The position numbers and the translations under genes were made by a program. A stretch of 64,000 bases of DNA, from the NCBI GenBank assembly GCA_904063045.1, contig CAJFCJ010000005.1, positions 4,369,689 to 4,433,688 of the forward strand. Reading direction: 5' to 3'. Positions within the stretch are counted from its first letter, which is position 1. Every line of letters begins with the position of its first letter. Below are positions 1 through 64,000 of this stretch, piece after piece. The notes under the pieces were generated by a model. The model saw nothing but the letters and a program-made list of their open reading frames with translations, was not told the DNA's origin and did no database searches. This stretch comes from Dimorphilus gyrociliatus. Its lineage: Eukaryota; Animalia; Annelida.

Positions 1-280
1 ATGAAAATTAAAGGAAGCAAATCACAATAGCAGCTTGTGCTACTTTTTTAGTTTTAGTAGTAGAAGTAGTATTTAATTATTCCCTATCTATTTTTCTTTC
101 CTTCTTTCTCTTTCTTTATCAATCTCTATCTATCTATCTATCTGTCTATCTATCCAGCTCTTCTATTCCATTCTTTAACTTTTAAATATTTCTACTTTTA
201 CTTCTGACGAATCCTTTAGCTTATTTGCTTCTCTTTTTCTCTAATTTTCTACCCTTTCGTTTGATCCTCAATCCCTTCCT

Positions 281-317
<37 letters not shown>

Positions 318-1553
318 CATTCTACATCCTATTACTCTCTCCCCCCCGTTCTTAATCGTCGTATAGCTTGTCACTTTGTACCCAACCTTCCTAAGCTTCA
401 CTGCGAATTTTCCTCGTTGCCCTCCCTCCGCAATCGGTAATATTGTATAAAGTATATACAATATGAGAGAAAGTGTGTAAACACTAGACAGTAGCATTGC
501 CTATAGGAAGATAGGGAAGAGAGGGAAGAGAAGAAATTTTCTAAAAGCGACTATATAATAGATTAGTAAGTTTATAAATTTATGGAGGAAAGTTCTATTG
601 GTGCTAATGAACAATCATAGAAGTCTATAGATCTGACATGGTAACTAGTTGATATATACTGTATATTGTATATACTTCGCAATGCCTACCTCCCCCTACC
701 CCCTTCCCCCTCCGCCCATCCCCTCCCAAAAAAAAACAATATAACATATACATAAATACGTATTTATTACGTAAAACTTGATTCTCTTCTTACTTGCTAA
801 TTCTTATCATGACGATAAGTAAGATTCTTATTATTTTTCATCGAAATCTTCATCTTTTTTATAAATTAAAAAAAAAAGAAAAGAAAGAAAAAAAAAACGA
901 TAATAGTAAAAATGATAATAAAAAAGAAAACCTTATTGATTTTTCTTTATTTTGCATATATATTTAGTTTTTTTTTCTTCTTCTTCTTTGTTTGTTTTTT
1001 TCTTTCTTTTCCTTTTTTTTACTTTCTTTATCTTATCTTATCTTTTTGTTTTTTTTAACTTAATCCAAAATTATTAATAAGGAATATAAAAACCTCTTTT
1101 TCATATTTTTCCTCTCCTTTTTACCTTTATTTTTTCTATTTTATTGATTTAATTGTCTGATTTTATTTCTTTCTTCTTTTCCTTCTCTTTTTCCGTATCT
1201 ATTTAACAGACCATCTTCCAATCTTTCTTTCAATCTTCCACTGTACAGTATATCTATGTGGATCTGTTTATCTGTACGTATGTTTGTTTGTATGTGAACG
1301 GAGGGGTTATGCATTATTGCTAAGCCAAATTGACCAGAATCTTGCGCATTACGTTGTCGTATTAATCAGTTAACTTTGGAAAAGTATAAATCTTTCGTAT
1401 TCCGTCTCTAGAGAAGCAATTTACGTCGTTTATTCAATTTCCGTTTGCCAAACACGACTGAGAATTTTTCGTACAGCGTCTCTCCAGGCATTAATTTAAC
1501 ACGATTCTTTAAAATAAATCGTTGACTGACAGTTTTTCACCAATTTCCCAAAG

Positions 1554-1749
1554 CTTGCCTCAAAGCTATATAACTCTATTCTGGGGATTGTTCGGCCTGA
1601 CATCCCTGAACACTGTCCGTCAAGGTCCGATGCAGGATTTTACAAAGACCATTGGGGAAGTTCTTTTAATGGCTTACCACGCACTCGGCGTTATAATGCT
1701 TATAAACATGTTAATTGCTATGATGTCAAATTCATTTCAAGATATAGTG
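1554..1749 (+). CDS. TRPC pore/S6 alternative exon A
   Basis: cccaaag|C TTG CCT CAA...GAT ATA GTG|gtacgg; 196 nt, phase 2 to phase 0; [65 protein letters not shown]. Confidence 0.9.
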
Positions 1750-3114
1750 GTACGGTTTCATTTTTTATTTTATTCTTTTGTTGTAGAAGCAACTTTTTTT
1801 CACTTTGATTTTTTTTTTCATTCTCTTTCTCTTTCTTTCGTTTTTTCTTTCTTTCTTTTTTACAATTTGTTTTTTTTTCTGCTTTTCACTTGATCATTTT
1901 TCAACTGCAAAACTATTTCTATGTTTTATAACTAGAACTATATGCATCTACTTATACGAATGTGTGTTATGGATACTGTATAACTTACTAATTAACTAGA
2001 CAATTAATGTTTAATTGTTCATGCGGGGGCATATGTAAGCACTCTCTATCTTCGATTAAAATTGAGTAAGGTTCTCTTATTCAACCACAATTCTTCTATT
2101 CCTTCTCTTCATTAATCCTTATTTGCAATTGACTATATACTGTAAGACGTTCAGTCATATTCTGTACATTGAATTTTTTCTTCTACCTTCCTCCTATCCA
2201 TATCTAATCTCGTAAATTCCCCAAATACCTTTAGATGTTTGGAGACGTATTTCAGAATTCGTTATCGGTCTTCTTTCTTCTCCTTTTTCTTCGCTGTTTG
2301 CTCTATTTTGCACATAAATATAAAAGCACACCTGAAGTAGAGTGTGTATTGTTTCACAAAACTATTCAGATAAGTGTACTAGAGTTGTTGGCCTATACAT
2401 AGTTTATTTCTCATTTAAGAAATTTAATATATTTCTACCTCTATTTCAATATCATCATTACGAATACTGCTGTTTTTCTCTTCCTCTTCTTCTTCTTCTT
2501 CTGACTAAACCAACCTCTTTACTCTCTTTCACTTACTTACATTTGATTTTATTTATTTATTCTTTTATTTATTTGATCACTGTCTTTATTATATTTCTAT
2601 CTTATTTTTGCACCTCCGTCCTCCCACGTGACCTTCCTTAACTTTGTGAGAATTGGTCCCTTTTTTTTGTGTTTTCTTCTTTGATACGCGAGAGAAAAAT
2701 TGTAATATTGTTTGCAGTCTATTACAAAGTTACATCACTCTATTCTGGGCCTTGTTTGGTCTGACACCTTTATCAACGGTTAGGGAGAGTTCAGTGCACG
2801 AATTGACGAAATCAGTGGCGGAAGCTTTATTTATGGCTTATCACGCCATGGCAATTATTGTTCTCGTAAACATGTTGATTGCCATGATGTCTAATTCTTT
2901 TCAAGATATTCAGGTATATAGGATTATCTCCAATAATCTTATTATTATCAATGCATATTTTACCTTATTCCCTTTTTTATCATATATTGCTTAGTATTTA
3001 TTTACTTTGCTCCCCTTAGTTTTCTTACCTACTTGATTTTTTTCTGTTAAATCCATTAGAAAGGTTCGAAAATCCAATTAGCTTATTCCCTTACAATTAT
3101 ATGCTCCTTCCTCT

Positions 3115-3155
<41 letters not shown>

Positions 3156-6100
3156 CTTTTCTCTTCCCTTTTATTTTTATCCTATAGAATACAGCAATTC
3201 GTTGTACGTAGACAATATAGATGATTTTCAGTGCGTTTTATTTTACTTTGTAATCAAACTGTTTTCTATTGTTGATTAAACGTTTAATATAGACGCCCAT
3301 TTCGAGATATGTGCCATAATGCTAAAGAATTAACTTTTTGTTATAATCACAATTCCGCTTGTACGACTTTGTGTGTGCGTGAGCGAGAGAGAGAGAGAGA
3401 GAGAGACAGACAGATAGAAAGTGAGTGAGAGAAAGAAAGAAGGAAAGAAAGAGTGAAAAAGAAAAAGAGTTAGCGAATGATTGACTGAGAGAAAGACAAA
3501 GAATACTTGTATACTCTTTTCTTGTAGAAAGATTGCTAAAACACTCTTATATGCATTAGATAAATGGTTAGTAGTGCGAATGCTAATATGCATGATCCGC
3601 ATGATTTTCTTTTCTCTTCAAAATTCAAATGAAAGAATGTATAGAAAGAGAAGAATATAAAGCGACAAAAACGACAAAATTACATAGAAATACTTTATAT
3701 TTTTTATGTAATGTATTAAATGGAATGATATTATTTCTCTTCCATCTTTCTATCTTTCTTTCTTTCTTTCAATTGCATTTATCTTTGAATTATTAATTAA
3801 AAGTAAATGAAAACATATATGTATTGTAGCTTTTTACATTATTATTTGATAATCAGGATCACGCGGATCGGGAATGGAAGTTTGCAAGATCTAAATTATG
3901 GATGGGATACTTTGATGAAGGGTCAACATTACCGACGCCTTTCAATCTAATTATTAGTCCCAAATCTATATATTACTTCTTAAAAAGAGTCAGGAGGCTA
4001 GTACAAAGCTGTCTTGTCAGTAAAACAGACAAACCGAGGAGAAAATCGAATGAAATGCATAATAAGGTAATTTTTGTATACTATTTATTTGTAATTGTTC
4101 AATTTATCGCTTTCTCCTCCTTCCTTCCTTCTCTCTCTCTCTCTCTCTCTATCATTTCCTTAAATAAAATAATAATAATAATAATAATAAAGTTTTAAAT
4201 AAAGTTTAGAATAGTAAAATTCTTTCATTTAGAAGGAAAACACACAAAAAAATCCTACTATTTTCTTTCACAGACTTACTGCACTTTACACGATTACGTA
4301 AGTTCATTTTCATTCATAAGATTAAAGGAATAGTTGACAATCATCATTTCTCTCCTTAGTTTATATAAATTTTTTACCTCTATTCTTTTATTCTTCTAGG
4401 ATCCTTTCTTGTTATTTGTTTCATTAATGAGATGTAATAAGCTTACTTTTATAACTTGGATTTTATATTATCATAATCGTTATTTTTCATCTGAAATAAT
4501 GCTATTATTCATGTTTTAGAGTTTTAAACGTTTATCTTAGACAGATAGAAATAACTTTGAGTTTTTATTAGATTTAGTTACTTTTTTTAACGCTTTTCCC
4601 CTCTTTCTTTCTCTCTCTCTCTCTCCTCATTCTTTTTTACCATAAGATTTTCCCCTGTTCTTTTTAACCTTCAGAACCAGCATGGAATTTCTACCATTTC
4701 CAATCATGTTCAAGCTTTAGATAATCCTGCTATGACGCCATCTAGCGCCAGTGATTTTGAGGTACATTGAATTGTGTTGTTTGGAGTAAGAGCACTATGA
4801 AGTGTAGCAGTGTATACAAACAGAGTAATAGGGAAAGTATGTCAAAAAAAAAACCCGAATTAATGGGCGAAGAAACAGAGGACAGCGAAGCGGGAGTGCT
4901 GATAAGTAGGAGCGGAAATAGTTGAGGATGAGAAGGAAGACGACTAGCAAAATCGACAAAAATCAAAAGAGAAATATAAATACATAGCGGACGATGTTGC
5001 AGTTATTCAATTACTTTCTCCTCCAGTTTTTTTTCCTTAAATAATAGAGATAAAACAAGGGAAAATAGTTCTTTTTGCAGTGTTGTTGTCCGTTTAAATA
5101 TGAATGAAATTTAGTTTATGTTTTTCTTTTTTGCATGATAAAGTAATTGTACTCTTCTTGTTTTCTCCCAGAGAAAGAGTCATTTCTTTCTCTTCTTTTT
5201 CCTTTGCATGTTAAACAAGAAACGCAAAAAAAAAAAAAAACAAAACAAGTCCATCATACAAATCGAAAAGAAAAATATTAACTTTCTTCATAATTACTAT
5301 TCTATTCAGAGGTCTAACAGTTTCCATTCTCAACCCGATGGTGACGCTTCTATCAACAGGAGTAATAGGCCTAAGTATCAAGTATGTTTTTTTTTCTTCC
5401 CAATTATGATAAAATATGGAAAAAAAAGAGAATTAGAGTTTGAGAGTGTTAAAACGAAAGATAAGCATTGTTTATCTGCCATTTTCCAGTCGTCCATCCT
5501 ACCTACTATTCTATCTATAAATTCCGTATAGAAAAGTATCAAACACTCGACCGGAAGAACGTAAATAGTTCTTGAAATATATATATGAAAATTACGATTG
5601 AAAACCTTTCAACTCTTTCCACTCCTTTCTCTCCTCTCCACAATTCTCTCTCTTCCATTTTCCATTATCCCTTCTCACAACATCGTTTTAAAGATCTTAT
5701 ATGAAAAAGAAAAAAAAAAGCCTACGAAGATAATATTGCAGATGATGATAAAAAAGAGAGGATAGGAAGAGTGAAAGATAGTTTAGTTTAATTATTTAAT
5801 GGGAGGATTTTGTAGACAAAATGCCAATTGGTAATAAATAAATTATTGGAAATTCTATCCTATATCTCTTTCACTTTTTCACTCAAACTCTTTTTGCCTA
5901 TCTATAAAATACAGTACATCTCTCTTTTCGTTCTCACCTGTTTGTAATATAATCAGAAATCATACCTTTATTCAAATCTAATAATTATAACAATAAGAAA
6001 GAATATATTGGTTTGAATATATATTTTGTAGATATAGGCTTTTCTCTCTCTCTCTCTCTCTCTCTCTTTTTATATCTATATATATATATATTTATACATA

Positions 6101-6410
6101 TATATTATAGATATAGATTTATTTGTGTATTGTTATTTCGAGCAATTTTCCTAATGAAGTTTTCGCAATTGCTTTTATTTATATTGAAAAGTAAACTAAA
6201 GGATATCCTATCGCGAATTATTCAGGTTTTGGGGCCTTTTGGAAATGGAGTATTGGGAATTTTTTCGTATTAAGTAAAGTAGACAGTAGTAATATTGGAT
6301 ATATATATATTTCAGATTAATTATTATACTTTATAAAATGTTTATTTATCTTTTTCGAACATCTCTTTTTCATTCTTTTTCTCCATTTTCCGATCCTGTT
6401 TCTCTTACTA

Positions 6411-6443
<33 letters not shown>

Positions 6444-7000
6444 ATACTAATACTAATACTACTACTCTTCATCATCGTCCTCCTCCATACTCTCTTTAGG
6501 AAGTAATGCGGAGACTCGTTAGCAGATTTATACATCAATGGAAAAAACAAATGAGGCAGGACGGTGTGAACGAGGACGATCTATTGGAGATTAAACAGGA
6601 TATCTCTTCGCTTAGATACGAACTAAGAGAGGATAGAAAAAGAGAATCCGCTAGAACGAGTAGCCATATTGAAACTGTAAAAAGGGACGTTATAAGATCA
6701 ATTCATCAGTCGAACCCTAGTATGGACCACGCGTGTGTTGTTGATCCAATGAGCGAGATAAGCCAAGCCGTCCATAGACCTCCTTCTCCCTCGTATGCCG
6801 CCTATAGTCCTCCCACGCTGAGTTTCCTCAATCCAAGCGAAATCGACGCGCTTCGAAAGGAAATTATTATTGGTTTAAAGGCAGAAATACGTGAATTGGC
6901 TATGGAGATGGTTCGTGATAATGGCAACAACGCAGCGGCACCTAGTGCACCATCTTTAAATGCTGAATTGTATCACACTCATCTATACACTCAGTTGTAA
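1554..7000 (+). CDS. TRPC: TRPC (canonical TRP / trp-gamma-like) cation channel, 3' portion; the 5' exons lie upstream of the window
   Basis: Exons with AG/GT boundaries: pore-S6 exon (1554-1749 or 2718-2913; LFW pore helix, NMLIAMM gate), 3857-4066 ([32 protein letters not shown] = TRP box EWKFAR), possible 4274-4297, 4675-4761, 5310-5381 (...RPKYQ), and terminal exon 6500-7000 ([11 protein letters not shown]...[21 protein letters not shown] coiled coil). Confidence 0.95.
2718..2913 (+). CDS. TRPC pore/S6 alternative exon B
   Basis: tttgcag|T CTA TTA CAA...GAT ATT CAG|gtatat; 196 nt, same phases as exon A; [65 protein letters not shown]. Confidence 0.9.
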
Positions 7001-7297
7001 AATGAAATGAAAAGGAAAGAGGAGAAGCTTCACAGTATGCAATGGACAATTTCAATTGATATACGAAAATATTATTCAACTTTATTATATCCTTTATCTG
7101 GCAGAGGATAGAGGATAAGAGGGACTATCTTAAACTGTATAGATATAGGAAAAACAGAGAGGATTATTCAAAATGAGAGGGAAAAAAATCTAGTCTTGAA
7201 TCCATCCATAAGGGTAAAAGCTGTTGTTTTCGCTGTTGCTATTACTACTTACTCGTATTACAACTATCATTTCAACATTTATTTAAATATAGATAAA

Positions 7298-7352
<55 letters not shown>

Positions 7353-8263
7353 GTGTCTTTCTCATATATGCAGTGTATATAGAAAAAAAAAACTGTACAT
7401 CAATATACGAAACAAGTATTAAAATGTAATTAAAGGTTGATAAGATTTGCTTCAGTTTTATTCTGACATATCACGCAGAATGATTTTATGCAAATGAGAA
7501 AGATGAATTTAAATATATTTCCTTATGTTTCTTCTATATTTTCTGTTTGTATCATCTTCCACGTTACATCTCTTCTCACTAACAAAACAAATAAACAAAT
7601 ATGCATGGTTTTACTATAAGAATAGATTAGATATTTTCTATGTCTATTAGTAAAGTAGTTGGAATTATAGAGGGGACAGTTTATAATTGTTTCTCTGAAG
7701 AGATGTTTAGTTGATTATTATCGTATAATTAAATGATTGATCTATTTTGGAGAAATGTATAAAAATGTCTATTGTAAGAATGATAACGACGATAATGATG
7801 CTGGTTATGATAATAACTATGATGTAAATGATACGGCATTGCTGGACAAATGCTTTATGTAATGGGGCTGTTTTTTAATGCAGATGCTAATAACTCTATT
7901 ATACTTATTTAACTATCGTACATTATACAGAATATACAATATACAATTATACGTTATCTTATCACTGATAGTTGTTATCTATTGGATTTTCTTTCTATGT
8001 ATATTAGTGTCTTTCTTCTTTATCCTCCTACTTGTCCTCCTCCTCCTTTCTCTTGTCTTAATCATATTTTGCTAACGATTGATGAGTCAATTGGGAGAAA
8101 TTGTTCATATTTTCCCCTCTGTTAAAGTTCCCTATCTCATTTTCTACTCAGTCATCTATATCTTGTTAATACTCTTTTTCATTCTAATCTACTAAATTCA
8201 ATTATTACGTTTAATATATTTTATTTAAATAAAACGTATTCTTATTGCAGAGTATATAATATA

Positions 8264-8295
8264 ATACTGTAATACTGTAATACTGTAATACTGTA
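8264..8295. repeat. 8-bp tandem repeat (AATACTGT)4 near the palindrome ATACTGTATATACAGTAT (about 8373-8390)
   Basis: Read directly between the convergent TRPC and CNBD 3' ends. Confidence 0.85.
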
Positions 8296-8447
8296 AAAAT
8301 ATTCCAGAGTATTTTAAATTATTCTCTGGATTCTTTAGATATATACAGTATATAGTGTATATACATACATATATACTGTATATACAGTATACGTATTTAT
8401 CTTGCTCTCTCTATCTTTTCGGTTGGTTTGCCTCTTTTTAACGGTTG

Positions 8448-11400
8448 CTACCTAAGCCTTGGCGATCTGGGAGTAATAGCCTGTTTGACGATATTTTCTT
8501 TGTATAAATCCCAGTTGGCTTTAGTCTGAGAGAAAAATATTCGATTATCATCTAAAAATAGACGAGAATATTTAATTAGGATGAGAAACCTGTAAATTGT
8601 GTTGGAGAACCCGATGAGACGGATATAGGGTTAATATTTGCCTTAAATGCTTCTTTACAAGATGATTAGCGTGCTTCATAAAAAACTTTTTTGACAGCAT
8701 TACGCATTCTGCCCCTCTCGATATTAGGCTTACAGTAGGTTGGTTCCAATCGATGCAATCCTCAAAATCCAGGGATGAGAGACCCTGAAGCGTTAAAAAA
8801 TAAAACAAAATTTATCCGACAATTTATAAGCCTAGAAAAGAGGGATCAAGGGGTTTCTCTTTCTCTTTGTAGGCGTTTTTTGTTTTCTTAAATATACTAA
8901 TACACATTAGTATCTATATAAACATAGAGTATACTGTAATACTGTATATACAGTAAATACAGGCACCTGAATAGATTTGAAAACATGCTTTAAAATTAAA
9001 ATATGCTATCAACTTACGAAAACGTCCCTAGGCTTTAAATGGTCAACTTGCACGAACGTTGTCTCAACTTCCTTTTCTCGTTCCGGTCTTTCCGTTTCGG
9101 CGCTCATTGGTATATTTCGTTTCTATTGAGCGCGAAAAGGAAGACAGACAAAGATTGAAAGTGAAAAATGATAAGATTTCAATTGGAGAAGAAAAAAAAC
9201 CACTCACGAAATGAGCTTTGGAATGTTTTCTAATTCTGTTGAAATTCTCTAGAGTTGATCTATCTTTACTGTCTTTAACGAAAGACGGCAGGGATTTTGC
9301 CGATTTAATTGGCGTTGACGACCGAACCTAAAAATTATCATTATTATTTCAAAAGTAACAACTAGCAATTATCTAGTGCCAAACAGTGTTCTACAATATT
9401 ATTATCTCTTTTTTCTTGACTATAGGCGAAAGGTGAATAAAAGAGAGAAAGAGAAAGAGATCGAGGGAGAGTGGGTGAGCGATAGAGAAGGAGAGACAGA
9501 GAGAGCTAAGAGAGACCGACTGAAGGAAAGAGTATGGTTTCCTATATAATCTATATAAAAGTAATATAATAAAGTCTCTCTAGCTGTCTATCTATCTATC
9601 TGTCTATCTATCTATCTCCCCCTCTCACTGTCTCGATCTCTATCTCTCCCTTCTTTCTTCCCTTTATCTTATAAATATAAAATATACATAAGCTGACAGT
9701 GAATTCAGTATACGAATTCGGCCTATTTAGCATATTAATACAAACAATATTTAGAAACCTTTATCAAGTCATTATATTGAGTTATTGCCCTTTTTAATTC
9801 CATAGGAAATTTTCCAACCATCGTATAGCTGCGCTTTATTCCAGAATCGATTTTTGGTTCTGTTTTATTTCATAAAAATTGTCTATATACATATATTATA
9901 ACAAGAATTAGTGAAACGTTCATTCTATTATAGCATATATACGGGTCTATCGCTAATGTATGCGATAATAATATCCTATAAATCCTTATGATATCTTAAG
10001 AGGAAGAAGAAGGATTATTTGTTGAAAAAATGATCAACTGATCTTTTCCTTCTCATCTCCTTCTCTTCTAATATTACTTATTACTTATTCGCTTTATCTT
10101 CGGTTGCCTAATAAATTTCTTACCCATTTGCCCGCTACCCGATAGTTTTGGTAGTAAAGGTACTTCTCGGTCGTATTTCGTCTTCGCCGTCTTCTTGACT
10201 CGACCAACAACCGATTTCAATTGCGTAATCACTTGACACGAGCCCTGAATAAAAATCAATTCATCATTTCTCTTTCACATTCCGGTGCTCCCTGTTTTTT
10301 TTCCTTTTGGACAAAACTCACCGATTTCACTATATAAATCCAATCTGATTTTCTGCTATCCTCTATTATAACCACTCCTCTTCTAAGATTATATACAAAA
10401 AACATATACAACATAACTATATAGACTCTATATATAAATATCTGTTACTTGAAGAAGTGAAAGAGACAATATTCTGGATGATCGAGGAGGATTTCTATAG
10501 GCCAGTTCTTCATAAATTCTATGGACCTAAACAACGAGAAGGAAAAGGAGAGGCAGAAAATGAAAGAGATAGTAGAGTGAAGCGAAATTGTTGAATTAAA
10601 AGAAAAGATAATAAAGGAAAAGGATAGGGAGAGGGAGAGAGAGGGAAAAAAAAATACTATTAGGCTTGATATTCCATATAATACTTTATACTGTATAATA
10701 CAGTCAATGCGGTGTTTGTTTGGCGGGAAAAGGATAATGGTTTTTACTTGAGAAATCGTATGTGTTGCGGTATATCTCCTGGATTTTGTCCACTCATGAA
10801 AATATCAAAGAAATCTTCCCTCTCAATTGCCAACACCTGAACTGTGCCTTGACTAGTAACCGTTGCCGTTCTCTTCGAACGATGTAACAGCGCCAATTCA
10901 CCGAAACTTGCTCCCCTTCTCATTATGCCTACAGTTCTTATACATATTTCTCCGCTTGAAGTTTTCTTTTCAATGATACTAACGGCCGCTGTTTACAATT
11001 GCTTAATTAGTCGCAATAGTTGAACTTGGAATAGAGAAGAAAGTAGGAAAAGGTGACTAAGAGAGAAAAGGGTTTCTGACCTGCTCCTGAAAGAATAAAG
11101 TAAAAATTTTCGGCGTAATGACCCTGTCTTATTATGACCCGAGAACCTGGTATTCTGCCAAGGGATGAAGGGATAAAAAAAATTGTATGACGTTTACTAA
11201 ACGTGTCCTCATTTCTATTAAAAAGCTTTACGTTTGCAGCCTGGCAACCCTGCATAGTTTCTCTTGCATATGTAAAGGATATTCGACGAACGATCTTAGA
11301 TTTTGAAGTCCGTATAAAACTATTTGAAGTTGGTCGTTGGTTCTTTGCTCCGGGGGTAGACTTAGAATGTGTTGAACTTCCGAGCTTAGAGTGACCTTAA

Positions 11401-13644
11401 CGAGGAGAAGGAGATGAGAAAGGAGTAAAATGGTAAAACAATTAAAAAACCAACTTCTGTTTTTGCTTTATAAAAGCTGACGTCAAAACTTAAACCGGAC
11501 TTTTGTAAATCCGAAGAGTAATTTAACGCTGCTAAATCAGTAAAAGTAGCATATTTTTCTCTTTGATCATCGCTATCCTTTTTCCTAGAAAAGAAAGAAA
11601 GTATAAAGGACCAACATATTAAATAAAGAAAAGAATAATAACAAGACTATTTATTTACGGATAAGAATTTAAGAAAAGAGAAGGTAAAGTTACTTTAATC
11701 ATTACTAACATTTCATTCAAACAGGATATCCATTTTTGAACGTTCACTATTTTCTTTGTGGCTTTACGAAATCTTTCTCTAGCCTGAAGACAAATAAAAA
11801 TAATTTTTAATCTTGTACTATTTTCAATCCTTCTGCCTTTCTTTCTTTATTTCTTTCTCTCTCTCTCTCTCTCTCTCTCTTTCACTCTTTTTTTATAGAT
11901 TTTATTTGTTTATTCTCTACCATTTTCTTAAGCTTATTCCTGTTAAAATTTTTAATTATTTGCTCTTTTTCTTCGTTAGTTTGTTGTTCTATTTGAAGAC
12001 TATCTGCTCGACGTCTAGACATTTGCGTTAAAATCTCTGCTGGTCTAATATTATTATTATTTTTATTAATGTTCATGTTCTGGCATTGCTGTGCGACTGT
12101 TAACGGCTCATTCAAAATCCTCGTTGGCCTACGTAATTTGTTCAATTTTGCATCGGATGATGTTTGGATCATTGGTAAGCCAGATTTCGAATTGGTCCTC
12201 TCTAAACGTCTACGTAACGAGACGAGCGACTTTTTACGCTTGAATTCGTAGCTCATCGGCGGAAAGTTGACCTCCGACTCTTTCTTCTCCGGCTCCTTAA
12301 CCTTTTCCTCTACGTCCTGTTCTTTTTTATGTGTTGTCGACTCTAGTTGACAAACAACCGCGTCAATCCTCTCTTCCGACGACGACATTGTCCGAACGAG
12401 AGCGGCTGTTCTCATTAATTGAGTAGAACTTCCGGTATACGACGTTTCCACTACTTGCCTCTCCCATTCGCTACCGAATGTTCCCGTTACGGCAGCAATT
12501 TCTAATAAACTTTGAACGTCTTCCCCAACCGACATGTTGTTTGTGTGGCTGAATTGTCTTCTTTTATTTTCCACTTATTTTCGCACTGTTATTCTCTATA
12601 ACTGTTGATTTTTGTTTCGAACCTCCTTCTCCTCCTCATCCGCCCCCTCCTCCTCTCTTCTTCGGTTTTTGTCTTCGTGTATTATATCGGAATATAAACA
12701 AATGAAAACAGCCAGGAATAAATCCAATATTAATCCGATAACAGGGTCTGTCGGTCGATTAGTTTGAACTAACTCTAAAGCCTACACGGTTATTAAATCG
12801 TCGTCCTCTCTGACAATTAATCTAGCAGTTGAACGCGCCGCTGATCGTTTCCCATTCAAATGACAGCTTTGTCGCTTTCACCACAACATTAACGTGATTT
12901 TTTCAAGTAGCTAGGCCTAGGTCATTCTAGTAGGGATTTACCTTACGCAATTGGCAATTGTTACTGTACCTTTTTACGGCGAACCTCCAAAGCTATTTGA
13001 TAGATTTTCGGTGTCTTGAAAGATTTCGGTATATTTAACGGTAGATCGTAGATACCCATACTGACTTTCTCTTCCAACTTTAAATCTCTCATCTTTGACC
13101 ATAATGATAGTTTTCCTTGTTCAGTTTTAGGCCTAGTTTTCACACTCCTACCTAGTTCATTTCCGTCATCTACCGCTTCCCTTTGTGGTTCCTTTTGTTT
13201 GAAACCTATAGTGGTTTGGTTCAAGTTTCTATTAGGCAAGACTGGACAAGTTTCGCCCTTATTTTCTATAGAAAACAAATGAATAACATTATTAAAAAAG
13301 AAGCCAAGAAGAGAAGAAGGAAAGAAGAAAGAATAAATAAAAAAAAACACTTAAAGTTTGGCCGATAAATGATATATTTGATTGATTGATATTTCATATT
13401 TTACTAGCTAGTGCATTAAATATATTCTACCTTCCTTCGGTCTCCATTTTAGTAACCTTTCTTTTAATCTTTTCCTCTTCTCGCGCTGCCTAGCCTCCTT
13501 ATCCTGCTCAGGCGAAGGTGTCTTCCTCTGTTCGTCGTCGATACATTCTTCAGGATCGCCTTTCGGTTTACTATAAAGTCTGGCTAGTAGGGTAATACGG
13601 TCGACCGAACTGCTAAACTCGTCGTACTCTTCTACCTTGGCCAT
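8448..13644 (-). CDS. Tandem cyclic-nucleotide-binding domain protein (CNBD2-like), multi-exon
   Basis: Minus-strand exons: LSLPPEQRTNDQLQIVLYGLQNLRSFVEYPLHMQEKLCRVA (about 11230-11396), RVIIRQGHYAENFYFILSG (about 11090-11160), GASFGELALLHRSKRTATV (about 10748-10988; phosphate-binding cassette), second CNBD (WPIEILL..RGVVIIEDSRKSDWIYIVKS|GSCQV; FVQVDHLKPRDVF|GL..SLISRGAEC), final exon TKANWDLYKENIVKQAITPRSPRLR*. The 5' end is uncertain. Confidence 0.85.
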
Positions 13645-15849
13645 AATTTTCAATCGGAAGAGAGCTGATAATAGGAGGTGGAGGAGGACGAGGAGGAGAA
13701 GGAGGAGAAGAAGAAGGACAAAGAAGATGATGGTATGAAGAGTTATAGAAGGAAAAGAGGAAAAATTAGCTTGTCCTATTAGAGAGAGAAAGGGAAGAAG
13801 ACAGAGAAAAATTCCTCCTGAACAACACAAAAAAAGAGAGCGATCAATGTGTGATTTGTTAACGGCAACCAATTCGAATTATAAATAAGCAGTTCTTAAA
13901 AAGTAAATATTCCAAATTCAAATAATTTAATATTGATTATATAAGCTTTCATATAAATTTCATTCATTCATTCATTCACTCGTTCATTTATTCATTCAAT
14001 CATTCACGTAATTAGTCAATCAATCAATCACTTTTCCATAAAGATAATGAAGATGATAAGAAATTTAAAGATATCTTTTGTTTTTTTGTTGTTTTTTTTT
14101 TTTCTATTTTCTCATCCTATACTTTTAATTTTAGAGGATAAAACACGAATTTTACGGTGACGACGACTCTGATGGTGTTGGAATGGAAACATTTCGAAAA
14201 CTTTGTGGTTGGGGAGGAAGGGACTATAGATTATTCCTTTTGCATTAAATACAAAGAGTTTTGCAGAATGAAAAGATGATAACAGGATAACAAGGATTAT
14301 TACATATTTAGGACAGCCACCCTCCTCCCCCTCCCTCCATATGAAAATGAGGCAACATTGAATAAGGCGATAAAGGCGAATATCGCAATTGTTCTATTTT
14401 TAACGCCTACTATTCTTCAGTTGTGTTCAACATGTGCTTTCTCTTATTACATGCATACGGAATAACTAATCCACGTGCTAAGAGAGTGATTATTTGATAA
14501 ACGACCTGTTGAATCATAATGAGATGACAAATGATTTCTTTTTAAAAACAATAAATTCAATGACCTATTCAAAAACGAATTTTGTCCATCAGCTAATGGA
14601 CGACGACGATCTCGAGTGTTGTCCAGACAACGAACAATCGTGTAACCAGAATCCATTACGCTTCTATAACGCCTCTTCTAGCAGTCAAATCGTATTAATA
14701 AAATTTCATATAAAATATATATTATTCAATTTTTCTGTTTTTCTTTTTCAATCATTTCAAATCATTAATTCATTCTGTTCATATTAGAAAAAATTAGGCC
14801 TAAATCCAATTGAATTATCTCTTGAAACGATTTTTTCAGTTTAATCTTGTCATTTGTCGATATGAAATCAACTGATTGAACTCTTCCTTCTATGAGGAGG
14901 ATTTGTTTTCTCCTCTCTCTCTCTCTCTTTCTCTCCCTCTTTAATTCCATATTTATTAAGTTTATTCTTTGGGAAAATTGTAAATAATTGTTCATTTTAG
15001 ACCTTTTCTCTCCGCCCACCCCCACCCCCACCCCACTCTCTCTCTATCTCTTCTCTCTCTTTCTCGTGTCTGGGTTCCCTTAGAATCTATTAATGAAACT
15101 TTATTGCCGTCTCCCTTATTAGATCAACAGTTTTTATTTGCTGTTAGTTTGTCAGCGATCTTAAACATCTTAAAGGAGGTGTGGGTGGGTTTTTACCTTT
15201 TCACTACATATATATATAAAGTATAATTCTTCTAGCTTATTCGATTTTCGAGTTGATTGAAGAAAAAAAAATGAACAAATGGATTTGAAAAGAAGAGAAA
15301 AACTTTCATTATTTATTCCATTTTTAAAAGGTCACGTTTAATACAATTCACTTTTCTCTAATAGGAAAATGTTTTCACCATTTCACTCTTATTATTCACT
15401 TTCCTCCTTCTAAACACGGAATATTTGAGAAAGGCGTTGTCCATGTCTTCATGGATAAAAACAGATAGTTTATCAATTTTAATCAATACAATTTATTCTA
15501 AATATCTTATGACAGCCGGCATACGTTTGTTCTCTTTATAATCAATTTTCAATCCGTCACCTAGTTTATTTTTTATTTCCTTTACTTTACGTTTCCTGTT
15601 GTAATACGTCATCCTTTTACTTTCTAACTATAAAGTGTTTAATACTCCTTTAAGTCTTTATTACTTTAACTTGGGAAAGAGAAGGGCAAAAGCGCGGCTA
15701 CTTCTTTTACCCTAGAAAGGAAGGCAGGAAGGAAGGAAGGATGAAATAGAAAAGAGAACTATGTAGAAAAGAAAGATGATTGAAAAGTGGATAATAAATA
15801 AGAGAGAGATTGATTTTTAAATGAAATTTATTGAAATTGAAAGAGCAGT

Positions 15850-16103
15850 TTAAGCGTGTTTCAAGATGTTGTAGTAGCAGTTGGAGGAACCATTTTCGTG
15901 GCAAGCAGTCTCGTCAACTGGACAACAGTCGTGTTCATCTCCTCTGATTGATGGACAGCATTTGAATCCGGCGTTGCAACAACCAGAAACGGTTGGCTCG
16001 TGCCAGCAGCAAATCTGACTGCCTGGTTGGCAAAAGTTGTCGGCGGGACATCCCCATGCTCTGGTTGTGGTTGGAAGAGTGGTGGCTGCAAAAGGCAAAG
16101 AGT

Positions 16104-16143
<40 letters not shown>

Positions 16144-16198
16144 ACTTACTGCAATAAGCGACAGCAACGAGAGCGGCGAGAGCAATCAACAATTTCAT
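15850..16198 (-). CDS. Secreted single-domain 12-Cys granulin-like peptide (GL1)
   Basis: Exon 1 16198-16150 encodes signal peptide MKLLIALAALVAVAYC; 64-nt phase-1 intron; exon 2 16085-15850 TTLPTTTRAWGCPADNFCQPGSQICCWHEPTVSGCCNAGFKCCPSIRGDEHDCCPVDETACHENGSSNCYYNILKHA*. Confidence 0.9.
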
Positions 16199-16652
16199 TT
16201 TTGGTTTGATTTGTAGTTCCTTGTACACTGCTACTAAAGAGTCAGAAATGGATAATTAGTTCATTCAACCCGTTCCTTTTATAATACTGAAATTTCAATG
16301 GGAAATGGCAGATAATAGATTTCGCTTTATCTTTATGTTGTTTTAACTTTGACTGATCAAATTTCCACTATTAATAACATTTACACATTCTCTCCATCCA
16401 TCTACTTTATTCTTTTTGAACAAAAAATAAAAAAAAAAAGAATTGAATTATTTTTTTTTTCTTGAAAAAGAAATTCTTTTTTAATGACATCTGCTTCCTC
16501 ACATAAAGTATACTTTATGCTTATCTTTGCAATTTTTACCTTTCTTCTTCATCCTTTCTATTCTTACTTTCTCTTTTTCAACGTACGATAGTTACATTCT
16601 GCCTTTGCCTTTTTGATATACTTTTAATCTTTGTCAGATATATAGCTATACT

Positions 16653-16683
<31 letters not shown>

Positions 16684-16917
16684 TTATATATACTGTGTAT
16701 TGCATTTTTATGCATGCATATATTATTGCTCTTTGCCATTCTCTTAGCTTTAGAATCTTTCATTTTCTATTCATATATTTGCCTATATCGTAGTTGTGTT
16801 CTCTCTTTCTCTCCAACTTTCTTTTTCGTTTTTCGACCTATCACTAGGCCTAATCAGCCAAAAAAAAAATTACTTCGACAGTTGGAATTTAAACGACATT
16901 TTGAAAAGAAAGAAGTT

Positions 16918-17372
16918 ATGACAATCAAGAAAGTTACTTTTCTTCTAGCTCTCTTTTCTCTTCTATACATTCTGAAGTTTTCGGGCAAGTTTAACTTTTT
17001 CCCCTCCACCCCTCGGCTTATTGGACAAACTTCTTATTAAAGCTTCCTTTACATATGATATTATATTCTAGTGCATTTATTTCTTTGTTTAAAGTTATCG
17101 GTTATTTTTGAAAGTATTATATTACAGAGTCTGCTTCGACCACTCCTCAATTTTACAATTGTCGACCTAACAACCCTTGCTCGTCGTCCGGTCAAGTTTG
17201 CTGCTGGGAAGAAGATGTTGTAGCGGGATGTTGCGAACCAGGATTTAGATGTTGCCCTTCGCAAACAGGAGACAATCACGACTGCTGTCCGGATTCTCAA
17301 GGTGTTTGTCACGAGAGTGGGGGAGCGTATTGTTATTTGGCGAAACTTGTTAACAAAAGAGGAAATTTTTAA
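16918..17372 (+). CDS. Secreted 12-Cys granulin-like peptide (GL2), not shown as such in the ORF track
   Basis: Exon 1 16918-16984 MTIKKVTFLLALFSLLYILKFS with G|GCAAGT (GC donor); exon 2 17128-17372 SASTTPQFYNCRPNNPCSSSGQVCCWEEDVVAGCCEPGFRCCPSQTGDNHDCCPDSQGVCHESGGAYCYLAKLVNKRGNF*. Confidence 0.88.
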
Positions 17373-18647
17373 TATAGAAAGAATTCTAAAAGATTTTTAG
17401 AATATTTCTTTAAAAGCAAAATATAAACCGTCTATTTTTTTATTTATACCTTTTCTCCACAATTTCAAAGCTCTGTATAACTACAAACAAGTCATTAATC
17501 TCATCCATTTTTCCTGTTCAACTCTTACTCTTTTTATCTTCAAAAATCAACTACTATTATGAATGTTCATAGATGTTACTTTCGTATTTCGCCCCTTAAC
17601 ACTTTCTCCTCCTTCCTACGTTAATCGACGGATAGTTTATCTATTGGGAGAAGAAAACGAGACACGAAATGTGATTAAATTCGTATTGTAATCCTAGAAG
17701 AAATTCTATTAGGACAATTTTAGGTTTTCTTCTTTCTCTCTTTCCTTGTAGTGATGTCTTAGAATACTACTATTTTGTTATATAAGAGAGAGAGAGAGAG
17801 GGAGGGAGAGCGAGAGAGAGAAGACATTCAAGAGAAAGATATACAGGAATAATAAAAGATATTAATAGATCATGATTGATTTTTTTAATACAAATTGATA
17901 TTTGTGATATTACTCTTTATTCATATAAATGTTAGTATACCTATGTATACAGACACGTTTACATACATATACACATATTCTTCCCCTCTTAACCTTTTAA
18001 CTCTATTCTCGTTCCTTTTGCCTTTTCCATTCTCTCTTTTAGTCTTTCTGTTCAATCAATATATTAAAAACGAATTCATTCGAAACAGCAAGGGAGATTG
18101 AAAGATTTTTAGCAGGGGTGGTAAGCAACAAACTAATGGGGCAAAAAATATGATGTTAACGCTTCGTGGGTGTTTTAATCGTATGAGATAAAGGCCTATC
18201 TCTCTCTCTCTCTCTTCATTGTACTTTTCTCTCAAGTTAAATAAATAGTAAATCTGAACAGAGTCTCGAGAGAGTAGTTTGGACATTAATCGGAAGGGGA
18301 GGTGGAATTCTATTGAAACAAAATGAGTGGGAAGACGGGAGGAACCGTTAAGTATTGTTTAGAGAAAAATAACAAGAGACTGTTATCGAAAACTTTGAAG
18401 AAAAAAAGGGCAATAGGCCTAACTGATTAATGAATATTCAAGTTATCATAAAAATTGATTAAAAGCGGTTACGCATAAAAGGAGATAAAATGTAAATGAA
18501 TGTTTGTGTATGTATCTGATTGACATATGTTCGATATCTCACGCTCTTCGTGCCAGGTACCGCAAATCTCTACCTATTGACGCAAACAAAATCTGCAAAT
18601 TTAAGGCCTTATTCATCTAATTCTTGGTTACGCTCTTAATTCAAAAC

Positions 18648-19078
18648 ATGTCTTTAACTATCAAATTTGCTATATTTTTCTCCTTTTGCTTAATTGCAAA
18701 CGCCTATCCAGGTAAGTTTGTTTTGTTAATTCACTTTCTCTAACCCTTTCTCTCTCTCTCTCTCTCTCTGTATCTCTGCTATTCTAGTTTAATAGTTACA
18801 TGGTATCTTTTTTTACAGGAAATCCGTTTCGTAAGGAAAATGACAGCTGTAGACCAAATAATCAATGCCAAGCAGTTGGACAAGTTTGTTGCTGGGAATT
18901 GGATCAATCCATTGGATGCTGTGAAAAAAACTTTAAATGCTGCCCTTCGCTTAGTGGAGATCGTCACAATTGCTGTCCGGTAAAAGAGTCCGAATGCAAC
19001 AACAATAATGGAGCGTCTTGCTATCTTTTGAAAACAGTTTTAAAGAAAACTGGAAAAACTTCAGTAAAAGAGGATTGA
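18648..19078 (+). CDS. Secreted 12-Cys granulin-like peptide (GL3)
   Basis: Exon 1 18648-18711 MSLTIKFAIFFSFCLIANAYP|gtaagt; exon 2 18819-19078 NPFRKENDSCRPNNQCQAVGQVCCWELDQSIGCCEKNFKCCPSLSGDRHNCCPVKESECNNNNGASCYLLK... Confidence 0.9.
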
Positions 19079-20295
19079 TTTTAAAACAAAAAGTCTAATA
19101 GAAAAAAAGAGAGAGAGAGGCCATGGCTTGATTTTTATCTAAAATAGAATAAAAAAGATTGAACAAGACTCTACAGATATTTCTATCCCGTCTCTCTCTC
19201 TCTCTCTCTCCCTCTCTGTCTCCCTCTTTTGATTGCTAACATATGTGAGGGGTACACTCATTTATTTGCTGTACTCTCCTTCATCGTAATTTTTCTACTC
19301 TTACTCCTACTCCTACTCCTGCACAACAACTAATTTTTACTTAAACTATCTTTTTATTCTCTTAAAAAAGAGATAGAAAACAGTTAAAGGAAGAAATAAA
19401 TGATCAAGTTTTCTATTCCTTTTTTGACTGAATGAAATACAAAAGTTTCGATTGGTAGAAGGTCTTTAGGCCTCATTTAAATATCAGTTTATATATATAT
19501 TATATATAAATAATAAAAATATAGCTTTAATTTTATCTTTAATCTTATTTTTAAAATATTTTTTATATCTAAATAAAAGAACCGAGTCTTTTGATTTGTT
19601 CATTTTTCTCTATCTTTCCTCTCTCTCTCTCTCTCTCTATCTCTCGTCTTGAGCTCTTTCAAATTCAACTTTCTATCAAGTTTATATGCTATCTATATTT
19701 TAAGTATCCGCATTAAAAACAAGAAGCTAAAAAAACAGGTTATGCAATCTTTTCGTCCTATTCCTCCTACTTGTCTTAGTCATTCCTAATCCAATCTATG
19801 TTACCATGACAAAGAGTCGGCCTAGGATAAAACTGAACTGAAATATAGATGCCTAGAAATTATAGTTCAATAGTAAAATCTGACGAAAAGAAAGAGAAGT
19901 GTAACAAGCGGGATAGACAATGATCTATGGAGATAAAAGATGGCTCTTTGATACATTCTCTCCAAGACTATAAATAGGTATGTATCATACGGTATGTATG
20001 TATATTTATTTGGCTTGTTGATATAGTAAAAACTAAACGGGAGCGCAAAGTGGAAACTTTAACTGCGTCGCCTAGTCGTTAAGTGATAAAAATAGCAGAT
20101 GTCGCATTACATGTACCTAATTTTTGTACGCTTTTTTTTCCAAATATACATCATTTTGACCCAGATTTTAAATATGAATAAATTCTGATGTAACGATGAT
20201 AGCTATCTTATTATTTCCTCAACTCTTATTCTGGAAACTAGTTCTTCCGATTTCCCTTTCTTTTTCTTTGCATTTAGAGAAATCCAGCTAATAAA

Positions 20296-20740
20296 ATGTT
20301 TTCAAAAGCAATCCTACTGTTCTTTTTACTCTTTTGCTTCTTCTTCTCTCTTCACCAAGCAAGGATGATTAGCAATTTACAAGAAACCACTCCACAATTT
20401 GGTAATTGCAGGTAAGCGTGAACAGCTTGAATGAATGAACGATTCAGACAATTAATTGAACGAAATTGATAAATATAAGATAGAACCAATTGTAAATCCA
20501 TTTTTGGATTAAAATACTCTTTTCCCCTCGGCTATTCCCTATTATAGACCAGACAACACTTGCTCGATACAAGGTGAAATTTGCTGTTGGGAAAGCAATA
20601 CAGTTAGCGGTTGTTGTGAAACCGGATATAAATGTTGCCCCTCCCAATCAGGAAGTGCGCACGATTGTTGCCCAGAAAGTGATGAAACTTGTCAAGGATC
20701 GCAATGCTATTTGGCCAAAGTTTATAAAAATTACAATTAA
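20296..20740 (+). CDS. Secreted 12-Cys granulin-like peptide (GL4), absent from the ORF track on this strand
   Basis: Exon 1 20296-20411 MFSKAILLFFLLFCFFFSLHQARMISNLQETTPQFGNC|gtaagc (phase 2); exon 2 20548-20740 PDNTCSIQGEICCWESNTVSGCCETGYKCCPSQSGSAHDCCPESDETCQGSQCYLAKVYKNYN*. Confidence 0.88.
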
Positions 20741-22953
20741 TAAAGGATAAGAAAAAGGGAAGAGAAGATAAGGAAGAAAATGAAGAAGAAGAAGAAGAAA
20801 AACAGCAATAATATTTAAAACCAAACCAAATAAAATATGATGATAATTTTAGAATTGGAATTTTATTGATTTTTAAGGATTTTCTCTCTTTCCTCTCCTC
20901 TTTTTCTCTTCTCTCTTTTATTTGTTTTACATTTTTCACATCAATACGCTTTTTCATTAAAATAAATACAATTTAGTTAAATAAAACAATCCTTCAGTCT
21001 TCGCCTATCCATCTATTTAAGTGATTTTGATATCTTCTTTATCATCTTCATTCTTCTTTCATATTAATGGAGGAAGGGAGAGGGAATAAATCAAAGTAAT
21101 CTTATTAAATATGAACGCTTGGAAGGGAAAAACAAATATTCAACAGATGGTAAAGAATAAATTAAACTAGTGGGTGTGTTCAGGGCAGTGTATCCTTTTT
21201 TAATATTAACAAAGCCAATAGATTAGTACTACTATACACTGTATCTACACATTTCGTTGATGTGTTGAACGATGGCCAAATTTTTCAATTCTCCTTTCCT
21301 CCTATACGAGTAATAGGACAGAATATACAACATACAAACACTTGCAGACTCTTTCTTGGCTTTAGAATAGTCATTATCGCTTTATTTATTTTTATTATTA
21401 TTGTTATTATAGTTGCTTTTTATCTTATTGTTGTTTTCTTTATAAAACTATATTATAGTGTATATACGAGATCCTATTCAATCATTAAATGAGCATGCTT
21501 TGTCTTCCTTGTCTCTTGCGTTTCCTTTAAACAGTTTACTTAATTTCTATTCATAGAAACATTGTATTTTTAATCAAAAGAAAGTTAATTTTAACTCTTT
21601 TGTCTGGCCTTTTTTGTTATTTATAGCGATGATACTTAAACCTATACAGTATAAACTAATATATAATTATATTATATACACAGTATATATATATATATAT
21701 ATATATATTTGTATTTGTCTACTAAAGGAGAGAAAGATGAAGGAATTGCTTTAACTAATCTTTAAATCTTTTATATACGAGGATCCACTATAAGAAATAT
21801 ATTCAATTAAAAATAAACTGCTTTTCTCAAGGCTTGTAGTAAGTTAGAAAATATCGTTCAAGTGGCACTTGATCGGTGATATTGAGAGATAATTAAAGAT
21901 TATATGTATCTATCTAACTATCTCTTTATTCTCTCTTTTACTAATTTTAATCTATAGTCTTTTCAATTGTAGTCAAGATGACTAGTAAATACAAATAAAC
22001 TAGACGATATATTCCATTGTATAAACATTTCTTCTACCTCTTTTTTACGTTGAGTAAAACTACTACGACTACTACTGGTAGTAGTATTACTACCAGTTTT
22101 ACCACAGATATTCACTTGATACTATTTATCCCCATCCTTCTCTTAATTCACTTGAAATCAATTCATTCTTTTTGTCTGAGTCATTCGTTAAACAGACCTT
22201 AAATGAGATAGCAGAATTTAGAAACATGACGTCAAAATACATAATCTCATTAGTAAATTGAAAAAGATAGTCAACCTGCAGACTTTTCAGATTGTTTTCG
22301 TTGAAAAGGCAAAAATAAAACTTTATACTGTATCTTTAATATAGATAAAAAATAACAAAACCAGAATTGCGACCACACCTCTCTCTCTCTCTCTCTCTCT
22401 TATTTTAACCTTTTAGACTTCATATGATTATTTTCTTTCTTTTTAGATTTTCTCTTCTAGTGCCGACAACTATTTGAAAAAGTGTAATTAACTTTATTAT
22501 AAGAATTAATCTACTTTAAAAGTTAAATTATGCCTTTAGAAAAAATATTTCAAAGTAATAATTGAAAGAAAAGGACAGGTAAAAGTATAGAGGAACAGAG
22601 ATAGATAGATAGATAGAGAGAAAGAGAAGAGAGAAAATGAATTAGTACAAAAATATTTCACAAAGGTAACTCGTCAGTGTAAGAAAAGCTGTTGGTTTTC
22701 AGATTAAGCATTACGAATAAAGATCGAAATGGCCGCTTTATGTAAGATTACTCTTTCTCGCAGACTAAACATCTATTCAAGCATATTTTAAGGAGCAACT
22801 TTACTATTCTTAAACAAATAAAATAAACAGTTAAGCAATAATGCCATTTCACTTAAAAATCGTTTATTATTCAACATAGAAAAACTGATTCAATACAAAA
22901 GAAATTGTCTGCCAATATTCTTCAAAAACTAGTGTCAACCTTTTATTCTTTAG

Positions 22954-22984
<31 letters not shown>

Positions 22985-23591
22985 CAAGATATACTGTATA
23001 TATATATAATATACATACTTTAAGTCATATTAACTTTGTCTGACTGACCACACCCTGATTTAAATTGACTATAATTTTGTTCATTGTAAATTGAATTCGA
23101 CCTATATATCCGAAACTATTACATCCTTTGATACCCTTCCCAAAAAAGCCAACAACAACAATTTCCCGTGGTTGTAATCGAAATCTCTCGATTTCCATTA
23201 TGGATTATATCTTATCTGAAGTGGCTTATTAAAGAGAAAATTTTATCTCTTAGCTCTCCAATTAAACATGATTATTCAACAAATAACGTGAAATCATTGC
23301 ACAATGTATGTATTTGAAAACATCTCTGTCTCGTCATATTATTGATGGACATCCATTTCTCCTAGTATAGGATAAATTTCAGAGTGAGGTCATACAGTAT
23401 GTAGTTCTTTAATAAACTGCACTCCTCCCAGATAAAAAGAAATTAACTTTATCGAATACATAAAATATTCTTATCTTATCGAGATATCTTAGATTACGCT
23501 TAATTAGTATTAGCCCTTATAAAATCAATGGATTTTAAGCGATTTCAATTTACTTTATCTTTTGACAGCAGTTGCAGTTGAAAAGTGAAAA

Positions 23592-24443
23592 ATGAAACTA
23601 GTTTTTATTTCTGTTCTTTTATCTATTGGTTTGTCTTTAACCTTGCTTAGCTTTACCTTGAAAATACTTTATCTAAACTTTTTCTTTTCCCTATTGTCTC
23701 ATCAACAAATAAAGCTACTTGCTATGCCAATGAATGTATTGGTAAACCAGACGGAACGCATGTTAATCAGGCTTGCAATTACTACGTCGAATGTCGTAAT
23801 CAACAAGAATACCCTTTCTATTGTAATCCCCCATTGGTTTATAATCATTTAAAACGAAGATGTGACAAGTATGTTGTGTTCAATAGGCTGTTCACTTTTG
23901 CTTAAAACATTTCTTTACCTTAGTCCAGAAAGTACTCCTCCTCCATGTGGACAACAAGAGAATTGCGATTCCCTACCCGATGGAAAATATCCCATTCTAC
24001 GATTCCAATGCAGATGTTATTTCACCTGTAGATCATCTATAAATATAGGAACCCAATGCTGTCCGGGTGGTTTGTAAAATACTTTCAATTTTTAAATACA
24101 GTGAAATGATGGAATGAAATTTCTTTCAATAGGTTTGGTTTGGGATATATTTTCCGGAGTTTGTAATTGGGATTATCAGGTTCCTCCACCGTGCGGAACC
24201 AAACCAGTGCCAACGCCTCCAGTCGAAACAACGTCTACTCCAGTCAAAACAACGTCTGCTCCAGCCGAAACAACGTCTTCTCCTGCGGAAACAACAACTA
24301 TGGGAAGCTCAGGTTCAGGATCAGGCTCAGGTTCAGGATCAGGCTCAGGTTCAGGATCAGGCTCAGGTTCAGGATCAGGCTCAGGTTCAGGCTCAACTTC
24401 AAATTTTGACACAAATTTCGATGAATTTGTATTGATAAATTAA
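23592..24443 (+). CDS. Secreted peritrophin-like protein: 2x CBM14 chitin-binding domains + Thr/Pro stalk + (GS)n tail (CB1)
   Basis: Exons 23592-23628 (37 nt, signal), 23715-23868 (CIGKPDGTHVNQACNYYVECRNQQEYPFYCNPPLVYNHLKRRCD), 23924-24069 (CDSLPDGKYP..CRCYFTC..CCPG), 24133-24443 (LVWDIFSGVCNW..PPPC, TTS repeats, GSGS). Exon sizes 37/154/146 match CB2 and CB3. Confidence 0.9.
24307..24395 (+). repeat. Coding 18-bp tandem repeat (GGCTCAGGTTCAGGATCA) encoding poly-Gly-Ser
   Basis: About 4.5 near-perfect units read directly inside the last exon of CB1. Confidence 0.95.
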
Positions 24444-26564
24444 GTTTTGAAATAGGAAATTAAACTGTATATTGTATATAATAATATTAGAGAGAAGATA
24501 TTCTTTAGGAAGATGTTTGAAATCTTTCTACTCCTTTATCTCTCTATCTATCTATATTTGTCGTTTCTTTCTCGTCTCTTTGCAACCTGCAGAGAGAAGA
24601 GAAAGAAAGACAGAGAGAGAGAGAGAGAGAAATAAGCTATGTACCTTTTTAAATTAATAGATAATTCTAATAATACTTCATTAATTGAATAAAGAAGAAT
24701 AATAGTAATCTTAAAGAAAAACTTGTTTCTAGATTTAATAGTAAATTCAGTAAATTTCCTGTAGATGGCAGCGTTGTTTAAAATAAGTCTATTGTTAACA
24801 AAAGTGAAAGTTATTTAACAATAGGAGGATGAATGGTTATTGATGATAGAATGTTTCTATTTTAAAGAATTAACGAATTATGTAAAAAACAAGAAGAACA
24901 AAATGAATAGATTTATAGATTTTTTAATTAGTTTGTTTCTTTGTTTCATTTGTTTTTAGATGAACAAAAATTTATTGATTTTTTTTTTTAAAAAAAAAAT
25001 CTATTCCTTTTTTTTTTGGTTTTATTTTGTAAACTTTTTCTAAATTGATAAGAAAAAAAGAAAAACAGGCTTAAAGCATTTACTCTGTTAGGCTTCAATT
25101 TGATCTATCTACAGTATGAGATGGAAGGCTAAATTTCGGAGAGGGTCAAAAGGAAAATAGTAGGGAGAGAGAGATGGGAGGGAGTGTTAATTTATATCTC
25201 TTCCTCTCCCCCCTAAATGTACAAGTATGTGATTAGTCAGATCTCTATTGTATAGTTATTATCTCCGTTTATTAGATATTACATAATAGATGACGAAAGC
25301 TACCGATAGAATAAGATCGGTAACAGTTCTATAAAATAGCATTCATTTAAAATTCACTTTACGTATCATCGATTTCAATTTCGACAAGCAGGTGGCGCTC
25401 TATGTTAAAAGTTCTTTAAAAAAGGATTTTTAAGGACTGATATATCTTATGCACGAAGGAAAATAATGATTTTTATTTACTTGATTAGTTTAGCTTCTCT
25501 CTCATTTTAATCTTTGTAAACTCTCCAATCTTTTATAATCTTTAGAAGATCTCTTCTCTTTCTCTCGTCTCTTCCTCTTTATTCTTCAGTGTCTAATTAT
25601 CACTTGACTTGACTTTTAGAGATTTTGGCAGAAAGTTTTTTATTAATGATGTCCGTAGTGGCCTTGTTTCTTAGCTTTAGTCAATAGGCATGTCTATGAA
25701 ATGCAAATGGACACGTTACATCCATTCGGACATATTTGTTTTTATAGTTGATTCTATTCCTCCATCAACGTCTGGAAGAATCATCGATTACTTTGCAAAG
25801 AATGCAGCATATAGTTGGCAGAGAGAAAGCTAAAAGAGATGACGATTCAATCTCTGTACATTTAAAAGACTACCTACACCTAATACCTGACTACATTTAA
25901 ACTTTAAACCATCATATACAGTAAACTGAATTGTGCAGAAAACAACCTTACCCTTTATTCTTTATACCCTAGAACTGAGACACATTCCCAAGTCTTTTCA
26001 GTTAACCCTTTCCTAACCTAGCCAAATCCTCAATTAAATTCTCCTAACAGTATGAATATCTGGAATATCTGAAATCTTACGATGAATTCTCCCATGAGGA
26101 GGAGGAGGAGAAGAGGACATTTTCTCTATCATTTAGAGATAATAATTATAGGGAAGAATTAACAATTGATACTATACAGTATAGATATATCCGGTATATT
26201 GAATATCTATGGTTGCAATACCAGGAAGAAGAGAGAGAGAAAAGGTGAGAAATATTGCAAGTGTATATTAAAATCCTTTAAGGCAAACATTAAGAAAATG
26301 TATATTTTTATATTAAGAGAAATAGAAAAGAAAGCTAGAAATATCACTCCAAAATACATTATGATTAGTAGTAGTATAGAGGTAAAACATCAAAGAAAGA
26401 AGAGAGGTTTTATCTTTATTATCTTTTAACTCTTCCTCTTATTCTCCTTCTTAAAATTTTTCTCAAGAAAAATCTCTATATAGTATTAAATAAAAACAAA
26501 AACGCTTGTCTGCTTTTTTCCTCTCCTTTGACTTTGCCGTCTACTTGTTTTGTTTCATTCTCTT

Positions 26565-28072
26565 TCAGTTCTTCGGACCGAAGGCATTCATGAGTTCTAG
26601 ATAAGAAATATAAAGTTAGGAACAGTTAAACGAATAGGAAATGCTTTAGTTTCATTCTCTTTCTAAAACTTACCAATCGGTAGAGGGAATATGATGGTGG
26701 AATTCTTTTCTGCTGATATTTGCGTTAGAGTTTGAAGATATCGGAGTTGGAGAGCTCCCGTAGCCTCGTTTATAACATCGGCTGCTTCTTTCAATGCTCT
26801 AGAGGCGTTTTGTTCACCTTCCGCCGCGATAACCTTTGCTCTAGCGTCCCTGGTCGCTTCTGCCTCTGCCGCCATAGCCCTTTGTAGTTGAACAGGTAGT
26901 CGTACATCCTTAATTTCAACCCTTTCAACTTTAACACCCCATGGATCAGTACCTAATGGGAAGAGACAAATTTGAAGAATGTCTTAGATGGATAATTGGT
27001 AGAAGAAGAGGAAGAGGAAGAGGAAGAAGAAGAAGCAGACGAATGTGATAAAGAAAAACAACCAAAGACTATACAACAAAAAGGTGACTCGCAGTGGTTT
27101 ACTTTCTAGCAGAAACTTACCCTCATCAAGGACAATCTGAAGATGAAATAAAACAATATATAGAGTAAAAATTCAAGATTATATAGTAGAGTATTGGATA
27201 GCAGAATAAAAGAGAAGCAGTCTACTTGTACAGTCTACAACTGTTGCATATACAATATACTGTATATTGTATTCATTTAAATAAAGGTACATTTTACTGG
27301 ATTTGTTTTATTTAGTGTCTGATTCTGTCATTCAATATTTACCTGCATATTATTCGCTACTGTTTCCCTTTCTGTTAGAATATCGCTTAGCGTTTTTGTT
27401 CCTAAAATATTTCTTAATGTTGTTTGGGCTAAAAGGCGAGTTGATCTGGAACAATCTTCCACATTCACTACGGAAATCATTGGATTCGAAATTTTATAAT
27501 AAACAACTGCATCAACCGCAATTGTTACCGAATCCTTTGTTAGAATCTCTTGAGGTGGAACGTCAAAGGAAACCGTACGCAAATCAACTTTGACAAAATG
27601 ATCCAAACAGGGTATAATAAAGAATATTCCGGGTCCTCTAGACCCGGAAAGAACTCTTCCAAGTCTAAACATAACCGCTCTTTCGTATTCCTGTACGAGC
27701 TTTACGCACATGAATATTGAAATTGGAAAAGTTAAAAAGATAAGAAGGAGTGAAATTCCTTTCAGGATTATCTAGTAGCGGGAAAAGAATTATTCATTTA
27801 AGTTATAGCTGAAGAAGGAATAGAATAATTAGATAATTATACTGTAGACTTACACCGCAACATCCAAGACTGCCTCCTCCTCCCTTGATCGTAACATTGT
27901 CGTCTGATTAATTTACAGAGTTAGGTTATTGAAAAAAAGAAAAGAGAAGAGGAAGAAAAGCATTTTTGTTTAAAAGTTGTAACTTTTTCAATTAGAAAAA
28001 GAAACGTATAGAAGATTTAAATAAGATTATTTCTGCATAGCTAACTGATCATTTACCTTTCGAATTATCCAT
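26565..28072 (-). CDS. STOM: Stomatin / band-7 (SPFH) protein, paralogue 1 (273 aa)
   Basis: Exons 28072-28057, 27903-27854, 27771-27343, 27136-27121 (16-nt microexon IVLDEG), 26952-26674, 26596-26565 sum to 822 nt in frame. Motifs GCCG, hydrophobic hairpin with [69 protein letters not shown]. Confidence 0.97.
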
Positions 28073-29507
28073 TCCAGCTAGTCAAAGAGTTTTAAATCTT
28101 TCATTCACCCTCTCTCTGTTCCTCTCCCGATCAAGAGATGTTTACAATTAATTATATAAATTATGGTTCTAGTCTGGTTTATCCTCGCGCTGTAGTTTAC
28201 CCTATTGAATTTTCCTCTTGGAGCAGGTAACACATTCGACTAGAGGGGTGTGGTTCCCTGATCAATAATTTATGTAATTATTTTCTTTTTAATTCTGTGC
28301 CTTTTTTTCTTTTTTACCTTTTGCATTTATACTCAAAACAGTGATTCCTTAATGTCTATGCATGCTTGCATGATTTCATTCCAAACAAATTAATTTACTT
28401 AATAAGGTCATCTCTCTTTTCCCATTTAATTTATATTATTCATTTATATATACAGTATACTGTATATGAATGTAAAGTACAATCTAGAGAATTAATCTCT
28501 TTAGTCCTATATCTACCTTTGGAAAATTCTCTTGCTTTTTGGTTTTTTATATTTCATATTTTTTCAACATTCAATATAAGGATTCTCTTTACTATTCTCC
28601 TTAATAAATGTTACATTTATTAATATCTAGTACAGTGTGAGACATCTACTGTGTAATTTGTATATGCCGTATATATACCTTATATACGCTATTCTTTATA
28701 GCTGTTAGCTCAATAGAGCCTATTTCTCAGCCTGTCTAATGGATTTCTTTTGTTTTCTAAAGGCAATGTCGCTATCTTGTTAAAAAAATTAGAATGTAAA
28801 CGTCAGTTGAAATGAATATTTAGTAACGATACTACTCTACAAACAATTAGAATGCTTGTACGGATAATTTATACGCTTTCTTTAACATGTTTTAATAAGA
28901 TATCTTCACCTGGTCTTTCTTTCCTTCTCCTTTTCGAATGCAGGGTAACAGTCTTTAGACTACTCAAATTCGAAATGGAAAATTTTCACCAAGTTCATCT
29001 ATTTTTTATTTCAATTCGAATTTAAAGCTTCGATATTTCCGGTTATTAACACAAAAAACAATAACGCATTTCTCCGACCTCTCGACTGACCTAGTTAAAA
29101 ACATCACAATAAGCATTAATTCAATTTTTTTTTATTATCAAAAATTCCACAAGTGTTTTACTTATTACGATTAATGGAGATAAAAATTGGAGAGAAATAG
29201 GACTACAGTTGAAAGCGATTGTCTCATTAAAATGACAATAACCGTCTTTTAAGAAGGAAAAATGCGAATTTAGGAAGAGAGAAAGAGAAAGAACGTCTTG
29301 GAAAATATGAAAAAGAAAATGGGTAATCATTCGATAATAAGTCACTAATTCGTAATATTTTGCTCTTAATCTTATCATAAAGATATTTACTATTATCAAT
29401 AGCGATAAGAGAAAGAATTCATACTTAAATAAAGAGAGTAAAATCAATTAAATCAATTAATCAACACTGCTGTAAAGTTGTTTGGGTATACTTTTGAATA
29501 TACAAAC

Positions 29508-30427
29508 ATGCGAAAGATAGCTACAATCCTTCTTCCACTTTTCGGTATTTTTCATTCATTGCCCTCTTCACCTGTTTCATTAGTCCTATTTTATAGCTTA
29601 CACTCTGGCCAACGATTGCATTGGTAAACCCGACGGAACTCATGTTCACCAAGCTTGTAATTACTATGTAGAATGTCGTAATCAACAAGAAGTTCCCGTC
29701 TATTGTAATCCACCATCGGTTTATAATCATGTGAAGAGAAAATGCGATAAGTAAGTTATATTCTGTTCATTCTATCCGGCAAATTTGTTCGGATAATAAC
29801 GAGAAAATCACCGATCAGTCCTCAGAACACACCACCTCCTTGCGGAGCTGAAGAGAAGTGCGATGGTTTGCCAAACGGAAGGTATCCCCTATTGAATCTT
29901 CAATGCCAATGCTATTTTACTTGTCAAGGAGGCACAAACATTGGAACCCAATGCTGTCCAAATAGTTAATATTTCATTCAATAATTAATCCAAAATGAAT
30001 ATCGTTTGTAATCCATCTTTTCCTTTGAAATTCATTTATATTAGATTTGGTTTGGGATGTATTTACCGATGTATGTAATTGGCCAAATCTAACGCCTCCA
30101 CCTTGCGGAACTAAACCACCAGAGATTCCTCTTCCCACTACAGCAGCACCCCTGCCTACTACTAACACACCAAAGCCTGCTACTACTCAGGGTGCAATTC
30201 CTCAAACAACTTCACAATTTGGCTGTCCGCCTACCAATTTTTGCCAATCAAATCAAATATGCTGCTGGCATAAACCAACTATTTCTGGTTGTTGTAACAG
30301 CGGTTTTAAATGTTGTCCATCGATAAGAGGCGATGACCATGATTGCTGTCCAGTAAATGAAGTCGGTTGTCACGAAAATGGCAGTTCTAATTGTTATTAT
30401 AATATTTTGAGAACATCTAATAAATAA
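29508..30427 (+). CDS. Secreted chimera: 2x CBM14 + Thr/Pro linker + C-terminal 12-Cys granulin-like domain (CB2)
   Basis: Exons 29508-29544, 29597-29750, 29819-29964, 30045-30427. The last exon reads LVWDVFTDVCNWPNLTPPPC..TTAAPLPTTNTPKPATTQ..GCPPTNFCQSNQICCWHKPTISGCCNSGFKCCPSIRGDDHDCCPVNEVGCHENGSSNCYYNIL in one open frame. Confidence 0.92.
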
Positions 30428-31236
30428 ATGAAGATCAAAAGGAATTTTTATTTTCAAAAAGTACCTGTCTATCTTTTACTCTGTTTTATTGAAGTATACC
30501 ATTAATGGTGGTATTTGACAAACATGTTTTTACTATTTCCTATGTTTTAGCATTCATTTTTTCAAGCTAGTAACATCATTGAAATACTTGAAAGATTTAG
30601 CTGAAAACAAACAAACAAACAAACAAAGCAACATTTTTTTTTCATTCATTCAAAACTCCATCTCAATTTAAAGAATTACTTCACTTCTCACTCCAAAGAG
30701 AGTATGAATAATTAATGGAACTAATTGAGTACATACTTCAACGCCAAAATCATACGCAAGCTCCATTTAATTAATTAAACATAAAGAAGAAGGGTATGAT
30801 ACATAGACAAATGGAAATTTAGTTTAAATAGGTCAACTTTCCACTTTGAACGATATCATAAATAATATATTTTAAATATGGATAGGACCGAAAAAGATCT
30901 TTTCAATAATTAAGATATAGATAATATTCATAGTAGTCACGTGCTTCAATTCTAAACTGTTTGTATTATTAGCAAACTATACTTTACAATGAATGACGTA
31001 AAAGATAAACACAAAGCACTCGTCTTTCATAGATTAAACATATCTACACATTGATTTTTCTTTCAATTTCGCTACCAATCAATCAATTGCAAAAAATCAT
31101 TTAATATAGTTATCTTCAAGATATTTAGCGTTATCAATAAAGATAAGAGAAAAAAAAAGTTCTATTTAAGTAGAATAAGTATAGAACAAATCTCTTTGAT
31201 CTTTTTGGTCATAATCCTGTTGAGAAACATTCAAAG

Positions 31237-31938
31237 ATGATCAAGATAATTGCACTTATCTTGCCATTTTTTGGTAGATTACGATTATTATGATTTTCTT
31301 TTGTCTCTTTCAAAAATTTTCATTCTTGAAGAGTTATCGTTAAAGTCGAATATAATTTTCGTATTTCGCAGTTTACGCTTTGGCCAACGATTGCATTGGT
31401 AAACCCGACGGAACTCATATTCACCAAGCTTGTAATTACTATGTAGAATGTCGTAATCAACAAGAAGTTCCCGTCTTTTGTAATCCACCATCGGTTTATA
31501 ATCATATGAAGAGAACATGCGATAAGTAAGTTGTATTCTATTCATTCTATTCGCTAAATTTGTTCGGATAATAACGAGAAAATCACCGATCAGCCCTCAG
31601 AACACACCACCTCCTTGCGGAAATGAAGAGAAGTGCGATGATTTACCAAACGGAAGGTATCCCCTATTGAATCTTCAATGCCAATGCTATTTTACTTGTC
31701 AAGGAGGCACAAACATTGGAACCCAATGCTGTCCAAATAGTTAATATTTCATTCAATAATTAATCCAAAATGAATATCGTTTGTAATCCATCTTTTCCTT
31801 TGAAATTCATTCATATTAGGTTTGGTTTGGGATGTATTTACCGATGTATGTAATTGGCCAAATCTAACGCCTCCACCTTGCGGATCTAAACCACCAGAAG
31901 CTACTCCTACCCCTTCTCTAAAGGCTAATCCGGAATAG
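31237..31938 (+). CDS. Secreted 2x CBM14 chitin-binding protein, short tail (CB3); recent tandem duplicate of the CB2 5' part
   Basis: Exons 31237-31273, 31372-31525, 31594-31739, 31820-31938. Nearly identical to CB2 including introns 2-3, then diverges after CGSKPPE and stops at ..KANPE*. Confidence 0.9.
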
Positions 31939-34344
31939 TCGATAAATAACGTACGTAGCAACTTTACAAATTGGATCTGTTCTTCAGCCGCTTTTTGGTT
32001 TCTACAATCTAGAACTTTGACTATATCGTCCATCGTTTAGGGTCGAAAAACGAAATTGTTGGTTTATCGTCTATATATCCAATTGGAAGTTTTTTAAATC
32101 GTTATTACAACACCTTAATACAAATATATATATAGTTTATACTGTATAAAGTATACTGTAGAACGCAATAAATGCATTAGTTGACCGTTTAAGGAATCCA
32201 TTAGGCTTTTTGGTTTCAACACTTTTTGCATTAATTATTGAATTCTTCTCTAATTATATAAAAAATATCTGAAAGAAGCTTGGTTTGTATGCGTCAGACA
32301 TAAAAAAAGTGTACGTTAGTTTGTATAGTAAACGATTACCAAGAGAGAATATAGAGACGTAACGATGTTCTAAGAACGATTATCGAAATCTTAATTAAAG
32401 TAACCAAGTAGTAATTAGTTATTATTACAATATAATTCGGTAAGGTTATGTAATCCTGCTCGATACGCACTACATCTCTTGCTTTATCTTACTGAATCTA
32501 TTTCTTTCAATTATCTTATCCGAAAAAGGTTGCTCTTTTACTGATATCATTCTGAAGACATCGTATGCAATATCATACGATTAATGAATATTTAAATTTA
32601 TTCATTAGTTCTATTAATTTCTCAGCTAATCTATTAGAAGAGAATAGTTTGTAGACCTGTTGTTTGGTAGTTTGACAGTGTTTTCCTTTTCTTTGCTCAG
32701 TTTGAGTTATATCGATGCACGCTTAACAAGGAAGGTATACTTTTATTGATATTACTATAGAGACTATCCTTTTATTCTTAATAACTGGAAGAAATGGAAG
32801 AGAAGACTACGCAATGAAATATAACCTTCTATATTTCATCAATCAGGAAATTGCCTATCTAGGATTTTTAGTGGGGAGTAAGTTTTGTTGCTAGTATAAT
32901 CATCTAATATTTGGTTCCTGTACGGATTGACTTTGAAATACTATCATCACTACTTGAGGAGCAATGAAGATGAGTTTGTCCCAAAGATTAATAATATTAT
33001 TCTAAAGCAAACACTATATTCCCAACTATCTAGATATTGCGCAACAAACGTCCTATTACAATGATTTAGCGTCGCTGCCTGCTTTTTATATTGTAGTAAA
33101 TGGAAAAATATAGTTAATAATTCTCTCTGTTAATGAAGAGAGAATTTCACGCTATTAATGAAAATTAGGAGGCAAACCCCGATAAAGCATTGACCCTGCG
33201 CACCTAGGTGGACCTAACTATAATCTATATATACAGTATATATTGTATATAAATCTTTGTTTACTTTACCCTTAAACTAATTAGACCCAACCCTAACTGT
33301 TGTAACTGTTGTATCCTTACAACCGCGCGAATGTTTCTCATGAATGCATCCTAATTAACACGTAATAATCAGGTAAGAAGAGAGTATAAATGTCATTTTA
33401 GGTAATTGTAACGATAGTAATTATTATAGTTAATTAATTAATTATCGCCAATGCACCAATCCAGATAAAATCTTTATCAATAAAACAATGCAGAGGTAAA
33501 AAATTAATGATTTTTTTTTATTTAACATTTTCACTTGACAAAAATTTTGTAATCTAATGTAAAAAACAAACAGAACAGCTCTTCTTTTTATGGAGAGAGG
33601 GAGAGAGAAGAGAGGAGGATGAGGAGGAGGAGGAGGAAAGGAAAGAGAAATAAACAGGAGAAAATATAGTCATCTTTTCTTTATGAATGAAAGCTAAAAG
33701 TGAAACGTAAGGAAAATGTAGTAATGATTGATGGATAGGTTTAAATGGGGTCAACAATCAACAACAGTAACACATTGCTGCTGAATTGCATACATTTCAA
33801 TATGTATGTTATAGATGCATGTCTAATAGATATACAGTATATATTAATACATAAATTTATACACACTGTATGTACTAATATATATTGACCGGTAAATAGG
33901 TGAGATTCCAACTATGCGTTTAATATTTAATTGTAATAATACAACATTCATAGTTCGAGTTATTTGCATAACGCTAGTATATATATAAACACCAATATAC
34001 GAATACATAAATATATGTATATATTTATAAACAACTATTATTTATTCATAGTTTTGAAGGTTTCATAAATAAAACTGCTATTGGTCATTGCCAGTTATTT
34101 TATTTATTGATTAACAAGTTATTACTGTCTAACTTTCAATATATTCAACAGAAATTGATTTATTTGGAAAAGCTGATAATATTCCAGTATGGTGCCAGTC
34201 TTATAAATAGATGGAAACCGGTTCCATTAATATGAATAAATCAGATATTGAATTAGAACCAGTCTAAAATCTCTATCGTTTTAAGCCAAACATTCGATGG
34301 TACCCTAAAAAACATAAACAACTGTTATTTGGGATAAATTCGAA

Positions 34345-36473
34345 ATGGAAAATTCCGAAGGTAAGATTATTAGTTATTCTAGTATTTATTCGTTGTAGTT
34401 GCAGCAGCTGTATACGAACGCATACGTAAATATATAACAAAGTCATCTCCATCCTATATACAGTATATGTAAATTGTACTGTATATAAGGATAAACAGTA
34501 TACATATATTCTCTTTACTATACCAAACACGACGGATAAAGAATGAAATTATAAGAAGATTTACAATCTGCCGTGTTTGTACATTCTAATTTAAATAGTA
34601 TAATCCGTATGTAAAGTTTATATTTATCCAGTCTATCTAGGAAACATACCAACTAGTTTGTATATATAGATATACAAGTATATGTAGAGAAGGAATAGAC
34701 GTAAATTATTTATTGTTTTTAACTACTTACTTCTACCAAACATTTAAAAGGAAAAGATTAAGAAGAATGAGGAGCAGAACAGAGAGATGCTTGCCCTTTT
34801 TTTTTAATTAAAAATGAATAGTTCAAGTAACCTTGGAAACGATTTAATAATTTCAATATTCGAATCCTCCTCCTCTCCTTCTTTCTATTGCTAAATTACC
34901 ACCTATTTGGGGAACGGATACAAAAAACAACTACAATATAATTTACCTATCTAGATGGAGAGGGAAAGGGAAATCGATACGAAGGGAACTTTATAGACGG
35001 TGTAAAAGGAATTATTGATTCTTCATGTAAAATTGATTAATGTAATAACGTATGTATTTGTTGACTTGACAATTCATCATTTACTAATAACATTACAACT
35101 TAGAGCGTGTATTGCGTAATAAATTTATAGAGATTTACTTATAATTATCCAATTTTCTGTGTATTCTATCATCAAGTTCAACCGTATTCATAATATCATT
35201 TTTTTTCTTATTTTCTCTCTCTCTCTCTCTCTCTCCCTCTCTCTCGCTCTCTTTAGCAAGAAAATACGATAGTGAAGGCGATGATTCGGGATGTTGTGGA
35301 GTGAGTAGTTTATACATTCATCCATCCATTACATAATTTCTATTGTTCACAGATAATACTCAAAGTTATTTCATTGGTTTTAATCGTTATCACTTTCCCC
35401 ATATCAATTTGTATGACTCTGAAAATTGTACAAGAATACGAAAGAGCTGTTATGTTCAGACTTGGAAGGGTTCTACCCGGAGCCAGAGGACCTGGGATAT
35501 TTTTTATAATACCTTGCCTCGATAATTTTGTCAAGGTTGATTTACGTACAGTCTCCTTTGATGTTCCCCCTCAAGAGATTCTCACCAAGGATTCCGTAAC
35601 GGTTGCCGTAGACGCAGTTGTTTATTATAGAATATCGAATCCTATGATATCGGTGGTAAACGTTGAAGACTGTTCCCGATCGACCCGCCTCTTATCCCAA
35701 ACAACGCTGAGAAATATTTTAGGGACAAAGACCCTAAGTGATATATTATCAGAAAGAGAAACAGTTGCCACCAATATGCAGGTAGGAGAAGGGACAGAGA
35801 TAATGAAAGAAATCTCTAATTAAAATTGGAATAAATTTACTATTCCCTCTCTTCCCCTTACAGAGCGTCCTCGATGAAGGCAAGTCTTTATAAGAGGGAA
35901 ACGGACCTCTCTTTTCTTGTTGTTTATATAGAATACTGTATTTGTTAAACATTAAACAAACAAACATAACGAATGTTACATTCGTTCTATAAAAATCTAT
36001 ATACAGCGCATAAAGTCAGAATGATTATTTACCCCATTCGCTTTTATATTTAGGAACCGATCCGTGGGGTGTTAAGGTTGAAAGAGTGGAAATAAAAGAC
36101 GTTCGTCTACCAGTTCAGCTGCAAAGAGCTATGGCGGCGGAAGCCGAAGCAACTAGAGATGCTAGAGCTAAAGTAATTGCGGCCGAAGGTGAACAAAATG
36201 CCTCTAGAGCACTAAAAGAAGCGGCCGACGTAATAAGCGAAGCATCGGGTGCCCTTCAGCTAAGATACCTACAAACACTCACACAAATATCGGCAGAGAA
36301 GAATTCGACAATAATCTTCCCTCTGCCAATTGGTTAGTCATTTATTTCTATTCAAATATTTATAATCAAAATTCTTCTCTTGTAAGAATTTCCTCTTTTT
36401 TGGCGTCAATTTTTCAATCATTTCCTTCTCTATTCCAGAATTGATGAGTGCTTTTATCGAAAGGAAGAAATAA
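34345..36473 (+). CDS. STOM: Stomatin / band-7 (SPFH) protein, paralogue 2 (272 aa)
   Basis: Exons 34345-34360 (MENSE), 35257-35300 (..SGCCG), 35353-35781, 35864-35879 (16-nt microexon SVLDEG, GC donor), 36054-36332, 36439-36473 sum to 819 nt in frame. Same exon layout as paralogue 1. Confidence 0.97.
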
Positions 36474-38449
36474 AGCATCGAAATTACTACGATTATATAT
36501 ATATTTTAACTTTCAATTGTCGAGAATCTCTATACGAAAACAAGAGTACATACTAACTACATACTGTATACAGTGGTGTGCGAATGTATGTATGGTATGT
36601 ATCTATCTGTATGTACCTGTATACTTTTTCTATTTAAGGCCTATATATATATAAATATGTACTGTTGTTTCTTTTTTCCTTTTTTGTTATTCTAGTATTA
36701 AATGTACTTTTTTGTTGGTTTTTTTCCTTTTGTTGTTTTTGAGATCTCTGCATTTTGAACAATGTTGAATAGTTTGTTTTTCTTTTTTTCCTCCATTTCT
36801 TTAGTTAGTTATGTAAGGGAAAAGAATTAAAACATCTTTCAACATTTGTCCTATAAATAACATACTCTTTTCAAATTTTCAACCATATATGTATATACAT
36901 AAATATATTAACTTCTACAGTATATACATCTATTGTTGACATTTCTATAAATGTACTATGAATGTATAAGGAAAACAGTTTAGTGTTTGGGAATTTCATC
37001 AAAATTTTTGATAATAAACTGCCATCGCTATAATTGAATTAATTATTTCTTACGCAACTTATACTAGACATTCGTCAGGCCCTTTTATCTTGAATTAAAT
37101 TAAATGAGGAAAGGTTAGAAGGATATAGAAGGAGGGAGGGAGGGATGAAGATTACAGGTAAGCAGGTTTTCTCCTTCTTTTTACCTCCACCGTAAACATT
37201 TTCTCATTGTTTTTCTCCCTTTGCAATTATATAATTATTAATTCATTGAAAGTAGTCCAACAATTTTATCACGTTTAGAATAATCAATATCCTCTACCGC
37301 TGTCTCTAAGATACTATAGACCTATTATTTATAAATAGGCTTATTTTTAAAACGTTTATAGCATCACTTGGAAATGAAAGGAAAAAGAGAAATCTCTCAT
37401 CAGGCGAGGTTTCTACTAAATCTATTTATAAAATATAAAATCTATATAACCCCAATACGGTTGTAAAGTATAATAGTACTATCATTTTCTTGATTAACTT
37501 TTAATTATCATAACAATATCGATATATGGAAAAAGCTTAATTTTGATGGTGGAAAATAGGCAGGAAAAATTCTCATACCATATGTCTATCGCCAGCCTTT
37601 TCAACTTGTTAACCCTAACCCTAACTCTTAGCATAACCTTTACTTAACATTAATTCATACTTTACTTACGAAAGTATGCTCTTCAATAGACTAGAACGAT
37701 TCTTTAATGGATTTTGATTTCTTTTCTTCCAAAACTACTTATACGGAAGGAGAAATCATGAGTAGTTGTTGAAAATGTAAATATACAATATACTGTATAT
37801 GTATTGAATGCGTAATTATGATTTTTCAACATTTTATAAACATTTCTCATTTCATGACCAAGACATTCAGTAATCTCTTTTAATTCTTCTTTTCTTCTTC
37901 TTCTTCTTCTTCTGATTCTTCCTGATCAGCCGTTAGGCCAATTTTAGTCTGAAAGGTTTTATTCTAGACTAATGACGTATGATAATATAGAAAGGTTACG
38001 ATTGCCGCCTGACTAGAATGGAATTATGGAAATATGTTCAAAGAAAATCTAACCCTGGAACAAACTCAATGTCTTATTATTCAGTATTTCTGGTAAAATA
38101 TCTAATGGATTAGTGATTTTAGGCTCTGTTTAAGAATTTCCAAGTACAAAACTAAAATTTTTTTCTTATTGTTAGCCAAGGGCATAAATTCATGAATATT
38201 TATGAGATATTAAAGATTACAAGGAACAAGGCAGAAAAAGGTCAATATCGTAGTTTGCGCTCATCTCGTCTGCTCTTCCCTAATTACGTCTCAAAATCGC
38301 ATAGCTAACCGTGACCTCCAACTATACGTTCCAGACGAATAATTCAACCTTTCCCAGCTGTAATTCGGCACGTATTGCAAGTTTAGTATTGAAAGTATAG
38401 CTCTTACATAATGAATTATATTTAACAATATCCGCATATTGCTGATTTA

Positions 38450-39283
38450 ATTGAAAAAAGATCAACTATCTAACAATACACATGAAATATATAGATATAC
38501 AGTTTATTAAGAATATTCTGTGAATTCTTCTCTTAGCCGCTGTTGCGAAAGAAATTAAACGTTGATCGACTTCATAATGTATGATGAAAATATATATTGA
38601 GCAGCATACAATACCAATGTACAGCCTAACCAATCAGCTACATTCCCATTTTCATATCTGCAAATAGAACAAGAGTATAGAACGTAGAGAGAACAATGAT
38701 TAATTTCATTTCTGATGATTATCCTACTAACTTTGTATCGTAATTTGTAGAACAGAAATGCAGTTTTCCATCCGGACTAGTCCGAAGTTTTACATGAAAA
38801 TACAAGTGCCAAATGAAATTAATCCAAAATGAGATGAAAACTCCATAATAGATAATGGAATATAATTTCTGTTGAATTGTTGCTTGATATTTGAATAGGG
38901 CGAAGAGAAAATCTAGGCTTAGAATTAAAAACGATGTACACAGCGGTAAAACTGCTATCAGGTTCTATCCAGGTAGCCTATTCGTATATATAATAACGAT
39001 TATAGAATTTTAATACAATTTTTACAATAATAGATTAACTATTACTTACAAACTATCAAAGATGGTCGTCAAGCAAACCTTATGACGAAAATCACTGGAA
39101 TTGTATTCTTTCTTTATAGTTTATTGTTAATAGAAGGAAAAATATTAAAAGTCCACAAGAAATGTTACAAATTGCAATAAAACAAATTTCAAAATTGATT
39201 AAATTCTCTATGATTTTCTTTTGACAAATTTCTCTTAGTTTCTTCATGTTTAACGGAGAAATAAGCCCTATATATTCCGACAT
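38450..39283 (-). pseudogene. Possible degenerate rhodopsin-like 7TM fragments
   Basis: Minus-strand stretches NLIAVLPLCTSFLILSLDFLFALFKY..YGVFISFWINFIWHLYF..HFCS (TM3-TM4-ECL2-like) and IGIVCCSIYIFII..AKRRIHRIFLINCISIYFMCIV (TM5-ICL3-TM6-like). I could not join them without a frameshift. Confidence 0.3.
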
Positions 39284-40759
39284 TTAGCCTATTCAATTCT
39301 TAAATAGAATAATCCGAATATATGTCATGTAAATGAGCTGTGTTGGCAGAGTATAGAAATACGCGTTATTTTTCGAATATAAACAGATATTGGAAATTAG
39401 ACAGATTGATGGAAACTTTTTAAAAATCGTCTCTATTAATAACAGTTTATCGATTATTGAAAACGTAAAGAATATTGAGAAAATGGAATATAACGAAGAG
39501 GAATTTTGCTTAATAACTACACTTCATAAGTTGTAAGTAGTAAACAATTAATATCGAATTAATACGATTACGATATGTCTAATAATCATTACAAAGAAAT
39601 AATCCTCTCAACTATAAACTGTTACTTATGACGGCAGTCTTTGCATTAAATCTAATGATGAGTATTCAAACTATCCTCTTACACAACACTCGGCTACTGT
39701 CTACTTATCGTAAACTAATTGCAACTGGACAATATATAGCCATCGTTCAAATTGGAATTCTCCTCTCCTTTTATATAATCTTTATAAATTGCGTAATTGA
39801 TGAATCACTTGGAAAGTTGAAATTTTGTCCAAGAAATCAAGTAAAGAAAATGTAGGCTGACAGAAATTTAATATATTCTAATTAAACTGCTTGTTTCGTT
39901 TTATTTTTCTTTTATACGCTTGGAGTAGTAGAGGATTTTAAAGATGTATTGCAATGTTTATTCGCCGTCTGCCTAGTAGCTGCCATTTTAGTTTTACATT
40001 TTTACTCTACACTGGAAAGGATGAGTAGAAAGCCATGCTCCACTACTTTTGCCACCAATGTGGTTTAAGCCGACATCAGAATAAGGCAATTTCACATTTT
40101 TATCAACAATACATATAAATACATAAACAGTAATATCTATCTTTGTGAAACAATGTCGAAACAATGTCAAAAACCGCGATAAGAAAAAAACATTTTTTCT
40201 TATCTTATCTCACTTTTTCTTGAACAATTCATTTTCATTTGTTTTAAAGAGACTATGAAGACAAACAACGTGATTTTAATTAATCCATTCATAGATTTTC
40301 AATTTAGGAAACTTTATATTTTACATCATTAATAGTTCTATGCTTTATGATATTCCATTCAAATAGGATTGTTAACTTTAACAATTTCATAATCATATAT
40401 GTGCAAGTTCATTTCATACACTCTCAACAGTAAATAGTCAATTATTTTCCATTCTAATATATGTATTTATTAAATACATTTGACATTCTTATTCAGAATT
40501 CGTGAATTAACAGATGGTTTTAACATAAAGATAATCTGATACTCCTCATTCACATTGGATTCTTAAATACATAGCTCTACTATTGTTATTTCAGTGAAAT
40601 GGTGTGATAAGACTGGATACATATAATGGGAAAATACAGATGGGAAAAGCTAATAGACATTTGCTTCATTTCTTTCCAAAAAGAATAAAGTAGATGGATG
40701 GAGAGAATGTGTAAATGTTATTAATAGTGGAAATTTGATCAGTCAAAGTTAAAACAACA

Positions 40760-40820
40760 TAAAGATAAAGCGAAATCTATTATCTGCCATTTCCCATTGA
40801 AATTTCAGTATTATAAAAGG
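40760..40820 (+). promoter_or_regulatory. TATA box (TATAAAA 40812-40818) with upstream GATA-type sites for GL5; mirrored for GL1 at about 16277-16283
   Basis: TATAAAAGG lies about 85 nt before the ATG, with AGATAA and TTATCT just upstream. A similar TATAAAA (23518-23524) plus CTTATCTTATC precedes CB1. Confidence 0.5.
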
Positions 40821-40896
40821 AACGGGTTGAATGAACTAATTATCCATTTCTGACTCTTTAGTAGCAGTGTACAAGGAACTACAAATCAAACCAAAA

Positions 40897-41241
40897 ATGA
40901 AATTGTTGATTGCTCTCGCCGCTCTCGTTGCTGTCGCTTATTGCAGTAAGTAGTCTCTCTCCCTCTCTCTCTCCCTCTCTCTTACAAACTCTTTGCCTTT
41001 TGCAGCCACCACTCTTCCAACCACAACCAGAGCATGGGGATGTCCCGCCGACAACTTTTGCCAACCAGGCAGTCAGATTTGCTGCTGGCACGAGCCAACC
41101 GTTTCTGGTTGTTGCAACACCGGATTCAAATGCTGTCCATCAATCAGAGGAGATGAACACGACTGTTGTCCAGTTGACGAGACTGCTTGCCACGAAAATG
41201 GTTCCTCCAACTGCTACTACAACATCTTGAAACACGCTTAA
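40897..41241 (+). CDS. Secreted 12-Cys granulin-like peptide (GL5), inverted duplicate of GL1
   Basis: Exon 1 40897-40945, 60-nt intron, exon 2 41006-41241. The protein is identical to GL1 except NTGF vs NAGF. Confidence 0.92.
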
Positions 41242-43330
41242 ACTGCTCTTTCAATTTCAATAAATTTCATTTAAAAATCAATCTCTCTCTTATTTATTAT
41301 CCACTTTTCAATCATCTTTCTTTTCTACATAGTTCTCTTTGCTGTTCAATCCTTCCTTCTTTTCTTTCGTATTGCCTCTCTTTCTCTAGTTTTCCTCACT
41401 TTTGTTTCTTTTCTATCTCTCGTCAATTTTTTTCACCCAAAGCTAGTCCTCTTTGAAAGAGCATTAGGCATAGAGAAAGCATTATGTAGTATTCTAAATT
41501 ACACATAGAAATACATATGGCAACAAACTCTGAGTATAAAAATCAATCAATCAGAAAATACTGATAATAATTGCTAAGTCAGCTGTTTGTACTCAAGAAA
41601 AGTACACGACATTCTTAAAAGAAAATTGGCAAATATTTAGCTTAGGTTAGCATAAAAATTTGATTTATTTGGAATTTGAATACGAATACGAAACTAATTG
41701 AAATGACTTTGTTTATAATTCTGAAAGAATGAATTAATTGGACGGTAAAATAGAAATTGGAATGTTTAGTTTTTTAAAAGTTCGTTTCTTAATTAAAATT
41801 GTATCTTTAATAAATGAAAGAAATTACAATTTTTCATAAAAATTATCTCTTAATTTCAACATTTCAACACGAAAATGATTAGGTAGCGATTATACTGTAG
41901 ATACTGTATGGATGTAATAATATATGTATATATATATATATATCCACGCTTGATAAGATCTAATACAAAAAAAATACCTTAAATAGTACACAAGGTAAAT
42001 GTTTCTGTCAAGATAGCTTGTCCTTGACACAACTATTTTTATTTAGTACAATGAAATATCAATGGAGACTATTCGACAAGGTTAAATCTAAAATTAAGAT
42101 TGAAAAGGGACTATAGAATATACCAGACTGCTATTTTGATAAGAAATAATATTGTTATCGATTTACTTAGTCAAATAACAAACAAGTATTTCTCTTTGTT
42201 TGTTTGTTTTCAAATTTACTAATACGTTTTAATCGAGTTTGTCAAACCCTATTATCGTATTATAGCTGAAATATGCAACAAAAGCACTTTCTATATTAAT
42301 ACATATTTCGTCAAGATATTTTGTGTATTTTTGAAAAAATAGTGCTAGAGAGATAATAGTCGTTATATCATCATGCTACCATGACAATAACTCGGCCTAT
42401 AAATAACAAAATACTGACAGGAGCGTGAATTTTAAGATGGAATTATCTACTGAGAAACAGATTATGATTTAGATAGGATTCTTCTTAAATTAATAGAACT
42501 TCATTAAATTTCACATTCCTCACATTATATATACTATATATCCGTTACATACTGCCGTCGTATGTCTTAGCTACCTGCTCCTCTACCTCTTTAATTCTTT
42601 AAATGACTACTCGATTTTTCAATTAATCAGCCGCTATTATGAATACAGTCTTTCCAAAGTCTTTTAAATATGCTTTACACCACCTTTGGATAAGGATTAA
42701 TCGTTAAGTAAGCAGCGTCCGTGTAATCTGTCTACTGATATTACTTTGACAAACTCGGAAAAATTGCTTCGAGCAGAGGATTATTTCGTCTCATTTTCAA
42801 ACAACTCCAATACCCAATTTCTTCCGACAACCTCTCATTAAATCCTCCTTAAATCCAAGGCTTTGTAGACGGTTTCGTTCTATCCGTCAAAGAGTAGAAA
42901 AGTGTCCATCTTGTTAAAACTAACGAAATCTATTGGATTTATGATATTTCTATCGTAAAATTAAGCTTTAGATCATCTAGTATAAGAAATAGAGACGTCT
43001 GAACGTCTTTTTTTGATATATAGACAAAAAACAAAACTTGCTTTGAAATATGCAAATATAAAGAAGAAAGTAGGCCTATAAAAGTACAATTTCCTCCACA
43101 CACCACTTCGAATTGATAATAAAAATAAGACTACCACTGAAATCTTAGTTGCAATAAAAATGAAATTTTAATAAAAATGGAATTTTTATTAAAATATACT
43201 TGAATGAATTATCTTTCTTTAATTAGAGAAAAAAGCGTGATTCTCTTCTTCTTCTTCTTCTTCTTCTTCTTCTGAACAGTGCTCTCTCTCTCATCCTACT
43301 TATCCGATGGGAAAAGAGGAAAAATACTCA

Positions 43331-46300
43331 ATGTCTAATAATTTAATGTTAATAATTTTATGGACGTTTAACAAAGTTACTTTTGTTTCATCATTAAAAC
43401 AATTCAATATGTCGTTATTAACGGAAACAGATGTAGAATCTCTGATAATCTTTTAATAAAACTATCCATTAATCAATCAGTTAATCAATCAATTAGGGTT
43501 AATCCTAACCCTAGTTACTGTATGTTATTAAGCGAGATAAAATGAGATAAACATAGATTCTTTATCATTGTTTTCCATACAAGACTTATCAACAAGGAAT
43601 TCTTCAATATCTAAACAAGGTTGAGAGAGGGTTTTATCCAATTGTATATCATATATGCTCTTTGGAAAGGATTGAAAATTATTGCGAAATGTTGAATTTT
43701 GACAATTTCTACGCCGAACTATACCCATGCAAATATTCTGTCAGTAAGTAGAACGATCTATATGACGTCATTGTTTCTTATTGAAAGAAAAACATGTATA
43801 AAACAATATACAATGTAAAATAAATACAAACAAACAAACCAATACACAGATCAATGGTATGAGAAAGTTGATGATGCTTTTATGTAAGTGTAGTAATATG
43901 TATTTGTATTTAGTAAATACGTTCATATACCAAACAATCTCATCTTGTTGTTTGTTAGTTTTAGAGAGTCTACCGACAAAGTGAAACTACGTTTAGCCTG
44001 TTTGAAATGCTTTAAATTTACAACAGGTATGGTTTGTCCAAATACGGACAAAATACAATTTATTGAATATTCATAACATTTCAGTGCCTTTTGGCCTTTA
44101 TATAAGAAATAATGAATACTTAATATGTCTTCGAGAAAATAGACAAAATTACTTTTATAATTCTGAAGAAACAATATGCAATAGAGTAGAATTCATCTAT
44201 CCAAAAGAGCAATCATTGCGTGTTATTTCAAAGAACAACACCAACAATGAAAGATTTCATTTCTGTCGGATTGAAACGTTCAAAAGTACAATTCAAATCT
44301 TTCTTTAAAATATTCAATTTTGTTAATAATTCTATTGGTGAATTTCAGATTTACCTGTTGATAACTTTTATATCATTAAGATTAGCTCACAAAAACATCA
44401 TACATTCTCTTATAGTAAACAACCTGTAAGACATTTACCCATCATTAACGAACAAGAAGAATGGAATCTTCCAAATAGAGTGTGTCAACAGGTGGACAAG
44501 AATACAAGACCAGACTATAACAATCTTATTTTACAAGCCACTGCAGCAACAGATGTTGAAACTAAATTCATACTTTTCTTTATTCTCTTCTTCTTCTTTT
44601 TTTTTCTTTCATTTTTTACAGATAAACTATTGCACAGATGATTTTCTTATTCATAATCAACCGTTAAAAGTTTGTCTAAAATTCCTCTTCTAAGGAATAA
44701 CTGGGCGTAATATCCTTTACAGGTTCTCCTTGTTCATTGTCCAATCTTACTGGCCAATTTCACATTTGAATGTATGATAAGAAATCCGTATAGAAAGGAT
44801 AAAAAATTCTATAGCATGCATTTAAGATGTAGCAAGCCGGAAACAGATGATGAAGGTTCGTATTATAGAAATAGATGTAATTATAATTTTCTTTCTATTA
44901 CGTAATACTACTAATACAAAGGTAATTAGCCAATAGACATCTATTTCGACTGAATAATGGTAATAGAAAGTTTCTGTTCAACGATAATATGACAGGAAAG
45001 AGTGAAATTTGGGGAAATCTTGAAACTTTTGTGAATAATAAAGAATGGATAAAATTCCATATCTATTCATTTAGATACAAAGAGATAAGATTAACTTGTA
45101 ATTATTTCGGATTCAAATCTGGTCTTTTAGCAATTAAGCCTAAAAGATTTTTTAAGAATAACTTTCGTAAATTTCTTAAATGCGAACGAAATCATACGCA
45201 ACTCTCTGATTGTTTGATGGATAATAGGAATAGAATGATTAACAGGTAAATTAAGAAGGAAAGATCTACGAACTACGTTCAGCTATATCCTTTCAATTTC
45301 TTTCTTTATAACAAATAGTAACCCTAGAAAAAGATTTTTAAACATTTTGGATAAGAGTCTTATCATTAAATGTAATAACGATGAATTCGAAGGTAATACG
45401 TGTAATCGTCCTTTTCAAACTTTACGTTTATGTTTTTCATTGAACAAAGAGCAGCCTGTTCATACGAAGACGCTTATAATATACTCGGTGTATGTTATAA
45501 AAAGTTCAAAAGTAGAAAACCTAGTTCTCCACTAGTTGCTAAGAGAGAATGCGAAAAAAAAAATATGACATCGCTAGACGACGTATACGATTTTAAAAGT
45601 CAAATTATTGAAATTCTTAGAGCTCTCTCCATGGAACCAAGTATAATATATCAGTTCGTTGTAGGTATGTTATCCTTTTTAGCTATGTAACTTCTTACAA
45701 GCCTACCTAGTCACGTGTTTAAATGTCTATTATTCCTTCTTTCAAGCGCTTACGAAGGATAAAAGAACCAATAAAATACTATCTCCTCTAAGACGACCTC
45801 TAGAATTTATACCACCGGACTTTATTCCCAGAGTTAGAAGAGTTTCTTTTCAATTATTCCTACTAGTATCAATAATATCTCTACTATTCTCTCTCTCTCT
45901 CTCCCTTCGTTAGGAAGAACTTGCCAAAATGATCTCGAACAGAAAGCCGAAAGCATTAATGACAGATTTTTCTATTGTTCTGAAATATTTTAAAGAAGAG
46001 GATATGTGTTTGGAATTCTATAATGGTACAAATCCTTACCGCTTTCATAGCCTTACTTATCGAACCTATAGATCTTATAGAAGAAGATGTCAAGTTTTTA
46101 CCTCGATTATATATTTTTGTCAGATGATTCCAAGTTTGGCTATTCTGTATAAAAAACATACAGCTAGAAATACATTCATACTCTCAAAAACAGGGGAAAA
46201 ATACCTATTGTCTTTAAATTGGTCCTGGAGCGACGAGCTAGCAACTAGGAAGTATTCAAATTGTGGAAAGAATCCCTTAAGTTGTACTCCGCAGAGTATA

Positions 46301-49300
46301 AAACAATAGAGTTCTCTTTCAATTCGTATTGAATGAATATCTTTCATTTTTCTAAATAGATTTCTTATTTAAATATACAAACAATTTTACAAAGTTCTTC
46401 GAATGCCCAAAAACAACTTTCATCTGTGCGAAACAACGCTTTTGTATTAATAGCTTATACGTTTGCGACGGAATTTACGATTGTTCAGATGCTTCAGACG
46501 AAATCAACTGTTCATATCATTATTTCTATTGCGATATCGATGGTAGAATACCGATACAGTTTGTTTGCAATTTTGTCTTTGATTGCGATGATAGGTCGGA
46601 TGAAAAACACTGTGGTTTGTTAAATATATACACAAAGCTTGTAGAAGGGATGAGATGAAACGTTCCTACGAGGACAGATATTAGTGCAGGGACTCGAAAT
46701 ATCTATAAAAAACCAACTGTTGGATTTAGGGTTAGGGTTAGGGTAACGTTTTATCCAGCATCCTTTATCGTATATTAATATGCATATATTTATTCATATA
46801 CAAAATACTTTGATTTCAGTTGTCTATGGCGAAAGAATCGACCAAACTTTGTAAGGAGACGTATTCAGTTGGAAATAAGAGAACTCGTACTCGTTTTTAA
46901 TTTATCTAACTATGCCGAAGAGTTGGAGTTCTCTTGTTCAGATCCAGCCGACCTTTTAAATAATTTTTTAACAATTCTCATCTACAGTTTAAGATATGGG
47001 TACGAAGAATGCCCACAAAAAGGTTTCGTACATTCAAAACAGCATAAACAATATATAAACCAGCATTTGAGCTGTAACAATGAAAGAAATTGTTTGGTAG
47101 AAAATGAGGAAGAGTATTGCGGACAGTTGAAAAGTTTGTTGAATGAAACGTCATTTTATCTAGTTTTTAACAAAATTAATTCAATGTCACTTCCTTAGCC
47201 TGTAATATAACTTATCAATATCTATGTAGAGACAATTGTTTACCAATTGAAAAGAAATGCGACTATTTCGCTGATTGTCCAGGCACAGAGGAAGAAAATT
47301 CAAAATCCTGCCAAACTGATGGTTATTCTTTTATTCTTTCTTTCTCTTTTAATATTATTCAAATAGGTTTTAGGCAATTCTTTAAAGATGCATTTTTCAT
47401 CCAAAAATTCAATAAGACTTCGATGATAAAATCATATTGCTTTCTATCAAAGAAAGAAAGAGTTTATCGTTGTCGCTTCAACAGGAGCTGGACAGAACAG
47501 TTAGCTCATTCAATTTTTGACGATAATGTCAAGTTCAATGATTTCTACGTGTTTTTAGATTGCAGAGAATTACTGGAAGATTCATTAAATTTGCCAAACA
47601 ACTCTTGTAAAGTTAACTAAAATCTCTCTTTCAGAATAAAGACGTTATCTTTATATTGAACCTATACAGACGCGTTGATAGATCACTCGTCATGGCTAGT
47701 GAGAAGGATTTACATCTCAATTTCGACATTTATCATCAATTCTACACTGCAATATTGCGGTAGAAGAGAGATATTTTTTCTATAAAATGGTTATTAATCT
47801 TTAGTAATCGTTAATTATATTAAAACAGGGAAGGTAGACACATTTCGAGATTTTTCTATCCTACAAAGTGCCGCCTCTTTTACGATTCAAATGGGAATAT
47901 GAGAAATAGATTATTCTTTCCTTTCTACGATCTATCCTATTGCGATGAATTCGAATGTCACGTTGGCGAATATCAATGTAAATTTCATAAGTATTGTATA
48001 TCAGTTGAACAGATATGCGATGGAATAAATCATTGTTGGTATGGAGACGATGAAATTAATTGCGGTATACTGGATGATAATAAAAGAGTTTATCCCCAAA
48101 ATCTTGAATCTAATATAATATACTGTATTCCTCATTTATAGAAAACTTTCAACCTCCTGGATTTTTCTTATGTCGGAATAATTCAAAAGCAATTCCTACA
48201 ACAAGAGTTTGCGACAAATATGTGGATTGTCCGAACGGAAGTGATGAACTCTTTTGCTTTAATAATATAGAATGCAACAAAGAATGTACTTGTCTGCTCG
48301 ACTACGAAATGATCTGTATAAGGGAAAGGCAACAATCGATATTTGACCTTGACTGGATTAGAATTCATCATTGGTTTAGAATAGTTAAGATTTTCAATCA
48401 TCAACTATTTTTCAAGCAAGCGAGATCTAGTATTATCGTTCATTTAACACTTGAAAATTGTGGTCTAAATAACTTTGAAAAGTTCTTCTACACACCAAAT
48501 GTGGTTCATCTTCATCTTTACAAAAATGATTTTACATCCTTGAAATCTTTGGGCAGGAAGAGTCTGCTGCAAACTTTAAACATATCCGGAAATCCGTTAA
48601 ATCATACCGATTTAGCATTTGGTAATCTAACTAGACTAATCTCTTTAGATATATCTTATTCAATGATTAGCCAATTGAGAAGAGATCTCTTTCAAAATCT
48701 ACGAAATCTAAAATATCTATTTATAGCTCATTGTAAATTACATCTAATTGAAGATAATCCATTGAAATCATTAGAATTCCTTAATGAATTACACTTGAAT
48801 AATACAGATTTTCCAGTTCTTTCTCATCTCACAGATTTGAACAATCTAAAGAATATTAGGAAAATCTTTTCTAAATATTACATGTTTTGTTGCAAAAGTC
48901 TCTTCTATAGGCCTAATTTGATATGTCGACCAAACTATTCGGTATTTTTAACATGCTATAACATCTTCTTAAGGAATTCTTCTATAGCTTGTTTCTTTAT
49001 CTTTGGACTCTGTGGAATATTTGGAAATATTTTACTTATAATCTTTAAAATTTTGATGTATTCAAGATCATCCCATCTATTCTCATTATCGCTCACAGTC
49101 GGTTATCTAACAAAATCCTTATATATATTGATAATACTATTTTATAATTTGAAATTTCAATCTAAATATTTCGAATACGATGAAAAATGGAGGAAAAGTT
49201 TATTTTGCAAAAGTTTAGGTAGCATGCTAACATTTTCATTATCATTTTGTACTGGAATGCTACTTTTAATTAGTTTGGATCATTTTTTCGCCATATATTT

Positions 49301-50582
49301 CCCATTTAAGAAATACTTTAATAAATTTGTAGTTCTTGCAGCAATTTTTGCAGTTTCTCTCGTATCCTTTCTATTTCCGTTGTTTGGTCTATTATTAAAT
49401 GAGGTATACAGTATAAACGGGGGAGGGCAGTGGGAGAAACAAACAACCCTTATTAGGGTACAGGGGTTTTTGAATGTTTGTCGCCTCCCTCTATCCAAAT
49501 TGTATAATTGTAAACTGAGACATTTGAAATATTGAACTTAAACTTGTTTATTGCTTTTCTCTGTAGGACTACTTTTCAGATTCACCTCTTTGTTTCAAAT
49601 TCTTTGTTAGAAACGATAAAAGGGCGAATGGTTGGCAGTTGATTTTCTTTAATTATACCATCTATTTCTTTCTATTAAACCTTTTAATATGCTTTTTTTA
49701 TTTCCTTATTTGGAGAGAGTTGTATATTCATAAAAAAGGAATTAAGAAAGATATGAACATGTCGATTAAAATGAGTTTGTCACTTCGTATCTTTGCTACT
49801 TCTTTCGTTAATTTTCTCCATTGTATACTCTATTCATTCATAGGTGAACGATGGAATATTTCTACGCAAAAAGACTAATTAATTACCATTTTTAGGAATA
49901 AAAGCAGCTTTTTTTAAACTCGAATTAAACTACAAACAAGAACTCATCTCCCTCGGATTATCATTGTTTCTACATTTAGTTCTTAATCCTATAGTACTTT
50001 CGTACGGCGAATGGAGAGATTACGTTTCATTTAGAAGAGTGGCGTTGAATAGACGAAGGGAAATTTTTAAAAATAAAATCATTCAAGAAGAAGCTGAAAA
50101 ATGTAGATAAAATTTTCAAATGGGTTCTTTGATCTTTAAGAATTTTGCAGTCGGACAAAAAACATTTTTCATTATTACAGATTTGCAGTTTACTGTGAAA
50201 CAAATTGAATTCAATATTTGGCCATTTAAAATAGAAACAACTTCCAATAGCATCATTTTAAATGAAGAATTCTTTATGAATTTCACTTATTATAAATGTA
50301 TTGAATGCATTCTTATTGCATTGAAATTCTCTCATCAGAATAACTTTTCTCCTAATGGAAAAATACAAATAGAGCATATACATGTTCAAGTTTGTACACA
50401 TAACTAATCCACTATGATTATGAAATGGAGTGAAATTCATCTTTTTACAGGATGGAAAATTCTATCTATCATCGACGAATTACGTTTTAAAGAATGATAT
50501 AAAGGAAAAAGATGATATTCTCTCTTTTGGATTATTAGTTCGAAAATTCCTTCAACAGAAATTCTTGTTAACAACAAATTGA
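43331..50582 (+). CDS. GRL101-like receptor A: SRCR-like/CTL-like ectodomain, about 6 LDLa, LRRs, 7TM, C-terminal kinase-like tail
   Basis: SRCR-like at 44989-45240 (GNLETFVNNKEW..TCNYFGFKSG..LKCERNHTQLSDC), CTL-like at 45430-45660 (CYKK..AKRECEKKNMTSL), LDLa e.g. CDGIYDCSDASDEINC (about 46400-46610) and CDGINHCWYGDDEINC, LRR + hinge (MFCCK..CRP..TC) + TM1-4 in ORF 48222-49535, TM5-7 exons 49569-50102, tail exons about 50151/50181-50389 and 50451-50582. The start codon and some 5' exons are tentative. Confidence 0.85.
46726..46743. repeat. Interstitial telomere-type repeat (TTAGGG)3 in an intron of receptor A
   Basis: Three perfect units read directly. Confidence 0.9.
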
Positions 50583-50751
50583 ATTGATTTATGAATAGAT
50601 AATCTCTATGATTCTATTAAAATAGCTTTCTTTTCTTTAAATGACCTTATTAATGTTCTAGTTTAGTAAAAGTTGAATGACATTTTGTAAGTAAAGTACA
50701 AAACTTCAATAGGCTTTACAGCCTATTAAATTGAACGGGGCGAAGCGTCGG

Positions 50752-50794
50752 TCAATTCGTTCAATTCGTTCAATTCGTTCAATTCGTTCAATTC
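50752..50794. repeat. 9-bp tandem repeat (TCAATTCGT)x~4.8, preceded by an 8-bp-stem hairpin (AATAGGCT-ttac-AGCCTATT, 50708-50727)
   Basis: Read directly; about 115 nt upstream of the LRR gene ATG. Confidence 0.9.
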
Positions 50795-50908
50795 TCTAAA
50801 ATAGCAGTCTATTGAAATATCTCGTTTTGTCTTTTTTGTAAAATACAACTTTTACCAGTTTTTTTACTTATACTACCTTTATTATCGTTAACATTTATTA
50901 TTAGAATT

Positions 50909-52672
50909 ATGGCTATTATTTCGTTGAAAGTTTTATCATTGGAGACGATTTTAGAAAATTTAAAACTGTTGGCTATTCAGTGTTTAAGTAATTGTATTCT
51001 CTTACCAGTTCAAATAAGTAATGAAATATTTGAATACATTCATTCAAGAGGAGTTATATTAGGAGGAGAAGAAGTTGTCTTCTTCTCTTCAAAAGTTTCT
51101 TCTCTTACGAGTATTAAACTCGTCGAAGGGCAATTAATTAATATTCAAAATTATGATTTTCTAAAGAATCATCAAATTGAAAGTGTAATTTATGATTTTT
51201 CGGATATAAAAGATTTTATATTCCTCATTGATCCTATTTGTTTGAAAAGTTTATGGATAAAAAATGGATTAAAAAGTGAAAATTCAATCAAATCTGCAGT
51301 TAATTTCATTAAAAAATGTGAAAATCTACAATCGCTCAATCTTAATTGTTACGATGATGGAATTCTAATTAAGAATCTATTCATGGAGACAAAATTCTCC
51401 GATTATTCTTTAAAAACGCTTTGTTTACATAGCCAAACAACGGAATTGTACGAATTGTACAACGATAATCTTCGAGAAATGTTGGAAAATTGTCAAAACT
51501 TGAGTGAAATACAAATAAATTACAATGTTTGGAAGCAAATAGAGACAATTTGTCAAGGTTTACAAACTTCCTACAGCACTTTATCGTCGATTGATATCGA
51601 ATTCAATTCGTTTACTAATCGGCAGATAATCGCTTTGGCGAATTTACTTGATAATTGTAGACAATTAAAGGTATTTAGATTCAATTATCAAACGAATAAG
51701 AACGGCGAAAATACGACGACGAAGAATGATGATATTCTGGAAATTGATAGAATTCTTAACGGTCTTGCGAATTCGTGCGAAAATCTTCAAGAAATCAGCT
51801 TAATCATTAACGATTATACATTCAAGGAAAACGATAGAAATTTAATCAATTTGTTGAATAATTGCAGAAATTTGCAAACAATTCAACTATCATTCAAAGA
51901 TGTAGACATTTATAGTAATTTGGGCAAAATGGCGCCATTTTCTAAATTGAATAAAGTCAATGTAAAATGTTCAAACGGCGAAGAATTAAAGTACGTTGGA
52001 GATTTTCTATCAGTTTGTCATCATATACAAACAATTGTAATAGATATTAGCTTCGATGTGGGCAGATACCTTAAGGGTATTTGCAATAGTTTGACAAATT
52101 CTTGTCGTACACTTACAAACATTAATCTTTCCGGTTTATTGATGGCAAACGAACATATGCAACATTTTGCAGATTTGGTAATGAATTGCAACAGCTTGGA
52201 ATCTATTGAACTTACTTTGGCCGAGATTGGAAAAGAAGCTGAAATGATTTGGAATAGTTTAACTCCGTCTAAGAATAATCTGACTAATTTGAAACTATGC
52301 GTAGCTTTCTCCATAAATACCAATGACGCTAAATGCTTGGCTCAATTCCTTTACTGTTGCAGATGTTTACAAAAATTTGAATTACTTTGCAATAACGTTA
52401 GAGAAACTGCAATTATTGAAATTTTGAATGGTTTACTACCGTCTTGTCAAACGTTGAAATATCTTAAAATACCACTTCCGTTCGACAGAGATCACGGTTT
52501 TCATTTAGTCAATTTTGTAAGTCGATGTAAAATCCTACAAGAGTTGAATATTCTTGGAAATAAACAATTGTTATCTCAAGCAAATAAATTTACAAATGCA
52601 ATCAGAAATTCATGCCGAAAAATTACTAGAATGGAATTTTTCCTATTGGAAAGTGGACTTTTTTCAGTCTAA
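50909..52672 (+). CDS. Intronless 587-aa leucine-rich-repeat protein with a ZYG11/ZER1-like N-terminus (putative BC/VHL box) and RI-like LRRs
   Basis: Single long ORF. The N-terminus SLKVLSLETILENL..LPVQISNEIFEYIHSRG resembles a BC-box/cullin-box region, followed by repeated LxxLLxxCxxLxxIxL units about 27-30 aa apart. Confidence 0.85.
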   Translation: MAIISLKVLSLETILENLKLLAIQCLSNCILLPVQISNEIFEYIHSRGVILGGEEVVFFSSKVSSLTSIKLVEGQLINIQNYDFLKNHQIESVIYDFSDIKDFIFLIDPICLKSLWIKNGLKSENSIKSAVNFIKKCENLQSLNLNCYDDGILIKNLFMETKFSDYSLKTLCLHSQTTELYELYNDNLREMLENCQNLSEIQINYNVWKQIETICQGLQTSYSTLSSIDIEFNSFTNRQIIALANLLDNCRQLKVFRFNYQTNKNGENTTTKNDDILEIDRILNGLANSCENLQEISLIINDYTFKENDRNLINLLNNCRNLQTIQLSFKDVDIYSNLGKMAPFSKLNKVNVKCSNGEELKYVGDFLSVCHHIQTIVIDISFDVGRYLKGICNSLTNSCRTLTNINLSGLLMANEHMQHFADLVMNCNSLESIELTLAEIGKEAEMIWNSLTPSKNNLTNLKLCVAFSINTNDAKCLAQFLYCCRCLQKFELLCNNVRETAIIEILNGLLPSCQTLKYLKIPLPFDRDHGFHLVNFVSRCKILQELNILGNKQLLSQANKFTNAIRNSCRKITRMEFFLLESGLFSV

Positions 52673-52974
52673 TTTTACAAACAAACAAAACAATACACGG
52701 CCCTTTCTCTTTCTCTAATTGGTTTATATAGTTTTTATTAGGAGATGTTTTTTTTTTCTATTGCCAATAACAATTCTTCTTTCTTTCTCTCTTCCTATCT
52801 GTCTGTCTGTTCGAAGAAATCGTCTCATTGTCTATTTCATACAGTAATCTAGTTTAATAGATAATAATTTTTCAACACATATCATTTATTGTTTGTTTTG
52901 TTTGCTTTTGGAATTTTGTTTTAAATATACAATACTATCTTCTATGACAGTTTGTAATAGATTGTAATTGTTAT

Positions 52975-55900
52975 TCATTTCATTTTTTCCTCTTCCTCCT
53001 CATCCTCCTCCTCCTCCTCGTTCTCCTTCTCTTTTAGGAATCTCTTGAAAAACAAACCAATGTGAAAAATTTCTCTCTTCTCTATCAATTCATTCAAAGC
53101 GATAAAATTGTTTGCAATTACGTAATATTCCTTTTTTCTTTTCTGTTAAAAAACGACACATTTTTCATCTTCTTCTTCTTCTCTTTCCTCGCTACGGTAA
53201 ATGAAAAGATAAAGAAGAAAAAGAAAAAAGAACAACCTGAAAATGAATGTTTCTCACATTCAAATGAAAATCAAATGCCAAATTTATTTGATGAATAAAT
53301 GAATAGGCTTGTAAAATATTCCTAAAACAATTAATATATTCAAAGTTATCTTTCAGCCTATCCATCAGCTCAATAGATCTCGGTTTCTTTATGTATTCAT
53401 AATAGACAACAATATGATTAGAGTAGGCTTCCTCTATGAGTATGTTAACTAAATATCAATAGTAAAATATATGGCTATGTTTAGTAGATAAGAAACGAAT
53501 ATATAGAAAATTGCGAATACAAACATAGACGGAAGCATTCTTTTCTCTTTTCGTCAATTAGAGATTGTCTTGAAAAAAGAAAATTCTTTTATTGAGAGAG
53601 AGAAGGGGAATTGAAAGAAAACAAACTTTTCCTGCAATTTAATAGCCTTCTTCTGCTTTCGATAAAATGATAATTCGGAAAAAGTATATATCATTGGATT
53701 CAATATTGAATTGAATGGAACGAGAAAAATGATGACTATAGCGTAAATATCATTGTTTAAATGTAATTCTTTAAACGTTGATATTATCCCTAAAAGTGAA
53801 ATTGGAGACCAACATAATAAATTCGTTAAAACGATTATTATAATTGTTTTTGTTAGTTTTAATTGAGTTTTTGCGTGCGTTTTTGAATCTTTCCAAGCCA
53901 TCATTGATTTCCTTACTTTCATTAATAAACTGGTATAGAATCCGCTATTAATAATACTAATTAAAAGTGTAAATACTCCGAAAATGAGGAAAGAAAAGAT
54001 CCAGCCTTCAGTCTTTTCTCCGCCCACTTGAATATTAAAACAGATTGGTGACGCCGAATAGAAATTCTAGAAATAAACAAACAAACAAACGTAAAATTTC
54101 CAACAGAAACGCTATTCAAGCCTTTTATAAACCTTAAACATTAATAATGGTACTATGCCGATTAGCAGGGAAAATGATACCAACAATATTGTCATATGAT
54201 AAGCGTACTTTGTTAAAAAAGATGTATAATTTGGACGGAGGATGACTCTATACCTTTCCAAAGTTAACAGTAATATACTCAAAGACGACATAACTAGTGA
54301 GCTGGTCATTAAAACTCCAACAAATTTACACAACCAGAATGCTTTCCATTTTTCTTCATTTTCCAAAAATGTTCCATAAAATTTTAAATCTACGCAAGCG
54401 ATTACCAGAACATAAAATGATGTGAAAGTATCGCCAAACACCAGACAAAGTCTATAGGATTTCGAAGGTCTGTCCGAACTTAATATACAATATATTGATA
54501 TACAATTCAAGCATACTCCAACAATTCCTATCAGCCAAAATGATACGCGTAGAAAGGTTGAACTCAATAGGTTGGAACAAGTTTTAAAATACGAAGAATC
54601 AGGCCTACAAGTGACGTCTTTTCCCAAAAATTTCCAAGTTAAACAGCAAAGTTTATAGCTGTTACTAAATAGTCTTGTCAAACTTTCAAGGTTCCTAACG
54701 ATATAGTAGCTACTTTCCGATGGAAATTTTGTACCATTAAGATGAAGTTCGTTCAAAGAGGATAAAGAGTTGAATGATAATTCTGAAATAGCATCTAGGC
54801 GGCAATTCGTCATTCGAAGAACTTTTAGCAGAGTTAACCTCTTGAAACTCTCTCTACCTATACTAATTATCTTTGTTTCTGAAAGGTCAAGGTAATAGAG
54901 ATGTTGAGAAAATGAAATTATTGTTGAATTTATCGATTGTAAAGGATTTCTAGACAAATCCAAATATTGTAGAGCCAACGTTGAATTAACGTTGAAAAAC
55001 GATAGGTTATAAAGATAATTATACTGTAAAGCCAATATAAAAACATTCGGAGCGTAAATGGTCGATTCTTTTAACAAACGATTTCTAGTTATATTTAGAA
55101 TTGTTAAAGAATAGGCTTTATGAAAATTTTCCATCATAAATTCTCCGTTTAATTCAATCTTTTTATATTTTTCGTTATAAATGAATATCTGCTTTCCCAT
55201 TTCAATTCTACATTCAATTTCGAATGGAAGAGATTGACGACTTTTACACGAATCTGACGCTGTTATCAACGAATTATAGCAGTATAATTCGTCACTTCCT
55301 CTTATACAATCCTTAATTCCGTTGCAGAGATTCTTATTCGGCAAATATAAATATTCCATTCTACATTTGAAAAATCCTTTCAATACAAAATTCTCTTGAA
55401 AAGAGAAAAGGGGAAAGGATGGAAGGAAAGAATTAATTCTTATCTAAAGAATAACAAGCAGTTGAAAATTACCGCAATTCTCTTCGTCGTCTTCATGAAA
55501 ACAATGATTTATTCCATCGCAAATGAATCTAATAGAAATACAATTATTCGCTATTTGACACTTGTATTCTCCTCTTTCGCAATTTGTTCTTATCGAACTG
55601 ATTAATGGTAATTCAGTTGTTCTATTCCCATATACATTATAGACTTGAACAATCGAATTAGCTTCATCGTATATATAACCTTCTTCCATTTCAAGTCCAA
55701 CACGCATATATTTACAACTAATCGATTCATTGCATAATATTTCAATTGGAAAGCAAACCTTTTGACATTCGAATTGTCTGATTGGATTACAATCTAAGCG
55801 GAGAATTTTCTTCTATTAATTCAATTATACTGTTAACTTGTTGTTGTTTACTTTACTTTGTCTATATTTAACGTCAATAGAATTCTTTGAATAGCAATTC

Positions 55901-58900
55901 TCATCGCTTAAATCCAAACAGTTTCTCTTCTGATCGCATACTTTACTCGAATGAACGCATTGGCCACTCTTACACTTTCTATAGAATAAGATTAACTGTT
56001 CAATTTGATTGATTTTTCTATTAATCTCTTAATCTCTACCTTTCGTCTTTATCGCATTTACGCTGCTCTGCAAAATTCATCAAACATTAATTGGAGGACG
56101 ACAGGTAAAAACATCTGAAAAATAAAAATACCGCAATTTTCTTCGTCCTCGTTATAAGGACAATCTTGGTGATAATCGCAAACTAACGTATAACTGATAC
56201 TTGTATTCGAACGATGGCATTGAAATTGCGATAGAATAGAATTATTACAATTCTCATCTTCGTACGATGGACAATCGTAAATTCCATCGCACAAATAAAC
56301 AATATTTATGCAAATTTCATCTTTCGAACAATAATAACCGTTACTCGAACACTTGAACTTTTGGAATTCAAGTTTAAAATTGTTGAAAGTATCTTTTCGT
56401 TTCATTTCTTTTCAAGGAAAAAAAGAGAAAAGTTTGTTTTTTTAAAAAAAAGAAATAAAAGAATTCTTCCAACTCGTAGCATGTTGACAAAAATAAAGCC
56501 TATTCGGTTGAATATTACACTGTTTCGCCAATTTAAAACGATACATTTCCATACATTTTGAAGAGAATTGAATAAAATATGGTTTTAATTTATGAAAGTA
56601 ATTGTTAAAGCATGTCTTGGAGTTATTGGCAAAATAGAACATTGGATAGTTTGCGTAAGTTACTAAATTCAATTCGTTTCTTTTATTCAATACTCGAGTA
56701 TGAGCTAAACGGATATAGTATTAATAATATTGTATAGACTGTATATTCTGTATACTATAATTTATATAGTTTATCTATTAATCTCTTACAAACCAGTGAC
56801 ATACTTGACCAATCTTGTAGTAAGGCCTAATATTCGAACGCCAGTGTTGAGAAAAGTAATTGTAAAACCTTTATAGTGTGTCGGTATATCTGCAAGGTGT
56901 AGATCGTACTCTTGGCAACTCTCTTCCATTTGTTGAACGGTTAATTCTCTATTGGAAATGATGGACAAATAGCAAACGTGATGTATGGAGAAAGTGTTGT
57001 TTCCTTTGCAAGCGATAGACGTAGATGGAGCTAAAGAAGGCAAAAAATGGCGATCGACTATTAAAGCTCTTATTCTATTCTAATCCAAGATTTTTAACCA
57101 TAATCCTTTGCCTGGTAGCATTTAACATGTAGTCTGGGTACCTTTTTTAATTGATCAGGCTCTAATGGGTCTGTTGAGCTGCGTGCAATACAATTGATCG
57201 AATTAATTAATGGTACATAATACAATACAAACTGATTATATACAATATACGTGATATCTTACTAACACTCTACTAAATGTACAATTTTTCAAGTTTTCTC
57301 CATCATTCGCTCTGCAAACTAATGACCCATTTCTATAACAGATAAAAAATCAATAATATAAGTTATTAGTCTGCTTATTCACATTGATTAGCTCACTTAT
57401 CATAATCAAAGAACGAATCGCTAAAGAGATACTCTGAATAGACGTTTTCATCGCCATTCTGTACGACTGTACCGTCTTCAAATCCATAATATAGACAAAC
57501 AGCCTTTACGTCTCTAGATGATACGGGAAAGTAATAAACCCAACCGATGTCGCCTTCGAACCTTTGAAAGGAACCTTTGTATTCGGAGTACGAATGATTC
57601 TTATCTAATATAAAGCCTTTATGATTTATCAATCTAACAAGAAAACCTGAAATTGATACAACAAGACTGTTGAACTGTATAAAATAATAGGATATAATTC
57701 TATCAATACCGATATCGTTCATATCGTCCGAACAGTCCAAGAAAAGTAAAAGTACAAAAGCTTTACTATAGCTCTCCGTAGATCGATTATAATCGTATTC
57801 CATAAAACATTTAGATGTTGTATCGTTAATTTGAGTAAAACTCGTACAACCTCCGTAGAAATAAATCTGGATAGAGACAGAGAGAGAGAGAAATGAAATC
57901 TTAAAACTTCTAAGCAAAACTCAACAAACAAACCTCTGTAAAATTACTCTTAAACATTTTATAACTTTTTCCAATCATCTTCCGTCCGGCATTCATATTA
58001 AAATAATGACAGATTAAACTCTCATAATCCGCTTTAGCGTAATAGTTAACGCTTGAAAAAAATGGTGGCAAAATTCCGTATGATTTAGACACGAAATAGA
58101 TGTTTGTCAAGTTGATTAATGAATTATACATCATTGAAAATAGATGAGTTTGATTTGGATTATTATGAAATTTTTCAATAGTTAAATCTAAATAGCATTT
58201 TAAAAGAGAAATTGAAAACGCACGTGCATAAAAACTTGTCGAATAACCCTAACCCTAACCCTAACCCTAACCCTTGGTTGTGAGATTAATTGTTGACAAG
58301 CTTATCCGTCAATCTCCTAATATAGACAATTTACCTTCTATCTCTCCGTATTGACATTCCATTACGTAACCAAGTTTTAACACATTATCCTCTTGTTCTA
58401 TTTGGGTAAAGTTTATTACCAATCCATTAATAGAGTTGATTTTACAATTTGCATATATGGTTATGTCTGAATGATAAATGAAAAACTCTGATCTCTTGCA
58501 CAATTCTCTCCTAAATTGTTCACTTTCGGCAATATGAAAGTTATATTTTTGGTATCTTAACAAAATGAAAGTTTTGTACGAATAAAAGTCTAAAAAAATG
58601 ATAGAAATATTTCAACTTGTGATAAATTTCAATAGGAATTTACAAGGAGTTTTTCTCTTAAAGCATTTTAAACAAATTCCCATTTCTATTGTTGTACCAT
58701 TCTCTAAAATACTATAATACTATTAATGTTATTACTATCAAGAATTCTAAAGTTTGGCAAAACACTCGCAATTTTGGCGTTTTTCCTTCAAAGTTGATTT
58801 GTATAAATTGACTGGGTTTTGATAAAAGTTGACAAGGAAACGCTAAAGAATGAATATTATCGTATCCCATATTATAGCACATAAATGTTAGATTAGCTCT

Positions 58901-60340
58901 ATAGTCAAAATATTCGACTGGTCCCTTAAAACCAATTGGATAAGTGCCCTGTAAAGTTTTCATATAGACGAGTCCGCTGACAAACGTATGCGTTGAAGTT
59001 TGTATTTCTAAATGAAATTGCTCTCCAACCTCTAGAAACATCAATTAGTTAGTTTGTCTTAATATACACAAAACATCTACCATTCTTATTACAATCGTAA
59101 TTCGGAATATATATAATGTTTTCAACGCTTTTGAAATAATCATATGGACTTTGTCTTGAGAATATACAATCATATCTTCCCTTCTCTTCAATTATAATTG
59201 TACAATTTTCTAGGAAATATATCTGTATGTATTTAACACGATGATAAAATTGGCTAAATGATCAGCTGTAAGAAACAACAAGAACAACACCTCTTCCTGA
59301 GATAATAGGGATAATTCGTAAAGGCTTCTCTTCGAATTTCCCTTCAATGAATTATTGGATAGAGATGAACAAATCATTTTTGGTGGTACATTATCCAAGT
59401 CTGAAGAGCTACCGAAATATGGTGGCAGAATTCCGTGAGTGTTTGAAGAGATATAGACATCAGTCTTATTCAGAAGATACGGATAAAATTGGGAAAAAAT
59501 GAATAAAGCTTCTGCGTTTGAATCCAATTTCTCAATTTTTATATCTGAAAGATTAAAACAGATGAAATGTTTCATTTTTCCTTTCTCTTCTTTTTCTTTG
59601 AAATCATTTACCATTTAAATGGGAAAATCTACATTCTATTGGAGGAGAAGTGTAATTCATAATCGTTTTGAATTTAAATTTCGAGTTTATTATAAATTCG
59701 GTTCTCTTGCAAATGTTCAAGTGACTATGATTTCTTTGAAAAGCCTCATAATTTTTCGTATTTAATCGAAGATAGATACGATATATCGTCCTATTAAATT
59801 CATGAGCGAATATATCTAGAATGGGAAATTATTTGGTGATTTTTTAACAGTAAACTATCGCTAAATAAACGGCAAAATTAACATGGCTTATCCGTTCTGA
59901 AACACTTTAAACATAACAGCCATTTTAAGTTGTTTGAAGAGCCGATTCTAAAAAAATTGCAAGTAATAGATTATATGAATAATTATACACAGTATACAAG
60001 TATACGTGTTGAAACGTGGATAGAAGACACGTTTCGCTATATTCCTATTTAAACAGGGACTCGCCACAGAATGAATACTATCGTATCCTGCTTTGAAACA
60101 TATTTCATTAGTTAAATTTAATTGTAATCTTTCAAACGCAATTTGATATTGCCGATAAGCTTTTGGTGAAAATTTCACAAAAGCCTGACCATAGACGCTA
60201 CTATCCGATTCCTTGATAATTTCTAAAGAATACGTAAAATTCTCAATTATATTGTAGAGAAATGAATATTTATATTGTAATAAATGTATTATTATGGTTA
60301 AAAGCAAGTTTCTTTCGCGTATATTCATAAATTTCATCGT
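52975..60340 (-). CDS. GRL101-like receptor B: duplicated N-terminal module, SRCR-like, CTL-like, about 6 LDLa, LRRs, canonical 7TM, C-terminal kinase-like tail
   Basis: Signal-like MKFMNIRERNLLLTIIIHLL; SRCR-like VRLINHKG..KG..W..DVKAVCLYYGFEDG (about 57420-57650); CTL-like CYLS..EESCQEYDLHLADI (about 56800-57040); LDLa (55444-56400); LRR/hinge/TM1-4 (54112-55383, LERY); TM5-7 (TNLLCWSP, NSILNPMIY); tail exons 53568-53525, 53448-53237, 53142-52975. Confidence 0.9.
58244..58273. repeat. Interstitial telomere-type repeat (TAACCC)5 in an intron of receptor B
   Basis: Five perfect units read directly. Confidence 0.95.
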
Positions 60341-60565
60341 CAACAATTTTACAACGAACGACGGAAGATGATAATGTCCAGTTGGATAAAGATAAATGAA
60401 AAAGAGACGAACAAAACGAACAAAACGTGTCTTTTATTTAATTGCAGTTTGAAGGAAGAAAGAAGGATTAGATTTCTAATTGAAACGTTCTAATTACAGA
60501 AATTACATCAATTTCTCAATTAAATTCATCTTTTTAATAGACAATGAAGAGATTGAAGAGATTAA

Positions 60566-63500
60566 TTATTTTGTAGAATTTTCTGAACAGTTTTTATTGA
60601 CGTTATTGAAAAGTAAACATTTTTCAATGTTTAAGTAGAATTTATATTTTTTATTTACCTGTTTTCTTAATACATTTCTTGTAAATATGCCTAATGAAAG
60701 AATGTCGTCCTTATCGTTTGTACCATTTAAAGGTGTGAATTTCCTCCAAATCAGAAAGCAACCTTTTCTGGAATTCTGTTCAATAATAACAACAACAACA
60801 CAATTTCTTATAAACAAATGTTATTCTTATTGGCAAACCGAAATAGAAATGTTCTTTTCCATTATTTCATCGTCAAAGGCAAACGAGTATTTGTGAGCAA
60901 AACATAACGCTATACATATATGCCTAATGTATCTTGTGTGGTTGGAAGAATGAAAAAATCGTTTAGAAATTGAAGATAATTCCCTATATTGAAACTTATC
61001 CGAAAAGATTATTTGATGAGAGAAAGACTTTTCCATGAATGTCAAAGCTGTGTAAAGAAGAAAAATGATCAATTCTATAGAAAGAGGAATAAAGCTCATT
61101 TCCCTGTTCACCCTCCCCCTGCCCCTCCTCCCCCATTAATAAGAAAAGGCAATTACTGTTCGTGTAAAAGTCTTCTTCCACCTTCTTTAGAACTTCTTCC
61201 CTAATTTATCATCATCAAATGAAATAGGCAAATCGTGAAAATTGCATCTTTTCGTACACACTTACATTCGTCGAGTATTCTTTTGCTTTTTCAATTGTAA
61301 AAACTGCTTTACTCTCACTTTTGAGAATGAAATTGAATAGAAGAACGTAAGACACCAACTAAACGTAATAATTAACCAGCTATGGTCAATTAACAACTTG
61401 AATTTTACAATCTTTAATAACAATTCTATATAAAATCTATATTAAAATCTATTCCGGTATTGAAATCATAAAAGACAAACCTATTAAACTTATTGAAATC
61501 CATAAAATACAATTTATAATTGAAATTAACGAATAGAATATTTGAAATTTTATTGAATAGTCTTTTCCAGTTTTTCTTCTATAGAACGAATTGATTGCGG
61601 TAATTGATAATGAAAATGAAGTGATTGCTGTTGAGATGAGTATAAAAAGTAAATTTGATACGATTAGTTCATTCTTTCCAGTTTCCAAGTTAAAATTCAA
61701 ACAAATATTTGAATTCGAATGATAATCCTAATCCGTAGTTTTAATCAATGTTTAAGGCTTTTTTGTTTAAATATTGAAGAAAATAATTATTCACCTGGAA
61801 AAAACTACTGGAAACTATTGCGGTAGATGCAAATGAGACGGATGTAAACAATAGAAAATTGAAATATTTCCTAACGAATAAAGAAGAGAAACAATAGAAA
61901 TAATGATTTTGATAAAATTCAATATTTGTAAGCAGGAAAACTGAATTCAATGTCCACAAAGAGATTTTCATAATCAATTCAAGGGTTAAACACTGTTTAC
62001 TCGTCTTCCATACAATTTTATTTATTAAAAAATCCTCTCCGTAATTGCTGTCGACAAACGCAATTGTTAAAAAATGCACTGAAATGTAAAAACTAGATAA
62101 AATAGTTAAAAGATTCGAAAGTCTCCTTCTCTTAATCTCCGCCCATAGTAGTAGTAGAATAAGGAAGGCTACTAATTGAGATATTATTCCAGTTATACCG
62201 CAAATGAAACAAAACATTCTCATTGTTTCATTCTTAATTAGTCTTGAACAGGTATCTCTTACGGAATAGATGGATTTACAGACAATACTGTTGAGTTTTT
62301 CAACTAGGCAACAAACATTCTCTTCGTTACTGTATATAACTTTTAAATGTTTTAAATTTGCAATCTCTTCAACTAGTTCTAAAAGTGCAAAGTTTGTCCC
62401 GATTATATTGAATTCTTGGAGAGTTTCCGGCAAATTGAACACTCTTTGCTGTTCATTTTCCCTATGATATTCAACGATTCTCATCACTTTTAAATAGAGG
62501 AAATTCTTTGAGAAAAAATCCTTCTCTATTCCAATGATCCTATTATAGGAGATGTCAATATACGTTAGATGTTTGGAATGGATTATTAGCAAATCTTTGA
62601 GCAGTTGAAATGAATTATGAGAGATATCTAAATGGTAAAGAAGAGGTAATGATTTGCTTTGTAGAAACTGCAAATTTTCCAATTGATTGTATCTCAAATC
62701 AAGATATATTAAATTCGGAGTTGATATTGATAATTTCCATAAAATTCCATTGTTTCTTATTAAAAGAACAGTAAGAAAGTTTAAATGATCTTTTGTTATA
62801 ATTTCTGCATTGCCAATCGATTCGAATTTCTTTCTAGTCTTGTCAATTACAATTCGAGGCGGTGAAGCTATTGTTTGTAAATTACAAACTGTTGCAAACG
62901 GATAAGGTTGTTGGCAATTGATTGAATTTATTGTTGATTCTGTACAAAATAGTTCGTCGCTTCCCCTTAAACAATCAACAATTCCGTCACATATTTTACT
63001 AAAAATGAGGAAAAGATCTTGACCTTTACACTTGAAAAATCCTTCAATATTTAAATTTTCTGCGGAAAGGACAAGTCAACAGTCGATTAATGCTGTTATT
63101 CTATTTTGAATAGTAAATGTCAAAATCTACCGCAATTATCTTCGTCGTCTTTGTAGAAACAATGATAAATTCCATCGCAAATAAACATAATTGATATACA
63201 ATATGTAATTCTTTTACATAAATATTCACCAGTTTGGCAAGCTGTTTTTAAAAACAAAGTATTTGTTTGTTTTTTTAAAAAAAAAAGCCTTGTAATCTAT
63301 TCTTACAATGTATTTTTATGGTATTTTCTTCAGATTTTTCAAAGCCTATAGTAGTCTGTTCAAAAAACGGATTGCCCTGATTATCAGCTTTGCATATAAA
63401 CTCTCTATTACAGAGAAATTGACTTGGAAAACACTGATTGTCGCAGCTAAACTGTAAATCTTTATTGCATCCTGAAAAGAATACAATTTTTGCTCTGTTA

Positions 63501-64000
63501 ACATTGTATATCAATGTCCAGTTAGGGTTAGGGTTATGTCCTCCTAACCCTAACCCTAACCCTGGTCCTCTAATCACATTATACATTACCCTGAATATAT
63601 TCTTCAGAAAGGGAATCATTCTGAAAGCATTTTTCATCACTTTCATCCAGGCATTGAACTTTATTATTGCAAATGTCTTTAAATTCAATACATTGTCCAT
63701 TTTTACAAGCGATCCTTTTATTAAAATACAAGTAACGTTTCTTTTTTTGTTACAAATCTTATACGAGAGGAGATTGATGGAAAATGTCAATTGACATTTT
63801 CTACCATCCCTCGTCTATTCAAAATATATATAGCTACTTGTTATCATCACTACAATCTTTCCTTGCTGTTTGATCATGTGACATTCGTTTTATTTTATTA
63901 TAATTCAGTGAAGAATCTCTTCAATAGATTGATATTCTTACCGCAAAACATCTCATCCGATTCGTCCGAACAATCAAAAATGTAGTCACAAACTAATGTA
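60566..64000 (-). CDS. GRL101-like receptor C (5' end beyond the window): LDLa, LRRs, degenerate 7TM, C-terminal kinase-like tail
   Basis: LDLa CDGIYHCFYKDDEDNC (about 63130-63240) and CDGIVDCLRGSDELFC; LRR/hinge/TM (61741-62697; NVCCL..VC..DTCSRLI); TM5-6 (61449-61700); then exons 61425-61266, 61200-61157, about 61047-60839 and 60775-60566, joined in frame with GT-AG boundaries. Confidence 0.85.
63522..63563. repeat. Head-to-head telomere-type repeats (TTAGGG)2.5-8 nt-(TAACCC)3 in an intron of receptor C
   Basis: TTAGGGTTAGGGTTA at 63522-63536 and its exact reverse complement at 63545-63559. Confidence 0.9.

What the first reader, a model, noticed from the sequence alone, without database searches (positions are those of the whole stretch)
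1554..2913. Mutually exclusive duplicated pore/S6 exons in a TRPC channel
Seen: two paralogous exons of exactly 196 nt, both phase 2 in and phase 0 out, 43/65 residues identical, both with intact splice sites and no stops. Including both would shift the frame, so only one can be used. The LFW pore helix and NMLIAMM gate are invariant, while the segment after the pore helix (filter/turret region) differs strongly ([20 protein letters not shown] vs [20 protein letters not shown], with different acidic residues). Established: this region sets TRPC selectivity and ligand binding, and pore-altering splicing is known for TRPM3. I am not aware of mutually exclusive pore exons in TRPC. Inference: one gene makes two channels (and mixed tetramers) with different permeation or pharmacology.
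Basis: partly seen in the sequence, partly recalled or inferred. Interest (0 to 1): 0.8.

Follow-up and report, generated by a model that had tools for sequence, protein, structure and literature searches.

The report
Swappable pore exons in worm TRPC channel
One TRPC ion-channel gene of a tiny marine worm holds two alternative copies of the exon that builds the ion pore, and assembled RNA shows each message uses one or the other, so a single gene makes two channels with different pore linings.

Summary

- **The exons.** Exon A (1554-1749) and exon B (2718-2913) are each 196 nt with AG/GT splice sites. They share 43 of 65 residues and encode the pore helix through S6 of a true TRPC channel (TRP_2, ankyrin repeats, LFW, EWKFAR).
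- **Transcript evidence.** In the only public run that holds this locus, two spliced contigs exist: upstream exon + A + exon 3857, and upstream exon + B + exon 3857. No A-B joint was seen.
- **Frame.** Using both exons or neither gives an early stop.
- **Selection.** Both copies are under purifying selection. Differences by codon position are 18/7/37, and third positions are as diverged as between genera. Each copy breaks only 1 of 29 columns that are invariant in relatives.
- **What differs.** The 22 differences lie in the outer pore loop and upper S6. They include the residue homologous to TRPC3 E630, TRPC6 E687 and TRPC5 N584, which sets Ca2+ permeability. The functional effect is inferred, not shown.
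- **Precedent.** I found no paper describing this. RefSeq isoforms of a crab and a scorpion, and two RefSeq models of one spider gene, swap exactly this exon. Other TRPC genes carry independent tandem copies of it.
- **Context.** This scan has noted many other exon pairs of this type in the same genome.

The parts
1..1553 (+). 3' part of the intron between the upstream constitutive exon and exon A. That exon lies outside the window at window -854..-374 (L011 146-626, G000:C5:4368834-4369314). The whole intron is 1927 nt.
   Evidence: Donor CC|GTAAGT read. tblastn of TRPC relatives places the upstream exon. The last 30 nt of that exon are attached to both A and B in spliced contigs.
1554..1749 (+). 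Exon A, 196 nt: pore helix (LFW), outer pore loop and S6. It was the form with the lower contig depth in the one run available.
   Evidence: Spliced contig record 2: upstream exon + 1554-1749 + 3857-, joint 1748->3856 GT..AG, depth 29.8.
1750..2717 (+). Intron between A and B, 968 nt, with a pyrimidine tract at 1808-1863. It shows no similarity to the other introns beyond low-complexity tracts.
2718..2913 (+). Exon B, 196 nt, paralogue of A. It had the higher contig depth in the one run available.
   Evidence: Spliced contig record 4: upstream exon + 2718-2913 + 3857-, joint 2909->3853 GT..AG, depth 86.8.
2914..3856 (+). Intron between B and the next constitutive exon, 943 nt. It holds a (CT)n tract at 3100-3183 and a purine tract at 3381-3470.
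3857..4066 (+). Constitutive exon with the TRP box ([15 protein letters not shown]), joined to either A or B.
   Evidence: The joint 4064->4272 marks the next intron.
6500..6997 (+). C-terminal exon of the same gene, ending ...[10 protein letters not shown] as in the Elysia TRPC P0027.
   Evidence: tblastn; translation.

Best explanation
The two 196-nt exons are a true mutually exclusive pair that arose by tandem exon duplication in a TRPC channel gene. The gene belongs to the orthologue group of C. elegans trp-1 and the 'transient-receptor-potential-like' proteins of molluscs, annelids and arthropods.

Shown: every mature message carries the upstream exon, then A or B, then the TRP-box exon. 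The two subunits are identical except for 22 of 65 residues. The LFW pore-helix motif and the lower S6 gate are the same in both.

The differences are:
- one pore-helix residue (G or A at exon position 11);
- the residue after the FGL filter (Ser in A, Pro in B, Gln in relatives), which is homologous to TRPC3 E630, TRPC6 E687 and TRPC5 N584;
- the outer loop (QGPMQDF in A, ESSVHEL in B, so B has one more acidic residue);
- ten positions of upper S6.

Shown: the reading frame enforces exclusivity at the level of the product, because both exons together or neither give an early stop. Inferred: such messages are removed by nonsense-mediated decay.

Inferred: the choice between A and B is regulated by cell type or stage. 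Inferred: the two pores differ in Ca2+ permeability, conductance, block or lipid/ligand gating, and A and B subunits can mix in tetramers.
For: - Exon anatomy and frame.
- Two spliced contigs with identical flanks and no A-B joint, with 0 mismatches to the window.
- Only one locus for these exons in the 77.9-Mb genome, so the joints are not from retrocopies.
- Purifying selection: dN 0.22 with synonymous sites saturated. Differences by codon position are 18/7/37, p=1.4e-5. Third-position identity between A and B is 28/65, as low as between species, while positions 1+2 are 105/130 identical. Each copy breaks 1 of 29 columns that are invariant in 14 annelid-type relatives.
- TRPC identity: TRP_2 at 1.4e-27, ankyrin repeats and Ion_trans. 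The exon aligns without gaps to TRPC6 673-735 and TRPC5 571-630.
- Role of position 17 and of the EFTE loop: PMC7565274 and PMC7116371.
- The same swap in orthologues: Eriocheir sinensis X2/X3, Centruroides sculpturatus X1/X2 and two Parasteatoda models differ only in this exon.
Against: - Transcript evidence comes from one run of unrecorded library type, held as short assembled contigs. Contigs drop rare forms, so a low level of A+B inclusion cannot be excluded. The depths (A 29.8, B 86.8) are a poor measure of isoform ratio.
- There is no tissue or stage information.
- No functional data exist for either pore.
- Neither isoform carries an acidic residue at position 17, so the size of any permeability difference is unknown.
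- The A/B pair was not found in the four relatives whose loci I could read. L005 and L009 hold one copy. L010 shows one copy, but the contig is only 1.8 kb. L006 has a different, older pair.
Confidence: 0.82

Rival explanations
1. Both exons are used one at a time, but the two channels are biophysically equivalent. The pair would be kept only because splicing control has been divided between the copies (different cells or stages use different copies), without any difference in the pore.
For: The gate, the LFW motif and 43 of 65 residues are identical. Many changes are conservative, such as I/V, L/M and T/S. Neither copy has gained a charged residue at position 17.
Against: Both copies sit on longer branches (0.45 and 0.36) than most single-copy relatives, such as L006_c1 at 0.08 and frag17 at 0.11. 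The changes cluster in the outer pore and upper S6, including the permeability-determining position. The same exon has been duplicated again and again in other TRPC genes, which is hard to explain without a benefit of pore diversity.
Confidence: 0.13
2. One of the two copies is a dead or decaying duplicate (pseudo-exon) that is not part of functional messages.
For: The A/B pair is not seen in sampled relatives. One relative (L005) holds what looks like a decayed 45-nt remnant of a second copy. A has the weaker acceptor (AAAG).
Against: Both are spliced precisely to both neighbouring exons in RNA-derived contigs. Both keep the frame, the splice sites and 28 of 29 invariant columns, despite saturated synonymous divergence. 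Only 15% of neutral simulations stayed open, and 43 identical residues lies near the maximum (44) of 20,000 simulations.
Confidence: 0.03
3. The two spliced forms come from two different loci, from processed copies, or from another organism in the run, not from alternative splicing of this gene.
For: The run's library type is not on record, and it also holds intron sequence at depth about 12.
Against: All laid pieces match the window with 0 other letters. A six-frame search of the whole assembly finds exons A and B only at this locus. Both contigs share the same 30-nt flanks from the neighbouring exons.
Confidence: 0.02

Closest known systems
Arthropod orthologues of the same TRPC gene (RefSeq 'transient-receptor-potential-like protein' isoforms): Eriocheir sinensis X2 vs X3, Centruroides sculpturatus X1 vs X2, Parasteatoda tepidariorum XP_071044300 vs XP_042896851
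   Same: The proteins have equal length and differ only in the stretch that starts after ...AF.T and ends before DHAD. This is the position-homologous 65-codon pore-helix to S6 exon. Both exon types lie in tandem in one gene in a shrimp and in spiders (P0204, P0005, P0266).
   Different: It is a separate and much older duplication. The two arthropod types share only 23-28 of 63-64 residues and fall in different parts of the exon tree, whereas A and B both sit inside the annelid-type clade (support 96/99). It is known only as database models; I found no paper on it.
Mutually exclusive S6 and pore-region exons of voltage-gated channels, such as CaV1.2 exons 8/8a (IS6), and the idea of convergent exon duplication in ion channels (Copley 2004). 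From my own knowledge, not checked here.
   Same: A tandem duplicated exon of equal length encodes a pore-lining segment. One is used per message, and the two change pharmacology or gating. Homologous exons were duplicated independently in different lineages.
   Different: These belong to a different channel superfamily branch. In TRPC the exon covers the pore helix, filter, outer loop and S6 together.
TRPM3 pore splice variants and the TRPA1 exon 10a/10b pair of flies and mosquitoes (from my own knowledge, not checked here)
   Same: Alternative splicing in a TRP channel changes permeation (TRPM3) or sensory gating (TRPA1) from one gene.
   Different: As I recall, TRPM3 uses an alternative splice site inside the pore loop, not a duplicated exon. 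The TRPA1 pair lies outside the pore. Neither is a TRPC.
N-terminal alternative first exons of insect TRPL, TRPM and Pyrexia (PMC6137742, PMC7143563)
   Same: They are called 'mutually exclusive exons' in TRP genes of invertebrates.
   Different: They change 9-30 N-terminal residues by alternative first exons. They are not homologous duplicated exons and do not touch the pore.

Membership tests
TRPC (canonical TRP) channel | N-terminal ankyrin repeats followed by the TRP_2 domain (PF08344) | tested here: met
   The upstream exon L003:6609-7505 matches TRP_2 at E 1.4e-27 and Ank_2 at 1.1e-13.
TRPC (canonical TRP) channel | Six-TM ion transport domain with the LFW motif in the pore helix | tested here: met
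   Ion_trans matches the upstream exon at 2.1e-16 and both A and B. LFW is present in both. The motif's role is described in PMC7565274.
TRPC (canonical TRP) channel | TRP box EWKFAR right after S6 | tested here: met
   [15 protein letters not shown] at 3857-.
TRPC (canonical TRP) channel | Closest solved structures are TRPCs | tested here: met
   All 31 PDB matches are TRPC3/4/5/6 or fly TRPgamma, and the printed TRPC6 alignments are gapless.
Mutually exclusive exon pair from tandem exon duplication | Adjacent homologous exons of the same length and phase with their own splice sites | tested here: met
   196 nt each, AG/GT sites, 43/65 residues identical.
Mutually exclusive exon pair from tandem exon duplication | Each exon is found spliced to the same upstream and downstream exons in RNA | tested here: met
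   Records 2 and 4 of run X1.
Mutually exclusive exon pair from tandem exon duplication | Never both, never neither, in mature messages | tested here: inconclusive
   No A-B joint and no upstream-to-3857 joint appear in the one run, but contigs drop rare forms. Both outcomes would give early stops.
Docking-site/selector (competing RNA pairing) type of exclusive splicing, as in Dscam and 14-3-3xi | A specific intron element that can pair with one selector next to each variant exon, conserved in relatives | tested here: inconclusive
   The purine tract 3381-3470 can pair strongly with the pyrimidine tracts after A (-78 kcal/mol) and after B (-74). It pairs about as well with many of the 40 pyrimidine tracts of the window. 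No relative with the same pair was available to test conservation.
Steric-hindrance type of exclusive splicing | The intron between the two variants is too short to be spliced | tested here: not met
   The A-B intron is 968 nt. By contrast, the trp-like pair in L012 is 35 nt apart.
U2/U12 incompatibility type of exclusive splicing | One U12-type donor (RTATCCTT) among the competing sites | tested here: not met
   The donors are GTACGG (A), GTATAT (B) and GTAAGT (upstream), read directly.

The most novel reading that the evidence does not exclude
The 196-nt pore-helix to S6 exon may be a recurrent hotspot of tandem duplication across invertebrate TRPC genes. Independent pairs exist in this worm (A/B), in other annelid-type genomes (a 196-nt plus a divergent 190-nt copy), in the arthropod orthologue (two old types, swapped in RefSeq isoforms), in an echinoderm-like contig, in a trp-like gene (copies 35 nt apart) and in a TRPgamma/TRPC4/5-like gene (47 nt apart). 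If all are used one at a time, swapping the whole pore module by splicing would be a general, convergently evolved and so far undescribed way for invertebrates to diversify TRPC permeation. Native TRPC currents there would come from mixtures of pore variants.
Probability: 0.5. Interest if true: 0.75.

Novelty: new member of a known kind. Interest (0 to 1): 0.6.

Why it matters
TRPC channels are usually thought to gain pore diversity by mixing subunits from different genes. Here one gene supplies two pore modules, and selection has kept both for a long time.

The 22 differences are a natural, selection-vetted mutagenesis of the outer pore and upper S6. They include the one position already known to tune Ca2+ permeability in TRPC3, TRPC5 and TRPC6. 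Comparing the two isoforms, or swapping single residues between them, is therefore a direct route to structure-function rules for TRPC permeation and gating.

The independent duplications of the same exon in several phyla and TRPC paralogues suggest a common selective pressure that has not been discussed in the papers I could search.

There is also a practical point. Gene predictors mishandle such pairs: some public models string both exons together (P0204, P0005, P0266), so TRPC catalogues of invertebrates probably miss isoforms.

Tried and rejected
- **RNA runs.** The look-up of sequencing runs listed no run on record as RNA, only X1 of unknown type. Laying X1 nevertheless showed spliced contigs.
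- **Third copy.** A profile scan of the six-frame translation of window 1-12000 and of L003 found only A and B.
- **The A/B pair in relatives.** L005 has one copy plus a 45-nt remnant. L009 has one copy, and so does the 1.8-kb contig L010. L006-L008 have a different pair. Whether B and the L005 copy are orthologous stayed unresolved. They share A11, P17 and S24-S25-V26, but overall identity does not support it and the tree is a polytomy.
- **Isoforms in mollusc, nemertean, amphioxus and octopus RefSeq clusters.** All members of each cluster have the same pore exon.
- **Chelicerate type-1 and type-2 proteins in different clusters.** These turned out to be paralogous genes, 85-90% identical elsewhere. 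Only the same-length isoform pairs count as evidence.
- **Competing RNA pairing.** Strong duplexes exist between purine and pyrimidine tracts, but they are not specific.
- **ESM Atlas search with the upstream exon.** It gave only generic channel clusters.
- **Literature.** Searches for pore-exon exclusive splicing in TRPC found nothing relevant.
- Full-length homology search and structure prediction of the two isoforms were therefore left out. The frame check of joined exons was done only inside a local script.

Full report
**1. The observation**

Reading the window and a script fix exon A at 1554-1749 and exon B at 2718-2913. Each is 196 nt. Exon A is preceded by AG (..CCCAAAG|C) and exon B by AG (..GTTTGCAG|T). 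Exon A is followed by GT (GTG|GTACGG) and exon B by GT (CAG|GTATAT).

Both translate cleanly from their second base. They share 43/65 residues and 133/196 nt. Their similarity ends at the exon borders.

The next exon, 3857-4066, begins [15 protein letters not shown].

The upstream exon lies outside the window. I located the window at G000:C5:4369689-4433688, fetched the flank and read the donor CC|GTAAGT at L011 626/627. The first base of A or of B completes the same Pro codon.

A local script shows four outcomes:
- upstream + A + 3857 is open;
- upstream + B + 3857 is open;
- A + B together stops 21 codons into B;
- skipping both stops 30 codons into the TRP-box exon.

**2. What gene it is**

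The upstream exons carry ankyrin repeats and a TRP_2 domain (E 1.4e-27) plus the first part of Ion_trans. A and B match the end of Ion_trans. All 31 solved-structure matches are TRPC3/4/5/6 or fly TRPgamma, and the printed TRPC6 alignments are gapless.

Full-length relatives found with a cestode protein as bait are the 'transient-receptor-potential-like' proteins of flatworms, molluscs, annelids, arthropods, echinoderms and nematodes, including C. elegans TRP-1.

The host genome has 77.9 Mb in 349 contigs and about 31% G+C. The exon groups with leech and other annelid-type sequences. The size and the '~350 scaffolds' fit the published Dimorphilus gyrociliatus assembly (PMC7854359). Another note of this scan names that species. 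I take this as likely, not proven.

**3. Are both exons used?**

The only public run that holds the locus (X1, 2017, library type not on record) is kept as assembled contigs. Laid on 1300-4300, it gives two 225-nt contigs.

- Record 2 holds 30 nt identical to the end of the upstream exon, then 1554-1749, then the first 30 nt of exon 3857 (joint 1748->3856, GT..AG). Its depth is 29.8.
- Record 4 holds the same 30 nt, then 2718-2913, then exon 3857 (joint 2909->3853, GT..AG). Its depth is 86.8.

This is the two-path bubble expected from mutually exclusive splicing. No A-to-B joint and no joint that skips both was reported.

All pieces match the window without a single difference. The assembly holds these exons only at this locus, so processed copies or another organism do not explain the joints.

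There are limits. This is one run. Contigs drop rare forms. Depth is a poor guide to isoform ratio, so 'B about three times A' is only an indication.

**4. Are both under selection?**

- dN is 0.22, while synonymous sites are saturated.
- 22 codons differ only synonymously and 22 differ non-synonymously.
- Differences fall 18/7/37 on codon positions 1/2/3, p = 1.4e-5.
- Third positions of A and B are only 28/65 identical, within the 20-34/65 seen in the other pairwise comparisons, which are mostly between species. Positions 1+2 are 105/130 identical.
- Of 29 columns invariant in 14 annelid-type relatives, A breaks one (V48M) and B breaks one (L38F).
- Under neutral drift at the observed divergence, only 15% of simulated copies stay open. 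Identity averages 27 of 65 residues.

The duplication is therefore old and both copies have been kept as working pore modules. Both also sit on longer branches than most single-copy relatives, as expected after a division of labour.

**5. Where the isoforms differ**

The gapless alignment to TRPC6 673-735 and TRPC5 571-630 gives a simple mapping: exon position i equals TRPC6 670+i and TRPC5 567+i.

Identical in A and B:
- the LFW motif (positions 8-10);
- the FGL filter;
- the lower S6 gate positions (I54, S58, Q62, homologous to the I-N-Q gate).

Different in A and B:
- position 11 (G/A);
- positions 17 and 19 (S/P and N/S);
- the loop at 23-29 (QGPMQDF/ESSVHEL);
- positions 32, 33, 34, 36, 38, 44, 45, 46, 48 and 50 of upper S6;
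- positions 2 and 65 at the two ends of the exon.

Position 17 is the homologue of TRPC3 E630, TRPC6 E687 and TRPC5 N584. Mutagenesis has shown that this residue sets Ca2+ permeability (PMC7565274). Positions 28-31 correspond to the TRPC4/5 EFTE sequence, whose charges affect conductance and Ca2+ selectivity (PMC7116371). There A has DFTK and B has ELTK, and B adds E23.

That the two pores differ in permeation, block or gating is a reasonable inference, but it is untested.

**6. How exclusivity is kept**

Shown: the reading frame makes double inclusion or double skipping unproductive.

Not the mechanism here:
- steric hindrance, because the A-B intron is 968 nt;
- a U12-type donor.

A purine tract in the B-to-3857 intron (3381-3470) can pair strongly with the pyrimidine tracts just after A and just after B. 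That is the layout of a downstream docking site with two selectors. However, it pairs as well with many other pyrimidine tracts of the window. This remains a weak lead.

**7. Relatives and precedent**

A profile search with exon B against 1.8 billion representatives returned many genomic open-frame fragments. Several of them hold two copies of this exon.

- **Annelid-type relatives.** L006-L008 and P0001 carry a 196-nt canonical copy followed after 424 nt by a divergent 190-nt copy with good splice sites. L009 and L010 have one copy. L005 has one copy plus a short remnant.
- **Tree.** A and B both lie inside the annelid-type clade (support 96/99), and the other pairs lie elsewhere. The duplications are therefore independent.
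- **Arthropod orthologue.** RefSeq isoforms of equal length differ only in this exon. These are Eriocheir sinensis X2/X3, Centruroides sculpturatus X1/X2, and two releases of the Parasteatoda tepidariorum protein. Shrimp and spider models contain both types in series.
- **Other TRPC genes.** A trp-like gene (L012) and a TRPgamma/TRPC4/5-like gene (L013) each have two 196-nt copies, only 35 and 47 nt apart.
- **Literature.** Full-text searches found no paper on exclusive pore exons in TRPC. The 'mutually exclusive' exons reported for insect TRP genes are N-terminal alternatives.

**8. Verdict**

This is a real, expressed, selected pair of mutually exclusive pore exons in an annelid TRPC gene. 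It is a new member of a well-known kind, namely tandem-duplicated exclusive exons in ion-channel genes. It has database-level precedent at the same exon in arthropods.

The scan has noted many such pairs in this genome, so the mechanism is common there. The interest lies in which part is swapped, the whole pore module including a known selectivity position, and in the repeated independent duplication of the same exon across TRPC genes.

Noticed in passing
L012:601-1027: A trp-like gene (ETSQSLFWASFG...) from a Logan contig has two intact 196-nt copies of the same pore/S6 exon (601-796 and 832-1027). They are separated by only 35 nt, too short for an intron, so the two could not be spliced to each other (steric exclusion).
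   Followed up: partly
L013:347-785: A TRPgamma/TRPC4/5-like gene has two 196-nt copies of the exon (347-542 and 590-785) separated by 47 nt. Both have AG/GTAAGT sites. Eight near-identical fragments from other samples exist (cluster of P0028).
   Followed up: partly
L006:6386-7195 (also L007, L008, P0001): Annelid-type relatives carry a canonical 196-nt pore exon plus a divergent 190-nt copy 424 nt downstream (only 45% identical, ends ...KSFHTIV). This is an older and different pair from the window's A/B.
   Followed up: partly
L005:10052-10117: About 100 nt upstream of the single pore exon lies a 45-nt stretch that repeats its pore-helix coding part (LFCAIFGLIPL, with Trp changed to Cys). 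It may be the remnant of a lost second copy. The surviving exon shares A11, P17 and S24-S25-V26 with the window's exon B.
   Followed up: partly
P0053 (protein fragment, Logan): A NompC-like fragment (...LLIAMMSDTYQRIQ) also holds two tandem copies of its pore/S6 exon, so the habit may extend beyond TRPC to TRPN.
   Followed up: no
P0204 (Penaeus chinensis), P0005 and P0266 (Caerostris): Public gene models read both alternative pore exons in series, with intron sequence translated between them. These are likely annotation errors caused by the exon pair.
   Followed up: partly
P0024 and P0040 (protein fragments): These are long open frames made of many tandem repeats of a piece of this exon ([18 protein letters not shown]... 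about 7 times; ...PLSTVRET... about 8 times). They look like satellite arrays seeded by part of a TRPC pore exon and its intron.
   Followed up: no
window 3381-3470, 1808-1863, 3100-3183: A 90-nt purine tract in the B-to-3857 intron faces pyrimidine tracts just downstream of A and of B. 12 of the window's 40 long pyrimidine tracts lie in the first 6 kb, inside this gene's introns.
   Followed up: partly
window 4067-4273: A spliced contig joins 4064 to 4272 (GT..AG), so a further exon of the gene starts at about 4274. It was not picked up by tblastn with relatives.
   Followed up: no

Follow-up and report, generated by a model that had tools for sequence, protein, structure and literature searches.

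Receptor genes and their downstream exons

The window, that is, the whole 64-kb stretch of Dimorphilus gyrociliatus DNA that was analyzed, contains three neighbouring or tandem genes for GPCRs of the LDLa-LRR-rhodopsin type: A on the plus strand, B and C on the minus strand. With Pfam, Ldl_recept_a was detected in B at 52 and 28.5 bits (exons 56058-56405 and 55444-55707; cut-off 24.1), slightly below this cut-off in A (21.9 bits) and not at all in C. LRR_8 was found directly N-terminal to the 7TM, with E-values of 2e-7 for A, 3e-11 for B and 7e-5 for C, the last being below cut-off. The 7tm_1 domain of B scored 52.9 bits (E 4.6e-14); the 7TM of A and C was not recognized by Pfam, and that of C lacks NPxxY. 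The LRR and TM1-4 exons of A and C are nevertheless 29-34% identical to that of B. By the criteria of LDLa, LRR and 7TM, the predicted products of all three genes are LGR type C / GRL101-like receptors.

Downstream of each receptor, on the same strand, lies a pair of conserved coding exons, T1 (about 70 codons) and T2 (40-55 codons), and the introns of these tails are GT-AG with conserved phases. A 44-nt mini-exon (phase 2 to 1) is separate in B, in C and in L001, a locus of a second organism; in A it forms part of the TM7 exon. Exactly three tail copies were found in the window, each immediately 3' of a receptor TM7, and their ORFs end 10-35 residues past the alphaF-like motif. The peptides, exon borders and phases that an earlier note had read from this DNA are all present in it. 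The exons are as follows (window coordinates).

49896..50102, plus strand: last 7TM exon of gene A (TM7 NPIVLSY, helix 8); RNA contig; ends in phase 1, donor GT at 50103
50181..50389, plus strand: T1 of gene A (alphaD/alphaE-like helix, degenerate catalytic loop); open frame, GT-AG borders
50451..50582, plus strand: T2 of gene A (beta7/8-like stretch, alphaF-like motif KDDILSFG); leave-one-out HMM E 1.3e-6
53627..54066, minus strand: TM5-TM7 exon of gene B (NPMIY, helix 8); 7tm_1 and RNA joints; ends in phase 2
53525..53568, minus strand: mini-exon of gene B, 44 nt, phase 2 to 1; RNA joints on both sides
53237..53448, minus strand: T1 of gene B, 71 codons; RNA joints; hhalign to kinase alphaE and catalytic loop
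52975..53142, minus strand: T2 of gene B, 55 codons and stop, acidic end; RNA contig; leave-one-out HMM E 2.3e-7
61266..61385, minus strand: predicted last 7TM exon of gene C, 5' border approximate, phase 2 end at donor GTAAGT; from sequence only
61157..61200, minus strand: predicted mini-exon of gene C, 44 nt, phase 2 to 1, between AG and GTAATT; likewise read from the sequence
60839..61047, minus strand: predicted T1 of gene C; leave-one-out HMM E 7.9e-6
60659..60775, minus strand: predicted T2 of gene C; leave-one-out HMM E 3e-5

For gene B, spliced RNA contigs of two runs support all predicted junctions, from TM7 through T2 to the stop. The joints 54133 to 54066, 53627 to 53568 (58-nt intron), 53525 to 53448 (76 nt) and 53237 to 53142 (94 nt) have GT..AG ends throughout on the minus strand; the second of them and the 44-nt phase 2-to-1 exon had been predicted in the earlier note and were matched exactly by the RNA contigs. 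The joint 53237 to 53142 was present in RNA runs X1 and X3, one X1 contig terminates with the 44 letters of the mini-exon, and a single X1 contig covers 53448-53237 joined to 53142-50949. The DNA run X2 is colinear with the genome across these junctions. The 3'UTR of gene B overlaps the transcript of a convergent gene.

In gene A, a 348-nt RNA contig of run X1 contains the joint 49843 to 49896 and matches the genome as far as 50102, its final 22 letters being unplaced on the genome. A contig that leaves the genome at this position with leftover letters fits a donor GT at 50103. This is where an intron beginning with GTAGAT had been proposed to remove an apparent stop, and the contig indeed departs there and not at the stop. 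As for the two acceptors proposed with it, 50181 is in frame, whereas 50151 leads to a stop. T1 is entered in phase 1 and comprises 70 codons (leave-one-out HMM E 5e-8), the intron 50390-50450 is in phase 0 with GT..AG ends, and T2 comprises 43 codons followed by the stop TGA. RNA depth was low over T1, the acceptor of which was not seen in reads; over T2 there were no RNA contigs and depth was zero, the T1/T2 junction having no read support.

The mini-exon, T1 and T2 of gene C are predicted from sequence and homology. The mini-exon would agree in length and phases with those of B and L001. The preferred acceptor of T1 is 61047, 61074 being likewise in phase; the putative T1/T2 intron (60776-60838) is in phase 0, and the T2 frame is open to 60569, with a GT at 60658 as a possible further donor. 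Tails of this kind, made of tiny exons beyond an apparent stop, are overlooked by routine annotation.

Conservation of the tail

Homology between the tails was evaluated with leave-one-out HMMs. The T1 and T2 of the omitted tail were the best non-training matches among 2,083 six-frame segments, with E-values of 5e-8 to 7e-4 for A, B and C. The tails are 21-37% identical between paralogues, versus 28-34% for the LRR+TM1-4 exon, suggesting a constraint on the tail comparable to that acting on the body of the receptor.

The search performed with the large exon of gene B returned a best match 29% identical, which led to L001, a Logan contig (21% GC) of another, more AT-rich organism, where TM7, a 44-nt exon, T1 and T2 follow each other in the same phases; no protein of the present genome was found in the database by this search. 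Taken with the identity between paralogue tails, the recurrence of the exon plan in a second organism supports the earlier proposal that the tail was retained by selection. When the T1 profile was run by hmmsearch against 1.84 billion representative proteins, no homologue was obtained, only two spurious repeat proteins, and a search of proteins for homologues with this profile recovered the L001 exon alone. No predicted protein in the searched databases contains these tails, and for lack of a homologue among the 1.84 billion the tail profile consists of four sequences only (A, B, C and L001).

Comparison of the tail with protein kinases

In a test specified beforehand, the profile of the four spliced tails was aligned by hhalign with a profile of 64 ordinary protein-kinase domains. 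The alignment reached a probability of 90.5% (P 1.4e-6, score 43.8). The segments it pairs are exactly alphaE (VIa), the catalytic loop (VIb) and alphaF (IX). The score was above all those obtained after shuffling, either by column (mean 10.9, maximum 26.9, n=400) or by block (mean 29, maximum 40.4, n=200), and jackknife probabilities ranged from 76 to 93%. T1 alone matched kinase alphaE (score 24.2) and T2 alone matched kinase alphaF (score 31.4, P 2.4e-5), while unrelated receptor tails scored 13.5 against the same kinase profile. The P value and the 600 lower shuffles bear out the earlier view of the tail as a kinase remnant with VIa, VIb and IX in this order and without HRD, DFG and APE. 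At the level of sequence profiles, the stretch from alphaE through the catalytic loop to alphaF is thus supported as homologous to the core of eukaryotic protein kinases.

Additional comparisons gave weaker signals. A profile of YegI-like kinases aligned from alphaE to the DFG equivalent (E 0.011, weak but sensible), and E. coli YegI, used by itself as the template, gave no signal. The tyrosine-kinase set matched the alphaF motif of the tail (P 1.8e-4), a match that does not decide between the Tyr and Ser/Thr classes. When scored singly against the kinase HMM (2,500 shuffles per tail), the tails gave p of about 0.002 for A, 0.01 for C and 0.05 for L001; the tail of B alone had no score and was not significant. 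In unbiased searches of PDB sequences, three of the four matches of profile A1 (best E 0.07) and the majority of the 76 matches of profile A3 were protein kinases at alphaE, no match falling below E 0.07; no database search was conventionally significant. T2 alone retrieved no kinase from the PDB, and single tail exons gave nothing with Pfam at E <= 10. In the ESM Atlas, TM5-7 of B fell into plain rhodopsin clusters; the neighbours of T1 were kinase fragments for B (0.87) and GmrSD_C for A (0.92), which were irreproducible and treated as noise. AF2 modelled T1 alone with a pLDDT of 45.

At the position of the HRD Asp, the four tails contain His, Glu, Lys and Asn. The VIb Asn is retained in B, C and L001, and in the alignments the catalytic Asp and the DFG Asp are absent from every tail copy. 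Between the VIb-like Asn and the IX-like Asp, 26-28 residues were counted, not the approximately 24 given earlier; the spacing from VIb Asn to alphaF Asp in PKA is 49. The alphaE His and the alphaF Asp/Gly (PKA His158, Asp220) belong to the structural core of the kinase C-lobe. The N-lobe (Gly-rich loop, beta3 Lys, alphaC Glu) is missing, as in the RNA of gene B the 44-nt exon alone lies between TM7 and T1; beta4/beta5 are at most alignable, with low confidence. The activation segment with APE and alphaG-alphaI are missing as well, and the tail represents about half a kinase domain. Given that the N-lobe, catalytic Asp, DFG Asp, activation segment and alphaG-alphaI are all lacking, the tail is not an enzyme and, as judged from its sequence, cannot bind ATP or catalyze. 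The term pseudokinase, by which it had been described, is overstated, since an N-lobe is lacking and the protein terminates shortly past alphaF. Independent folding is not known for half of a kinase core.

We consider it likely, with a probability of about 0.7, that the tail is an expressed receptor module under constraint, non-catalytic and derived from a kinase of which only the middle is present. The tail could instead be a real conserved receptor domain with no kinase ancestry, a lineage-specific helix-rich module whose two amphipathic helices resemble alphaE and alphaF by chance. The sub-threshold level of all single-sequence and PDB matches, the Atlas neighbours differing between paralogues, the low pLDDT of T1 alone and the mean score of 29 already reached when local motifs are kept in the block shuffles would agree with such a module. 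We regard it as unlikely, since two separately encoded pieces match the two elements expected of a kinase, with both their order and the beta6-beta8 spacing correct, their collinear score exceeds all 600 shuffles and is far from the 13.5 of unrelated receptor tails, and the residues retained (alphaE His, alphaF Asp/Gly) are those of the C-lobe structural core.

It is quite improbable that only gene B produces a tailed protein, the tail exons of A and/or C being in decay and their proteins ending at the TM7 exon or close to it. The scarcity of RNA over T1 and its absence over T2 in gene A, the stop that acceptor 50151 would yield there, and the lack in gene C of both NPxxY and a 7TM recognized by Pfam speak in its favour; yet T1 and T2 are open in phase-compatible frames in all three genes of a 30% GC genome, where an open frame of 70 codons is estimated to occur by chance in about 0.3% of cases, the leave-one-out E-values for A and C are 5e-8 to 3e-5, and the RNA contig of gene A departs from the genome at the predicted donor instead of running to the stop. 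Finally, the tail could belong to a split kinase-like fold, of which it would form one half; a separately encoded N-lobe-like partner, or dimerization, would complete the fold in trans, and nucleotide binding or allosteric activity could be regained. The sole argument for this, an indirect one, is that a half core is unlikely to be stable alone and is conserved all the same. The loss of the catalytic and DFG Asp from all copies and the lack of an N-lobe-like ORF within the window make it very improbable.

The proposed module and known receptor systems

According to the kinase-derived reading, each receptor would have at its C terminus a cytoplasmic module of some 110-140 residues, encoded by the mini-exon, T1 and T2 and descended from a eukaryotic protein-kinase domain of which only the middle was kept. 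The module would probably start at beta4/beta5-alphaD and continue with alphaE and its conserved His, a degenerate catalytic loop and the beta6-beta8 spacing, after which alphaF, bearing the conserved Asp-x-x-Ser-x-Gly, would follow almost at once. The Gly-loop, the VAIK Lys, alphaC, the DFG Asp, some 22-25 residues of activation segment with APE, and alphaG-alphaI would have been lost. Our best guess for its role is non-catalytic docking or regulation, the possible binding targets being a partner protein and the intracellular face of the receptor itself. Kinase-homology (pseudokinase) domains of membrane receptors, for instance of receptor guanylyl cyclases, have a regulatory function; they lie beneath the receptor and are inactive, full-length, bilobal and ATP-binding. 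Those domains and the present tail are alike inactive and kinase-derived; the tail differs in lacking the N-lobe, the activation segment and alphaG-alphaI.

The receptors share LDLa, LRR and a rhodopsin-class 7TM with LGR type C (Lymnaea GRL101, arthropod LGR5, vertebrate RXFP1/RXFP2), and the named database entries closest to them are molluscan GRL101-like proteins, the nearest relatives being 24-29% identical. The described LGR type C receptors and gastropod GRL101-like proteins that were compared have short tails unrelated to that of A, B and C, so that the earlier statement that known GRL101 receptors are without such a tail holds for these gastropod proteins. Matches to the Nucella GRL101-like 7TM were saturated by the gastropod expansion, again with unrelated tails. 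No kinase-like tail is mentioned in Veenstra's review of GRL101 (PMC8286064), and no description of such a design was found in the literature for animal receptors of the relaxin-receptor type.

A 7TM with a C-terminal domain derived from a protein kinase in one polypeptide is also the architecture of the GPCR-TKL/K and GPCR-TK fusions of oomycetes, amoebozoans, choanoflagellates and sponges, the GPCR-TKs being reported in sponges and in no other metazoan lineage (PMC12716839). Those fusions have a full kinase domain by InterProScan and belong to other 7TM families (PMC12716839), whereas A, B and C have an LGR 7TM, a bilaterian host and a kinase part that is about half-size and dead; their tail exons gave no Pfam match at E <= 10. 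The GPCR-PIPKs (Dictyostelium RpkA, Phytophthora GKs; PMC3206951, PMC5784254) likewise carry a C-terminal kinase-type module, but it is a lipid kinase (PIP5K) of protists, unrelated in sequence to the alphaE/alphaF motifs described here.

Possibly the tail is what remains of an earlier fusion between a receptor and a kinase. That it goes back to an ancient animal receptor in which a single polypeptide united an LGR-type GPCR with an active protein kinase is doubtful, if conceivable. Were it true, the tails would be a bilaterian counterpart of the fusions known to date only from protists and sponges, and the remaining half-kinase would still link the receptor to a partner of kinase type, instead of or besides G proteins. 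Should the lost kinase have been of the tyrosine-kinase type, this would also be relevant to the suggestion that IGF-like ligands are common to GRL101 and the insulin receptor kinase (PMC8286064). More generally, a conserved, kinase-derived, transcribed tail on bilaterian LGR/GRL101-type receptors would extend the theme of GPCR-kinase fusions. It suggests an output or regulatory mechanism not recognized so far for this class of orphan receptors, and it would provide a natural "minimal" kinase core, from alphaE to alphaF, whose folding and partners are testable.

Receptor genes and the exon plan of their tails

The window (about 30% GC) is AT-rich animal DNA with short GT-AG introns, in which the following features were considered:

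46.8-63.8 kb: LDLa-LRR-7TM (GRL101-like) receptor genes A (+), B (-) and C (-)
1522-1893 and 2653-2994 (+): two highly alike TRPC-like pore-region exons (LFWGLFGLT ...), 1.1 kb apart; candidates for mutually exclusive exons or for a tandem duplication
15850-16185 (-) and 30047-30427 (+): inverted paralogous Cys-rich granulin-like ORFs, each after a Pro/Thr-rich linker
27328-27711 (-) and 35374-35823 (+): two inverted stomatin/SPFH-like exons, near-identical in protein, 8 kb apart
50745-50795: 9-nt microsatellite CAATTCGTT, about 5 copies, in the spacer between A and the next gene
50909-52672 (+): single-exon ORF of 587 codons between A and B, leucine-rich-repeat (RNI-like) by eye, with no Pfam match better than E 0.1

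Ldl_recept_a, LRR_8 and 7tm_1 were recognised by Pfam clearly in B and more weakly in A; in gene C, LRR alone was recognised. Between the three genes, the LRR+TM1-4 exons share 29-34% identity; among named database entries, molluscan GRL101-like receptors come closest (24% identity). The protein collection searched contained none of the predicted proteins of the D. gyrociliatus genome. Gene C is the most diverged of the three receptors: its TM7 (61266-61385, -) is devoid of NPxxY and its 7TM region was missed by Pfam. It may be losing G-protein coupling while retaining the tail.

Downstream of the TM7 exon, each gene possesses two extra open exons on the same strand, and all the tail peptides of the earlier note were found in the sequence. 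The first exon, T1, begins in phase 1 and comprises about 70 codons, and the second, T2, begins in phase 0 and runs for 40-55 codons up to the stop; their borders are GT-AG throughout. In B and C, TM7 and T1 are separated by a 44-nt mini-exon (phase 2 to 1). Gene A has a TM7 exon that ends directly in phase 1, as if the TM7/mini-exon intron had been lost.

When profiles built from three tails at a time were used in a leave-one-out test against 2,083 six-frame segments, the top non-training matches were each time T1 and T2 of the tail left out (E-values for T1 and T2, respectively: A, 5e-8 and 1e-6; B, 7e-4 and 2e-7; C, 8e-6 and 3e-5). The whole window contains three copies of the tail and no more. 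Pairwise identity between tails (21-37%) is on a par with that of the receptor body (28-34%). The tails are thus homologous and under constraint, in agreement with the selection previously invoked for their retention.

The same exon plan was found in a second organism. A Logan contig (L001, 21% GC; SRR23372216 and SRR23372229, whose versions of positions 1-2683 are identical) contains a receptor exon that shares 29% identity with that of B; downstream come a TM7 exon, which ends in phase 2, then a 44-nt exon, T1, a phase-0 intron and T2. The similarity of this tail to those of the window is marginal (E 0.035 and 0.0016). In the protein collection, the T1 exon of L001 is entered as P0011, an orphan 'gene' of 69 residues.

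Transcripts of the A/B region

Three sequencing runs were mapped on the A/B region. X1 and X3 behaved as RNA, with spliced contigs and thin coverage between genes; X2 behaved as colinear genomic DNA, and its contigs break at the microsatellite. For gene B, all predicted junctions were present in RNA (54133/54066, 53627/53568, 53525/53448 and, in X1 as well as X3, 53237/53142), including the 53627 to 53568 joint that the earlier note had singled out as a check. One contig terminates with precisely the 44 letters of the mini-exon and another passes from T1 to T2, the stop at 52975-52977 and the 3'UTR, the exon chain being pieced together from three overlapping contigs and not read from a single one. 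An unspliced RNA contig (53419-53554, -) spans the 76-nt intron that separates the mini-exon from T1, its depth being about half that of the spliced form; it looks like intron retention or pre-mRNA.

For gene A, a 348-nt RNA contig joins 49843 to 49896 and its genome match ends at 50102, the base preceding the predicted GT, with 22 terminal letters unplaced. The transcript thus does not continue into the stop at 50108, as expected from the intron at 50103 proposed to remove it. Of the two acceptors proposed for this intron, 50181 keeps the frame and the other does not. No read support for the T1/T2 junction of A was seen in the X1/X3 RNA contigs. The tail exon structure of gene C is a prediction.

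The ORF at 50909-52672 is well expressed (depth 63 in X1 and 34 in X3). Its transcript is convergent with that of B, and since one RNA contig runs through both, their 3' ends overlap or abut.

Evidence for a kinase ancestry of the tails

Single-exon searches for kinase similarity were silent or sub-threshold. No Pfam match was obtained with single tail exons, and no kinase was found with T2 alone against PDB sequences. With a three-sequence T1 profile, the top PDB match was 9qj2, a 354-residue entry (E 0.07), whose matched stretch ends in HFDIRPE and may be read as a kinase catalytic loop; two CDPK kinases, matched at alphaE, came next. With a four-sequence profile, kinases made up most of the 76 matches, all with E > 0.4; the similarity to GCN2, CASK, CaMKII and twitchin fell on alphaE, and that to a group of ERK2 entries lower in the list fell elsewhere. 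Atlas language-model neighbours (kinase fragments for B, GmrSD_C for A) were discarded.

A profile-profile comparison was then carried out. IMG/VR was scanned for HRDLKPEN-encoding DNA, and 64 ORFs also containing DFG were extracted and aligned; the four spliced tails of A, B, C and L001 formed the other alignment. Comparison by hhalign gave a probability of 90.5% (P 1.4e-6, score 43.8). The alignment starts with a tail helix, ending in an invariant His, on kinase alphaE and the HRDLKPEN loop, passes over DFG and the activation segment, and picks up again at the P+1/APE stretch and alphaF; there, the tail K-D-D-I-L-S-F-G lies on x-D-I/V-W-S-L-G. The score exceeded all 600 shuffles, both of columns (n=400: mean 10.9, SD 2.2, maximum 26.9) and of blocks (n=200: maximum 40.4), as well as the reversed alignment (11.7), and upholds the earlier reading of a kinase remnant with alphaE, VIb and alphaF in order. 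Removal of any one tail left a probability of 76-93%. T1 alone matched alphaE (score 24.2) and T2 alone alphaF (score 31.4, P 2.4e-5); tails of gastropod GRL101-like receptors scored 13.5 against the same profile.

A YegI-like bacterial kinase profile was aligned from alphaE through the DFG equivalent (E 0.011), which puts the start of T2 on beta7/beta8. As a small tyrosine-kinase set matched the alphaF motif alone (P 1.8e-4), no kinase class is assigned to the tails.

Anatomy of the module and its proposed role

Counted from the conserved alphaE His, the catalytic-Asp position is occupied by His (B), Glu (C), Lys (A) or Asn (L001), and the VIb Asn is retained in B, C and L001. From this Asn, the spacing to the DFG equivalent is normal, DFG itself being absent, and alphaF Asp follows after 26-28 residues versus 49 in PKA. 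The residues that link alphaE, the catalytic loop and alphaF in PKA, His158 and Asp220, are retained in the tails, and all that ATP binding and catalysis require is lost.

The space 5' of alphaE fits beta4/beta5-alphaD only, aligned at low confidence, and additional exons are excluded by RNA for gene B; the C-terminal end lies 10-35 residues past alphaF. The module therefore amounts to about half a kinase core, so that of the "pseudokinase" proposed earlier the kinase derivation stands and the full pseudokinase does not. An AF2 model of T1 alone had a pLDDT of 45.

GPCR-kinase fusions are known in oomycetes, amoebozoans, choanoflagellates and sponges and are reported to be absent in other metazoans (PMC12716839); GPCR-PIPKs are protist lipid kinases (PMC3206951, PMC5784254). 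Such a tail is mentioned neither in the GRL101 papers (PMC8286064) nor in the D. gyrociliatus genome paper, and a full-text search on pseudokinases combined with LRR-GPCRs yielded nothing relevant.

The analysis established a C-terminal extension that is transcribed, conserved and of kinase ancestry. It would act as a non-catalytic docking or regulatory module, and may be the relic of a receptor-kinase fusion.
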